Shown here: positions 1-64,000 of the stretch, one piece after another | Layout of the letters: every line of letters begins with the position of its first letter | Numbering within the stretch: the stretch's first letter is position 1 | DNA from: Malacoraja senta | Taxonomy: Eukaryota | Assembly: GCA_038087875.1 (NCBI GenBank) | Contig: CM075990.1 | Location: forward strand, 992,001-1,056,000 | Length of the DNA: 64,000 nt | Reading direction: 5' to 3' | Notes under the pieces: model-generated | Database searches by the model: none | What the model was told of the DNA's origin: nothing | The model's input: only the letters and a program-made list of their open reading frames with translations | Made by a program: the position numbers and the translations under genes

Positions 1-1970
1 TGGTGAGTCTGTGGAATTCTCTGCCTCAGAGGGCGGTGGAGGCAGGTTCTCTGGATGCTTTCAAGAAAGAACTAGATAGGGTTCTTAAAGATAGGGGAGT
101 CAGGGGATATGGGGAGATGGCAGGAACGGGGTACTGATTGGGGATGATCAGCCATGATCACATTGAATGGCTGTGCTGGCTCGAAGGGCCGAATGGCCTA
201 CTCCTGCACCTATTGTCTATTGTCTTTGGCCCCACAAATTCACACCAACCATTGATCACCCTTTCACACTAGTTCTATGTTATCCCACTTTCCCATCCAC
301 CCCCATCACACTAGGGGTAATTTATTGAGGCTAATTAACCTACAAACCCGCACGTCTTTGGGATGTGGGTGGAAATTGGAGCACCCGGAGAAAACCCTCA
401 GGGTCACAGGAAGAATGTGCAAACTGCACACAGACAGCATCCGAGGTCAGGATCGAACCTGGGCCTGTGGCCCTGTGAAGCAGTGGCTCTACCAGCTGCT
501 TGGAGTTACTCACTAATCATGGGTCACATCTTCCACATAGAAACACAGTGAGCAGGTTAACAGTGGTGTCGTTGTGTGACAGGGAGGACATGGCCAGGCA
601 GTATCCCAGTAATTCACGGACATCCTTATCCAGCCCCAATATCAGCAGAGCTCTTTAAAGTAGCAGCCAGTAAGTGTCAGGAGACCATAGACATTAATAT
701 CTCAGCGGGACAGGCAGCATCTCTGGAGAGAAGGAATGGGTGATGTTTCAGGTCAAGACCCTTCTTCAGACCAGTCGGGGGAAAGGGAAACGAGAGAAAT
801 AGATGATGATGTAGAGAGATAAAGAACAAATGACTGAAAGATATGCAAAATCATACCACTGGTTGTAAGCTGCTCAAGCGAAATATGAGACGCTGTTCCT
901 CCAATTTGCGATTAGCCCCACTCTGACAATGGAGGAGGCCGAGGACAGGAAGGTCAGTATGGAATGGGAAGGAGAATTGAAGTGTTTAGCATCCGAGAGA
1001 TCAGGTAGTTCCAGGCGGACTGAGCGAAAGTGTTCGGCCAGTCTACGTTTGGTCTCGCCGATGTGTAAAAGTCTACATCTTGATACGGATACAAGAGTTT
1101 GAGGATGGGAAACTGAACAAACCAGATAACTGGAGGTGCTGAAAAGATAATTGAATTCAAGGTACAGATGGCAAGTGATGTTTCAGGTTTGGGCACTTCT
1201 CCAGACTGAGGGATCCCAACCCAAACCATTGTCTGTCCATTCCCTCCACAGATGCTGCCTGAACCGCTGAGTTCCTACTGAGTTCCTGAGCACTTAGTAC
1301 TTTGCTAAAGATTCCAGCATCTGTGGTTCCTTGTGTCTCCAATAACTGAAGAGAGACACAAAATGCTGGAATAACTCAGCGGGTCAGGCTGCATCTCTGG
1401 AGAGAAGGAATGGGTGACATTTCTGGTTAAGACCCTTCTTCAGCCGTCTCCAATAATCCACTCTTTCTGTTTCAGGGAACATATGGCTTGTCCAAACCAA
1501 ATTGCTTGAATGGACATTTTAAGAGGCTCTCGGATGGAAAAGAGTTCAGCGTGATGAGAGAAGTTAGTGGTGATACACTGGTGCAGGTAGGTCATGGATG
1601 GATGAAGGTTTAGTGGAGTCCACTGCAAATTGGAAATTCTGGTGGTTTGGGCTTGGGACAGGCGAGGCTTGTGGATGAAGCCACCCTCGTCCCACAATAG
1701 AAACTTGGGGTGGCACAGTGGCGCAACAGTAGCGCTTCCGCCTCACAGTACCAGAGACCTAGGTTCAATCCTGACTTTGGGTGTTGTTTGTGTGGAGTTT
1801 GCACGTTCTCCCTGTGACCACATGGGTTGTCTCCAGTGCGCCAGTTTCCGCCAAAGACGTGCAGGTTTGTAAGTTAATTGGCTTCTGTAGTGTGTAGGAT
1901 AACCATATAACCATATAACCATATAACAATTACAGCATCGGAAAACAGGCCATCTCGGCCCTTCGAGTCC
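1..1970 (+). repeat. Near-identical duplicate of 13320-15270, abutting an assembly gap
   Basis: Direct sequence match; differences are almost all single-base homopolymer length changes. Confidence 0.92.
1476..1586 (+). CDS. FABP2-like: Second copy of FABP2-like exon 3 within the duplicated block
   Basis: Same sequence and splice sites as 14787-14897. Confidence 0.7.
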
Positions 1971-2010
1971 GATGCCGACCCACTGTCTCACCCTGTACAC
2001 CATACCGCTG

Positions 2011-2210
2011 NNNNNNNNNNNNNNNNNNNNNNNNNNNNNNNNNNNNNNNNNNNNNNNNNNNNNNNNNNNNNNNNNNNNNNNNNNNNNNNNNNNNNNNNNN
2101 NNNNNNNNNNNNNNNNNNNNNNNNNNNNNNNNNNNNNNNNNNNNNNNNNNNNNNNNNNNNNNNNNNNNNNNNNNNNNNNNNNNNNNNNNNNNNNNNNNNN
2201 NNNNNNNNNN
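2011..2210. other. Assembly gap (200 N)
   Basis: Run of 200 n. Confidence 1.
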
Positions 2211-3242
2211 GAAGTTACCTGCTAAGTCAGACTAATTTCCCACCATCCTTTTTCAGAAAGGCACTTTGGTACAAAGGGTCTTTTATTGTCACGTGTCCCA
2301 ATTAAGGTAGAGTGATACTTGATTGGGACACAGCCATTCTAAAAAAAGCAACAAGACACACAATATAAAAGTTAACATCAACATTAACCACAGCTGATTC
2401 CCCACATTCCTCACTGTGGTGGAAGGCAATAAAGTCTAATCTTCTTCCCTCTTTATTCTCCCGTGGTCGGGGCAGTCGAACCGTCTGCGGTCGGGGCGGT
2501 CGAAGCGGTCGAAGCTCCCGCAGCCGGCGATCGAAACTCAGCGTTCGGGGCGGTCGAACCTCCTGCGGTGGGAGCTCCCAAAGTCGATCCCCAACAAGAG
2601 GCCATCAGCTCCTTGATGCTAGGCCGCACTGTGGACAGAGATACGATACTGAAAAATATCGCATCTCCATTGAGGGAAGAGATTTTAAAAAGTTTCTCCC
2701 AACTCCCCCTCACCCCCCACAGAAAACAAGCTAAAGAACACTAAAACATACGTTTAACACATACTATCAAACAAGAAAGAAGAAAAAGACGAGACAGACT
2801 GTTGGCGAGGCAGCCATTGCAGCGCCACCTGGTGGAAATGTACAATTTATGACCACATTTGCAACATATCCTGGAGATTCCTTCTTCACAAGTAACTGCG
2901 GATGCTGGAATCTTGAGCAAAACAAGCGTTGGAGGAACTCAGCAAGGTCGGGTAGAATCTGTGATGCGAAACGGACAGGCGACCTTTTGGGTCGGGGCCC
3001 TTCTTAATACTGATCACACCTCTTAGACACAAAATGCTGGAGCAACTCAGCGGGACAGGCAGCAACTCCGGAGAGAAAAAATGGATGACGTTTCAGGTCG
3101 AGACCCTTCTTCAGACCACACTACTTCCCTTTCTACATTAAGAAGCTGAAGGAAGAGACTGAATTTCAGTTGGTGATTTGTGGTTCACTTCAGCCCACCT
3201 CACCATACTACACAAAGCACAAAGGCAAACATCAGAGATTTA

Positions 3243-3552
3243 GCTTAGTTTAGTTTAAAGATACAGCGCAGAAACAGGCCCTTCAGCTCACAGAGTCTGC
3301 ACCGACCAGCGATCCCCATACACTAACACTATCCTACACACACTAGTCACAATTTACAATTATACCAAAGCCAATTAACCTACAAACCTGCAAGTTTTTG
3401 GAGTGTGGGAGGAAACTGGAGCTCCCAGAGAAAACCCACGCGGTCACAGGGAGAACATACAAACTCCTTACAGACAGCACCTGTAGTCAGGATCGAACCT
3501 GGGTCTCTGGCGCTGTGAAGTGGCAACTCTACTGCTGCGCCACCGTGCCGCC
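3243..3552 (-). mobile_element. tRNA-derived SINE (HE1/V-SINE-like), minus-strand representative
   Basis: Reverse complement of the above family. Other minus copies lie at about 8521-8820, 10218-10512, 16905-17171, 28850-29140, 29580-29885 and 63318-63588. Confidence 0.88.
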
Positions 3553-3795
3553 CCAGTAAGATGTTGAGAAACATCCAGAAACTGTCAAAAGATAATCAGT
3601 TTCCTGTATTTGACAATCTGAGTGAAGTAACAAAAATAACTGTGACTGGTTCTCTGCAGCTGCCGTGCAGCACTGAGGTGAATGCATGGATACATGCAGC
3701 ACCCTTGCAGCCCCACCGTAAAGCTGGGGAATTCCAGCGACTGCACCCTCCCTCTCCACATCCATCGGTGAACAGTGGCAACAGGTGCTGCAAGT

Positions 3796-4105
3796 GGGCG
3801 GCACGGTGGTGCAGCGGGTAGAGTTGCTGCCTCACAGCGCCAGAGACCCGGGTTCGATCTTGACCACGGGTGTTGTCTGTACTGAGTTTGTACCTTCTCC
3901 CCCCGTGACCTGCGTGGGTTTCCTCCGGGAGCTCCGGTTTCCTCCCACACTCCAAAGACGTGCAGGTTTGCACGTTAATTTGGCCTGGGTAAAATTGTAA
4001 ATTGTCCCTCGTGTGTGTATGATAGTGCTAGTGTACGGGGATCGCTGGTCGGCGCGGTCATGTTGATCCTGTTTCCACACTGGAGCGATCAAGTCTAAAG
4101 TCTAA
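3796..4105 (+). mobile_element. tRNA-derived SINE (HE1/V-SINE-like), representative full copy
   Basis: A box TGGTGCAGCGG, B box GGTTCGATC, central GGTTTCCTCCCACACTCCAAAGAC domain and a CR1-like tail. Other copies lie at about 7584-7864, 15018-15460, 26776-27095, 43274-43570 and 52375-52650. Confidence 0.88.
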
Positions 4106-4479
4106 AAAGATCCCCCTCATCCTTCTAAACTCCAGTGAGTACAGTCCCAGAGACGTCAAACGCTCAATGTGCATTAACATCATCATCTCCAGGATCATTC
4201 TCGTAAAACTCCTCTAGAATCTCTCCAGCGCCAGCACATCCTCTGATATGGGGCCCAAAACTGCTCAAGATATGCGAAAAAACAATGGTGATAAAGGATA
4301 CGGGCCATTGTTTGCTGTGGACTAGGTGAAAACGATTTACAGACAATGAAACTCAACAAGACATGCATGGCGCTGTGCACCGGTAGGGCGTGGGTTAACA
4401 AAGTCTGTCACCTTCTGCTCCCCATGCCTCTCCGCTAAGTGTTAATTGAATGTTTATCCATTGGTGCATTTTCCCACAG

Positions 4480-4577
4480 CTTTGCATGTCAGCTTGTCTC
4501 TCGTTGCTTGAGGCTACGGGCAAGCCAGAACCTGCGTCATGTATGTTTGACTGCCGAGGACAGATAAGGAGCTGCAG
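4480..4577 (+). other. Possible upstream (5' UTR) exon of the FABP2-like gene
   Basis: Good acceptor (ttttcccacag) and donor (CAG|gtaaat) in unique sequence. The acceptor at 7300 implies an upstream exon exists. No homology support. Confidence 0.3.
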
Positions 4578-4707
4578 GTAAATGTTGAATCAGCCCTGTG
4601 CATGTCATCTGGCGAGTTACAGTCGTGACGTCTTCCGGAGCGGAGCTGTGCTGGGGTGCGAGGGACTGCGGGCGAGGTGAGTGCTCTTGGCCGTGTGTCT
4701 CTTCACT

Positions 4708-5302
4708 GGTGTGGTCTGGTGTGGTGCGGCACAGTGTGGTGTGTCGTACAGCTGGGTATGGTGTGGTATGGGGCGGTGTGATGTGGGGTGGTGTGGGGCG
4801 GTGTGATGTGGGGTGGTGTGGGGTGGTGTGGGGCAGTGTGATGTGGGGCGGTGTGGGGCGGTGTGGTGTGGGGGTGGTGTGGGGCGGTGTGGTGTGGGGT
4901 GGTGTGATGTGGGGTGGTGTGATGTGGTGTGGTGTGGTGTGGGGTGGTGTGGTGTGGGGTGGTGTGGGGTGGTGTGGGGCGGTGTGGTGTGGTGTGGTGT
5001 GGTGTGGGGTGGTGTGATGTGGGGTGGTGTGGTGTGGGGTGGTGTGGGGTGGTGTGGGGCGGTGTGATGTGGGGGTGGTGTGGGGCGGTGTGATGTGGGG
5101 CGGTGTGGGGCGGTGTGATGTGGGGTGGTGTGGGGTGGTGTGGTGTGGTGTGGGGTGGTGTGGGGCGGTGTGATGTGGCACAGTGTGGTGTGGTGTGGTG
5201 TGGGGCGGTGTGGGACGGTGTGATGTGGCACAGTGTGGTGTGGTGTGGTGGGGTGGGGTATGATGTGGCACAGTGTGGTGTGTTGGGGTGTGGTGTGGTG
5301 CG
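4708..5302. repeat. Degenerate pentamer satellite (GTGGT/GTGGG/GTGAT)n
   Basis: Directly visible tandem array. Confidence 0.95.
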
Positions 5303-6776
5303 GTGCCCAGCGCTGGCCGTGCAGAGCCAGAGACACGAAGGGAAGGGCAACACTCACTGGGAGACCAGCTACACCAAGCTGACCGCGGAGGCTCAAGGGG
5401 CTGCAGATGCTGGAATCCGGAGCTAACACCAAGTGCTGTAGGAACTCAGTGGGTCAGGCAGCATCTGTGGAGGGAATGGACAGGTGATGTTTCAGGTCGG
5501 AAACATCGTGTGAACGCGTGATCAATGGTTGGCATAGACTCAGTGGGTTGACGTATCTGTTTCCAAATGAAACTAACAGTGTGGCTTTGTATGTTAATCT
5601 GTAAATTGTCCCTAGTGTGTAGGGAGTGGATGAGAAAGTGGGATAACATAGAACTAGTGTGAACGGGTGATCACTGGTTGACTCGATGGGCCGAAGGGCC
5701 TGTTTCCGTGCTCTGTTTTTCGATCTTTCAATTAATAGATGAGGCTGATACAGTCATGAAAACAATGTCCTCATGTGCGTTGGTCTCAGCTCCAGTCTAA
5801 CCGGAGCCACTGACCAGATAACATCACTGTGGTCATTTATTCCCCTGTACCCCTGTAACCAGCTTCACACTGCAAGCAGCAAAACACCGCCCCAAACAGG
5901 CAGCTCCCTTCTACAGAAAGACACAAAGTACTGGTGTAACTCAGCGGGTCGGGCAGCATCTCTGGAATAAAAGGATGAGTGACGTTTCGGGTCGGGACCC
6001 TTCTTCAGACAATGGGCAATAACAAGAAATAACTTGCCAGCAATGGTTGGAGATATCAATCAGTTTTTAATTCAGATGTAAACAATATGCGGACAATATA
6101 TGTACAAGATGTACAATGTGTATTGTGCAAACGCTCAGTGAAATTCTTTCCCCACATTCAGTCCAGTAGAGTATTGCCGTACCCAAACACATCCCCGATT
6201 AGCAAGTGTACAGAAATAGTCTACTGAGCCCGCATGCATCATGTGTTGGCACCATTTCCCAAGTCCGCGCTCTAGTTGTTGTGAGCGGTGCCTGATCCAG
6301 GCGAGCCCCAGGCTGCTGCAGGGCCTCCAGCCGTCTCCATCCTTGGATGCCACGTCCCTCTCCTCGCCCGCCCACCTTTGTTCCCCGGGGGGGTGGGAGC
6401 CTCCCGCAGCCGACCTCGAGGGCGCGGTGGGCCAGACCCCGGTTCCCTCTCCTCTCCCACCGGCCTCCTGGCCCAACACGTCCACCTTCGTCACCGCCAG
6501 CTCCCATTACACAGGACTACAGAGCAAAGGGCAGATAGAGAATCCTGTAAGAAGTCAGAAATGGCTTGAGTTCAGTTCAGTTTAGTTTAGTTCAGTTTAT
6601 TGTGACGTGTACCGAGGTACAGTGTAAAGCTTTTGTTGGGTGCTAACCAGTCAGCGGAAAGACAATACATGATTACAATCGAGCCGTCCACGGTGTACAT
6701 GTGTACAGTACAACTCCCACTAGTCTTACAGCTCCGACTACATCTATCTTTGTCCGCCCCCTCCCCTGACATCAGT

Positions 6777-6804
6777 CTGAAGAAGGGTCTCGACCCGAAA
6801 CGTC
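6777..6804 (+). ncRNA. Hammerhead-like core (Penelope pseudo-LTR derivative)
   Basis: CTGAAGAAGGGTCTCGACCCGAAACGTC; stem I is weak. Confidence 0.5.
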
Positions 6805-7340
6805 GCCCATTCTTCTCTCCAGAGATGCTGTCTCACCCGCTGAGTTACTCCAGCATTTTGTGTCTACCTTCGATTTAAACCAGAATCTTGCAGTCCTTTC
6901 TTACACATAACAATGATTTATTCTTCATTTTCTTCAACTTCATCTCCTTGATCTCTCGTTTTCACACCTTACCTTTCCCCTCTCCCCTCTCTCCTTGATT
7001 AGTCCAGGTGTTTCTTGATTAGTACGGGTGTCAGCGGTTATGGGGAAAAGGCAGGAGGAATGGGGTTAGGAGGGAGAGATAGATCAGCCATGATTGAATG
7101 GCGAGTAGACTAGATGGGCAAATGGACTAATTTACTCCAATCACATGAACTTATGACTAGCAGTCTGAAGAAGTGTCTCCCATTCCTCTCTCCAGAGAAG
7201 CTGCCTCACACGCTGAGTTACTCCAGCATTTTGTGTCTATCCGGTGTAAAACAGCATCTGCAGTTCCTTCCTACATACTAACTACAACTTCTTTCACCAG
7301 GTCAATATCAGAAGGTGACAGTTTTGAGAAACCTTGAGCC

Positions 7341-7406
7341 ATGGCTTTCAATGGAGATTGAAAGCCTGTGAAAATGATAACTTTGAGGCAGTTCTAATTG
7401 CCTTGG
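7341..7406 (+). CDS. FABP2-like: FABP2-like intracellular lipid-binding protein, coding exon 1 (one apparent 1-bp deletion)
   Basis: GCCATGG Kozak context. Reads MAFNGD[TG-]KACENDNFEAVLIAL-G|gtaagt. It is 66 nt versus the 67 nt phase-1 first exon of FABP genes; adding one base near 7360 restores an F-x-G-x-W-K...N-F motif. An acceptor ctttcaccag ends at 7300. Confidence 0.8.
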
Positions 7407-8890
7407 GTAAGTTTGAGTTGATTGTCATGTGTACCGAGGTCCAGTGAAAAGCTTTTGCTGCCTGCTAACCCGTCAATACACGATCACAATCGAGCCATTC
7501 ATAGTGTACAGATACATGATAAAAGGGAGTAATGTTTAGTGCAATATGTCAATGCTCCTTGAGTCAGGAAAGATCATTTACAGGTGGCAACGGTGGCGCA
7601 GCGGTAGAGTTGCTGCTCACAGCGCCAGAGACCCGGGTTCGATCCTGACTACGGGTGCTGTCTGTACGGAGTTTGTACGTTCTCCCCCGTGACCTGCGTG
7701 GGTTTTCTCCGGGTTCCCCCACATTCCAAATGCGTACAGGTTTGTACATTAATTAGCTTCAGTACAACTTGTCCCTAGTGTGTAGGATACAACTAGTGTA
7801 TGGATGCTTACTGGTCAGCGAGGACTCGGTGGGCCAAAGGGCCTGTTTCCAGGCTGTATCTCTGATCCAAACATGCCCATCCCAACAAAGATCATCACAC
7901 GTTTTAGAGAGGGACTTAACATTAAGCAAATAGTTAAACAATGAATCTGAATGTTTAAAAAATCAGTTCCACAAGATGGGTGAGCTAACATTATGAATAG
8001 ATAGTAAAAAACAAAGTGCTGGTGGAATTCAGCAGGTCAGGCAGCATCTGTGGAGGGAATGGAAAAAGGACGTTTAGGATCGAAACATTCGATGGAGAAG
8101 GACACACCATGGAGAATTAGCTAGATAGGGCTCTTAAAGATAGCGGAGTCAGGAGATATGGGAGAAGGCAGGAACGGGGTACTGATTGTGGATGATCAGC
8201 CATGATCACAATGAATGGCGTTGCTGGCTCGAAGGGCCGAATGGCCTACTCCTGCACCTATTGTCTATTGTCTATTGAGAAGGGCACTGTCCCAGTCTTG
8301 AGCTAATGCTACCCGAGACACTGTGTTCCTCCAGCACTTTTGCTCAAGATTTAAGTGTCCGTAGATTCTTGTGTCTGTCTCCATTATAAATAGATATACA
8401 GGTATGCATGTTTGGACGTGTTCACTATGGTGTTGTGGGGAGTTCTCAAGGTCTGTGGTAATTACCTTTTTGTTCCTTAGGAAAGATGGACATTAAAGGG
8501 TGGGGTGTTCACTGAATACAAGTTAGTTTTAGTTTAGAGATACAACGTGAAAACAGGCCCTTCGGCCCTCCACGTCCATGCGGACTAGCGTGCATTAACA
8601 CTATCATACACACCAGGACAATTTCAATTTTACTGAAACCAATGAACCTACAAACCTGGTACGTCTTTCGAGTTTGGAGGAAACCTGGACACCCGAGAAA
8701 ACCCACGCGGTCACGGGGGGAACGTGCAAACTCCGTACAGACAGCACCCGTAGTCAGGATTGAACCCGGCTCTCTGGCGCTGTGAGGCAGCAACTCTACC
8801 GCTGCACCACTGTGCCGTCCTCATGTTAAGAGTCAAGAGTCAAGAAGTGTTTTATTGCCATATGTCCCAGATAGAACAATGAAATTCTTA

Positions 8891-9117
8891 AGGCCCTGTC
8901 CCACTTACGTGTCCCTTGGCACGCAAATTACGCGACCTCGTCGTTGCGTTGAGACGTATGTGCATCGTATGGCCGTGCGGGGCCGGTCCCACTGAGAAGC
9001 GCGGAGTGGTATGGAGTTGTGTGCGATAACGCGCGGCGCTCCGAAATTTATAGCGAACAAAATCTTCGCGCGCCACCGGCCTGTCCGCGTAACGACTGGC
9101 CAAAGTGGGACAGGCCC
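8891..9117. mobile_element. PIF/Harbinger-type MITE related to 49913-50243
   Basis: Ends GGCCCTGTCCCACTT and AAGTGGGACAGGCCC; CpG-rich interior; TSD is unclear. Confidence 0.7.
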
Positions 9118-11406
9118 AAGACCCTGGCGCGACGCAACGTCACACCTTCAACAGCAGCAGAAGCAGGCGAACGATCGCCGAGCTCGGCCTGGGCTCATGG
9201 CCGTTGCGGATCCGGATCCGTCCCCACTTCTACTCCCAGAGCGGGGCCAAGAAAATTGAAGATAGACACAAAATGCTGGAGTAACTCAGCGGGACCGGCA
9301 GCATCTCTGGAGAGAAGGAATGGGTGAAGTTTCGGGTCAAGACCCTTCTTTCAGACCAAATGTAAACGTATACTGTAAACAATATAATAAACGAGAAAAA
9401 TAGTTGAGTGTGTGTATATAGACCTTTACACACACACACACAGACATAAAACAAATGCCCTGAGGTCTATGTAGTCAGAGGTTTATTTGGAGGTTTAGTT
9501 AGTTTAGTTTTGAGATACAGTGTGGAAACAGGCCCTTCGGCCCACCAAGGCCTCACTGACCAACAATCCCCGCACATTATCTTACTTTCACACACTAGGG
9601 ACAATTTACACTGGGCCTCCAGCACTGCAAACACTGTAAGGCAGCAACTCTACCGCTGCTCCACTGTGCACCCTACGTTGATGTGTTTAATAGCCCGAAG
9701 GCTGTAAACAAGCTGTTCCTGAACTTGGACGTTACAGTTTTCAGTCTGCTGTACCTTCTTCCCGATGACAAGAGTGAAATGAGAGTATGGCCAGGGTGGT
9801 GTGGGTCTCTGATGATGCTGGCTGCCTTTTTGAGGCAGCGACTCCTGTAGATCCCTTCGACGGTGGGGAGGTCAGTACCCGTGATGGGACCGGGCAGGGT
9901 CCACCACTTTTTGCATTAACATTGTTAAATGCAAAGAGTAGACTAAACGATCTTAACTCAGAGGGTCAGGGTATAGAAATAGTCTTGCTGGAGTTAACCA
10001 ATAATACGTGGAGCACTTTTATATGTTTTAACAGTAATTATAATGTTGGGCATGGTACAAATGATGAAATCTATCAACTGGTTATGTGGAGATAAATGAG
10101 GGTGACTTTAATTTTCATGTGTCGTTGGCAAGACAAATTGACAAATGTATTTTTGAGAATGAATCTGCCAGAATGTTACAGAACTTTGTTTAGAAGGATG
10201 ATGGGAGATCTCATTCGGCTTTAGAGATACAGCGCGGAAACAGACCTTCGGCCCACCAAGACCACACCGACCAGCGATCAACCCATACACTAATATCATC
10301 CTACACACTAGGGACAATTAGAATTTTACCAAAGCTATTAACCTAAAACCTGTACGTCTGTGGATGTGGCAGGAAACTGGAGCACCCAGAGAACCCATGC
10401 AGTCACAGGGAGAACGTGCAAACTCTGCACAGACAGCACCTGTAGTCAGGACCCTACCCGGGTCTCTGTTGCTGTAAGGCAGCAACTCTACTGCTGCGTC
10501 ACCGTGCTGCCCTAAATCATTGAAACTTACCGCATATTAGAAGGCCCGGACAGCGTGAATGTCAATGGTTTCTGTACCAAGTTACAGTGAAATACTTCTT
10601 TTGCAGGCAGCTGAGGGAGACTATCCCCGTACATAAGCACATCCCCCTGTTAGTATCGGATGTACAGAACAAGGCCCCTGAGTCCATTTGCAAGAGGTAC
10701 CATGTTGGGGCCATTTCCCAGTCCCAGCTGTATTCTGGAACAATTCAGGGAATATGGGAATATCCTGGGTTTGCTCTGTGATTGCACTGGGAATTCAAGA
10801 TTCAAGATTCAAGAGAGTTTATTGTCATGTGTCCCAGATAGGACAATGACATTCTTGCTTTGCTTCAGCACAACAGAACATAGTAGGGATGACTACAGAA
10901 CAGATCAGTGTGTCCATATACCATTATATAAATATATACACACATGAATAAATAAACTGATAAAGTGCAGATAAACAGATAATGGTCTATTAATGTTGCC
11001 TATTTCCTTCGCTCCATAGATGCTGCTGCACCCGCTGAGTTTCTCCAGCATTTTTGTGTACCAATGGTCTATTAATGTTCAGAGTTTTGTCCGAGCCAAG
11101 TTTAATAGCCTGATGGCTGTGGGGAAGCAGCTATTCCTGAAACTGGACGTTGTAGTCCTCAGTCTCATGTACCTTCTACCTGAAGGTAGCGGGGAGTTGA
11201 GTGTGTGGCCAGGATGGTGTGGATCCTTGATGATGCTGCCAGCCTTTTTGAGTTAGCGACTGCGATAGATCCCCTCGTGGTAGGGAGGTCAGAGCTGATG
11301 ATGGACTGGGCAGTGTTTACTACTTTTGTAGCCTTTTCCTCTCCAGGGCGCTCAAGTTGCGAACCAAGCCACGACGCAACCGGTCAGCATGCTCTCACTC
11401 CACAAA

Positions 11407-11700
11407 TATTCCAGAAATACTCTGGGTATGCTCTGGGATCACTCTGGGATCACTGGATTGCTCTGGGAATACTCTGGGAATACTCCAAGAATTGGGATAG
11501 CTTTGAGATTGCTATGGGATTGTTCTGGATTGTTCTGGATTGTTCTGGGAATACTCTGGAATACTCTGGGAATATGCTGGGAATACTCTGGGAATACTCT
11601 GGGAATACTCTGGAATACTCCGGGAATACTCCGGGAATGCTCTGGAATACTCTGGGAATACGCTGGGAATACTCCGGGAATACTCCGGGATTGCTCTGGG
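11407..11700. repeat. 11-12-bp minisatellite (CTGGGAATACT)n just upstream of FABP exon 2
   Basis: Directly visible tandem array. Confidence 0.92.
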
Positions 11701-11775
11701 GCTGAACGTTGAGGGCTCTCCCCGGACCCTGCCACAGTGGGGTGGCCTGATGCGGCGCGCTGCTCTCTATTACAG

Positions 11776-11946
11776 GGATGCCTGAGCAGCACAGGACCAA
11801 GATGCTGGAGGACAAGACGGAGATGAGCATCAAGCAGGTGGGCGGCAGCTTCACCATCGAGGAGAGAAGCTGCCTCTGCACAAAGACATCGGAGTGAACG
11901 TGGATGAAGAATTGAAACTCTTCTTGCTGACGGGAGTCGAGTGAAG
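11776..11946 (+). CDS. FABP2-like: FABP2-like coding exon 2 (two apparent 1-bp deletions)
   Basis: tattacag|GG ATG... reads GMPEQHRTKMLEDKTEMSIKQVGGSFTIEERSCLCTKTSE[TG-]NVDEE[TT-]ETLLADGSRVK|gtattg. It is 171 nt versus the canonical 173 nt FABP exon 2. LADG matches FABP2 NLADGTELR. Confidence 0.8.
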
Positions 11947-11963
11947 GTATTGCAGGAAGACGT

Positions 11964-12150
11964 CACCCCTCCCTCCCCCCTCCCCCTCCCCCCTCCCCAC
12001 TTCCTCAGTGACCCCCTCCCCAAGGTCCCCCTATGCCTCCCCCTTCCCCCTCCCCCCTTCACCCCCCTTCCCCCTCCCCTCCTATCCCCCTGCCCCCCCC
12101 CTCTCCCCCTCCCCCCCTCTCCCCCTCCCCCCCACCCAACCCCTTCCAAC
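11964..12150. repeat. C-rich low-complexity tract
   Basis: Repeated C5-C8 runs separated by T or A. Confidence 0.9.
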
Positions 12151-12781
12151 TCTATTCCTTCCTCTGGCTTCACATTTTCACACATCTTCTCTCCTGGCCT
12201 CCTTATCTCATAGCCTTTTGTCTTTCCATCTCTGCCTTTGTCCACCTATATAGCAATCTAATGCCTCTCACCTGTATCCACCTATCACTCGCCAGGCTTT
12301 ATCTTGCCCCACCTCTCTTCCAACTTTCTCCATGTTCTCCAGAGACGCTGCCCGACCGCTGAGTTACACCAGCACTTTGTGTCTTTCTGTAGAAGGAGCT
12401 GCCTGTTTGGGGCGGTGTTTTGCTGCTTGCAGTGTGAGGCTGGTTACAGGCTACAGGGAATAAATGACCACAGTGATGTTATCTGGTCAGTGGCTCCGGT
12501 TAAACTGGAGCTGAGACCAACGCACATGAGGACATTGTTTTCATGACTGTATCAGCCTCATCTATTAATTGAAAGATCGAAAAACAGAGCACGGAAACAG
12601 GCCCTTCGGCCATCGAGTCCATGCCAACCAGTGATCACCCGTTCACACTAGTTCTATGTTATTCCATCCACTTTTTCATCCACTCCCTACACACTAAGGG
12701 CAATTTTTCAGAGGCCAATTAACTTACAAACATACACATTTAGTTTAGTTTAATTGTTTAGTTAAGTATGGAAACAGGCCC

Positions 12782-13545
12782 TACTATCTAAATGGTGTCA
12801 AGTTGGGAAAAGGGGAAGTACAACGGGATCTGGGGGTCCTTGTACATCAGTCATGAAAGTAAGCATGCAGGTACAGCAGGCAGTGAAGAAAGCGAATGGC
12901 ATGTTGGCCTTTATAACAAGAGGAATCGAATATAGGAGCAAAGAAGTCCTTCTGCAGTTGTACAGAGCCCTAGTGAGACCACACCTGGAGTATTGTGTGC
13001 AGTTTTGGTCCCCTAATTTGAGGAAGCACATTCTTGCTATTGAGGGAGTGCAGCGTAGGTTTACAAGGTTAATTCCCCGGGATGGCGGGACTGTCATATG
13101 CTGAGAGAATGGAGCAGCTGGGCTTGTACACTCTGGAGTTTGGAAGGATGAGAGGGTATCTCATTGAAACATATAAGATTGTTAAGGGCTTGGACACGCT
13201 AGAGGCAGGAAACATGTTCCCGATGTTGGGGGAGTCCAGAACCAGGGGCCACACACAGTTAAGAATAAGGAGTAAGCCATTTAGAACGGAGACGAGGTAA
13301 CACTTTTTCTCACAGAGAGTGGTGAGTCTGTGGAATTCTCTGCCTCAGAGGGCGGTGGAGGCAGGTTCTCTGGATGCTTTCAAGAAAGAACTAGATAGGG
13401 TTCTTAAAGATAGGGGAGTCAGGGGATATGGGGAGATGGCAGGAACGGGGTACTGATTGGGGATGATCAGCCATGATCACATTGAATGGCTGTGCTGGCT
13501 CGAAGGGCCGAATGGCCTACTCCTGCACCTATTGTCTATTGTCTT
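12782..13545 (+). mobile_element. CR1-clade LINE 3' fragment
   Basis: AVKKANGMLAFITRGIEYRS...LVRPHLEYCVQFWSP; (CTATTGT)n tail. Related pieces at 1-225, 19505-19905(-), 26275-26725, 28090-28615(-), 35545-35995(-) and 55283-55770. Confidence 0.88.
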
Positions 13546-14786
13546 TGGCCCCACAAATTCACACCAACCATTGATCACCCTTTCACACTAGTTCTATGTT
13601 ATCCCACTTTCCCATCCACCCCCATCACACTAGGGGTAATTTATTGAGGCTAATTAACCTACAAACCCGCACGTCTTGGGATGTGGGTGGAAATTGGAGC
13701 ACCCGGAGAAAACCCTCAGGGTCACAGAAGAATGTGCAAACTGCACACAGACAGCATCCGAGGTCAGGATCGAACCTGGGCCTGTGGCCCTGTGAAGCAG
13801 TGGCTCTACCAGCTGCTTGGAGTTACTCACTAATCATGGGTCACATCTTCCACATAGAAACACAGTGAGCAGGTTAACAGTGTGTCGTTGTGTGACAGGG
13901 AGGACATGGCCAGGCAGTATCCCAGTAATTCACGGACATCCTTATCCAGCCCCAATATCAGCAGAGCTCTTTAAGTAGCAGCCAGTAAGTGTCAGGAGAC
14001 CATAGACATTAATATCTCAGCGGGACAGGCAGCATCTCTGGAGAGAAGGAATGGGTGATGTTTCAGGTCAAGACCCTTCTTCAGACCAGTCGGGGAAAGG
14101 GAAACGAGAGAAATAGATGATGATGTAGAGAGATAAAGAACAAATGACTGAAAGATATGCAAAATCATACCACTGGTTGTAAGCTGCTCAAGCGAAATAT
14201 GAGACGCTGTTCCTCAATTTGCGATTAGCCCCACTCTGACAATGGAGGAGGCCGAGGACAGGAAGGTCAGTATGGAATGGGAAGGAGAATTGAAGTGTTT
14301 AGCATCCGAGAGATCAGGTAGTTCCAGGCGGACTGAGCGAAAGTGTTCGGCCAGTCTACGTTTGGTCTCGCCGATGTGTAAAAGTCTACATCTTGATACG
14401 GATACAAGAGTTTGAGGATGGGAAACTGAACAAACCAGATAACTGAGGTGCTGAAAAGATAATTGAATTCAAGGTACAGATGGCAAGTGATGTTTCAGGT
14501 TTGGGCACTTCTCCAGACTGAGGATCCCAACCCAAACCATTGTCTGTCCATTCCCTCCACAGATGCTGCCTGAACCGCTGAGTTCCTACTGAGTTCCTGA
14601 GCACTTAGTACTTTGCTAAAGATTCCAGCATCTGTGGTTCCTTGTGTCTCCAATAACTGAAGAGAGACACAAAATGCTGGAATAACTCAGCGGGTCAGGC
14701 TGCATCTCTGGAGAGAAGGAATGGGTGACATTTCTGGTTAAGACCCTTCTTCAGCCGTCTCCAATAATCCACTCTTTCTGTTTCAG

Positions 14787-14897
14787 GGAACATATGGCTT
14801 GTCCAAACCAAATTGCTTGAATGGACATTTTAAGAGGCTCTCGGATGGAAAAGAGTTCAGCGTGATGAGAGAAGTTAGTGGTGATACACTGGTGCAG
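14787..14897 (+). CDS. FABP2-like: FABP2-like coding exon 3
   Basis: ctttctgtttcag|GTYGLSKPNCLNGHFKRLSDGKEFSVMREVSGDTLVQ|gtaggt, phase 0/0. Aligns with FABP2 GTWSLEGNKLIGKFKRTDNGNELNTVREIIGDELVQ. Confidence 0.88.
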
Positions 14898-16558
14898 GTA
14901 GGTCATGGATGGATGAAGGTTTAGTGGAGTCCACTGCAAATTGGAAATTCTGGTGGTTTGGGCTTGGGACAGGCGAGGCTTGTGGATGAAGCCACCCTCG
15001 TCCCACAATAGAAACTTGGGGTGGCACAGTGGCGCAACAGTAGCGCTTCCGCCTCACAGTACCAGAGACCTAGGTTCAATCCTGACTTTGGGTGTTGTTT
15101 GTGTGGAGTTTGCACGTTCTCCTGTGACCACATGGGTTGTCTCCAGTGCGCCAGTTTCCGCCAAAGACGTGCAGGTTTGTAAGTTAATTGGCTTCTGTAG
15201 TGTGTAGGATAACCATATAACCATATAACCATATAACAATTACAGCATGGAAACAGGCCATCTCGGCCCTTCTAGTCCGTGCCGAACACTCTCACCTAGT
15301 CCCATCTACCTGCACTCAGACCATAACCCTCCATTCCTTTCCCGTCCATAGACCTATCACCAGCGCTAGTGTACAGGGTGATCATTGGTCGGCATGGACT
15401 CGATGGGCCGAAGGGCATGTTTCCGTGCTGTATCTCTGAACTAAACTAAACTAAACTAATACAATGAAGATGCCAGGACACTCATAGGGCCAAGTTGCAG
15501 GAATGAGGGATATGGATCATGTGCAGACAAAGTAGAGTTGGTCTTGGAATGATGTTCAGGACAGACATTGAGGGCCGAAGAGCCTGTTCCTGTGCTGTAC
15601 TGTTCTATGTTCTATGCCTCGGTAATTGTGGACATCGTGTGAAATGATATGGAGGAAGTGAAAGAGAAAAGCCTATCCAAAGCCTCTTAAACGCCACTAT
15701 CGTATCTGCCTCACCACCAACTCTGGCAAATGGCAGTGTATTCCAGGTACCAGCACCCAGCGCAAAGACAATGCATGATTACAATCAATATCAATCAATA
15801 TCAATAACAGTTTTATTCGTCACTTTCACATAAAGTGCAAGTGAATTAATTTGCCAGCAGCGGTACAATGAAAAAAGAACACAATACACAATCAAAATGT
15901 AACACAAACACCCCACCACAGCATTCATCACTGTGATGGAAGGCACACAATCTGGCCTGTCCTCCTCCATTTTCCCCCCTGGTCGGGACCTCAACCCTCC
16001 TCAGCCGCCGCTGCGGGCGTCCAGATGTTCAGAGCCATCCACAGTGTAGAGCTACATGTTAAAAGGAATAACATGAATAATGTTTAGTGCAAGATAAAGC
16101 CAGTAAAGTCTGATTAAAAATAGTCCGAGGGTCTTCAATGAGGTACATAGTAGTTCAGGACCGCTCTCTAGTTGGTGATAGGATGGTTCAGTTGCCTGAT
16201 GACAGCTGGGAAGAAACTATCACTGAATCTGGAGGTAGATAAAAAAACTGGAGAAACTCAGCGGGTGAGGCAGCATTTATGGAGCGAAGGAAATAGGCGA
16301 CGTTTGCCTCACCCGCTGAGTTTCTCCAGCATTTTTGTCTACCTTCGATTTTTCCAGCATCTGCAGTTCTTTCTTAAACACTGAATGTGGAGGTGTGTGT
16401 TTTCACACCTCTGTACCTTTTGCCCGATGGGAGAGGGAGAAGAGGGAGTGACCGGGGTGAGACTGGTCCTTCATTATGCTGCTGGCCTTGCCGAGGCAGC
16501 GTGAGGTGAAAATGGAGGCATCTTGCTCTTAACCAAATATATTTTCCTTCAAATGTAG

Positions 16559-16609
16559 GTGATTAAGATCGATGGACAGGAAGCCAAAAGAATCTTCAAG
16601 AAAAAATAA
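16559..16609 (+). CDS. FABP2-like: FABP2-like coding exon 4
   Basis: ttttccttcaaatgtag|VIKIDGQEAKRIFKKK* (51 nt). Matches the FABP2 C-terminus EGVEAKRIFKKD*. Confidence 0.88.
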   Translation: MIKIDGQEAKRIFKKK

Positions 16610-16824
16610 AGCAGCAGAGTTGAGAGGTGCCGTCAGGATTCAAATATAAAACAGTGCCAATGTACAACTCAATGTAGTGCATCGTGTGTGCCAACTATAT
16701 TCAGCAGCTGTTTAATCAGCTTCTATTTACTGATCTGATGTGCAAGTTTTACTGCATAATTCCATGAGCTGTAAATGAGCATTGATGAATGGCATTATGC
16801 AAACAGGTGATCTTCTGCTTAACC

Positions 16825-16830
16825 AATAAA
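16825..16830 (+). terminator. Candidate polyadenylation signal of the FABP2-like gene
   Basis: AATAAA about 215 nt after the stop codon, in non-repeat sequence. Confidence 0.5.
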
Positions 16831-17551
16831 AAGGTGGAGGAAGTGATGCCAATCTTGCTTTGTTATTCTGTGCTGGGCCGGACACTGGGTATTTAGTTTC
16901 GTTAGATCAGAGATACAGCGTGGAAATAGGCCCTCCACACTCTAGCACTATCCCACACACTAGGGGCAATTTACAATTTGTACTGAAGGCAATTAACCTA
17001 CAAACCTGTATGTCTTTGGAGTGTGGGAGGGAACTGGAACACTCAGAGAAAACCCACGCAGTCACAGGGAGAACATACAAGCTCCGTACAGACAGCACCC
17101 ATAGTCAGGATCGAACCCGGGTCTCTGGCGCTGTAAGGCAGCAACTCTACCGCTGCGCCACTGTGCCGTCCTAATCTCTGCTGCCTGCACGTGATACATA
17201 TCCCTCTTATTCCCTGCATATCCACGTGCCTGTCTAAAAGCCTCATATGCCAGTGTTGTATCTGCTTTCACCACCAACCTTGGCAATGCGTTCCGGGCCT
17301 TCACCATTCTGTGTAAAAAAAACTTGTGCCACGCATCTCAATTAAACTTTGTCCCTCTCATCTTAAAGCTATGCCCTGTGTCATTTCCCCCTGAGAAAAA
17401 AGTTCTGATTGTCTACCCTACCTATGCCTCTCATCATTTTTAATATACTTCTATCAGGTCGACCCATAACTTACGATGCCCCATAGAAAACAATCAAGTC
17501 TGTCCAACCTCTCCCTGTAGCTAGCACCCCTCATCCAGGCAGCCTTCCTCC

Positions 17552-17951
17552 CAAAGATCCTATAGAGGAGCAAGATAGATCACTCCTGCTAAATGCAATG
17601 GGCTGACGTGTAGTACGCAACGGAGCGGAACGTGGGCCTTTTTTTCATCCATTTCAGTAACCCGACCCGACCCGACCCGACTCGCAGTGTAATCAGCGTT
17701 GCAGGGGAACAGTTTGTGTCAATAAATTAAAATTCTGAAAATGAGGAGAAGATTTTTCCCAAATAACTTTTATTTTTACGAGGATGTTTCTGTAACCGGC
17801 TTCCGTCTCCGCACTATTATCCTGTGGGATCTTTGGTGTGGAGACGGAAGCCAGTTACGGAAATGGGGCCGAAAATTACCCATGAATCTGCCCATGACCG
17901 TACTACATCTTCTTCGTCGAGTGGTCTATCTTGCTCGCTATAGGATCTTTG
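17552..17951. mobile_element. hAT-type MITE (400 bp)
   Basis: About 35-bp TIR starting CAAAGATCCTATAG; 8-bp TSD CTTCCTCC (17544-17551 and 17952-17959). Confidence 0.9.
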
Positions 17952-18574
17952 CTTCCTCCTCTGCTCCCTCTCGAAGAGTCCACATCCTTCCTGTAATGGG
18001 AGCGACCAGATCTGCATGCAATACACCAAATGTGGACTGAGCAAAGATTTACGTAGCTACAACATGACTTCCTGAGTCATATCTCAATGCCCTGACCGAT
18101 GAAGGCAAGCATACCATACGCCTCTTACCATTCTATCTATTTGCGTTACCACTTTCAGGAAATTCTGGACTTGGACCCAGATGTCCCTCTGTACGTCAAT
18201 AATGTTAAAGGTCCATTAACAGTATGCATTCCCCCTTACATTTGACCTCCTAAAGTGCACCACCTCAAACTTGCTCGGATTAAACTCCATCTGCCATTGC
18301 TCTGCCCATTTCTGCAGCTGATCTATATCCCACTGTACTGACAATCTTCCTCACTGTCTGCAACCTCATCATTTGTGTGTCATCTGCAGACTACTCACTA
18401 ATCCATTTACGTTTAGGAACATTCTCACGGCTCTACCACCGAGCTCTACCTGGAGGTGAACCCAATGAGTTCACAAATTATTGGAGTAGAAATAGGCCGT
18501 TCGGCCCATCGAGTCTATGTCATTCAATCATGGCTGATCTCTAGCTCTTAATCCAATTTTCTTGCCTTATACAA

Positions 18575-19373
18575 AATACAATCCTCTGACATTTTCGCCA
18601 CCTCCAGCGAGAACCTCCCACTGGCCACATCTTCCCATCTCACCCCTTTCTGCTTTCCATAGAGACCATTGCCTCTGTACTCCCCGGTCAATTCGTCCCT
18701 TCCTATCCAACACCCCTCCCTGGTACTTTTCCCTGCAACAGCAGGAAATGCTACACCTGTCGCTTTACCTCCCCCCACGACTCCATCCACGGACCCAAAC
18801 AGTCTTTCCAAGTGAGGCAGAGGTTCACCTGCACCTCCTCCAACCTCATCTATTGCATCTGCTGTCATAGGTGTCACCTTCTCTACATCGGCGAGACCAA
18901 GCGTAGGCTCGGCGACCCCTTCGCCCAACACCTCCGCTCAGTCCGTGCTAACCAACCTGATCTCCCGTTTGCCCAGCACTTCAACTCCTCCTCCCCATTC
19001 TGAATCTGACCTTTCTGTCCTGGCCTCCTCCATTGCTACAGTGAGGCCCAGCGTAAATTGGAGGAACAGCACCTCATATTTCGCTTGGGTAGTTTACACC
19101 CAGCGGTATGAACATCGATTTCTCTAATTTCAGGTATTCCTTGCTTTCTCCCTCCTTCACCTCCCCTTCCCAGCTCTCCCACAGCCCACTGTCTCCGCCT
19201 CTTCCTTTCTTTTTCGCGCTCCCCCCCCCCCCCCCACAACATCAGTCTGAAGAAGTGTCTCGACCCAAAACGTCGCCTACTCCTTTTCTCCATAGATGCT
19301 GCCTGACCCGCTAAGTTTCTCCAGCATTTTTTGTCTACTTTCGATTTTTCCAGCATCTGCAGTTCCTTCTTAA
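18575..19373 (+). mobile_element. Penelope-like element 3' fragment (GIY-YIG and pseudo-LTR)
   Basis: RQRFTCTSSNLIYCICCHRCHLLYIGETKRRLGD...FAQHFNS; same terminal repeat as 58932-59130. Confidence 0.88.
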
Positions 19374-20945
19374 ACAGTCATAGGGACAACGTACAAACTC
19401 CACACACAACAGCACCTGAGGTCAGGGTCAAACCCGGGTATCTGGCGCTGTGAGGCAGCAGCTCCACCAGTTGATTTTGTCTTGCTTCTGGAAAGCTCAA
19501 TGAGACAATAGACAATAGACAATAGGTGCAGGAGTAGGCCATTCGGCCCTTCGAGCCATTCAATGTGATCATGGCTGATCATCCCCAATCAGAACCCCGT
19601 TCCTGCCTTCTCCCCATATCCCCTATCTTTAAGAGCCCTATCTAGCTCTCTCTTGAAAGCATCCGAGGCAGAGAATTCCACAGACTCACCACTCTCTGTG
19701 AGAAAAAGTGTTTCCTCATCTCTGTTCTAAATGGCTTACTCCTTATTCTTAAACTGTGGCCCCTGGTTCTGGACTTCCCCAACATCGGGAACATGTTTCC
19801 TGCCTCTAGCGTGTCCAAACCCCTAACAATCTTATATGTTTCAATGAGATTCCCACTCATCCTTCTAAACTCCAGAGTGTACAAGCCCAGCTGCTCCATT
19901 CTCTCATGAGATGTCATTCACTAAGCCTTTATATTAGACCTCAGATACTGTCTGTGTGGTGTCTACATGTTCTCCCTGTTTCCTCCGGGTGCTCCAGTTT
20001 CTTCCCACATCCCAAAGACGTGCGGGTTTGTAGGGTAATTGGCCCTCTGTAATTTGCCCCTGGTGTGTAGGGAGTGTGTAGAATTAGTGTGTGAATGGGT
20101 GATCGATGGTCAGCATGGACTCGGGGGGCTGAGGGGCCTGTTTCCATGCTGTATATCTGAACTAAACTGAACTAAATGTGCAGAAAGGAACAAGCAGATG
20201 CTGGTATATATCAAAGATAGACAGAAAGTGCTGGAGTAACTCAGCGGGTCTGGCAGCATCTCTGGGGAAAAATGATGGGTAACGATATAGGTCGGGATCC
20301 TTCTTTAGTCTGAAAGTGGAGTCACGAAACATCACCCATCCTTTTTCTCCAGAGATGCTGCCAGACCCGCTGAGTTACTCCAGCAGTGTGTGTCTGTCTT
20401 CGGGAAACGGAACAAAATCTCTCTCTTTCTCTAAGCTCCCCCTGCTGAGCAAACCTCTGTGGTCGGGCCACACTGCCTCTGGCATCCTGCTGTTGTATCC
20501 TGTTGCGTTCCTGCTGTGTTTGCTCAGGCTGCACGTGATGCTGGCTCTGAGTTACTGCAGTTTGCTCAGTGCTGGCTCGGTGCATTACCCACTCCGATGT
20601 TTAAACATCGAGGTCAACATCCACTCTGCACTCTGATTGCAAACATGCACCTTCTCATAAGTTCATAAGTGATAGGAGCAGAATTGGGCCATTCGGCCAT
20701 TGTTTACTCTGCCATTCAATCATGGCTGATCTACCTCTCACTCCTAACCCCATTCTCCTGCCTTCTCCCCATAACCCATGACACCATACTAATCAAGAAT
20801 CTATCCATCTCTGCCTTAAAAATATCCATTGACTTAGCCTCCACAGCCTTCTGTGGAAAAGAACTCCACAGGTTCCACCCTCTAACTAAATAAATCCCTC
20901 CTCAACTCCTACCTAAAGGAACGTCCTTTTTTTTCTGAGACTAGG

Positions 20946-21797
20946 TCAGATTCAGATTCAGATTCAGATTCCTTTATTGTCATTCAGACCTTTCGGTCTG
21001 AACGAAATTTCGTTGCCTGCAGTCATACACATAATAATAAATAACAAAACACACAATAAACACAAATTAACATCCACCACAGTGAGTTCACCAGGCACCT
21101 CCTCACTGTGATGGAGGCAAAAGTCTTAGTCTCTGTCTCTTCCCTCTTTGTTCTCCCTCTGCGCTGAGGCGATCCAGGCTTCTGATGTTGTGGACCAGCC
21201 GGGTGATGGTAAGTCAGTCCCGCGGCTGAATCCGTGCTCCGTCCGCGACGGGCCGGTTAAAACTCCGCGGCCCGGGGTGGCTGAAGCTGCCGAAGCTGCC
21301 GCCCTCCAGTCCAGCGGATGCAGCTGTAGTTGCGGGAGCCCCAGAAAAACAGGTCACCCACCTGTGACCTGCGAGCTCCCGACGATGTCGTCCACTGGGC
21401 CCGCGGCCGAGCCTCCGGACTCAGGTCACCACCAGCGTCCTCAGTCGCCACCGCCGGAACGCCACCGCAACCCTGAAGCCGGCCAGCTCCGCGCTGGTAA
21501 GTCCTGGCTCTGCCTCCGGAGCCTCGAGGTCGGTCGGTCGCAGTTGGAGTTGGAGGCCGGCAGCTCCGCCATTTTGGCCTCAGCGCAGACGGAGGCAGAG
21601 AAGTGGATACGACAAGAAAAAGTCGCATTTCCCCCGAAGGAAGAGACAAAAATCATGTTTCACCCCCCCCCCACCCCACACGTACACAACACAATAAACC
21701 TAAATTTAACTAAAACAAGACAAAAGAAAACAACAAAAAAAGTAAAAACAGACGGACTGCAGGCGAGCCGCAGCCGTGCAAACAGCCCCGCCACGTC
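20946..21797 (-). mobile_element. GC-rich non-coding retroposon with microsatellite tail (unclassified)
   Basis: (TGAATC)n 3' tail; interrupts a CR1 3' fragment; architecture shared with 33063-33945 and 2278-2833. Confidence 0.6.
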
Positions 21798-21867
21798 TGG
21801 TCCTAGACTCTCCCACTAGTGGAAACATCCTGTCCACATCCACTTTATCTAGGCCTTTCTCCCAGCC

Positions 21868-22878
21868 AAGTCAAGTCAAGAGAGTTTATTGTCATGTGTC
21901 CCAGATAGGACAATGAAATTCTTGCTTGCTGCAGCACAATAGAGTGTTGTAAGCATAAATACAGAACAGTTCAATGTGTCTATATAGCATAGGCCATATA
22001 TATATATACATAAATAAACAGATACAATGCAATAGGCTGTTATAATTCAAAGTTTGTTTGATGGCAAGTTTAATAGTCTGATGGCTGTGGGGAAGAAGCT
22101 GTTCCTGAATCTGGATGTTGCAGATTTCAGGCTCCTGTACCTTCTACATGATGGCAGCGGAGAGATGAGTGTGTGGCCAGGATGGTGTGGGTCTATGATG
22201 ATGTTGGCAGCCTTTTTGAGGCAGCGACTGCGATAGATCCCTTCGATGGTGGGGAGGTCAGAGCCGATGATGGACTGGGCAGTGGTGACAACTTTCTGCA
22301 TTCTTTTCCACTCCTGGATGTTCAAGTTGCCGAACCAAGCCACGATGCAACCGGTCAGTATGCTCTCTACTGTGCACCTGTAGAAGTTCGAGAGAGTCCT
22401 CTTTGACATACCGACTCTCCGTAATCTTCTCAGGAAGTAGAGGCGCTGATGTGCTTTCTTTATAATTGCATCAGTGTGCTGGGACTAGGAAAGATCTTCG
22501 GAAATATGCACGCCCAGGAATTTGAAGTTCTTGACCCTTTCCACCACCATTCCACCGTTGATATAAACGGGATTGTGGGTCCCTATCCTATCCCTTCCAA
22601 AGTCCACAATCAGTTCCTTGGTTTTGCTGGTGTTGAGAGCCAGGTTATTGTGCTGGCACCATTTGGTCTATCGGTCGATCTCACTTCTATACTCTGACTC
22701 GTCACCATCAGTGATTCGTCCCACAACAGTGGTGTCATCAGCAAACTTGATGATGGAGTTCGCACTATGTCCAGCTACGCAGTCATGAGTATAGAGTGAG
22801 TACAGCAGGGGGCTGAGCACGCAGCCTTGAGGTGCTTCCGTGCTGATTGTTATCGGGGATGACACATTTTCACCAATC
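21868..22878 (-). mobile_element. Rex1/Babar-type LINE, 3' part
   Basis: PQGCVLSPLLYSLYTHDC...KFADDTTVVG and FYRCTVESILTGCIVAWFGN...RFRNSFFPTAIRLLN; (ACTTG)n tail. Confidence 0.85.
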
Positions 22879-22879
22879 A

Positions 22880-24060
22880 AAAAATGTATTCAATTATTAA
22901 AAAATAATATTTACACTACAATAAAACAAGCCAGAACCCGCCTCCATAATACAATACAAACATATATCCATAATAAACTACTATACAACTACGTTACTAT
23001 CCTTATTGAGGATACATTCAACACCCTGCGGAGCCCAGCGGTCCTGGAACTCCCCCAGGGTGCCCGTGGACAGCGTGTATTCCCTTTCTAACCCCACCCG
23101 GGCACGGACGTATCCCCGGAAAAGGGGCAGGCAGCCGGCTCGGGTAGAGCCCTCCACCGCCTGGCGCCGTGACTCGCGGATGGCCAGCTTGGCCAGGCCC
23201 AGGAGCAACCCAACCAGGACATCTTTAGCCCTACCCTCTCCCCTACGCACAGGGTGTCCAAAGATGAGGATGGTGGGTGAAAAATGCAGCCAGAAGGCAA
23301 GGAGCAGCCCCTTTAGGTATTCACAGTGGCTGCAGCCTCATGCACTCCATGTACACGTGGTACACAGACTCTTCCAGCCCTCAAAAGTGGCAGGCGGCTG
23401 GCGAGTCTGTGAACCGCGAGAGAAACAGGTTGCAGGGAACACCTCGGTGCAATACCCTCCATCCCAGGTCCCCGATGTAGAGGGGGAGAATCCCTGCGTA
23501 GAGGGACCCCCACCGGGGGCCCCCCTCGTGACCGGAAGGCAACACCGACCGCCACTTGGTGTCTGGATGGTGGCCCAGGGCGAGGAAGTGCAGGGTGTGG
23601 AGGAGGAGCCCGTACAGGACACGCCTCCTGCGTCTCGGAGGGAGATGAAGGGTGTCGAGGAAAGGCGGCTCAAATTGTGTGGGGCCGGCTCCCGGGAAGG
23701 GTTATGGAGCCTGGGTCCGATGAATACCTCCGGCTGAGCGGGGGTTTGCCCAACCACAGGTACTCCACACGTCTGAGCCCCCCCTACACCCGGTGGGGCG
23801 GGACAAGGACTGGCTGCTCTCACGCCCGGGCCGTCACCCTCCGCCGGCGGAGGGGGGGCCCGGTCGACGGCAACCAGGTTCCAGACTGTTAACAAGTTCC
23901 TGTAGAAGCCGGGCATCCCATCAGGACCGCATGGCTGATGCCCACCATCGGGATCCGCGTACCTCCTTGAAGGCAGCGGCTCCGTTGGAAAAAGTGCGTC
24001 GCCAGCACGTGCCACCTGGGAGGATGTCCTGAGGCGGAGAGCCGCCAACTTGGTGCGAAT
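22880..24060 (-). mobile_element. Tx1/L1-like LINE 3' fragment nested in the Rex1 element
   Basis: GLLLGLAKLAIRESRR...LFRGYVRARVGLERE...FQDRWAPQG C-terminus; frameshifted. Confidence 0.7.
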
Positions 24061-24064
24061 GCAA

Positions 24065-24630
24065 GGTAACCAGCTTGGAGGGGATGATGGTGTTAAACGC
24101 CGAGCTGTAGTCAATGAATAACAGCCTGGCATATGAGTTTCTGTTGTCCAAGTGGTCCAGAGTGGAGTGGAGAGCCAGTGAGATCACATCCACCGTTGAC
24201 CTGTTGTGGCGGTAAGCGAACTGCAGAGGGTCCAGGTTCTTGTCGAGGTAGGCGTTGATATGCACCATAATCAACCTCTCAAGGCACTTCATCACCACAG
24301 ACGTTAGTGCCACTGGTCGATAGTCATTGAGGCACGTCACCTTGCCCTTCTTGGGCACCGGTATTATTGTTGCCCTTTTAAAGCAGGTGGGAACCTCAGA
24401 CCTCGGAAGTGAGAGGTTGAAAATATCCGTAAAAACTCCAGCCAGTTGGTCCCCACAGGTTTTTAGAACATGGCCGTGTATACTATCACGTCCAGGTGCT
24501 TTCCGAGGATTCACCCCCCTGAAGGATCTTCTGACGTCGGCCTGTGTGACTGTGACTGAAATACCATCACGGCAAATGGGGGCTTGGGAAGGCACATCAG
24601 TGTCCTCCCTATCAAAGCGTGCGTAAAGCC
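24065..24630 (-). mobile_element. Rex1/Babar-type LINE, RT N-terminal part
   Basis: KAPG...IIPVPKK...NDYRPVALTSVVMKCLERL...DPLQFAYR...LFIDYSSAFNTIIP. Confidence 0.88.
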
Positions 24631-24669
24631 AATGTTCTTTCTGATGATGATACCTTGCCACATACCTAG

Positions 24670-25909
24670 CAGGCACGTGCCTTGAGTAATTACTCAGGGT
24701 AGGCAGTCAGTCGGCTTAAAAAAAATCTTAAACCGCGCATGCGCTGATTGTTCTCCTCTCCGTAAACATAAAGAATTAAAATAAAGAAAGTAACAATTCA
24801 ATTTGCCCAAGGCTTCCTAATCTACTTCATTCTGAATTACTGAATGGGTGGGGGGTGGAGGGTGATGGCAGGTGGAGAGATGGTGGGAAAAACGGGAGAC
24901 AAGTTGAATCAGTTGTCGTCTTATTGAATGACAATAATGAATAAATGAATGAATGAATGAATGAATGAAGTTTATACTAATACTAGTTCAAGGGACCAAT
25001 TGGGGGGAGAGTTACTTTCACAGCATGTGGTGTGTCTGGCCAGGGGTAATTTTGCGGGGAGGGCAGGGGCGTTGAGAAGGAGGGGGTCGCGGATCATGCC
25101 AGCAACTCACTTACTTACCGCAGCCGCGGCGCTCCGGGCTCGGAGCCACCGCATTGTGGCCAGGGAGGAAAGCAGCTCGGGTGGCTGCGAGCGGCTGCAG
25201 GACCTCAGCGCCTTCTGCCGGCCCTCTCACCTCTGGCTGTGCACTCCGTCTGAACAGTGAGAGGACCAGCTCAAGAGCAAAGATCATAGAGCGTAGCGGG
25301 TCAGCGGGCGATGGATAACAGGACAGCGGGCAGTGGACACTCCTGTTTCAGCGCGAACAAGGGACCAATTAGGTTACACGCTCTGACACATGGAGCAAGC
25401 TCCACTGCCCGCTGTCCTGTTATCCATCGCCTGCTGACCCGCTCTTGAGCTGGTTGCTCTGGCATGATCCCCGACCCCCTCCTTCTCAACGCTCCTGCCC
25501 TCCCGCAACTTTACCCCTGGCCAGACTCCCCACACGCTGTGAAAGGAACTTTCCCCCCCAGCGGAGCTGTCCTTTTAATCCCCCCCAGTGCCGCTTCCCA
25601 CTTTACAGCCGCTTGCGCTGCGCATGCGCAGTACACAGTCCACGCTGCAAAGGCAGAATTTCAGCTGCCTTCAGCTCTGCTTGAAATTGATGGCTTGAAC
25701 AGCGTCCACGGCACGTGGGCTGCACACACTTTCCTGTGTTACATGTACTGCGCATGAAAGGCACGGAGAATTATGCCTACCTAAGAGATCGATCTCTTAG
25801 ATAGGCATAATTCTCCGTGCCTTTAATATTTATATTCAACAATTATCAATTTCTAATTTTAGTCAGGGTACGCAGTGCCTGCCTTGCCTACCCTGACGAC
25901 ACGTGCCTG
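24670..25909. mobile_element. Non-autonomous hAT-type element (1240 bp) with nested inverted repeats
   Basis: TIR CAGGCACGTG...CACGTGCCTG; 8-bp TSD ATACCTAG (24662-24669 and 25910-25917). Confidence 0.85.
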
Positions 25910-28900
25910 ATACCTAGGTTCAGTGAAATTCATTGTTGTTGTAAACAAAGGACGCAAAAGAGTCACCACAAAGGTGCCGACACAGTCACAAAAAGTACTA
26001 TTTAACTAACGAATGGGAAGGAACTGCAGATGCTGGTTTTAACCGAAGATAGACACAAAATGTTGGAGTAATTCAGCGGGACAGGCAGCATCTCTGGAGA
26101 ACAGGAATAGGAGTCGTTTCAGATCGAGACCCTCTTTTCCCCCTGATTCTCAGTCTGAAGAAGGGGCTCAACCAGAAATGTCACCTATCCATGTTTTCCA
26201 GAGATGCTGCATGACTCCATGTCTTACTGTAATAAATATCATTGGTAAGTTCATTATGAGAGTGAAACTACTTTAGCATATGATGAGCGTTTGACGGCAC
26301 TGGGCCTCGACTCGCTGGAGTTTAGAAGATTGAGGGGGGACCTCATTAAAACTTACAGAATAATGAAAGGCATAGATAGAGCAAATGTGGAAAGGATGTT
26401 TTCACTGGTGGGAGAGTCTAGGACCAGAGGTCACAGCCTCAGAATTAAAGGGCGCTCTTTTAGAAAGGAGGTGAGGAGGAACCTCTTTAGTCAGAGGGTA
26501 GTTAATCTGTGGAATTCATTGCCACAGAGGGCTGTGGAGGCCAAGTCAGTGGATATATTTGTAAGGAAGAGATAGACAAATTCTAGATTAGAATGGGTGT
26601 CAAGGGGTATAGGGAGAAGGCAGGAAAATGGGATTAGGAGGCAGAGATCAGCCATGATTGAATGATGAAGTAGACTCGATGGGCCGAATGGCCTAATTCT
26701 TCTCCTATAATTTGTGAACTTATGAATGTGATCTAGGGACGGAAACCTACCACCTTTACCCAGTTAATCATCTTTAGGACAGCACAGTGGCACAGCTGGT
26801 AGAGCTGCAGCCTCAGAACAATAAAAACCCAGGTATGATCATGATCTCGGGTGCTGTCTGTCTGTAAGGAGTTTGCATGTTCTCCCTGTGACCGTGTGGG
26901 TTTCCTCCAGGTGCTCTGGTTTCCTCCCACACCCCAAAGACATGCGGTTTATAGGTTAATAGGCCTCAAAAATGCTTCTTACGTGTAGAGAGTGGATGAG
27001 AAAGTGGAATAACAGAGATCTAATGTGAGCGGGTGATCGATGGTCGTCGTGGACTCAGTGGGCCGAAGGGCCTGTTTCCATGCTGTGTCTCTAAATTGGG
27101 GGTGGGAAAGGAGTGACGTATTCAATGATGTCTCGGCAGCCAGTGAGTGATGGAGTGGCTGCAGTGGGATGGTTGTCGGGAGATCACTCCGGTCCTGTCT
27201 GTCTGTCCATGGGCAAGCCTTGGCTCAAACGAAGACTAAGGCAGCGGTCACCTTAGGCATAAGTTCATAAGTGATAGGAGCAGTATCAGGCTATTCGGCC
27301 CATCAAGTCTACTCCGCCATTTAATCATGGCTGATCTATCTCTCCCTCCTAACCCCATTCTCCTGCCTTCTCCCCGTGACAACCTCTGACAGCAAGCAGG
27401 AGGAGACAGTGCCAGGGATCAAGAGGAATGAGAGAGAGATGAGGCCACACACCAGCAGTATGGAAATGGAGGTCGAGCTCACGTTTATTGCTGATGATCT
27501 TGATAAAGCGCAGTGCCTGGATGGGGGAGTGGAGAGAGATAAATACACAAAATTGATGGGGGAAGGCCGAGAGGCAGTTTAGCTTGATATGCACACTTCC
27601 TCTTCTTAGACGTAGAAACAAGAAACTGCAGTTGCTGGTTTACACAAACGACACAAAGTGTCATCAAGTTTTAGTCCTAGAGTAAACACTGCCCAGTCCA
27701 TCATTGGCTCTGGCCTTCCTTCCATCGAGGGGATTTATCGCAGTCGCTGGCAGTATCATCAAAGACCCACGCCATCCTGGCCACACACTCAACTCCCTGC
27801 TACCTTCAGGTAGAAGGTACAGGAGCCTGAAGACTGCAACGACCAGGAAGATGGCTACTTCCCCAGAGCCATCAGGCTATTAAACTTGGCTCGGACAAAA
27901 CTGATATTTAATAACCCATTATCAGTTATTTGCACTTTATCAGTCTATTTATTCATGTGTGTTTATATTTATACAATGGTATATGGACACACTGATCTGT
28001 TCTGTAGTAAATGCCTACTATGTTCTGTGTGCTGAAGCAAAGCAAAAATGTCATAGTCCTATCAGGGACATATGACAATAAACTCACTTGAACTTGAACT
28101 TGAACTAGAGTCATACAGCCTTTGGCCCAACTTGTCCACACAGACCAACATGTCCCATCTACACTGGTCCCATCTGCCTGCATTTGGCCCATATCCCTCC
28201 AAACCTGTCCTATCCACGTACCCATCTAAATGTTTCTTAAACGTTACAATAGTACCTGCATCAACTACCTCCTCCGGCAGTTAATTCCATACACCCAATA
28301 CCCTTTGTGTGAAAAAGTTAGGTTCTTATTAAATCTTTCCCCCCTCAACTTAAACCTCTGTTCTCTGGTTCTCGATTCCCCTACTCTGGGCAAGACACTC
28401 TGCATCTACCTGATCTATTCTTTTCATGATGTGTTACACCTCTATAAGATCACTCCTCTTCCTCCTGCACTCCAAGGAATATGGTCCCAGCCTGCTCAAT
28501 CTCTCCCTATAGCTCAGGCCCTCAAGTCTTAGTAACATCCTCATCAATCTTCTCTGCACCCTTTCCAGTTTGACAACATGTTTTCCTTATAACAAGGTGC
28601 CCAGAAATGAACACAGCTGAAGAAGAGTCCTGACCCATATCATCATCAATCCCTGCTCTTCATAAATATTTGCCTGTCCTGATGAGTTACCTCAGCACTT
28701 TGTGTCTTTTTTCCCTCCTCTTAGATATAGGGCATATTAAGTGATAAGAACAGAAAGTTAGCAGGAGAAAAATCATCTAGCCGAGAACTTGTTCAAGACA
28801 GCCCATGTTTACAGCTAACTAAGGCCAACGCTGTGACAGGAAGCATGGGTTAGTTTAATTTAGATTAGAAATACGGCATGGAAACAGGCCCTTCGGCCCA

Positions 28901-29934
28901 CTGAGCCCATGCCAGCCATCGATCACTCATTCACACTGGATCTATGTTATCCCCCTTTCTCACTCACTCCCTACACACAAGGGACAATTTACAGAGGCCA
29001 ATTAACCTACAAATTTGGGATGTGTGAGGAAACCGGAGAAGCCAGAGGAAACCCATGCAGTCACAGGGAGATCGTGCAAACTCCACGCAGACAGGTCCCA
29101 ATGACAGGATTGAACCGGGTTCTCCAATGCTGTGAGGCTGCGCTTCTGTGCTGACTTGATAGGAGTCAAGCTGCAGAAAAGTAAAGTCAGAAATATCAAG
29201 GTGCAGCACTGTGGATAAAACAGGCATTAGGGTACGTATGATTCAGGGGTAAATACTGCTTGAAGCATCCGCTGGCAAGCTTGGTCTTAGGCCTGCGCTC
29301 AGTAATACCAGATCTTCTTTAGATATGGCACAGTGGGGCAGTGGCAGAGTTGCTGCCTTACAGCACCAGAGACCCGGGTTCGATCCTGACTACGGGCGCT
29401 GTCTGTATGGAGTTTGTACGTTCTCCCTGTGACCGCGTGAGTTTTCTCCGGGTGCTCCGCTCTCAACTGCTGGTTCATTCCTACCTTCTCTTCAACGTCA
29501 AATCCAAACACCTGAGGCACTGGAAATGTGGTTCAGGGAAAATGAGACAACTGCACAAAATTTACCCAAAGTTTTAATTTACTTTGGAGTTACAGCGCGG
29601 AAACAGGCCCTTTGGCCCACCGAGTCTAAACCAACCTGCATCCCCACACATTAACACTATCCCACACACACTAGGGAAAATTTACACATTTACACAAGCC
29701 TTTTAACCTACATACCTGTACGTCTTTGGACTGTGGGAGGAAACCGAAGAACTCGGAGAAAACCCACGCAGGTCACGGGGAGAACGTACAAACTCTGGAC
29801 AGACAGCGCCCGTAGTCGGGATCGAACCCGGGTCTCCGGCGTTGCAAGCGCTGTAAGGCAGCAACTCTACCGCTGCGCCACCATGTCACCAAGGTCCTGC
29901 AGCAAGAACCCTACAATGGATCCTCTGCCGCCTA

Positions 29935-30400
29935 GGCCTACGCAGTCTCCCGGTTGCTAAACACTTTAACTCCCCTTCCCATTCCCACACTGACCTTTCG
30001 GTCCTGGACCTCCTCCATTGTCAGAGTGAGGAACCGCACCTCATATTTCGCTTGGGCATCTTACACCCCAGCGGAATGAATATTGATTTCTCTAACTTCA
30101 AGTAGCCCTTGCTTTCCCTCTCTCTCCACCCCTCCCCCACCCTAGTACTCCTACTAGTTTCACTGTCTTCCTGATTAATTTTACTGATTGCATGCCTCTG
30201 TCACCATGTAACAATGAACAATTCTACATTTCCTTTGACCATCGTCTGCTTTGATCTGTCATTTTCACATCTTACCCTTCCATATCTCTAGTCTCCCTCT
30301 CCCATGACTCTCAGTCTGAGGGCCTCAACCCGAAACATCACTATTCCTTCTCTCCAGAGATGCGCCCTGATCCACTGAGTTACTGCAACATTATATGTCT
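29935..30400 (+). mobile_element. Internally deleted Penelope-like 3' fragment
   Basis: Similar to 18920-19340 (cacctcatatttcgcttggg...gatttctctaacttca). Confidence 0.7.
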
Positions 30401-31208
30401 ACCTACAGTAAATCCTATGGCTGGTTCTCTGAGCAAACTAACCCCAACCTAACCCTGACCCAAAGTGAATGCCTTTGTCAATAGGCACCAAAACGTTACT
30501 AGTTTTTTGAAGAAGTAACCAAAAAGATTGATGTGGGCAAAGCTGTAGACATTGTATACATGGACATCAGCAAGGCATATGAAAAGGGTCCACATGGTAG
30601 GCTGCTCTGGAAGGTTAGATGGCATGGGATCCTGGGAGAGCTAGCTAACTGAATAGAGAACAGGCATGATGGAAGGAAGCAGGGTTGTGATTGAAGGGTG
30701 ATATTTAGGCTGGAGGTTACTGACCAGTGTGGTTCTGCGGGTATCTGTTTTTAGTTTAGTTTAGAGATACAGAGCGGAACTGGGACCTTCGGCCCACCGA
30801 GTCCGCCCGACCAGCGATCCCTGTACAGTAACACTTTCCTGCTCTCTAGAAACAATTTACAATCTTTATCATAAGATTATAAGATCATAAATGATAGGAA
30901 CAGAATTAGGCCATTCGGCCCATCAAGTCTACTCCGCCATTCAATCATGGCTGATCTATCTCTCCCTCCTAAGCCCATTCTCCTGCCTTCACTCCGTATC
31001 CTCTATAGAAGCCAATCAACCTACAAACCTGCACGTCTTTGGAGTGTTGGAGGAAACTGAAGATCTCGGAATAAACCCACACAGGTCACGGGGAGAATGT
31101 ACAAACTCCATACAGACAGAATCCGAAGTAAGGATCAAACCCGGGTTTCTGGCGCTGTGTGGCGGCAGCTCTACCGCTGTGCCACAGTGCTGGGACCTCT
31201 GCTATTTG

Positions 31209-32539
31209 TCTATATTACTAAAAGTCTGATCTTCACTTCCTGTTGTTCTGTATATTGATTTTAGAAAAAACGCTGCCACTTACCACTGTGATTTTTGGCC
31301 ATCTTACTCAGAGTCCCCCTCAGCTGCGCAGGACAAGAGGATTTTTCACATCGATGAAAAATAAAAGAGTTATTAGTGTTTAAAAAATGTTGAGATTCTC
31401 TCTCCTGAGGGCCACGCCCCTTCCAGAGGGACTATAAAACCCAGAAGTGTTGAGTGCCTCAGTCAGTCTCTGCAAGATGGGGGAGCGAGAGGGTCATGTC
31501 TCTCAGTCTGAGCTGTGAATAACACTGAACACATGTCTACTAAACTGTAAGTGGTTTTACTGACTTGTCAGTGCCCTTAATGTGGTTTGAAAATATAATT
31601 TGGAAATGCTAAAGCTGTGTTGCCTTTGGTTTGGAGATGCTAAAGCTGTGTTGCCTTTGGTTTGGAAATGCTAAAGCTGTGTTGCCTTTGGTTTGGAAAT
31701 GCTAAAGCTGTGTTGCCCAAATAAAGTTGCCTTGCCTAATTAAAGTTGCCTTGCCTAATTAAAGTTGCCTTGCCTTCTATATAATTAAAAGTCTAATCTT
31801 GACCACTTCCTGTTTGCGCTTTATATTGATTTTAGAAAAAAAACGCTACCACGTACGGCTGTGATTTTTGGCCATCTTAGAATTTTTCCCATCAATGAAA
31901 AATAAAAGAGTTATTAGTGTTTTAAAAATGTTGAGATTCTCTCTCCTGTCAATCATTCCATGAAGGCCACGCCCCTTCTGGTGCGAGGGAGGGAGGGACT
32001 AGAAAACCCAGAACTGTGGGCGTGGCTCAGTCACTGCAAGATGGAGGTGGGAGAGGTCACGACTTGCTGTCTTTAGTGGCCTTGCACCCTGTTTGAAATG
32101 GTGTGAAACTGCACTTGAATTTGGTGGCCTTGCACCCTGCTTGAAGTGGTATGGAACTGCACATGAATTTGGTGGCCTTGCACCCTGTTTGAAGTGGTAA
32201 GAAACTGCACTTGAATTTGGTGGCCTTGCACCGTGCTTGAAATGGAATTTCAAGAAATAGCCGTGAGTCAACTGTCAGCCCACTAGCCGTAAGTGAGTGA
32301 GCTGACAGCACAACAGGCTTGAGTGACTGAGCCGCCAGCCCAAGAATCCATTCGGCCCACAATGTCCATACTAGCATTTTGGAAACCAGTCCCTTCACCC
32401 CACAACACCCATACTAGCACTCCAGGAAGCCCCCCCCCCCCCACTGGGAATATTGGAAATGGTGGAGAGGTGGAATATTGCGTAGGGGGACCAGCCCTCC
32501 CGTGTGATGCTGGGACCCAACGGGTCCCATTTAGTCTAG
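31209..32539 (+). mobile_element. Non-autonomous Helitron-like element with duplicated 5' end and internal minisatellites
   Basis: 5' TCTATAT... at 31209 and again at 31776. Subterminal hairpin TGGGACCC-AAC-GGGTCCCA (32511-32529), then CTAG|T at 32536-32540. No TIR or TSD. Confidence 0.8.
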
Positions 32540-33062
32540 TAATATATATATAGACAACATGGACTGAAATGTGGATGGGTTGGTTAGTAGGTTTGTAGAA
32601 AGACCAAAAGTTGTGAAGCTGTAGGCAGTGATGAAGGGCGTCATGGGACATGTTGGGATATAAATAATTTACTGATATGGACAGAGAATTGGAAGATGGC
32701 GTTTAAACTGAACAAGTGTAAGGTGGTGCACTTATAGAGGTGGAATATAAGGGGAAAGTATGTAGAGAATGCAAGACTCCTAACTGCATTGATGTACGGA
32801 GGAATTTGCCTGGATTAGAGGGTATTAGATATAAGGAGAAGTTGGACAAACATGGTGTGTTGGCTGGTTTAAACCGAAGGTGACACAAAATGTTGGAGTA
32901 CTACTCAGCAGAACAGGCAGCATCTCTGGAGAAAAGGAATGGGAGCCTTTTTGTTCCCCTTCCATTTATCCAGAGATGCTGCCTGTCCCGCTGAGTTACT
33001 CCTGCATTTTGTGTCTATTCTCATCCAACTTGCCCAGCTGATCAAGATCCTGCTACCATGTT

Positions 33063-33945
33063 CAAGTCAAGTCAAGTCAAGTCAATTTTTATTCGTGACG
33101 TGCACATAAAGTGCAGTGAAATGAATTTGCCAGCAGCGGTACAATAAAAAAAGAACACACAATACACAATAAAAATTTAACACAAACATCCACCATAGCA
33201 TTTATCACTGTCCTCCTCCATTTCCCCCCGTGGTCGGGACTACAACCCTCCGCAGTCGCCACTGCGGGCGTCCAGATGTGCAGACAAGGTAAGTCCATGT
33301 AAGTCCTGAATTGGTGCCTCCCCACCGGAGACCGCGGCTTCAAGATGGTGTAGGCCACAGGCCGGCGGTCGAAGATCTAAAGTCCCCACCGTCCCACAGC
33401 CAGAAGCACCGCAGACAGCAGGGCCGGCGGTCGGAGCTCATCTCCAGGGATCACCGGCGAGGGATCCCGCTCCGGATGGAAGTCCCCGCCGCGCCCGCGG
33501 TTAGAAGTTGGCCGCGGGCCGGCGGTTGGAGCTCTTTTCCTCCGGGGTCCCCAACGAGGGATCCCAGGCTCCGGACGCCGCGCCAGCTGCCGCGGGCCAG
33601 CGAACGGAGCGCACCTCCCCGGCGACCTCCGGCGAGGGCTCGCCCGCTCCACGACGAAAGAGTCCGCGCTGCGCCCGCGGCTGAAGCCCCGGGCGTGTCT
33701 CCAGGAAAGGCCGCACCGATCCTCTATGTTAGGCCACGAGGGAGGCGACATGGAAAAGTCGCCTCTCCGTGGAGGAAGCGACCAAAACGGTTTCCCCCTT
33801 AACCCCCCCCCACACCACCCCCCCCCCCCCACACAAGACACACCAAGAAACATTAAAAACACACATTGAAACACACTAAAATAACAAAAATACAGAAAAA
33901 ACTAACATGATGCTGGCAGGGCAGCCGGCTCGCAGTGCCCCCACC
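33063..33945 (-). mobile_element. GC-rich non-coding retroposon with (TTGAC)n tail (unclassified)
   Basis: The 3' part is also present at 15790-16030; CpG-rich core. Confidence 0.6.
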
Positions 33946-34334
33946 GACCTGATGTTTGTTAACCATCTTCGCTATCTACGATACCACACACTTTAGTGTC
34001 ATTGGCAAACTTACTAATCATGCCTTCTACATTCTACATTCAAGAAATGGGTGATGTTTCGGGCCGAGGCGTATCTCTCAATTCCATTTCCCCTGACTTT
34101 CAGTCGGAAGAAGGGTCTCGACCTGAAACGTCACCCATTCTTTCTCTCCAGAGATGCTGCCTGTCCCGCTGAGTTACTCCAGCATTTTGTGTCAGTCTTT
34201 AGACAAACTTGGATTGTTTCCTATAAGGGTGCGGGGGATTGGAGGGTGAGGGAAGACATGATAAAACGACCATTGCCAGCATAGACCCAGTAGACAGTCA
34301 AAACTATTTTTGCAGTGTGTGTGGGAATGTAAAG

Positions 34335-34362
34335 CAAAGATCTTATAGCTATAAGATCTTTG
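34335..34362. mobile_element. 28-bp TIR-only hAT-type remnant
   Basis: Perfect palindrome CAAAGATCTTATAG|CTATAAGATCTTTG flanked by the 8-bp direct repeat ATGTAAAG. Confidence 0.85.
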
Positions 34363-34389
34363 ATGTAAAGGACCAGAGGACAGAGTTGT

Positions 34390-35350
34390 TGGGTGAGAGG
34401 GAAAGGTAAAGCCCCTCCCCTATATACTAGCCACGCCCACAGCACACAGGCCCCGCCCACCCTGCCAGTCACTGGCCCCGCCCTTCACTGGGCCCCGCCC
34501 ACGACCATTGTCCGAAGACCACGCCCACACCTCCCTGGCCCCGTCATTGTCCCTAGGCCACGCCCACACCTCCCTCGCTCCGTCATTGTCCACAGGCCCA
34601 GCCCACACCTCCCAGACCCCGCCCATTATACCGAGGTTCCGCCCACTCGCCCATGGACCCTCCCCTCCAACGCCTCCTTAGCCCCGCCCACTACAAGACC
34701 CCGTCCACTATCCTGGGCCCGCCCACTGCAGACCCCCGTCTGCTACACGGGCCCCGCCCACTATAGTGACCCCGCCCACACCGCTCTGACCCCGCCCATT
34801 GCCCCCAGACCCCGCCTCTCTCCCTCGCTGGCGGCGGCGGCGGCGTTGTGTTGTGCGCGGCGTGGCGTGGCGGTGACGTGGCGCAGGGAGGTGCGCGCCT
34901 GGTGAGGGAGCAAGGCCGCGGGCGGGGCCGCAGCCGGAGCGGAGCCGAGAGCCGAGAGCCGGAGCCAGCGCCGCCGACATGCCGCCCTCCACCCTGCCTC
35001 TGCTGCTCGCCTGCCTCGGCCTCAGCATCCTGTGCGCCCGGGCCGACGAGCACGACCACACGGTAAGGTGGGCCCCGGGCTGGATTTGATCGGCGCCCCC
35101 CCCCCCCCCCCCTCTCTTCCCCGGGCCACGGCGCCTAGGCCCAGGCCGGTCCCGAGCGGCCCGGCCACCCCCGCTCGCCGGCCGCGGCCTGTGGACACGG
35201 CCTCAAACCCGAGGCCCAGGCTGCGGCCTCAGGGCGGCTGCCAGGTGTGGATGTGGCGGCTGAAGGGCCGGGCTCCAGGCCTACAGTGTGTGCCGGTGCT
35301 TCCGCTCTCCCCCAGAGCCGGGCCTGGCCGAGCCGGGGGTGGCAGCGGTG
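34390..35350 (+). promoter_or_regulatory. TM9SF3 CpG-island promoter with an array of Sp/KLF GC boxes
   Basis: About 15 co-oriented CC(C/A)CGCCC motifs at 34410-34820, then a CpG-rich 5' UTR, exon 1 and start of intron 1. Confidence 0.85.
34979..35062 (+). CDS. TM9SF3: Transmembrane 9 superfamily member 3, exon 1 (signal peptide)
   Basis: GCCGACATG; MPPSTLPLLLACLGLSILCARADEHDHT|gtaagg. Hydrophobic leader followed by the DEH(E/D)HT mature N-terminus typical of TM9SF3. Confidence 0.93.
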
Positions 35351-37539
35351 TGGGCGCCAGTGGAAGGCAGCAGGCTTCCTCCTCCTTCCACGTATGGTTT
35401 ATCTGCGACAAACCTCGTTGTCTTTACTCGTTGGAGCTGGAGTTATCTAGTTTCCTTTTCTCCCCCCGCCCCCGGTGCTGACAGCTGGGGCTCATGTATG
35501 TTTAGTGGGATCATTTAGTGTTGTTACCAGGGCAATTAAACTATTCATGTTCATAGGTTCTAGGAGGAGAATTAGGCCATTCAGCCCATCAAGTCTATCC
35601 CGCCATTCAGTCATGTCTGATCTATCTTTCCCTCTTAACCCCATTCTCCGGCCTTCTCCCCACAACCACTGACACCTGTACTAATCAAGAATCTATCTCT
35701 GCCTTAAAAATATCCATTGACTTGGGCTCCACAGTCTTCTGTGACAGTGAATTCCACAGATTCACCATCCTCTGACTAAAGAAATTCTTCCTCGTCCTTC
35801 CTAAAGGAATGTCCTTTTATTTTGATGCTATGACCTCTGGTCCCAGACTCTCCCACTACTGGAAACATCCTGTCCACATTCACTCTATCCAGGTCTTTCA
35901 TAATTTGATAAGTTTCAATGCGGTCCCCCCCTCATCCTTCTAAACTCCAGTGAGTACAGGCCCAGTGCCATCAAATGCTCATCATATGTTAACCTACATT
36001 TGGGCTGTCATGGATGCAAAAGCCATTTGGTGAACTACATGGCATCAAACTCGGTCCTGGTGACAAATCTGGTGGTGTCTTTATTGTGGGTGACAATGAT
36101 TTCATTGACCTCAATTTCTTTACCACTGTGTCCACACTGACCAACCACCTACTCACACTAATCCCATTTTATTCACCCCCTATTCCTATTAACTCCCCCC
36201 AGATTGTACTCCTCGCCAACACATTTAGAAACGGTTTACAGCTGCGAATTAAACTGCCAACCGATTCGTCTGGGATGTGGGAGGAAATTGGAACTGAAAC
36301 GGGAGAAACCCTTGGTCACAGGGAGGACATGCAAACTCCATGCAGACATCAGAATTAAAACTGTGTTCCTGGTTCCTGGTGTTATGAGGCAGCAGCTTTA
36401 CCAGCTATGCATCTGTGCTGGTTATTTTAAACAAAAATAGAATACATTTTATAAATAGATTAGAATGCCAGAGCGAGCTGATCATAATCACCCTTGGTTA
36501 CAACTCCAAGTATTCAGCAAGGATACAGATTTCTTAAAATGGTTTTGGGGTGAAGGATATGGATACATAAAATGTTGTGAAAGGATCTGGCAGAAATATT
36601 TTAGCTAACTAAGGTTATGTACAATATGGATAGAAACTGTTCCAATTGATCGAGGGTTCATAATCAATGGACAGAAGGAGAAAATAAACAAAAGGAATGA
36701 AATAAAAGGAAATGGTTTTTCATTGGTCAGTATCTAGGTCTGGAATGTACTGGATTCTAGACATTACTCAACTCTACTTTTGAAAAGTTAATAGTGACCC
36801 ATGATCTTGCACATCTCGTCAATGCTTGTTGGTCAGTTTTAATGGTGTCTTATTAAGCATTAGGTTCTGCACATCCAGGCATCTGTTCAATACTTCATCA
36901 CACTCCAACCACACACTGTAGATGTTGGAAATACTTTGGCTATTTGGTGGTGAGTCAGTCACTGTTGGATAATCAGCCTGTGAGCTGCGCCCCCTATTCC
37001 TTTCAACTTCCCCCCAGATTCTTCTCCTAACCTACATATTACACTCGTTTTTGCCACAGTATTTATGTGGTCCAAATCAGTATGTGATGGTGGTGGAGAT
37101 GGATGATAGACACAAAAAATTGGAGTAACTCAGCGGATCAGGCAGCATCTCTGGAGAGAAAGGAAGAGGTGACATTTCAGGTCCAGATCCTTCTTCACCA
37201 ATTCCTTTTCTCCAGAGATGCTGCCTGACCCACCTGATTTATTCCTGCTTTTTGTGTCTATCTTTGGTTTAAACCAGCTTCTGCAGTTACTTCCAACAAG
37301 TAGTGGAGATCGAATTGGTTTGAAGTAAATTTGCTTTAAACAGTAGCTGTGTGTGTATCCAGAATTGAAAAATAATTTGCGGAGTTTCGGAAAGGATGCT
37401 GAGGAGTGGGATCAGCGGGATTGTTTTTGAGTTGGTGTTTTTGAACAGGGTGAATAACCTCATTCTCTGCTGTGACCTTTTTGACCATCATCGAACTAAC
37501 TGGCCCATTTTGTGTAAGAAGGAACTGCAGATGCTGGAG

Positions 37540-37579
37540 ATGGGTCTGAAGAAGGGTCTCGACCCGAAACGTCACCTGT
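37540..37579 (+). ncRNA. Minimal type I hammerhead-ribozyme-like motif in a Penelope-derived short element
   Basis: AUGGGU-CUGAAGA-A-GGGU(CUCG)ACCC-GAAAC-GUC-ACCUGU: core, stem II, palindromic ACGU stem III, GUC triplet and a 6-bp stem I with wobbles. Confidence 0.6.
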
Positions 37580-39319
37580 TCCTTCTCTCCAGAGATGCTG
37601 CCTGTCCCGCTGAGTTACTCCAGGTTTTTGTGTCTAACTGATCCTTTTTGACAGGACCATCAATACACTGACTGGTGTGGCATTATATGTGAGCATTTTA
37701 ACTAGCATGTATCTTGAGTAAACATTGGAAATATTTTGTGGATTCAGTTTTTGTTTGAATTTGAACTGGCAATTGCAGTACTGATAGTGGGTTTGCACAT
37801 TGTGTCATCCTTATTTTGCAAAGAGAAAAGTATCCATGCGACAAAGTACTTGTGGCCTCTAGACATGTGAAATTTGGGAGTTTGGATGTTGGTTGAAGAT
37901 TTCAGCAGGCTAATTATGATTTATTAATAATATTATTGCTTCATGTATGGGGATTCTGGCATTTATTTTTTAATCCCTAATTGTTCCTGAGTGAGGCAAT
38001 AATTAAGAGCTAACTACAGAATGTCTGACATCACCTGTAGGTGAGCACAGGTAACGAAGGTAAACTTCCTTCCTTGAACGACATCGGAGGAACAGATGCA
38101 ATTTTATGTAAATCCAGTAGTTTAAGGGTTAAAAAAAAAATTCTTAAACTTACTGTTACTTTTCAAATGCTCGACTTTTTTTGTTGCTGATGTTGACCTT
38201 TGCTGGTGCAATTGCATACCTTGCAAATAATTGGGGCTTTGAAAAGGACATGAAAGCTGGAGCTGACCGTCTTGGTGAATAAGGAGTGAATGCTGTTTGG
38301 GGGGGATGGACGAAGCTGGATTTGAATAGAGGGACAAAGTCCAAACAAAGTGGCAGTTTGCATATAACGGAGTGAAATATCTTGCAGTACTCAAGAGTCA
38401 AGAGTTTTATTGTCATGTGTCCCAGATAGGACAATGACATTCTGAAGAAGGGTTCAGACAATGAAGTCTGAAGAAGGGTTTCGACCCGAAACGTTGCCTA
38501 TTTCCCTCGCTCCATAGATGCTGCCTCACCTGCTGAGTTTCTCCAGCATTTTTGTCTACCTTCGATTTTCCAGCATCTGCAGTTCCTTCTTAAACAATGA
38601 AATTCTTGCTTGCTGCAGCACAACAGAATATGTAAACATAATACAGAACAGGAGATAAAAGTTCAGTGTGTCTATATACCATAGACCATATATATACACA
38701 ATAAATAAACAGATAAAGTGCAATAGTAATAATAGACTATCGGGTTATTATGAAGCAGAATTTGAGCTGTAAGCTCACTTAGGGTAGTTTAGTTTTAGTT
38801 TAGACACAAAAGTAACTCAACCGGTCAGGCAGCACTCTGGAGAAAAGGAACAGTTGACTTTTCAGGTTTAGACTCGTCTTCAGATTCCGCTTTAGTTTAG
38901 ATAGGCACAAAAAGTTGGAGTAACTCAGCAGGTCAGGCAGCATCTCTGGAGAAAAGGAATAGGTGACGTTTCAGGTCGAGATCCTTCTTCAGATCCCGGT
39001 CTTGACCCGAAACGTCACCTATTCCTTTTCTCTAGAGATGCTGTCCCACCCGCTGAGTTACTCCAGCATTTTGTGTCTATCTTCGGTTTGAACCAGTATC
39101 TGCACAATCCTACACAGTCTGCACCAGGCTGGGCATAGTAAATGGACGTTGGTTGGAAGCTGCCAAAACCTAGAGGACCTCTTTCAGGATCCAGTTGCTG
39201 TGATTCCTTATAGAGGTGATGAAAGTAGTTTTTTATCACGTGCACTGAGGAGCTTTTGTTGCAAACTTTTCTTGCCAGTCAGCGGAAAGACGGTACATGA
39301 TTACATGACAATAAATTAG

Positions 39320-40955
39320 TATTTCTTCTCTATATTTACCGAGGAGAAAGACAGTAGGTTGGAGGAAATTGGAGCAGTCACCGGAAGTATCTTGAGAGCA
39401 GTCAGGGTTACTGTCGAAGAGGTACTGAAGGTACTGTCGTGTTTGAAGGTAGACAAATCTCCAGGGTCTGATCAGATATATCCGAGGACATTGCGGGAAA
39501 CTAGAGAGGAAATTGCGGGAGCCCTGGTTGAAATTTACGAGTTGTCGTTAAATACAGGAGAGGTGCTGGAAGACTGGAGGGTGGCAAATGTTGTGCCTCT
39601 TTTCAAGAAGGGCTGCTGGGAACGATAGGCCGGTGAGCTTAACATCTGTAGTTGGTAAGTTACTGGAGAGTATTCTGAGGGATAGGTTCTACAGGCATTT
39701 GGATGGGCAAGAGCTGATTAGGGATAGTCAGCATGGTTTTGTACATGGGAGGTCGTGTCTCACAAATCTGATTGATTTTTTTGAAGATGTGACCAAAAAG
39801 GTTGATGTTGCGTACATGGACTTCAGTAAGGCATTCGACAAGGTTCCGCATGGTAGGCTGCTCTGGAAGGTTAGATCGCATAGATCCAAGGAGAGATAGC
39901 TGAATGGATAGCTAATTGGCTCCATGGAAGGAAGCAGAGGGTGATGGTGGAAAGTTGCTTCTCAGACTGGAGGACTGTGACTAGTGGTGTCTCTCGGGGC
40001 CCGTTACTGTTTGTCATCTATATCAATTATTTGGATGAGAACATACAGGGCAAAATTAGCAAGTTTGCTGATTGATACAAAAGTTAGTGGTTTTGCACAT
40101 AGTGAAGATGGTTGTGAAAGATTGCAGCAGGATCTGGATCGATTGGCCAGGTGAGCAGAAGAATGGTTGATGGAATTTAATACAGAAAAGTGTGAGGTGT
40201 TGTTTTGGGATGTCGAACAAGGGCAGGATCTACACAGTAACTGGTAGGCCTCTGGGTAATGTTGTAGAGCAGAGGGATCTAGGAGTAGAGGTGCATGGTT
40301 CCTTGAAGGTCGAGTCGCAGGTATATAAGGTGGTCAAAAAGGATTTTGGCACTTTGGCCTTCATCAGTCTAGAGGTATAGAGGTTGGGTTGCAGTTGCAT
40401 AAGACGTCGGTGAGACCACATTTAGAATATTGTGTTCAGTTCTGGGCACCATGTAATAGGAAAGATATTGTCAAGCTTAAAACGGTTCAGAAAATATTTA
40501 TGTTGCCAGGACTAGAGGGTGTGAGAGGGTATAGGGAGAGGCTGAGGGGTCTGGGTCTCTATTCCATGGAGTGCAGGAGGATGAGGGGAGAACTTATAGA
40601 GGTATACAAAATCATGAGAGGAATAGATCGGGTAGATGCACAATCTTTTGCTCAGAGTAGGGGAATCGAGGACCAGAGGACATAGGTTCAAGGTGAAGGG
40701 GAAAAGATTTAATAGGAATCTGAGGGGTAACATTTTCACACAAAGGGTTGTGGGGGCATGGAACAAGCTGCCAGAGGAGGTAGTTGAGGCTGGGACTATC
40801 CCATCGTTTAAGAAACAATTAGACAGGTACATGGATAGGACATGTTTGGAGGGACATGGACCAAGCGCATTCAAGTGGGACTCGTGTAGCTGGGACATTG
40901 TTGGGCCGAAGGGCCTGTTTCCACACTGTATCACTCTGTGACTCTCTGTGACTCT
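39320..40955 (+). mobile_element. CR1-clade LINE (HER1-like) fragment
   Basis: DKSPG, RPVSLTSVVGKLLE, SQHGF, YMDFSKAFDKVPH, RPHLEYCVQFWAP; many frameshifts. Confidence 0.9.
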
Positions 40956-41549
40956 GATTACAGTCGAGCCATCCACAGTGTACAGATACATGATAATGGG
41001 AATAAAGTTTAGTGCAAGGTAAAGTCCTGTAACGTCTGATTAAAGATAGTCCAAGGGCAAGAAATGCTGCTGTTGGAGTAGGGATTTAAAGGAGTGGGGC
41101 AATTGTAATGTGTGATTGCAGACCAGCACACAGAGTTGCTTCGCTTGGGCGTCATCTTGAATCAATGGTCCTTGTTGAGTTAAATTTAAGGACTGCCTCA
41201 AAGGCAGATGTTTAAATGTTTTTTAATAAATTCCAGGCCATGAGTTGTTGGCAGTTAAACACACAGCCACCAGGTACGGATTATTTTAAATTTGGTACGA
41301 TCAGACAGCGAGAACTGGAGTACCATCTTCTCAGATAGCTGGAGGACTGGGGATCAGAAGTGTGTTGGGTGGGTTGATTATGTTTTAACGGAAGTACATG
41401 AAAATAAGAATTGTAATTGTACTGTCAGTCAAAAGAAGAATCCCGGCCAAAATGTCTCCTGTCCATCCCCCCCCCCTCCCCCCCAAGATGCTACCCGACC
41501 CGCTGAGAATGTTACTATGTTGGCACTGCTGAAGAGGAGACCCAGCATA

Positions 41550-43167
41550 CAGTGGCTTGCAAAAGTATTCATACCCCTTGAACTTTTCCACATTTTGTCA
41601 CGTTACAACCACAAACGTAAGTCTATTTTATTGGGATTTTATGTGATAGACCAACACAAAGTGGCGCATAATTGTGAAGTGGAAGGAAAATGATACATGG
41701 TTTTCAAATTTTTTTACAAATAAAAAACTGAAAAGTGTGGCGTGCAAAAGTATTCAGCCCCCTTTACTCTGATACCCCTAAATAATATCCAGTGCAACCA
41801 ATTGCCTTCAGAAGTCACCTAATTAGTAAATAGAGTCCACTTGTGTGTAATCTAATCTCAGTATGAATACAGCTGTTCTGTGAAGGCCTCAGAGGTTTGT
41901 TAGAGAACATTAGTGAACAAACAGCATCATGAAGCCCAAGGAACACACCAGACAGGTCAGGGATAAAGTTGTGGAGAAGTTTAAAGCAGGGTTAGGTCAT
42001 AAAAAAATATCCCAAGCTTTGAACATCTCACGGAGCACTGTTCAATCCATCATCCGAAAATGGAAAGAGTATGGCACAACTGCAAACCTACCAAGACATG
42101 GCCGTCCACCTAAACTGACAGGCCGGGCAAGGAGAGCATTGATCAGAGAAGCAGCCAAGAGGCCCATGGTAACTCTGGAGGAACTGCAGAGATCCACAGC
42201 TCATGTGGGAGAATCTGTTCACAGGACAACTATTAGTCGTGCACTCCACAAATCGGGCCTTAATGGAAGAGTGGCAAGAAGAAAGCCATTGTTGGAAAAA
42301 AAGCCATAAGAAGTCCCGTTTGCAGTTTGCCACAAGCCATGTGGGGGACACAGCAAACATATGGAGGAAGGTGCTCTGGTCAGATGAGACCAAAATTGAA
42401 GTTTTTGGCCTAAATGCAAAACGCTATGTGTGGCGGAAAACGAACACTGCACATCACCCTGAACACACCATCCCCACTGTGAAACATGGTGGTGGCAGCA
42501 TCATGCTGTGGGGATGCTTTTCTTCAGCAGGGACAGGGAAGCTGGTCAGAGTTGATGGGAAGATGGATGGAGCCAAATACAGGGCAATCTTGGAAGAAAA
42601 CCTGTTAGAGTCTGCAAAAGACTTGAGACTGGGGCGGAGGTTCACCTTCCAGCAGGACAACGACCCTAAACATACAGCCAGAGCTACAATGGAATGGTTT
42701 AGATCAAAGCATATTCATGTGTTAGAATGGCCCAGTCAAAGTCCAGACCTAAATCCAATTGAGAATCTGTGGCAAGACTTGAAAATTGCTGTTCACAGAC
42801 GCTCTCCATCCAATCTGACTGAGCTTGAGCTATTTTGCAAAGAAGAATGGGCACAAATTTCAGTCTCTAGATGTGCAAAGCTGGTAGAGACATACCCCAA
42901 AAGACTTGCAGCTGTAATTGCAGCGAAAGGTGGTTCTACAAAGTATTGACTCAGGGGGGCTGAATACTTTTGCACGCCACACTTTTCAGTTTTTTATTTG
43001 TAAAAAAATTTGAAAACCATGTATCATTTTCCTTCCACTTCACAATTATGCACCACTTTGTGTTGGTCTATCACATAAAATCCGAATAAAATACATTTAC
43101 GTTTGTGGTTGTAACGTGACAAAATGTGGAAAAGTTCAAGGGGTATGAAAACATTTGCAAGCCACTG
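41550..43167 (+). mobile_element. Full-length Tc1-family (DD34E, IR/DR, Passport-like) DNA transposon
   Basis: TA|CAGTG...CACTG|TA; about 213-bp TIRs (41550-41762 and 42955-43167), each with two GCAAAAGTATTCA-type direct repeats. Confidence 0.96.
41929..42949 (+). pseudogene. Tc1 transposase, 339 aa, with a single +1 frameshift near 42300
   Basis: MKPKEHTRQVRDKVV...GRPPK...ARRKPLL joins SHKKSRLQFA...WSDETK...QQDND-(34)-NPIEN...GGSTKY*. Span is 1021 nt, i.e. 340 codons plus 1. Confidence 0.93.
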
Positions 43168-43574
43168 TAATTCCCTGAGCTTATGGAGGAGCCAAATGGA
43201 ATTCAGAAGCTCATGTAGAAACTCTAAAGGGGAGACCAAACTATGACCAAGAATGTGAGTTGGAACAGTACAGGTGGTGCAGCAGTAGAGTTGCTGCCTT
43301 TACCACGCCAGAGACCCTGGTTCGTTCCTAACTATGGATGCTGTCTGTACTGAGTTTGTACGTTCTCCCCGTGACCTGCGTGGGTTTTCTCTGGGATCTC
43401 CGTTTTCCTCTCACACTCCAAAGACGTGCAGGTTTGTAGGTTAATTGGCTTTGGTATAATTGTAAATTGTCCCTAGTGTGTAGGATAGTGTAAGTGTGTG
43501 GGGATCGCTGGTCGATGCGGATTCAGTTGACCAAAGGGCCTGTTTCCACGCTGTATCTCTAGACTAAAAAAAAT

Positions 43575-43580
<6 letters not shown>
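43018..43580 (+). repeat. 563-bp direct repeat, left copy (Tc1 right end, unique DNA and SINE)
   Basis: Matches 46192-46754 with no differences seen. Confidence 0.95.
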
Positions 43581-43638
<58 letters not shown>

Positions 43639-46191
43639 TTTAATTTTTATTTATTAGAAGTACATTACATCACAGCCACATACATTAATACTCGTCATTT
43701 ATATCTTCTTACAATTAATGTACTCCCTTTATTATTTTTTTTTTTACGCTAAAGAAAGAAAAGATTGAAAGAGAGAAGAAAGTGAAGGAAAAAGTGCAAG
43801 TGTAGAAAAGTGTAGAAAATGTAACAACAAAAAAAAAGGACGAGGACCCTATGAGAGCGAAATTAAAAACAAAAAGAAAAAGAGTTAAGAAATAGGCCCT
43901 AAGAAAAGAAAAGAGAGAGAGAAAAAAAGAAAAACAAATGTTTTTTTTTTTTTTGAGCATCACGTAAATAGGACATACCAACTCTTCAACTATCATCCCC
44001 CCTTACCCGACCTCAATTTTTTATTTTTTTAAAGTACTTTTGCACCCTATGTTTGTAATAATTCTATAAATGCAGACCACGTCAGGTGGAAGTGATCTGG
44101 TTTACCTGCTAGGAGGAGTCTTATCTCTTCAAGGTGTAGTGTTTCAAACATATTTGAAATCCACATATTTATAGTTGGTATTGGAGCCTTCTTCCAAAAT
44201 TTTAGAATTAGCTTTTTTCCAGTTATTAACCCATAATCCATTAATTTCTTTTGAAACACATTTAGTTCTGGATCATCTTCCGTTATTCCGAAGATAATCC
44301 ATTCTGCTTTGGGTATCAGTCTTGTTTTAAATAACTTTGTAAAGATTTCAAAAATTTCATTCCAAAATTTTTGAATTTTTGTACAGAAGACAAATGAGTG
44401 CGCTATAGTTGCTTCTTGGGATTGACATTTATCACAAATAGATGATACGTTTGGGAAAATTTTATGAATTTTAGTTTTCGAATAATATAATCTATGTAAA
44501 ATTTTAAATTGTATTAAAGTGTGTCTTACATTAATCGAGCATTTATGTACTTTTAATAAGTATTCATTCCAACTTTCCTTTGAAATTTTAATAGCTAACT
44601 CTTGTTCCCAGTCTCTTCTGATACCCTCCGTAGATGGTATTTGTACATTTAAGATAATATTGTACAAATATGATATTAAGTTTGCTGATTCCGCTTTTGT
44701 CTGCATTGCCTCGTCCAGTACATCTGCTGGGTTATTATGATGATCTTTTATATATTTTTTCAAATAGTCGCATATTTGAAAGTATTTAAAATATTGATTA
44801 TTTCCGAGTTTATATTTTATTTGTAATTGTTGAAATGAAAGTAATTTTCCAGTTTCATACAAGTCACCAAGCGTTTTAATTCCTAGTCTATCCCATTGTG
44901 TATAAGCTTTATCTATAATAGAAGGACTAAACGAAGGGTTATTGACTATAGGTAATAAAAGTGATAAGTTTCTTAATTTTAAATTTTGTTTTATTTGTTT
45001 CCAAATACGGATTGTACTATGAATAATTGGGTTCTTATTATAGTTTATGTTATTCAATTTCATTGGAGAGAGGAGGATCGCTCCAATGTTTCTAGAGGAG
45101 CAATCCTCTTTCTCCATTACAATCCAGTCTACTTGCTGGGCGGAGTTATCCATCAGTTGAATCATGTTTTTAATATTTACTGACCAATAATAATACATAA
45201 AATTGGGTAGTGCTAGACCCCCCAATACTTTAGATTTATTCAGATGGGTTTTTTGTATTCTATGTGATTTATAGTCCCATATAAAATTAGTGATATCTGA
45301 GTCGAGTTTTTTAAAAAACTTCTTAGGTAAGTATATAGGAATTGATTGAAATAGGTATAAAATTTGTGGTAAAAAGATCATTTTTATTGCGTTTATTCGG
45401 CCTATTAAAGACATCGGAAGCGTTTTCCAGAATTTAATTAATGTATTCAGTTTATTAAGTAGGGGGTCAAAATTTGCCCTGAGCATACCTTGATATGCTC
45501 TGGTAATTTCGATTCCCAAATATTTAAATTTTTCTGTAGCTATTTTAAAAGGGAATTTTAAAAGATGTGTTGAATCTTTCGGTTTTATTGACATAATTTC
45601 ACTTTTATTCCAATTTATTCTATATCCAGAAAAAGATCCGAAGTCTTCAATTAAATTTAATATATTTGGTATAGTGATTTGAGGTTTTGTAATATACAAT
45701 AATATATCATCCGCGTATAAAGATATTTTATTATATGAGTCTTTAGTATTATATCCATGAATATCAGGGTGTATTCTAATTTTTTCTGCTAGCGGTTCAA
45801 TAATGAGAGCGAACAGCTGTGGTGATAATGAGCATCCTTGTCTATTTCCCCTTGATAGTTGAAATTTCGAGGATAATATGTTATTAGTAAGTATTCTAGC
45901 TGTAGGTTTGTTATATAGTAACTTAATCCATAAAATAAAATTCTCTCCCAGTTGAAATTTTTGTAATACTTTATCCATATAATTCCATTCTACTTGATCA
46001 AATGCTTTTTCAGCATCCAGCGAAATAATTGATAATTCTTGATCTTCAGATTTGTGTGAGTGCATTATGTTGAGTAGACGTCTCATATTATTAGAAGAGT
46101 ATCTCTTAGGGATAAACCCTGTCTGATCTGGGTTTATTAATTTACTAATGTATTTACTTAATCTTCTGGCTAATGTTTTCGCTAATATTTG
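43581..46191 (-). mobile_element. 5'-truncated L1-clade LINE with poly(A) tail
   Basis: About 57-nt T run at 43580-43636 with adjacent AATAAA motifs on the minus strand, a 3' UTR and an uninterrupted ORF2 fragment. Confidence 0.93.
44047..46191 (-). CDS. L1 ORF2 fragment (reverse transcriptase and C-terminal CCHC domain)
   Basis: Motifs QTGF, SLDAEKAFD, RQGCSLSP, LYADD, KYLG, CDKC-x8-H-x4-C; about 715 codons without a stop. The endonuclease domain is lost by truncation. Confidence 0.92.
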   Translation of the reverse strand, partial: QILAKTLARRLSKYISKLINPDQTGFIPKRYSSNNMRRLLNIMHSHKSEDQELSIISLDAEKAFDQVEWNYMDKVLQKFQLGENFILWIKLLYNKPTARILTNNILSSKFQLSRGNRQGCSLSPQLFALIIEPLAEKIRIHPDIHGYNTKDSYNKISLYADDILLYITKPQITIPNILNLIEDFGSFSGYRINWNKSEIMSIKPKDSTHLLKFPFKIATEKFKYLGIEITRAYQGMLRANFDPLLNKLNTLIKFWKTLPMSLIGRINAIKMIFLPQILYLFQSIPIYLPKKFFKKLDSDITNFIWDYKSHRIQKTHLNKSKVLGGLALPNFMYYYWSVNIKNMIQLMDNSAQQVDWIVMEKEDCSSRNIGAILLSPMKLNNINYNKNPIIHSTIRIWKQIKQNLKLRNLSLLLPIVNNPSFSPSIIDKAYTQWDRLGIKTLGDLYETGKLLSFQQLQIKYKLGNNQYFKYFQICDYLKKYIKDHHNNPADVLDEAMQTKAESANLISYLYNIILNVQIPSTEGIRRDWEQELAIKISKESWNEYLLKVHKCSINVRHTLIQFKILHRLYYSKTKIHKIFPNVSSICDKCQSQEATIAHSFVFCTKIQKFWNEIFEIFTKLFKTRLIPKAEWIIFGITEDDPELNVFQKKLMDYGLITGKKLILKFWKKAPIPTINMWISNMFETLHLEEIRLLLAGKPDHFHLTWSAFIELLQT

Positions 46192-46754
46192 CATGTATCA
46201 TTTTCCTTCCACTTCACAATTATGCACCACTTTGTGTTGGTCTATCACATAAAATCCGAATAAAATACATTTACGTTTGTGGTTGTAACGTGACAAAATG
46301 TGGAAAAGTTCAAGGGGTATGAAAACATTTGCAAGCCACTGTAATTCCCTGAGCTTATGGAGGAGCCAAATGGAATTCAGAAGCTCATGTAGAAACTCTA
46401 AAGGGGAGACCAAACTATGACCAAGAATGTGAGTTGGAACAGTACAGGTGGTGCAGCAGTAGAGTTGCTGCCTTTACCACGCCAGAGACCCTGGTTCGTT
46501 CCTAACTATGGATGCTGTCTGTACTGAGTTTGTACGTTCTCCCCGTGACCTGCGTGGGTTTTCTCTGGGATCTCCGTTTTCCTCTCACACTCCAAAGACG
46601 TGCAGGTTTGTAGGTTAATTGGCTTTGGTATAATTGTAAATTGTCCCTAGTGTGTAGGATAGTGTAAGTGTGTGGGGATCGCTGGTCGATGCGGATTCAG
46701 TTGACCAAAGGGCCTGTTTCCACGCTGTATCTCTAGACTAAAAAAAATGAAACT
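46192..46754 (+). repeat. 563-bp direct repeat, right copy
   Basis: Matches 43018-43580; includes CACTG|TA of the Tc1 end at 46341. Confidence 0.95.
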
Positions 46755-48585
46755 AAAAGAAGACTAGGAGGGATCTATTACAAGTCTCAGGTCAAATCAA
46801 ATTTATCTGGACAATAGAAATAACCAGAGTGAATCCAATGTTGATGGAGAGACAGAATGTTGAGTCAAACCTCAATCAAATGGAGAAACTAAAGTTGCTG
46901 GAAATACTGAGCAGGTCAGACAATATATGTGGAGAAAAAAGCAGTTTGAGCGCTGATCTTTTATCAGAACCAAGTTAGATAGTGAGCATGTTTACGTTTA
47001 GAGGAAGGAAAGGTTGAGAAAACAAAGGGGAAAAAAATGTGTTGTATATCTGAGACCGAATCATGCAAATAGTGGTGAGCTGGCAGTGTGGGTAATCGAG
47101 GTTTGCCAATCAACTGCTTTCTGGAGGAAGTGTTGATGGAGGGAGATGAATGAGGACAGGAGAGCACTGAAACAATAATTGGTGGGATTGAGGTAAACAG
47201 CACAGCTCCTACTGGAAGTCTGGGAATATAACATAGCACAGTACAACACAGGAACAAAGCCTTTAGCCCACAAAGTCCATGCCGAACTTGATGCCAAGTT
47301 AAACTAATCTCGGCCTGCACGTAATCCATATCCCTCCATTCCCTGCTTATCCATGTACTTATCTGAAAGGCTCTTAAACGCCACGATTGTATCTGCCTCC
47401 ACAGCACCCTGCAGTGTACCATTCTCTGAGTAAATACTTGCTCTGCACATCTCCTTTCAAAGTTTTTCCTCTCACCTTATAGATATGCCCTCTAGTCTTT
47501 GACATTTTCACCCTAGGGGGAAAAGGTGAGAAATTTCCAGCAATTTCTGTTTTCATTGCAGTTATCCAAGACCTGCAGGTTTTTGCTTTACAATCAAGAA
47601 GCATGATGCATTCCAATGAAAAGCTGCCACTTTGATAGGTTTTAATGACTCTGACCATTCACACTGTTCACCTATAGCTGAAGCTACAGATGCTATGCAA
47701 TATTTACCAAGGCTTTTTTAATAGGATTTGCCAAACTCCCATTATATTGGAGGACAAAGTCAACAATTGTCTGGAATTATTATTGCCACCCTCTCCAAGC
47801 CAAACATTATCCCGACTTAAAAATCTCATGATTTCTCTTAGCTGTTGTGTCACTGCATGATGCTCCACCCAATACCATTGTATTTCCTGTAAGCACTTCC
47901 ACAGGTTAGCAAGCAGTCCACCTCTGTCATGTTCCATTGATTTGCTGTCCAATTTTTCAAAAATCCTCGTGTTTCAGCACCTGACTTGCCAGGTTTATTG
48001 CCCCTCCCTTGCTTGAAGCTTGCCTGCGCCCCTAATTCATGTCCTCCCATTAAACATACACGGTTCTCTGGAACATGTATTGTGTAACATCTTAAAAATA
48101 AAGATAGACACAAAATGCTGGAGTCCCGACAGGCAGCATCTCTGGAGAAAAACAATAGGTAACCTTTCGGGTCGAGACCCTTCTTCAGACATAGAGTCAG
48201 GGGAGATGGAAATGCGAGATATAGGATGAATGAAAGATATGCAAATTCAACGAGACATAAAATGTCACCTATTCCATCCGTCCAGAGATGCGGCCTGACC
48301 TGCTGAGTTACTCCAGCATTTTGTGTCCATCTTTGGTGTAAACCAGTATCTGCAGTTCCTTCCTACACATCTTAAAAATATATAATAGCGTCCTGAAATA
48401 TTAAATAGGACAAAACTGAATTTCACTGTAGTTTTGTACATGTGACAAATAAAGTACCATCGACAATACCATTATGTAATATTCATTCGTCCAAGAAATC
48501 TGCCAGAGTGGTCCCACCAAAATCGCAATCATGTTGGATTGTTAACGTTTTAGTACACTACCTTCTTAAGGGAAATTGAGGCCGT

Positions 48586-48879
48586 TGTGGCGGCAGCCTA
48601 TACACGGGCCACTTATGCTCGAACCCTCGTCAGGAAGTACGAGGGCGGGCACGTGACGTCATGGGCTAGAGGGAGTGTCCTGGTACTTAAGGTCATCTCA
48701 CCTCGAGACCACCAGGTGTTCAACCGGTAGCTGAGCCCGAGGGAACAACCTCGCTCAGCTTCAGCAACAACATTAATAATAGTTAGCGCACCAACCTAAT
48801 GTGTCGACGCTTGAATAAACAACTGTTTGAACCGGCCTGACAGGTCTCCTCTTTATTCACCACGTTTGGTGCCGCTACA
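48586..48879 (+). mobile_element. Solo LTR (probably Gypsy-type)
   Basis: TGTGGCGGCA...TGCCGCTACA termini, 4-bp TSD CCGT, internal AATAAA, CpG-rich. Confidence 0.8.
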
Positions 48880-49912
48880 CCGTCATTAAATGCCAATCTT
48901 AATGGTGATCCCACAATCCATGGGATAATGGGTAAAAGGAAAAATAGTTGCCCAGTCCTAGAAAAAATAGATTTCTGATTATATTATTTGTGGAATGCCA
49001 CAATAATTCAAGTAGTATACCCACTAGTTAACTTTTTAAAAATATTTACACGTGATGGACTTGAGATCCAAAGCTAATGTAATGGGGAGTTAATTTGTCT
49101 GCTCTTACAGAGGGAGTGTTTCTGAAGTAACACTTGCACATCTAGAGTAGGTGGAAGTGCAAATGGTGTTGAAAAGTGTCCAAAAGATTGGAATGTTTGT
49201 CCATTCTTTACAGTTGTGCTGTTTTACTTTACAGATATTAATTGAAGTACCATTCCTCCTTGCATTTTAACGCTTTACTAGTACATTATTTTAAATAACT
49301 AGTTCTGTTACTTTGTTGCTTTTGTTTGTAAATTTAATGACAAAGAGAAATTTAAGTAACTGTATATTCCATGGTACATTTGTTTTCCCCTCCCACCCCT
49401 AGTTTTAATCTTTTTAAAACAAAGCAATTTTCAGATACATGCCAACTGCCACGTGGAGGAGAGGCTAATTTCCCAATCACCTTGCAACATGTCAGATAAT
49501 GTTAAGCTGCAAATTAGTCTGCATTTTTAGAGATGAGATGGGAGGGGGGGGAGAAGGGGGTTCATTCACTCGATGTACCTCGCTGCTGGCTTCTGTCGTC
49601 GTCCAACATGTTGCAACAGAGTGCATCGCGTCATCGCTTCCAGGGATCGCCACGAGGAGGCTTCTGTCATGAAGAGGAGGCTTCTGTCACGAGGGGGGGG
49701 GGGGGGGAAATAAGATATAACCTAATAAAAACATTAAACCATTTTCCGGTAATGAAAGGTATTAGAAACATTGCACAGAGAAAGCAGAGAAACAAACATG
49801 AATTTTAAATGGAAAAGAAAACAGGTACATATAATTTAAAACATTTGACAGAACCAAATATCCAAACCAGTCCATAGACTTCCAATCATCACCCAGTGGA
49901 AAGATTCACTCA

Positions 49913-50243
49913 TGGCCCTGTCCCACTGTACGAGTTCATTCCAAGAGTTCTCCCGAGTTTGCCCTGATTCGAACTCGGAGATTTACGGTGATGGCCGCTC
50001 GCAGGTACTTGGGGCTCTCGTGGCCTTTTGTCAACATGTTGAAAAATCTTCACGAGTCTTCCCAAGCTTACCCGCCGTTAGCGAGTCTTCCCGAGTAACT
50101 GCCGTTAGCGTTACGAGCCGCTAAGAGACGTCCCCGAGCTCCGACGTACCCGCTACGTTCATTCTCCGTGCTTATCACAAGTTTGATTTTTTTTTAAACT
50201 CGGGAGAGCTCTTGGAATGAACTCGTACCTTGGGACAGGGCCA
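49913..50243. mobile_element. PIF/Harbinger-type MITE
   Basis: About 47-bp TIR starting TGGCCCTGTCCCA...; 3-bp TSD TCA. Confidence 0.8.
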
Positions 50244-51662
50244 TCACTCTACAGATTATGCTTTTGTTTACATTTGCAGTAAGTTCTCCAGAGAGATAGA
50301 CTGGGGAATTATCGAAAAATTAGGGAATTCATATTTTCGTGCTGGAGGACAATGCAAACTTCCCAAAGAAGGAAGGGAAGTTGAGGTGTACAAAATCATG
50401 AGAGGTGGGCGCACAGTCTCTTGCCCAGAATAGGGGAATCGAGAACCAAAAGATCCTTTGCTAGATGTTAGTCAGAACTTGGAGTTGACTGGAAAAGCAC
50501 AAATGTGACTTGATTGTTTAAGAAGCGAAGAAAATAAAAAGTGGGTAACATAGGCCTGTTAGGTTAACATCTGTTCATAAGGTGGTGGAGTCCATAATCA
50601 AGGAATAAATAGCTTAATGCAATCGACCAAATTAGCATGGATTTTTGAAAGGTAAATCCTATTTGACAAATTGTATGCGTTTGTTTGAGAATGTAACAAG
50701 CAAAATCAATAGAGCAATAGAGGCAATCTGTCTATTTAGATTTTCAGAAGGCATTTGAAAAGGTGCCTGAGGAAGGGTCTCGACCCGAAACGTCGCCGAT
50801 TTCCTTCGCTCAATAGATGCTGCCTCACCCACTGAGCTTCTCCAGCATTTTTGTCTACCTACCACTTATAAGGCTGTTGCGGAAGATGTACCTGGTATAT
50901 AACAATGCACATGGTATTAAGGGAAGTGTGTCAGTATGGATTGAAGATTAGCGATTGCGTAGTAGACAGGGCTGGATAAACAGCTCTTGCTCAAGCAGAA
51001 ATTACTTTTAATTTATGTTGATAGACAATAGCTGCAGGAGTAGGCCATTCGGCCCTTCGAGCCAGCACCGCTATTCGCCGTGACCATGGCTGATCATCCA
51101 CAATCAGTACCCCGTTCTCCCCATATCCTTTGACTCCGCTATCTTTAAGAGCTCTACCTAATTCTCTCTTGAAAGCATCCAGAGAATTGGCCCCCACTAC
51201 CTTCTGAGGCAGAGAATTCCACAGATTCACAACTCTCTGAATGTACAAAACTCACCTGGAGAAAACCCACGCAGGTCATGGGGAGAATGTACAAACTCCG
51301 TACAAAGTCAGGATCTCTGGTGCTGTAAAGCAGCAACTCTACCGCTGCGCCACCGCGCTGGCCTTTTGGAGGGCCTCCTGTATTTCTTTCTTTTAACCAC
51401 CTGCAGTTTTGCAGTTTCCTTTTGTGTACATTTAGAATATAAATGACTTTGCCCACAAGCTGTAGATCTTCTTCAAAGTGATTATATATCCGCCACCTCT
51501 GCTGATTAGCAAAAACCTGCTGTTTATTTGGGAATTCTGTTCGAAAATTTAGGATGCTTCATTTAAAATCTTTACTTTGTTATCTCATGCTGGCTGAATT
51601 GCAGAAACCTACATAGTTGCAACTGAACTGCTTGTAATTTTAATGTTCTCATTTTTTTTCAG

Positions 51663-51858
51663 TATGCAGATAAAGAAGAAGTCGTCTTGTGGATGAATAC
51701 TGTTGGACCGTACCATAACCGGCAAGAGACATACAAGTACTTTTCCCTGCCCTTTTGTGCAGGGAAGAAAAAGACTATTAACCATTATCATGAAACTTTA
51801 GGTGAAGCTCTTCAAGGAGTTGAGCTGGAGTTTAGTGGTCTTGATATCAAATTTAAAG
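51663..51858 (+). CDS. TM9SF3: TM9SF3 exon 2
   Basis: ttttttcag|[66 protein letters not shown]|gtagg, 196 nt, in frame with exon 1. Later exons are not found in this window. Confidence 0.96.
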
Positions 51859-54800
51859 GTAGGAACATTTTATTTCTATCACTTTCTTTGTTATCATTCA
51901 TGTACCTGATGGAAAATGTTAAAGGGAGGCATGGTATGGTACTTCATTTGCCATGCGTACCGAGGTACAGTGAAATTCATTTTAGTATACACTTCACAAC
52001 GTATCACTATACATAAGCACTTAGATACATGTTAAATAAGCATCTGAGATACAGTACACGTGTATAGCAGTAGCACACTGAGACAGAATAAGGAGTTGCC
52101 AGTGTGGCACCATTTTCAAGTCCCAGTTGTTGTAAGTGCACTGATATTGATCTGACCATGGTCTGTTGTCCTGGCAGCGTTGCAGGATTGGCCTGGCTAA
52201 GCATAGCCCTGGTGCCCTCTATGGCTGCAGGCTGCCTGTGGTCCACACACCCGGTCTCTTGGAGTGGCACCCAGTATAGCTGACCCCCAGGTGGCTGCAG
52301 TGCCTCCAGTGGCCCATTCCCCCGTCGAGGCAGTGGACTCCCTCCTGCAGCCAGTCTGCTTACCGGCCCTTCAGGTGAGTTGCTGCCTTACAGCGCCAGA
52401 GAACCGGGTTCAATCCTGGCTATGGGTGCTGTCTGTGTGGAGTTTGCACGTTCTCGCTGTGACCGCGTGGGTTTCCTCTGCGTGTCCGGTTTCCTCCCAC
52501 ATTCCAAAGATGTGCAAGTTTATAGGTTAATTGGTTTCTGTAAAATTCCTGTACAATTGTCGCTGGTGTGTAGGATAAAACTAGTGTACAGTGGTCGCTG
52601 GTTGGTGGGCCGAAGGGCCTGTTTCCATGCTGCATCTTTAATCTAAACTAAACACAAATGTTATTCCAGAATAAATACCTTGAGCTGGAGGATGCGGGCA
52701 AGGCTGAAAACAACTCTGATTGATACCCAGCAACAACAAAATGTATAGCCTGGTTGGTGAACCAAAGGGAAATGAAGCACCAATGGAATACTCGGCCCAG
52801 GCCTTGAAGAACTTCTCTCAGCAAAGAGATGGGCAAAGCTGGAATTTATTGGAATTTGGGGTGGGGGGGCGGAGGCATGTGTTTTAGTTCCATTTTAGTT
52901 TTGGAGATACAGCATGGAAACAGGCCCTTTAGCATTGACCATCGATTACCCGTTCACACTATTTTTACATTATCCTTCTTTCACATCCACCCCAGACACA
53001 TTTGGAGGAATTTTACAGGCTGATTAACCTACAACGACACATGCCTTTGGGATGTGGGAGGAAACTCACATAGTAATCATAATCATACTATTAGCCAAGT
53101 ATGTTTTGCATCATGCGAGGAATTTGATTTGGGGAGAATGTGCAAACTTCACAAAGCCAGCAGCTGAGAGTAAGTAAGTAAGTTTATTGGCCAAGTATTC
53201 ACATACAAGGAATTTGCCTTGGTGCTCCGCCCACAAGTAACAACATGACATACAGTGACAGTTTGAATGACTCAGAAAACACTAAACATTAATAATAATA
53301 AGACATTAATGATAAAACACCATTGATCAAGCATGTGAACCAACAAAATGCCAGATCAAAGGGACGCTACAGATTTTGGGCTGTTGAGTAGAGCAACTAC
53401 TCGTGGATAAAAACTGTTTATGTCTGGCTGTGGCAGCTTTGACAGTCTGGAGTCGCGTTCCAGAGGGAAGTGATTCAAAGAGTTTGTGGCCTGGGTGAGA
53501 GGGGTCAGAGATGATCTTGCCCGCTTGCTTCTTGACCCTTGCAGTGTACAGTTCATCAATGGAGGGAAGGTTGCAGCCGATAATCTTCTCCAATGGAGGT
53601 CAGGATTGAACCTTTGTGACAGGTGCAATAGAATGACAGTAATGAAGAAGCGTCTGAGCCTGAAAACAACACACGTGGGGCCACAAGAAACCAATCCTTC
53701 CATGTGAGGAACATTCAGCTTCAAGTTCTTGAGTAGCCATTTTAACAGCTCAGGCAGCAGCTGCTAGCTATTTTTTCATGCTCAATTTGGACATATTGCT
53801 CATGATAATTTCTTCAGGTAAATTATTGATATACGTCTTTATGAACAACCAAGGCACCCACACTGACTCAGAAGCACCCCACAGACACAGCTTCCTGTCC
53901 TGAAATTGGCCCCCTTTCTCCTTTAATCCTCATTGGCATATTACTCTTAATGCCACATGCTTTAAATTAGTTTTTTTTAAAGTTTTCGTGCCGACCAGCG
54001 ATCCCTGCACACTAACACTATCCTACACACGCTAGGGACAATTTACAATTATACCAAGCCAATCAGCCTACAAACCTGTACCTCTTTGGAATGTGGGAGG
54101 AAACTGGAGCACCCGGAGAAAACCCACACAGGTCATGGGGAGAACGTACAAACTCCGTACCGGCAGCAACTCTACCGATATACCACAGTGAAGGCCTTCT
54201 GAAGATACTCCAGTACACCGTTCAACTGATATTCCCGAAAAGCGACTAAATTTCAGCACACAAATCTTCATTCACTCTGGACATGTAGTTTGACACCATA
54301 TCGGGGGGGGGGGGGGGGTCGCTGTATTTATTTTCTCCAACGTTTCTTTATTCATTGTTCAGTCTATTGGGGACATCTGAAAAGTTTAGTTAATTATTTC
54401 CTTAATGTAGAAACCTTGCTAGCTTGGCCTTTTATTCCATGTCCTCGTCACGCGTTGGTCCTCTTCTGTTCAATTCTAAACTCTTTCCAATCGTTGAGCT
54501 TACTTTTTTTTTTAGCAAATTGATCCAATGTTTTCATAAACAAAACACACACAGTGGTGTTAAGTCTGAAGAAGGGTTTCGGCCCAAAACGTTGCCCATT
54601 TCCTTCGCTCCATAGATGCTGCTGCACCCGCTGAGTTTCTCCAGCATTTTTGTGTACCTTCGATTTTCCAGCATCTGCATTTCCTTCTTTAACACAGTGG
54701 TGTTAACCCACTGAATGACTCCAGAACTTTGTGATTTGCTCAAGATTCCCAGCATCTACAGTTCCTTGTCTCTAATGTTGTCTTTAATTTCAATTAATAG

Positions 54801-57429
54801 CCAAGTAATCTCCCACTTTTCTGATTTCATTTTTGCCCTAAAGGAATATATGTTGCTTGTTAACCATGCATCGATTATTTAAATGTTGGCAAATTGAATA
54901 TGTACTGTTATTTTTAATGTATCTTCCCAGTCAGCTGTAGCCGGCTCCTACTGCTTCCATATTTTGGAATATTCAGGTTTAAAACTCCACTTTGAATTAA
55001 GTCACTTTCAATCTTTATATAAAGCTATTGTTGTTGTCCATTGGTCACTTAACTACTAGATTATTGGGTAACCCTTCCTCGCAGCACAATAATAGATCTA
55101 AAATATTAAACTGCTGCTTAACTGTTGCATTATTTCACCTGTCACAGACATTCCCTTTGTTCACCCATTGTCCTTTCCCCATCTCCTTTACTACGTAGAC
55201 TAACTTGTTTTCTCAGTTCTGATGAAGGCTCTTTGACCTGAAATTGCAGCTCATTTTCTTTCGAATGAGCCTGCTGAGTATTGAGCTGGAAAGGGTGCAG
55301 AGAAGATTTACGAGGATGTTGTCAGGACTCAAGGGCCTGAGCTATTGAGAGCAGTTGAGCAGGTTAGGACTCTATTTCTTGGAGTGCAGGATGATGAGGG
55401 GTGATCTTCTAGAGGTGTACAAAATCATGAGAGGAATAGATTGAAGTAAACGCACAGAGTCTCTTGCCCTGAGTAGTGGAGTCGAGTACCAGAGGACATA
55501 GGTTTAACGTGAGGGGGAAAGATTTAATAGGAACCTGAGGGTAACTTTTTTACACAAAGGAATGGTGGGTATATGGAACGAGGTGCTAGAGGAAGTAGTT
55601 GAGTCAGGTTCTATCGCAATGTTTAAGAAACATTTAGACAGGTACATGGATGGGATAGGTTTAGGGGGATATGCGTCAAGCGTAGGCAGGTGGGACTAGA
55701 TGGGGCATGTTAGACAGTGTGGGCAAGTTGGGATGATGGGCCTGTCTCCACACTGTATGACCCTGACACTATTTCACAGCATTTATAGTTTTTCAACTTT
55801 CTAGCATCTGCAGATTTTTAGATTTTCACTAGTTTTAAAATTCCGCTCTTCCGTTTCTTCCTTGAGTACTGATCGAGGAATTATTTAATGTATCCCATTA
55901 TTTCGTATCTCGAGACATTATCTCTTGTAAATCTCATACACTATACTGCAAAGATTATCAAATGAAGCCATATAAGTTGAGCAAAGGACAAAGAAAAGAT
56001 ACAGTTGCATCATTAGGGTGCATTCCTGGTGCCCAAATTGTTAATCAAAGAACAATAACATTGAGGGATAGGAATAACATCAGCATAAAAGTTGCAGAGG
56101 CAGAATAGTTAAAACTTCATTCAGGAATGCTTAAGCTTCATGTGCAAGTTTACCAGAGAAGAGTATGTTAAACATTGTTTGGAAATGAAAGCGGGCAGGA
56201 AGGGGTTGTGATTCTTTTTTATTTTGTGTATTTGTGCAAAAGTTAGTTTAGTTTATTGTCACGTGTACCGAAGTACAGTGAAAAGCTTTTGAAAAAGTGA
56301 AAAGCAGTGAAAGGTTTTTAGTGGAGGATACACCAACTTTGCTAAGCTGAGCTATGATTTAACATCTTAATGAATTTTAAATAAATCTTTTAACCAAGCC
56401 CTCGTGGTAGATGTGATAGATAGGTAAAGTATCCAGGAATCTAAAGTTAGGACCAAAATAGGTTCTGTTACTGAAAGCAAAGTCAATGTAAGTAGAAGAA
56501 TATTAACAGCAGGGCTGGGCAGGTCTTGGCACATTGGTTGGTTTGTAATTTATTTCAATTATATATGGCTATTTCCATTGTGCTATTTCATTTAAGTTAA
56601 TGTCATATGATTGGAAGTAGGCCATTCAGCCCATCGAGTCTACTCTGCCAATCAATCATGGCTGAGCTATCTTTCCCTCTCAACCCTATTCTCCTGCCTT
56701 CTCCCCATAACCCCTGACACCCGTACTAATCAAGAATATGTCAATCTCGACCTTAAATACCCATTGACTTGGCCCTCATGGGCCTGTGGCAATGAATTCC
56801 ACAGATTCACCACCCTCTGACTAAAGAAATTCCTCCTCATCTTTCTAAAGGTGCATCTTTTTATTCTGAGGCTATGTCCTCTGATCCTAGACTAGTGGAA
56901 ACATCCTCCACATCCACTCTATCCGGGCCTTTCACTAATCGAGTGTCAAAGTCATTGACCATATAGTGAGGAAGTGACATATAGTGACAAAATGAGGTAA
57001 TTCCTGTCAAGTGTGCAAGATGGCATTTGTACAGTCCAAATAAGGCAAGTCAGCACATAGTTGGAAAGAGAAATGTAGACAGAGTGCATGACGACAGATC
57101 CCACTAAGTTGCTTGGTCAGTTGATAATTGGGATACTTTGTTGATTGTAGCATTAAATACAAGAGTAGGAAAACTGTTAGACTTGTAAACAAAATTAAGT
57201 AGGCGACAGCTAGAGTACAATGCATGCTTCTCCATATTAGGGCAAGTGCATGGTTGCATTAGATGGTTCAGCAGATCTGTGAGAATGTTGATAGAACTGG
57301 GGAAATGGAGGAAAGATTGCTTTGGAATAGAGAGGGACTTACTTGGCATATATGAGGGAACTAAATAGAAATGATTTATTTTAACAGATCGAAGCCAGTG
57401 GCCACAGATTTAATGTAATTTGTTGAAGG

Positions 57430-58770
57430 AATAGAGTCATGGAGTCATTGAGTGGTACAGTGTGGAAACAGGACCTTCGGCCCAACTCGCCCACACCGGC
57501 CAACAATGTCCCAGTTACCCTAGTCCCACTTGCATGCGCTTGGTCCATAACCCTCCAAACCTTTCCTATCCATGTACCTGTCCACCTGTTTCTTAAACGA
57601 TGGGATAGTCCCAGCCTCAACTACCTCCTCCGGCAGCTTGTTCCATACACCCACCATCCTCTGTGTGAAGAACTTACCCCTCGCATTCCTATTAAATCTT
57701 TTCCCCTTCACCTTGAACCTATGTCCCCTGGTCCTCGATTCCCCTACTCTGGGTAAAAGACCCTGCATCTACCCGATCTATTCATCTCATGATTTTGTAT
57801 ATCTCTATAAGATCTCCCCTCATCCTCCTACGCTCCATGGAATAGAGACCCAGCCTACTCAATCTCTCCCTATAGCTCACACCCTCTAGTCCTGGCAACA
57901 TCCTCATAAATCTTTCCTGAACCCTTTCAAGCTTGACAATATCTTTCCTATAACATGGTGCCCAGAACTGAACACAATATTTTAAATGCGGTCTCACCAA
58001 CGTCTTATACAACTGCAACATGACCTCCCAACTTCTGTCCTCAATACTCTGACTGATGAAGGCGAAAGTGCCATAAGCCTTTTTGACCACCTTATCTACC
58101 TGTGACTCGACCTTCAAGGAACCATGCACTTATACTCCTAGATCCCTCTGCTCTACAACACTACCCAGAGGCCTACCATTTACTTAGGTCCTGCCCTTGT
58201 TCGATGTCCCAAAATGCAACACCTCACATTTCTCTGTATTCCATCAATTATTCCTCTGCACACCTGGCCAATCGATCCAGATCCTGCTGCAATCGTTCAC
58301 AACCATCTTCACTATCTGTAAAACCACTCACTTGTGTACCATCAGCAAACTTGCTAATCTTGCCCTGTAGTCAAGTCAAGTTTATTTGTCACATACGCAT
58401 ACGAGATGTGCAGTGAAATGAAAAGTGGCAATGCTTGCGGATTGTGCAAAAAACCCACAAAAAATACTACAAAACTCATCCAAATCATTGATGTAGATGA
58501 CAAACAGTAACAGGCCCAGCACTGAACCCTGTGGCACACCACTAGTCACAGGCCTCCATTCTGAGAAGCAACCTTCCACCATCACCCTCTGCTTCCTTCC
58601 ATGGAACCAATTTGCTATCCATTCAGCTATCTCTCCTTGGATCCCATGAGATCTAACCATGCGGAACCTTGTCGAATGCATTATTGAAGTCCATGTACAC
58701 AACATCTACAGCTCTGCACTCATGAACTTTTTTGCTCAAGTCTTCAAAAAAAATCAATCAGATTTGTGGA
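57430..58770 (-). mobile_element. CR1-clade LINE fragment
   Basis: [10 protein letters not shown]...FVIYINDLD and LYKTLVRPHLKYCVQFWAP; same family as 39320-40955. Confidence 0.9.
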
Positions 58771-58931
58771 TTAAATAGTGGAGAGGATTTATTTCATCCC
58801 AAGGAGGACTATAATTCAAGTGCTTGCCTAGATTCGACAATGTTGTGAGAGTACCTGCCTTCACCACTCACTCAAGCAGTGCATTTCAGATTCCATCGCC
58901 ACCTGGATGAAAACCGACTTCCTCAGATTCT

Positions 58932-60315
58932 AAGGTAGACAAAAATGCTGGAGAAACTCAGCACGTGAGGCAGCATCTATGGAGCGAAGGAAATAGAGAA
59001 CGTTTCGGGTCGAGACCCTTCTTCAGACTGATGTGAGGGTGGGGGGGGGGGGCGGGGCGGGGCGGGAAGAAGAAAGGAAGAGACGGAGACAGTGGGCTGA
59101 GGGAGAGCTGGGAAGGGGAGGAGAAAGCCGGGACTACCTGAAATTAGAAAAGTGAATGTTCGTACCGCTGGGGTGTAAACTGCCCAAGCGAAATATGAGG
59201 TGCTGCTCCACCAATTTACGGTGGTCCTCACTCCGGCCACGGAGGAGGCCCAGGACAGAAAGGTCGGATTTGGAATGGGAGGGGGAGTTGAAGTGCTGAG
59301 CCACTGGGAGATCAGGTTGGTTATTGCGAACCGAGCGGAGGTGTTCGGCGAAGTGATCGCCAAGACTACGCTTGGTCTCACCGATGTGGAGCAGCTGACA
59401 CCTAGGAGCAGTAGATGCAATTAGGTGAGGTTGGAGGAGGTGCAAATGAACCTCTGCCGCACCTGGAAAGACTGCTTGGGTCCTTGAATGGAATCAAGGG
59501 GGGAGGTAAAGCAACAAGTGCAGTATTTCTTGCGGTTGCAAGGGAAAGTGCCAGGAGAGGGGTGGTTTGGGTGGGAAGGGACGAATTGACCAGAGAGTTA
59601 CGGAGGGAGCAGTCTCTGCGGAAAGCAGACAGGGGAGGAGATGGGAAGATGTGGCCAGTGGTGGGATCCCGTTGGAAGTGGCGAAAATGTCAGAGGATTA
59701 TTTGTTGTATGTGACGGCTGGTAGGGTGGAAGGTGAGGACTCTGTCCTTGTTACGAGTGGGGGGATGGGGAGTGAGAGCAGAGTTACGGGGTATAGAGAG
59801 TCCCTGGTGAGAGCCTCATCTATAGTAGAAGAGGGGAACCCCTGTTCCCTGAAGAATGAGGACATCTCCGATGCCCTGGTGTGGAACTCCTCATCCTGGG
59901 TGCAGATGCGGCGTAGATGGAGGTATTGGGAGTAGGGGATGGAGTCCTTACAGGAAGCAGGGTGGGAAGAAGTGTAGTCCAGATAGCCATGGGAGTCAGT
60001 GGGTTTATAGTAGATGTCGGTCAGTAGTCTATCACCTGTGATGGAGAGAGTGAGGTCTAGAAATGGTAGCGAAATGGTCCAGGTGTATTTGAGTGCCGAA
60101 TGGAAGTTAGTGGTGAAATGGATGAAGTCAGTGAGTTGTGTATGGGTGCAGGAGGTAGCACCAATGCAGTCGTCGATGCAGCGGAGGTAGAGTTCGGGGA
60201 TAGGGCCATGGTACGCCTCGAACTAAGATTGTTCGACGTACCCTATAAAGAGGCAGGCATAGCTTGGGCCCATGCGCGTGCCCATAGCTACGCCTTGTAT
60301 TGGGAGGAAATGGGC
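58932..60315 (-). mobile_element. Penelope-like retroelement (RT C-terminus, GIY-YIG endonuclease and pseudo-LTR), degraded
   Basis: Minus-strand QGVAMGTRMGPSYACLF...CIDD and HIGETKRSLGDHFAEH...VAQHFN...HPSGTNIHFSNFR*, followed by a terminal repeat containing CTGAAGA...GAAAC. Confidence 0.9.
58999..59026 (-). ncRNA. Hammerhead-like core in the Penelope pseudo-LTR
   Basis: Reverse complement is CTGAAGAAGGGTCTCGACCCGAAACGTT. Confidence 0.5.
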
Positions 60316-62037
60316 GTCTCTTACGCTTTAGTTTTAGAAATGGGGAAATCTTTCCTACTACCTACATATCTATAACCCTGATCATTTGGTATACCTCTAT
60401 CAAGTGCCTTAGCTGCCTCTACTCCAAGGAAAACAAACACAGACTATCCAGCCACTCTTCATAACTGAAATATCCAATTCTAGGCAACATCCTAGTGAAG
60501 AACACTACATTCTAGAGTAACTCAGCAGATCAGGCAGCAACCCTGGAGAACATGGATAGGTGACGTTTTGGGTCGAGACCCTTCTTCAGACTGCTCGCCT
60601 CCTGCCTGGTCTCTCTTCTGCTTAACCTAGACTCATCTGTTTCAACTTCCTAGTGAATCTCCACTACACCCTTAGCTGTGCAATCACATCCAAGTATGGT
60701 GACCAGACCTGTATGCAGCATCTAGCTGTTGCCTAACCAATGTTTGTTAAAGTTGTAACATAATCTCCCTAATTTTACCTTTGTTAGGTTGGGCACAGAA
60801 TATAATAATCCCATGTGCTTTCTTGCACATGCTGCCACCTTCGGGATCTTTGACGTACACTGAGGTGCCTCTGTACTTCAGTATTCCCCAAGTTCCCACT
60901 CTGATACGTAGTCCTCCCAAAGTGCATCATCAGAATAGTACTAATCAGAATAATACCCCACTCGTTACTGGTCTGTCCATGTTACCAACTGATCAATATC
61001 GTGCTGTAGCTTATTCTCACTATTAAGAGCATTACTGTTCAAATCCAAATTGTTAGTATGTACAACAAACAGTGAGAGTACCTGCACAGATCCCTGTGGT
61101 ACACCACTAGTCACAGGCTTCCAATCACAAAATCAGCCATCCACCATTGTCCATTGCCTCCTATTACCATGCCAATTTTGGATCCTATTTGCCCTGGGTT
61201 CCTTGGGTTTAATCTTTTTGGGACCTTCTCAAAAAGGCCTTACTGAAGTTGCTGCTTTGAAAAATTCTATCAAGTTGTTCAGACACAATCAATCTCCTTA
61301 ATAAAACCATGCTGAAGACACAAGGGACTGCAGATGCTGGTTTGCAACAAAAAAAAGACACAGTGCTAGAGTTACTCTCGGCAGCATCTCTGGAGAACAT
61401 GGATAGGTGACGTTTCAAGTCAGAATCCTTCTAACACTTCTTCAAAACCATGCTGAATAACTGATGAGATTATGGTGCAGAAAAAGCAAAGATGTTTAAA
61501 GCAGAAAAATAAGGTGAGCCATTGATCAAAACCTGATGAAGGATACAGACAGAGTAGACCTCTGAATCTAACATAGTGGAGTGTTTTGTAAGTTGTGGTG
61601 ATGCCAGAAGGACCAGATATGCAATGGCACACTGCATTATTTTGCAAGCACTGGTATGTACTCGCAGTCTGAAGAAGGATCTCAACCCGAAACATCACCA
61701 ATTTATTTTCTCCAGAGTTGCTGCCTCACCTGCTGAGTTACTCCAGCATTTTGTGTCTATCTGCTGGTATGCACTGCCTGATAGGCTAGTAAAAGCATAT
61801 AGTAGCAGCTTTCACCACCCACCATCAAAGAGATCTACAGAAGGCGCTGTCTCAACTAATATCAAAGACCTACATCACTTTGGCCATTGGAAGAAGATAC
61901 AGGAGCTTGAGAACCTCCAGGTTCAGAAATTGTTTCTTCCCATTAAATGAAGATAGACACAAAAAGCTGGAGTAACTCAGAGGGGCAGGCAGAATCTCTG
62001 GAGAAAAGGAATGACTTGGCCTAGACTCAGGTCCAGT

Positions 62038-62065
62038 CTGAAGAAGGGTCTTGACCCGAAACGTC
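62038..62065 (+). ncRNA. Hammerhead-like core within a palindromic Penelope-derived element (about 61948-62156)
   Basis: CTGAAGAAGGGTCTTGACCCGAAACGTC; stem I is weak. Confidence 0.5.
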
Positions 62066-62159
62066 ACCCATTCCTTCTCTCCAGAGATGCTGCCTGTCCC
62101 GCTGAGTTACTCCAGCTTTTTATGTCTATCTTCGGTTTAAACCAGCATCTGCAGATTCT

Positions 62160-62782
62160 TCAAATCAAATCAAATCAAATCAACCTTTATTGTCATCTCG
62201 CAAGCAACAGTTATACACTGCAAAATGAAAAGACGTTTCCCAGGGAATACCGGAGCATCGCACATGAAATTTAAAACATTTCACACATAATAACACTAAA
62301 GACAATTCAGTCCCTGATGGAACAGTATAAATAGTTAAAAAGTAGGTAAAAACAACGTTAAAATACAGTAAAACCAATCATAAACATGTCCGCGGTGGCT
62401 GATTTGAGTGGCCAGTGCCAGTTATTAAAGTGTCCGTGCCAAGCCACAGAATCAGGTGACTGAGTACAGAGTGGCTGTTTAGCAGCCTCACAGCATATGG
62501 CAGGAAGCTGTTTCGCAGTCTTGTAGTCCGGGCTTTGATGCTGCGATATCTCTTGCCTGATGGCAGGAGATCCAGGTGTATGTGGAGGGGGTGCAGTTTG
62601 TCCTTAGCAATTCTCTGAGCTTTTTTCCAACAGCGGCTCTGGAACAGTTCTTGTACCGAGGGTAGGGAGACGCCAATGATCTTCTCTGCTCCCCTCACTA
62701 CCCTCTGCAGAGCCTTCCTGTCCGAGCAGTTGCAGGTGGAGTACCACGTATTTATGCAGTACGTGAGTACAGACTCCACCGT
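62160..62782 (-). mobile_element. Rex1-type LINE 3' fragment
   Basis: VESVLTYCINTWY...LLPSGKRYRSIKARTTRLRNSFLPYAVRLLN; (TTTGA)n tail. Confidence 0.8.
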
Positions 62783-64000
62783 ACCCCATTAACTGTCAGG
62801 TTCTTAAGCCGCCTTGCACATCAGTACTGAACCACTGTGGACTTTGGTTTATGTGATGTCATGGTCTAACTTACTTCAAATAATTGATAATTTATTGTTT
62901 TATTTTTGCCTCTTAAGGTGCCTGTAAATCTCCAGCTAGTAGGAATTTCATTGTTCCGGTTTGTATCCGGTGCATGTGACAAATAAGCATTCTTGGTACT
63001 TGATTAATGGTAAAATCAGTTGATATAACTGCTAAAACTGAATGCAAGTGATTACCTTGCTAAATTAAATGGTGATTCAGGTACACTGATTTTAAGTATG
63101 TGGGAATGAAGATATCTAAAGAATCCTGGCAGTGGGCATGATTGCCACTGGAAATGTGTAGTTTAAAAAAATCTGAAATAATTAGTCCCAATTGTTTCAC
63201 TTGATAAATTCATCTGCCAAGAAAAAAAGTTGGATGATCAAGCTTTCTTGCTGATGCTCCACCCATTGCTACTAATTAGTTGTTCATACTAGAAACATAC
63301 TCATTCTTTTGAGTATTAGATTAGTTTAGAGATGCAGCACACCAAAGAGGACCAGTGATCGCTGTACACTAGCACTATCCTACATACTAGGGACTATTTA
63401 CAATCTTTACTGAAGCCAATTAACCTACTAACTTGCACTTCTTGGGAGTGTGGGAGGAAACCAGAGCATTCGGGGGAAGTCCACACGGTCACGGGGAGAA
63501 CATACAAACTACAGACCACCTGTAGTCGGGATCAAACCCGAGTCTTTGGCGCTGTAAGGCAGCAACTCTACCGCTCCGCCACCGTGCCATAATCTTGATT
63601 ATTATGATGAATCTGTTCTTAGGTGTTTCTTGGCAAAAACCTCTTTTATTGGGATCATTTCCTCCTTTGGTAAAGAACTGTACTGTGATTTGGAATGAGA
63701 TGTTTGAATAGAATTGTGTCTCAGAATACCTCATAATTAAATTACTCTGCAGTTGGTAAATCTTCTATATGTATAGTGTACTATATAATAACACGGAACT
63801 GCAGATGTTGGTTTATACCAAATATAGACATAAAATGCTGGAGTAACTCTGGGTCCGGCAGCATCACTAGAAAACATGGATAGGCAACGTTTCTGAAGTA
63901 GGGTTCCGACCAGAAACGTCGCCTATCCATGTTTTCCAGGGATGCTGCTTGACCAGCTGAGTTGCTCCAGCATTTTGTCCCTTTTGCTACTATGCCAGGC

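Follow-up and report, generated by a model that had tools for sequence, protein, structure and literature searches.

In this work we have analysed a window of 64,000 nucleotides of Malacoraja senta, by which we mean the whole stretch of DNA presented here, and have found in it a 5'-truncated L1-clade retrotransposon enclosed by two identical copies of a 563-bp segment of host DNA. We consider it probable, at roughly 0.6, that this arrangement goes back to one recent event: reverse transcription started from the right end of the segment (D), the unfinished cDNA was joined without homology 563 bp away, and D was copied twice. The features of the locus, in window coordinates, are the following.

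34979 to 35062, plus strand: coding part of exon 1 of the host TM9SF-family gene
41548 to 43169, plus strand: Tc1-family DNA transposon of 1622 bp, with matches to HTH_SB, HTH_Tnp_Tc3_2 and DDE_3
43018 to 43580, plus strand: first copy of the duplicated segment (D1), in which 152 bp from the end of the Tc1 right repeat are followed by about 100 bp of unique DNA, a SINE and an A-rich tail
43273 to 43568, inside D1: the old SINE, with the A-rich tail at its end
43566 to 43573, minus strand: T8/AG site fitting the human-type L1 endonuclease consensus (PMC2912911), on the non-priming strand and 15 nt from the priming position
43580 to 43636, minus strand: L1 poly(A) tail, 57 nt, uninterrupted
43637 to 44046, minus strand: L1 3' UTR, with AATAAA just before the tail
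44047 to 46190, minus strand: 5'-truncated L1-clade ORF2, from the start of the reverse transcriptase domain to the C-terminus, stop-free up to the TAG at 44047-44049
46191, no strand assigned: single extra base between the L1 5' end and D2, the L1 homology ending at 46190
46192 to 46754, plus strand: second copy of the duplicated segment (D2), equal to D1 and including all six Tc1 variants specific to the right repeat
46755 to 47305, plus strand: single-copy right flank, directly following D where the insertion is absent
51663 to 51858, plus strand, end approximate: exon 2 of the host gene (Pfam EMP70, E 2.7e-5, below the curated cut-off)

When repeats were compared within the window, D1 and D2 agreed at 563 of 563 positions and formed a maximal exact match, as the first-pass annotation of this DNA had claimed from the letters. 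They are thus an exact direct repeat far above 100 bp that adjoins both ends of the insert. Exact direct 60-mer repeats are confined, over the whole window, to D1/D2, a 2-kb duplicate beside the assembly gap and one 61-bp SINE match, so that identity by chance is excluded. The left end of the segment falls within the right terminal repeat of the Tc1 element, so that its first 152 bp belong to that repeat, a circumstance absent from the first-pass annotation. All six variants which distinguish the right from the left Tc1 repeat at this locus are present in D2, and D2 was therefore copied from its own locus. At the 3' end of the insert the fit is exact: the poly(T) was said to begin where the first copy ends, and its first T indeed doubles as the last base of D1. 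The insert had also been described as sitting precisely between the repeats, which is right for this end but not for the 5' end, where an extra base intervenes. We found no DNA hairpin at either breakpoint (z scores of -0.48, -0.24, 0.58 and 0.30 for all four stretches) and no Rfam matches within 41000-48000.

The enclosed element is an L1-type retrotransposon, and the description of it as a 5'-truncated copy with a long pure poly(A) and a stop-free ORF2 is accurate. Its frame matches Pfam RVT_1 (E 6e-33), a reverse transcriptase domain of the non-LTR type, and residues 1-689 of the ORF2 query are collinear with residues 542-1232 of human L1 ORF2p, through the C-terminal cysteine-rich region (E 7e-80, 272 bits), whereas the best R2 protein match reaches 63 bits. 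Truncation falls inside the start of the reverse transcriptase domain and has removed the N-terminal APE endonuclease; a 51%-identical relative, P0006, carries PF03372/PF14529, and no ORF1 was seen. The best full-length relatives of ORF2 are fish proteins with about 50% identity, and two partial matches labelled as skate reach 61-69%; these relatives point to a cartilaginous-fish host. No second copy of the L1 lies in the 64,000-nt window, and a metagenome scan for the family gave one locus from 15 pattern matches, merely 36% identical. In the public contigs of the sample X19, described below, 28 of those listed carry the L1 family sequence on past 46190, in frame with the TDQKIL motif of the relative P0002. 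Since the family extends past this point, 46191 counts as a single extra base, at a 5' junction which shows no homology and no plain microhomology. A single extra base at a truncated 5' end is in keeping with canonical target-primed reverse transcription, in which such ends are joined via microhomology or extra bases. In another, weak reading the junction aligns with target DNA outside the repeat, over 5 nt that follow a gap of 5 nt and of which 46191 is the last.

Could the long duplication be a product of the assembly? A short target-site duplication (TSD) might have been merged with an empty haplotype, a long read might be chimeric, or the assembly might have jumped through another locus with an L1 in a Tc1 element. 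There are reasons to take this seriously. The repeats are 100% identical, the junction between the L1 5' end and D2 was not seen directly in the contigs listed, chimeras explained large TSDs elsewhere (PMC4805530), and the assembly does hold a false duplicate: positions 1-1992 and 13320-15296, beside the only gap (200 N, 2011-2210), differ by 14 indels, all of them extra bases in the contig-end copy, and two substitutions, and are a probable false duplication from a contig end. D1 and D2 differ from this case, with 0 differences against 16 and a depth that is not single-copy; the locus lies about 41 kb from the sole gap, D2 has the Tc1 variants of its own locus, and a merge of haplotypes would link the L1 to the end of D and not to its start.

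Public contigs bear on the same question. The 24 public runs listed are all in the form of contigs. Organism F is represented among them by the samples X19 and X20, in which 76% and 68% of the words occur; together with the relatives X1 and X21 they were aligned to 45400-47600, which contains one repeat copy. X19 showed no differences from the window on four of four locus-specific records and may be the sample used for the assembly. Its contigs unique to the repeat have depths of 10.1 and 9.1, while its flank contigs have 4.01 and 3.66, a ratio of 2.56. In a Poisson model with six settings of read length and depth, a ratio of at least 2.56 arose with a probability of 0.001-0.010 for one copy (P at most 0.01), 0.02-0.09 for 1.5 copies and 0.17-0.27 for two copies, a simulation which may understate the noise because the depth is low and the library type of X19 is not on record. 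Furthermore, the X19 flank contig begins at 46725, exactly 30 bases ahead of the flank, and this is the expected branch of a 31-mer graph if the end of D leads into both the flank and the poly(T). The word size of 31 is taken from the documentation of the tool; with 30 repeat-side letters the contig is one below the 31-letter bridging rule. From there it is continuous to 47305. A TSD of 7-18 bp would have placed a re-entry node within this stretch, and none is seen, although simplification and cleaning of contigs can hide or remove branches. The 563-bp duplication thus lies outside the 7-18 bp of canonical insertions. Among the contigs listed from X19 and the other runs we saw none over the junction of the L1 5' end and D2, which has no overlap usable by an assembler; these are contig data, without a single molecule across the locus. 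The support is therefore indirect, but neither a single copy nor a short TSD agrees with the depth ratio and the continuous flank contig of X19, and the duplication very probably exists in DNA rather than in the assembly alone. A short TSD with merged haplotypes, which the first-pass annotation had named as the finding that would overturn it, failed in this indirect test, and an assembly artefact in any of its forms seems to us improbable.

Contigs that lack the insertion define the empty site. The X20 contig starts at 46715, passes 46725 unbroken and bridges GAAACT/AAAAG with 40 repeat-side letters and one difference in 590. That difference indicates another haplotype or individual, and the lack of a break at 46725 suggests that X20 does not carry the L1. 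In the relative X1, too, a contig of about 92% identity crosses this empty junction, and the pre-insertion sequence proposed in the first-pass annotation is thereby borne out. The repeat-unique part had zero depth in X20 and X1, a value which we left out of the argument, as 88% and 92% of these runs were read. The insertion is probably polymorphic. Taken together with the depth excess and contig boundary in X19, the unbroken X20 contig also upholds the earlier claim of a long TSD tied to the L1. The depth excess suggests that most X19 molecules carry the insertion, so that an inherited insertion is more likely than a low-level somatic one.

The insertion is recent. With 0 differences in 563, the divergence of D1 and D2 is bounded below 0.53% (95%), compared with 2.8% between the Tc1 element's own repeats; the tail is pure, the frame is open, and X20 apparently lacks the insertion. 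The first-pass annotation spoke of a currently active L1 family that can duplicate host DNA. Recent activity of the family is supported by the uninterrupted 57-nt tail, the identity of the repeats and the open ORF2, but a habit of duplicating host DNA is not, since one event shows no family-wide habit. The summed contig depth over the L1 (45400-46190) was far higher in both organism F runs than in organisms G or A, a depth sum not being a copy number, and this copy carries the minority letter at 45483, 45640 and 45889. Both observations hint at a recent lineage-specific burst with subfamilies.

The surroundings of the insertion allow its place in a series of events to be suggested. The L1 lies antisense in intron 1, with exon 1 about 8 kb and exon 2 about 5 kb away. 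The first-pass annotation had placed it in TM9SF3 intron 1; the two exons confirm intron 1 of a TM9SF-family gene, whose paralogue we take to be TM9SF3. No solved structure matched exon 2, and no function of the L1 insertion is implied. The Tc1 element has terminal inverted repeats of 215 bp (41548-41762 and 42955-43169) with TA at both ends and six differences between them (2.8%), and its transposase is split across two frames near 42300; it is fairly young. The alignment of the relative X21 (organism G) ends at the TA of this element, with 76 unlike letters beyond, and Tc1 is probably absent there. The SINE, common to organisms A and G, would then have come first, followed by Tc1, apparently absent at its TA in organism G, and last by the L1 with the duplication, apparently absent in X20. 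We also considered whether a transposase cut at the left breakpoint, and rejected this, as this breakpoint falls 152 bp inside the Tc1 repeat and is clear of both the ends of that repeat and the short repeat within it. Separately, the duplication adds a third, truncated Tc1 end of 152 bp with TA, which together with the left repeat brackets a 4.8-kb unit (41548-46343) including the L1; the inner repeat motif is missing, which for a transposon of this type makes mobility doubtful. Elsewhere in the window there are two more open frames resembling those of LINEs, of 261 and 281 aa, on the minus strand (23338-24706), two copies of another repeat, 83% alike and with a reverse transcriptase-like frame (18569-19344 and 58929-60222), and a tandem array of 600 bp (4707-5305) with G/T-rich, TGGTG-type units.

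How might a segment of 563 bp have been copied twice? In the reading we prefer, a nick in the plus strand at AACT/AAAAG would have primed reverse transcription at the right end of D, one T pairing with the poly(A) tail. The incomplete cDNA would likely have become attached, without homology, to another DNA end at a distance of 563 bp, and fill-in would then likely have copied D twice. The far end could have come from a distant nick with unwinding (PMC5223499) or from break-induced replication (10.1101/2024.12.14.628481), as proposed for human cells. These correspond to the two mechanisms offered by the first-pass annotation, a distant second nick or repair synthesis, and both stay candidates.

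More questions are raised by the sequence at the priming site. On the primed strand the site is AACT/AA and fits the human TTTT/AA poorly, although this consensus is human and may not be that of the fish L1 family. On the opposite, minus strand there is CTTTT/AG at the junction bond and the T8/AG site 15 nt away, and from 42900 through the pre-insertion junction these are the only two TTTT/AR sites. Is it possible that the duplication is real and that the wrong strand primed? The minus strand would have been nicked at one of these sites, a reciprocal or run-off blunt end of the plus strand would have primed on the poly(A) through one T, and the cDNA would have restarted replication 563 bp back through a short target match outside the repeat. 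Both minus-strand sites fit the human consensus, which the primed strand does not; the offset of 15 nt equals the modal TSD or stagger of L1 in mammals and zebrafish, 13-15 bp according to PMC6007223; the 5' junction can be read as five further matches after a 5-nt gap; and reverse transcription from reciprocal ends has been reported in human cells (10.1101/2024.12.14.628481). Over the whole window, a T is followed by AAAA with a chance of 0.006, a figure which overstates the oddity because the site lies in the A-rich tail of a SINE. Against this stand the single event and a weak 5-nt match, in whose second step there is no microhomology. We regard wrong-strand priming as a doubtful though reasonable alternative. 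Its extension to the family, in which this fish L1 would prime from the strand opposite the endonuclease nick, at a reciprocal end or a blunt end left by fork run-off, and restart replication hundreds of bases back, is still less likely. If it were true, long inherited duplications would be a regular product, missed by TSD callers limited near 30 bp, and the high-copy young family would be a natural data set on how the second strand is cut.

It may also be that no endonuclease was involved: the host, in repairing a fork that had collapsed or a break that arose spontaneously, would have made a tandem duplication and captured an L1 cDNA at its junction. This would agree with the weak match of the primed strand to an endonuclease site, with a 5' junction that lacks homology, and with the L1-bridged sister-chromatid duplications described in tumours (PMC7058536). 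A random break would, however, hardly be expected to leave a long, intact tail which begins with a T and whose position coincides exactly with a good endonuclease site or is 15 nt removed from one, and we find this explanation improbable. A switch of the reverse transcriptase from L1 RNA to a local antisense RNA over D would account for the position of D2 after the cDNA end and one extra base, as template jumps can leave. The host pre-mRNA, which we considered as a template as well, is of the plus strand and cannot template plus-sense extension; there is no known antisense transcript at the locus, and a duplication at the DNA level would predict just what is observed, an end of D2 exactly at the priming site. 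Such a switch seems to us barely credible.

L1 insertions with long TSDs are an already described class (PMC5223499, 10.1101/2024.12.14.628481, PMC2666801), and this locus is a new member of it. The closest likeness is to the L1 inserts of HeLa and of cells deficient in nucleotide excision repair (PMC5223499), which share a 5'-truncated L1, a long poly(A) and exact direct repeats of hundreds of bp, for example 503, 516 and 552 bp in Table 3 of that paper. TSDs of more than 100 bp were found there in 22 of 28 XPD-, 21 of 23 XPC- and 4 of 7 XPA-deficient inserts and in less than 10% in HeLa. By contrast, ours is a natural allele of a probable cartilaginous fish and not an engineered insert in cultured cells, and its primed strand lacks the TTTT/A that most, not all, of theirs have. 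Small tandem duplications bridged by L1 are regarded as large TSDs in 10.1101/2024.12.14.628481, and a megabase form is known from PMC7058536; in both an L1 lies at the duplication junction, and break-induced replication or sister-chromatid joining has been proposed. Those are somatic and of 1-10 kb or larger, whereas ours measures 563 bp and is apparently inherited. The zebrafish ZfL2-2 in chicken DT40 cells (PMC2666801) is another fish LINE which gave a rare long TSD (1228 bp, in 1 of 25 inserts) and commonly extra 5' bases, but it is of the L2 clade and was an engineered element in a heterologous host. With canonical vertebrate L1 insertions, whose TSDs are 7-18 bp (PMC6007223, PMC2912911), the locus shares the poly(A), the 5' truncation, the L1-clade ORF2 and an extra 5' base, the last seen in 14.6% of truncated human copies; it differs in a duplication about 40 times the modal length and in having its good endonuclease sites on the non-primed strand. 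The HERV-K (HML-2) alleles with TSDs of 111 and 250 bp (PMC5488345) are likewise polymorphic germline insertions with abnormally long TSDs, although they arise by integrase chemistry and not by target-primed reverse transcription.

Whereas cultured cells and tumours have furnished examples of such long duplications, reports of them as natural inherited alleles are rare. In human germline surveys nearly all TSDs are under 25-30 bp (PMC4805530, appendix), and at least one such survey limited its search to 5-30 bp (PMC2912911); in human RC-seq, 10 of 10 sampled candidates with large TSDs were chimeras (PMC4805530). In our literature search, partial in its coverage, no natural L1 case with a TSD of that length, hundreds of bp, turned up outside the mammals, which is a weak negative; from PMC8934628, PMC12458276 and PMC13526784 we drew nothing further on long TSDs.

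There is as yet no settled account of how the second strand comes to be opened when an L1 inserts, and long TSDs are the most informative outliers, seen at appreciable rates mainly in HeLa and repair-deficient cells. Later removal of such duplications via recombination between the repeats has been suggested (PMC5223499). Long TSDs duplicate DNA of the size of exons and could be lost in this way. One locus leaves the model of L1 insertion unchanged, but a family-wide count might alter it. A natural, apparently inherited and polymorphic case of 563 bp in a non-mammal shows that such events can pass through the germline.
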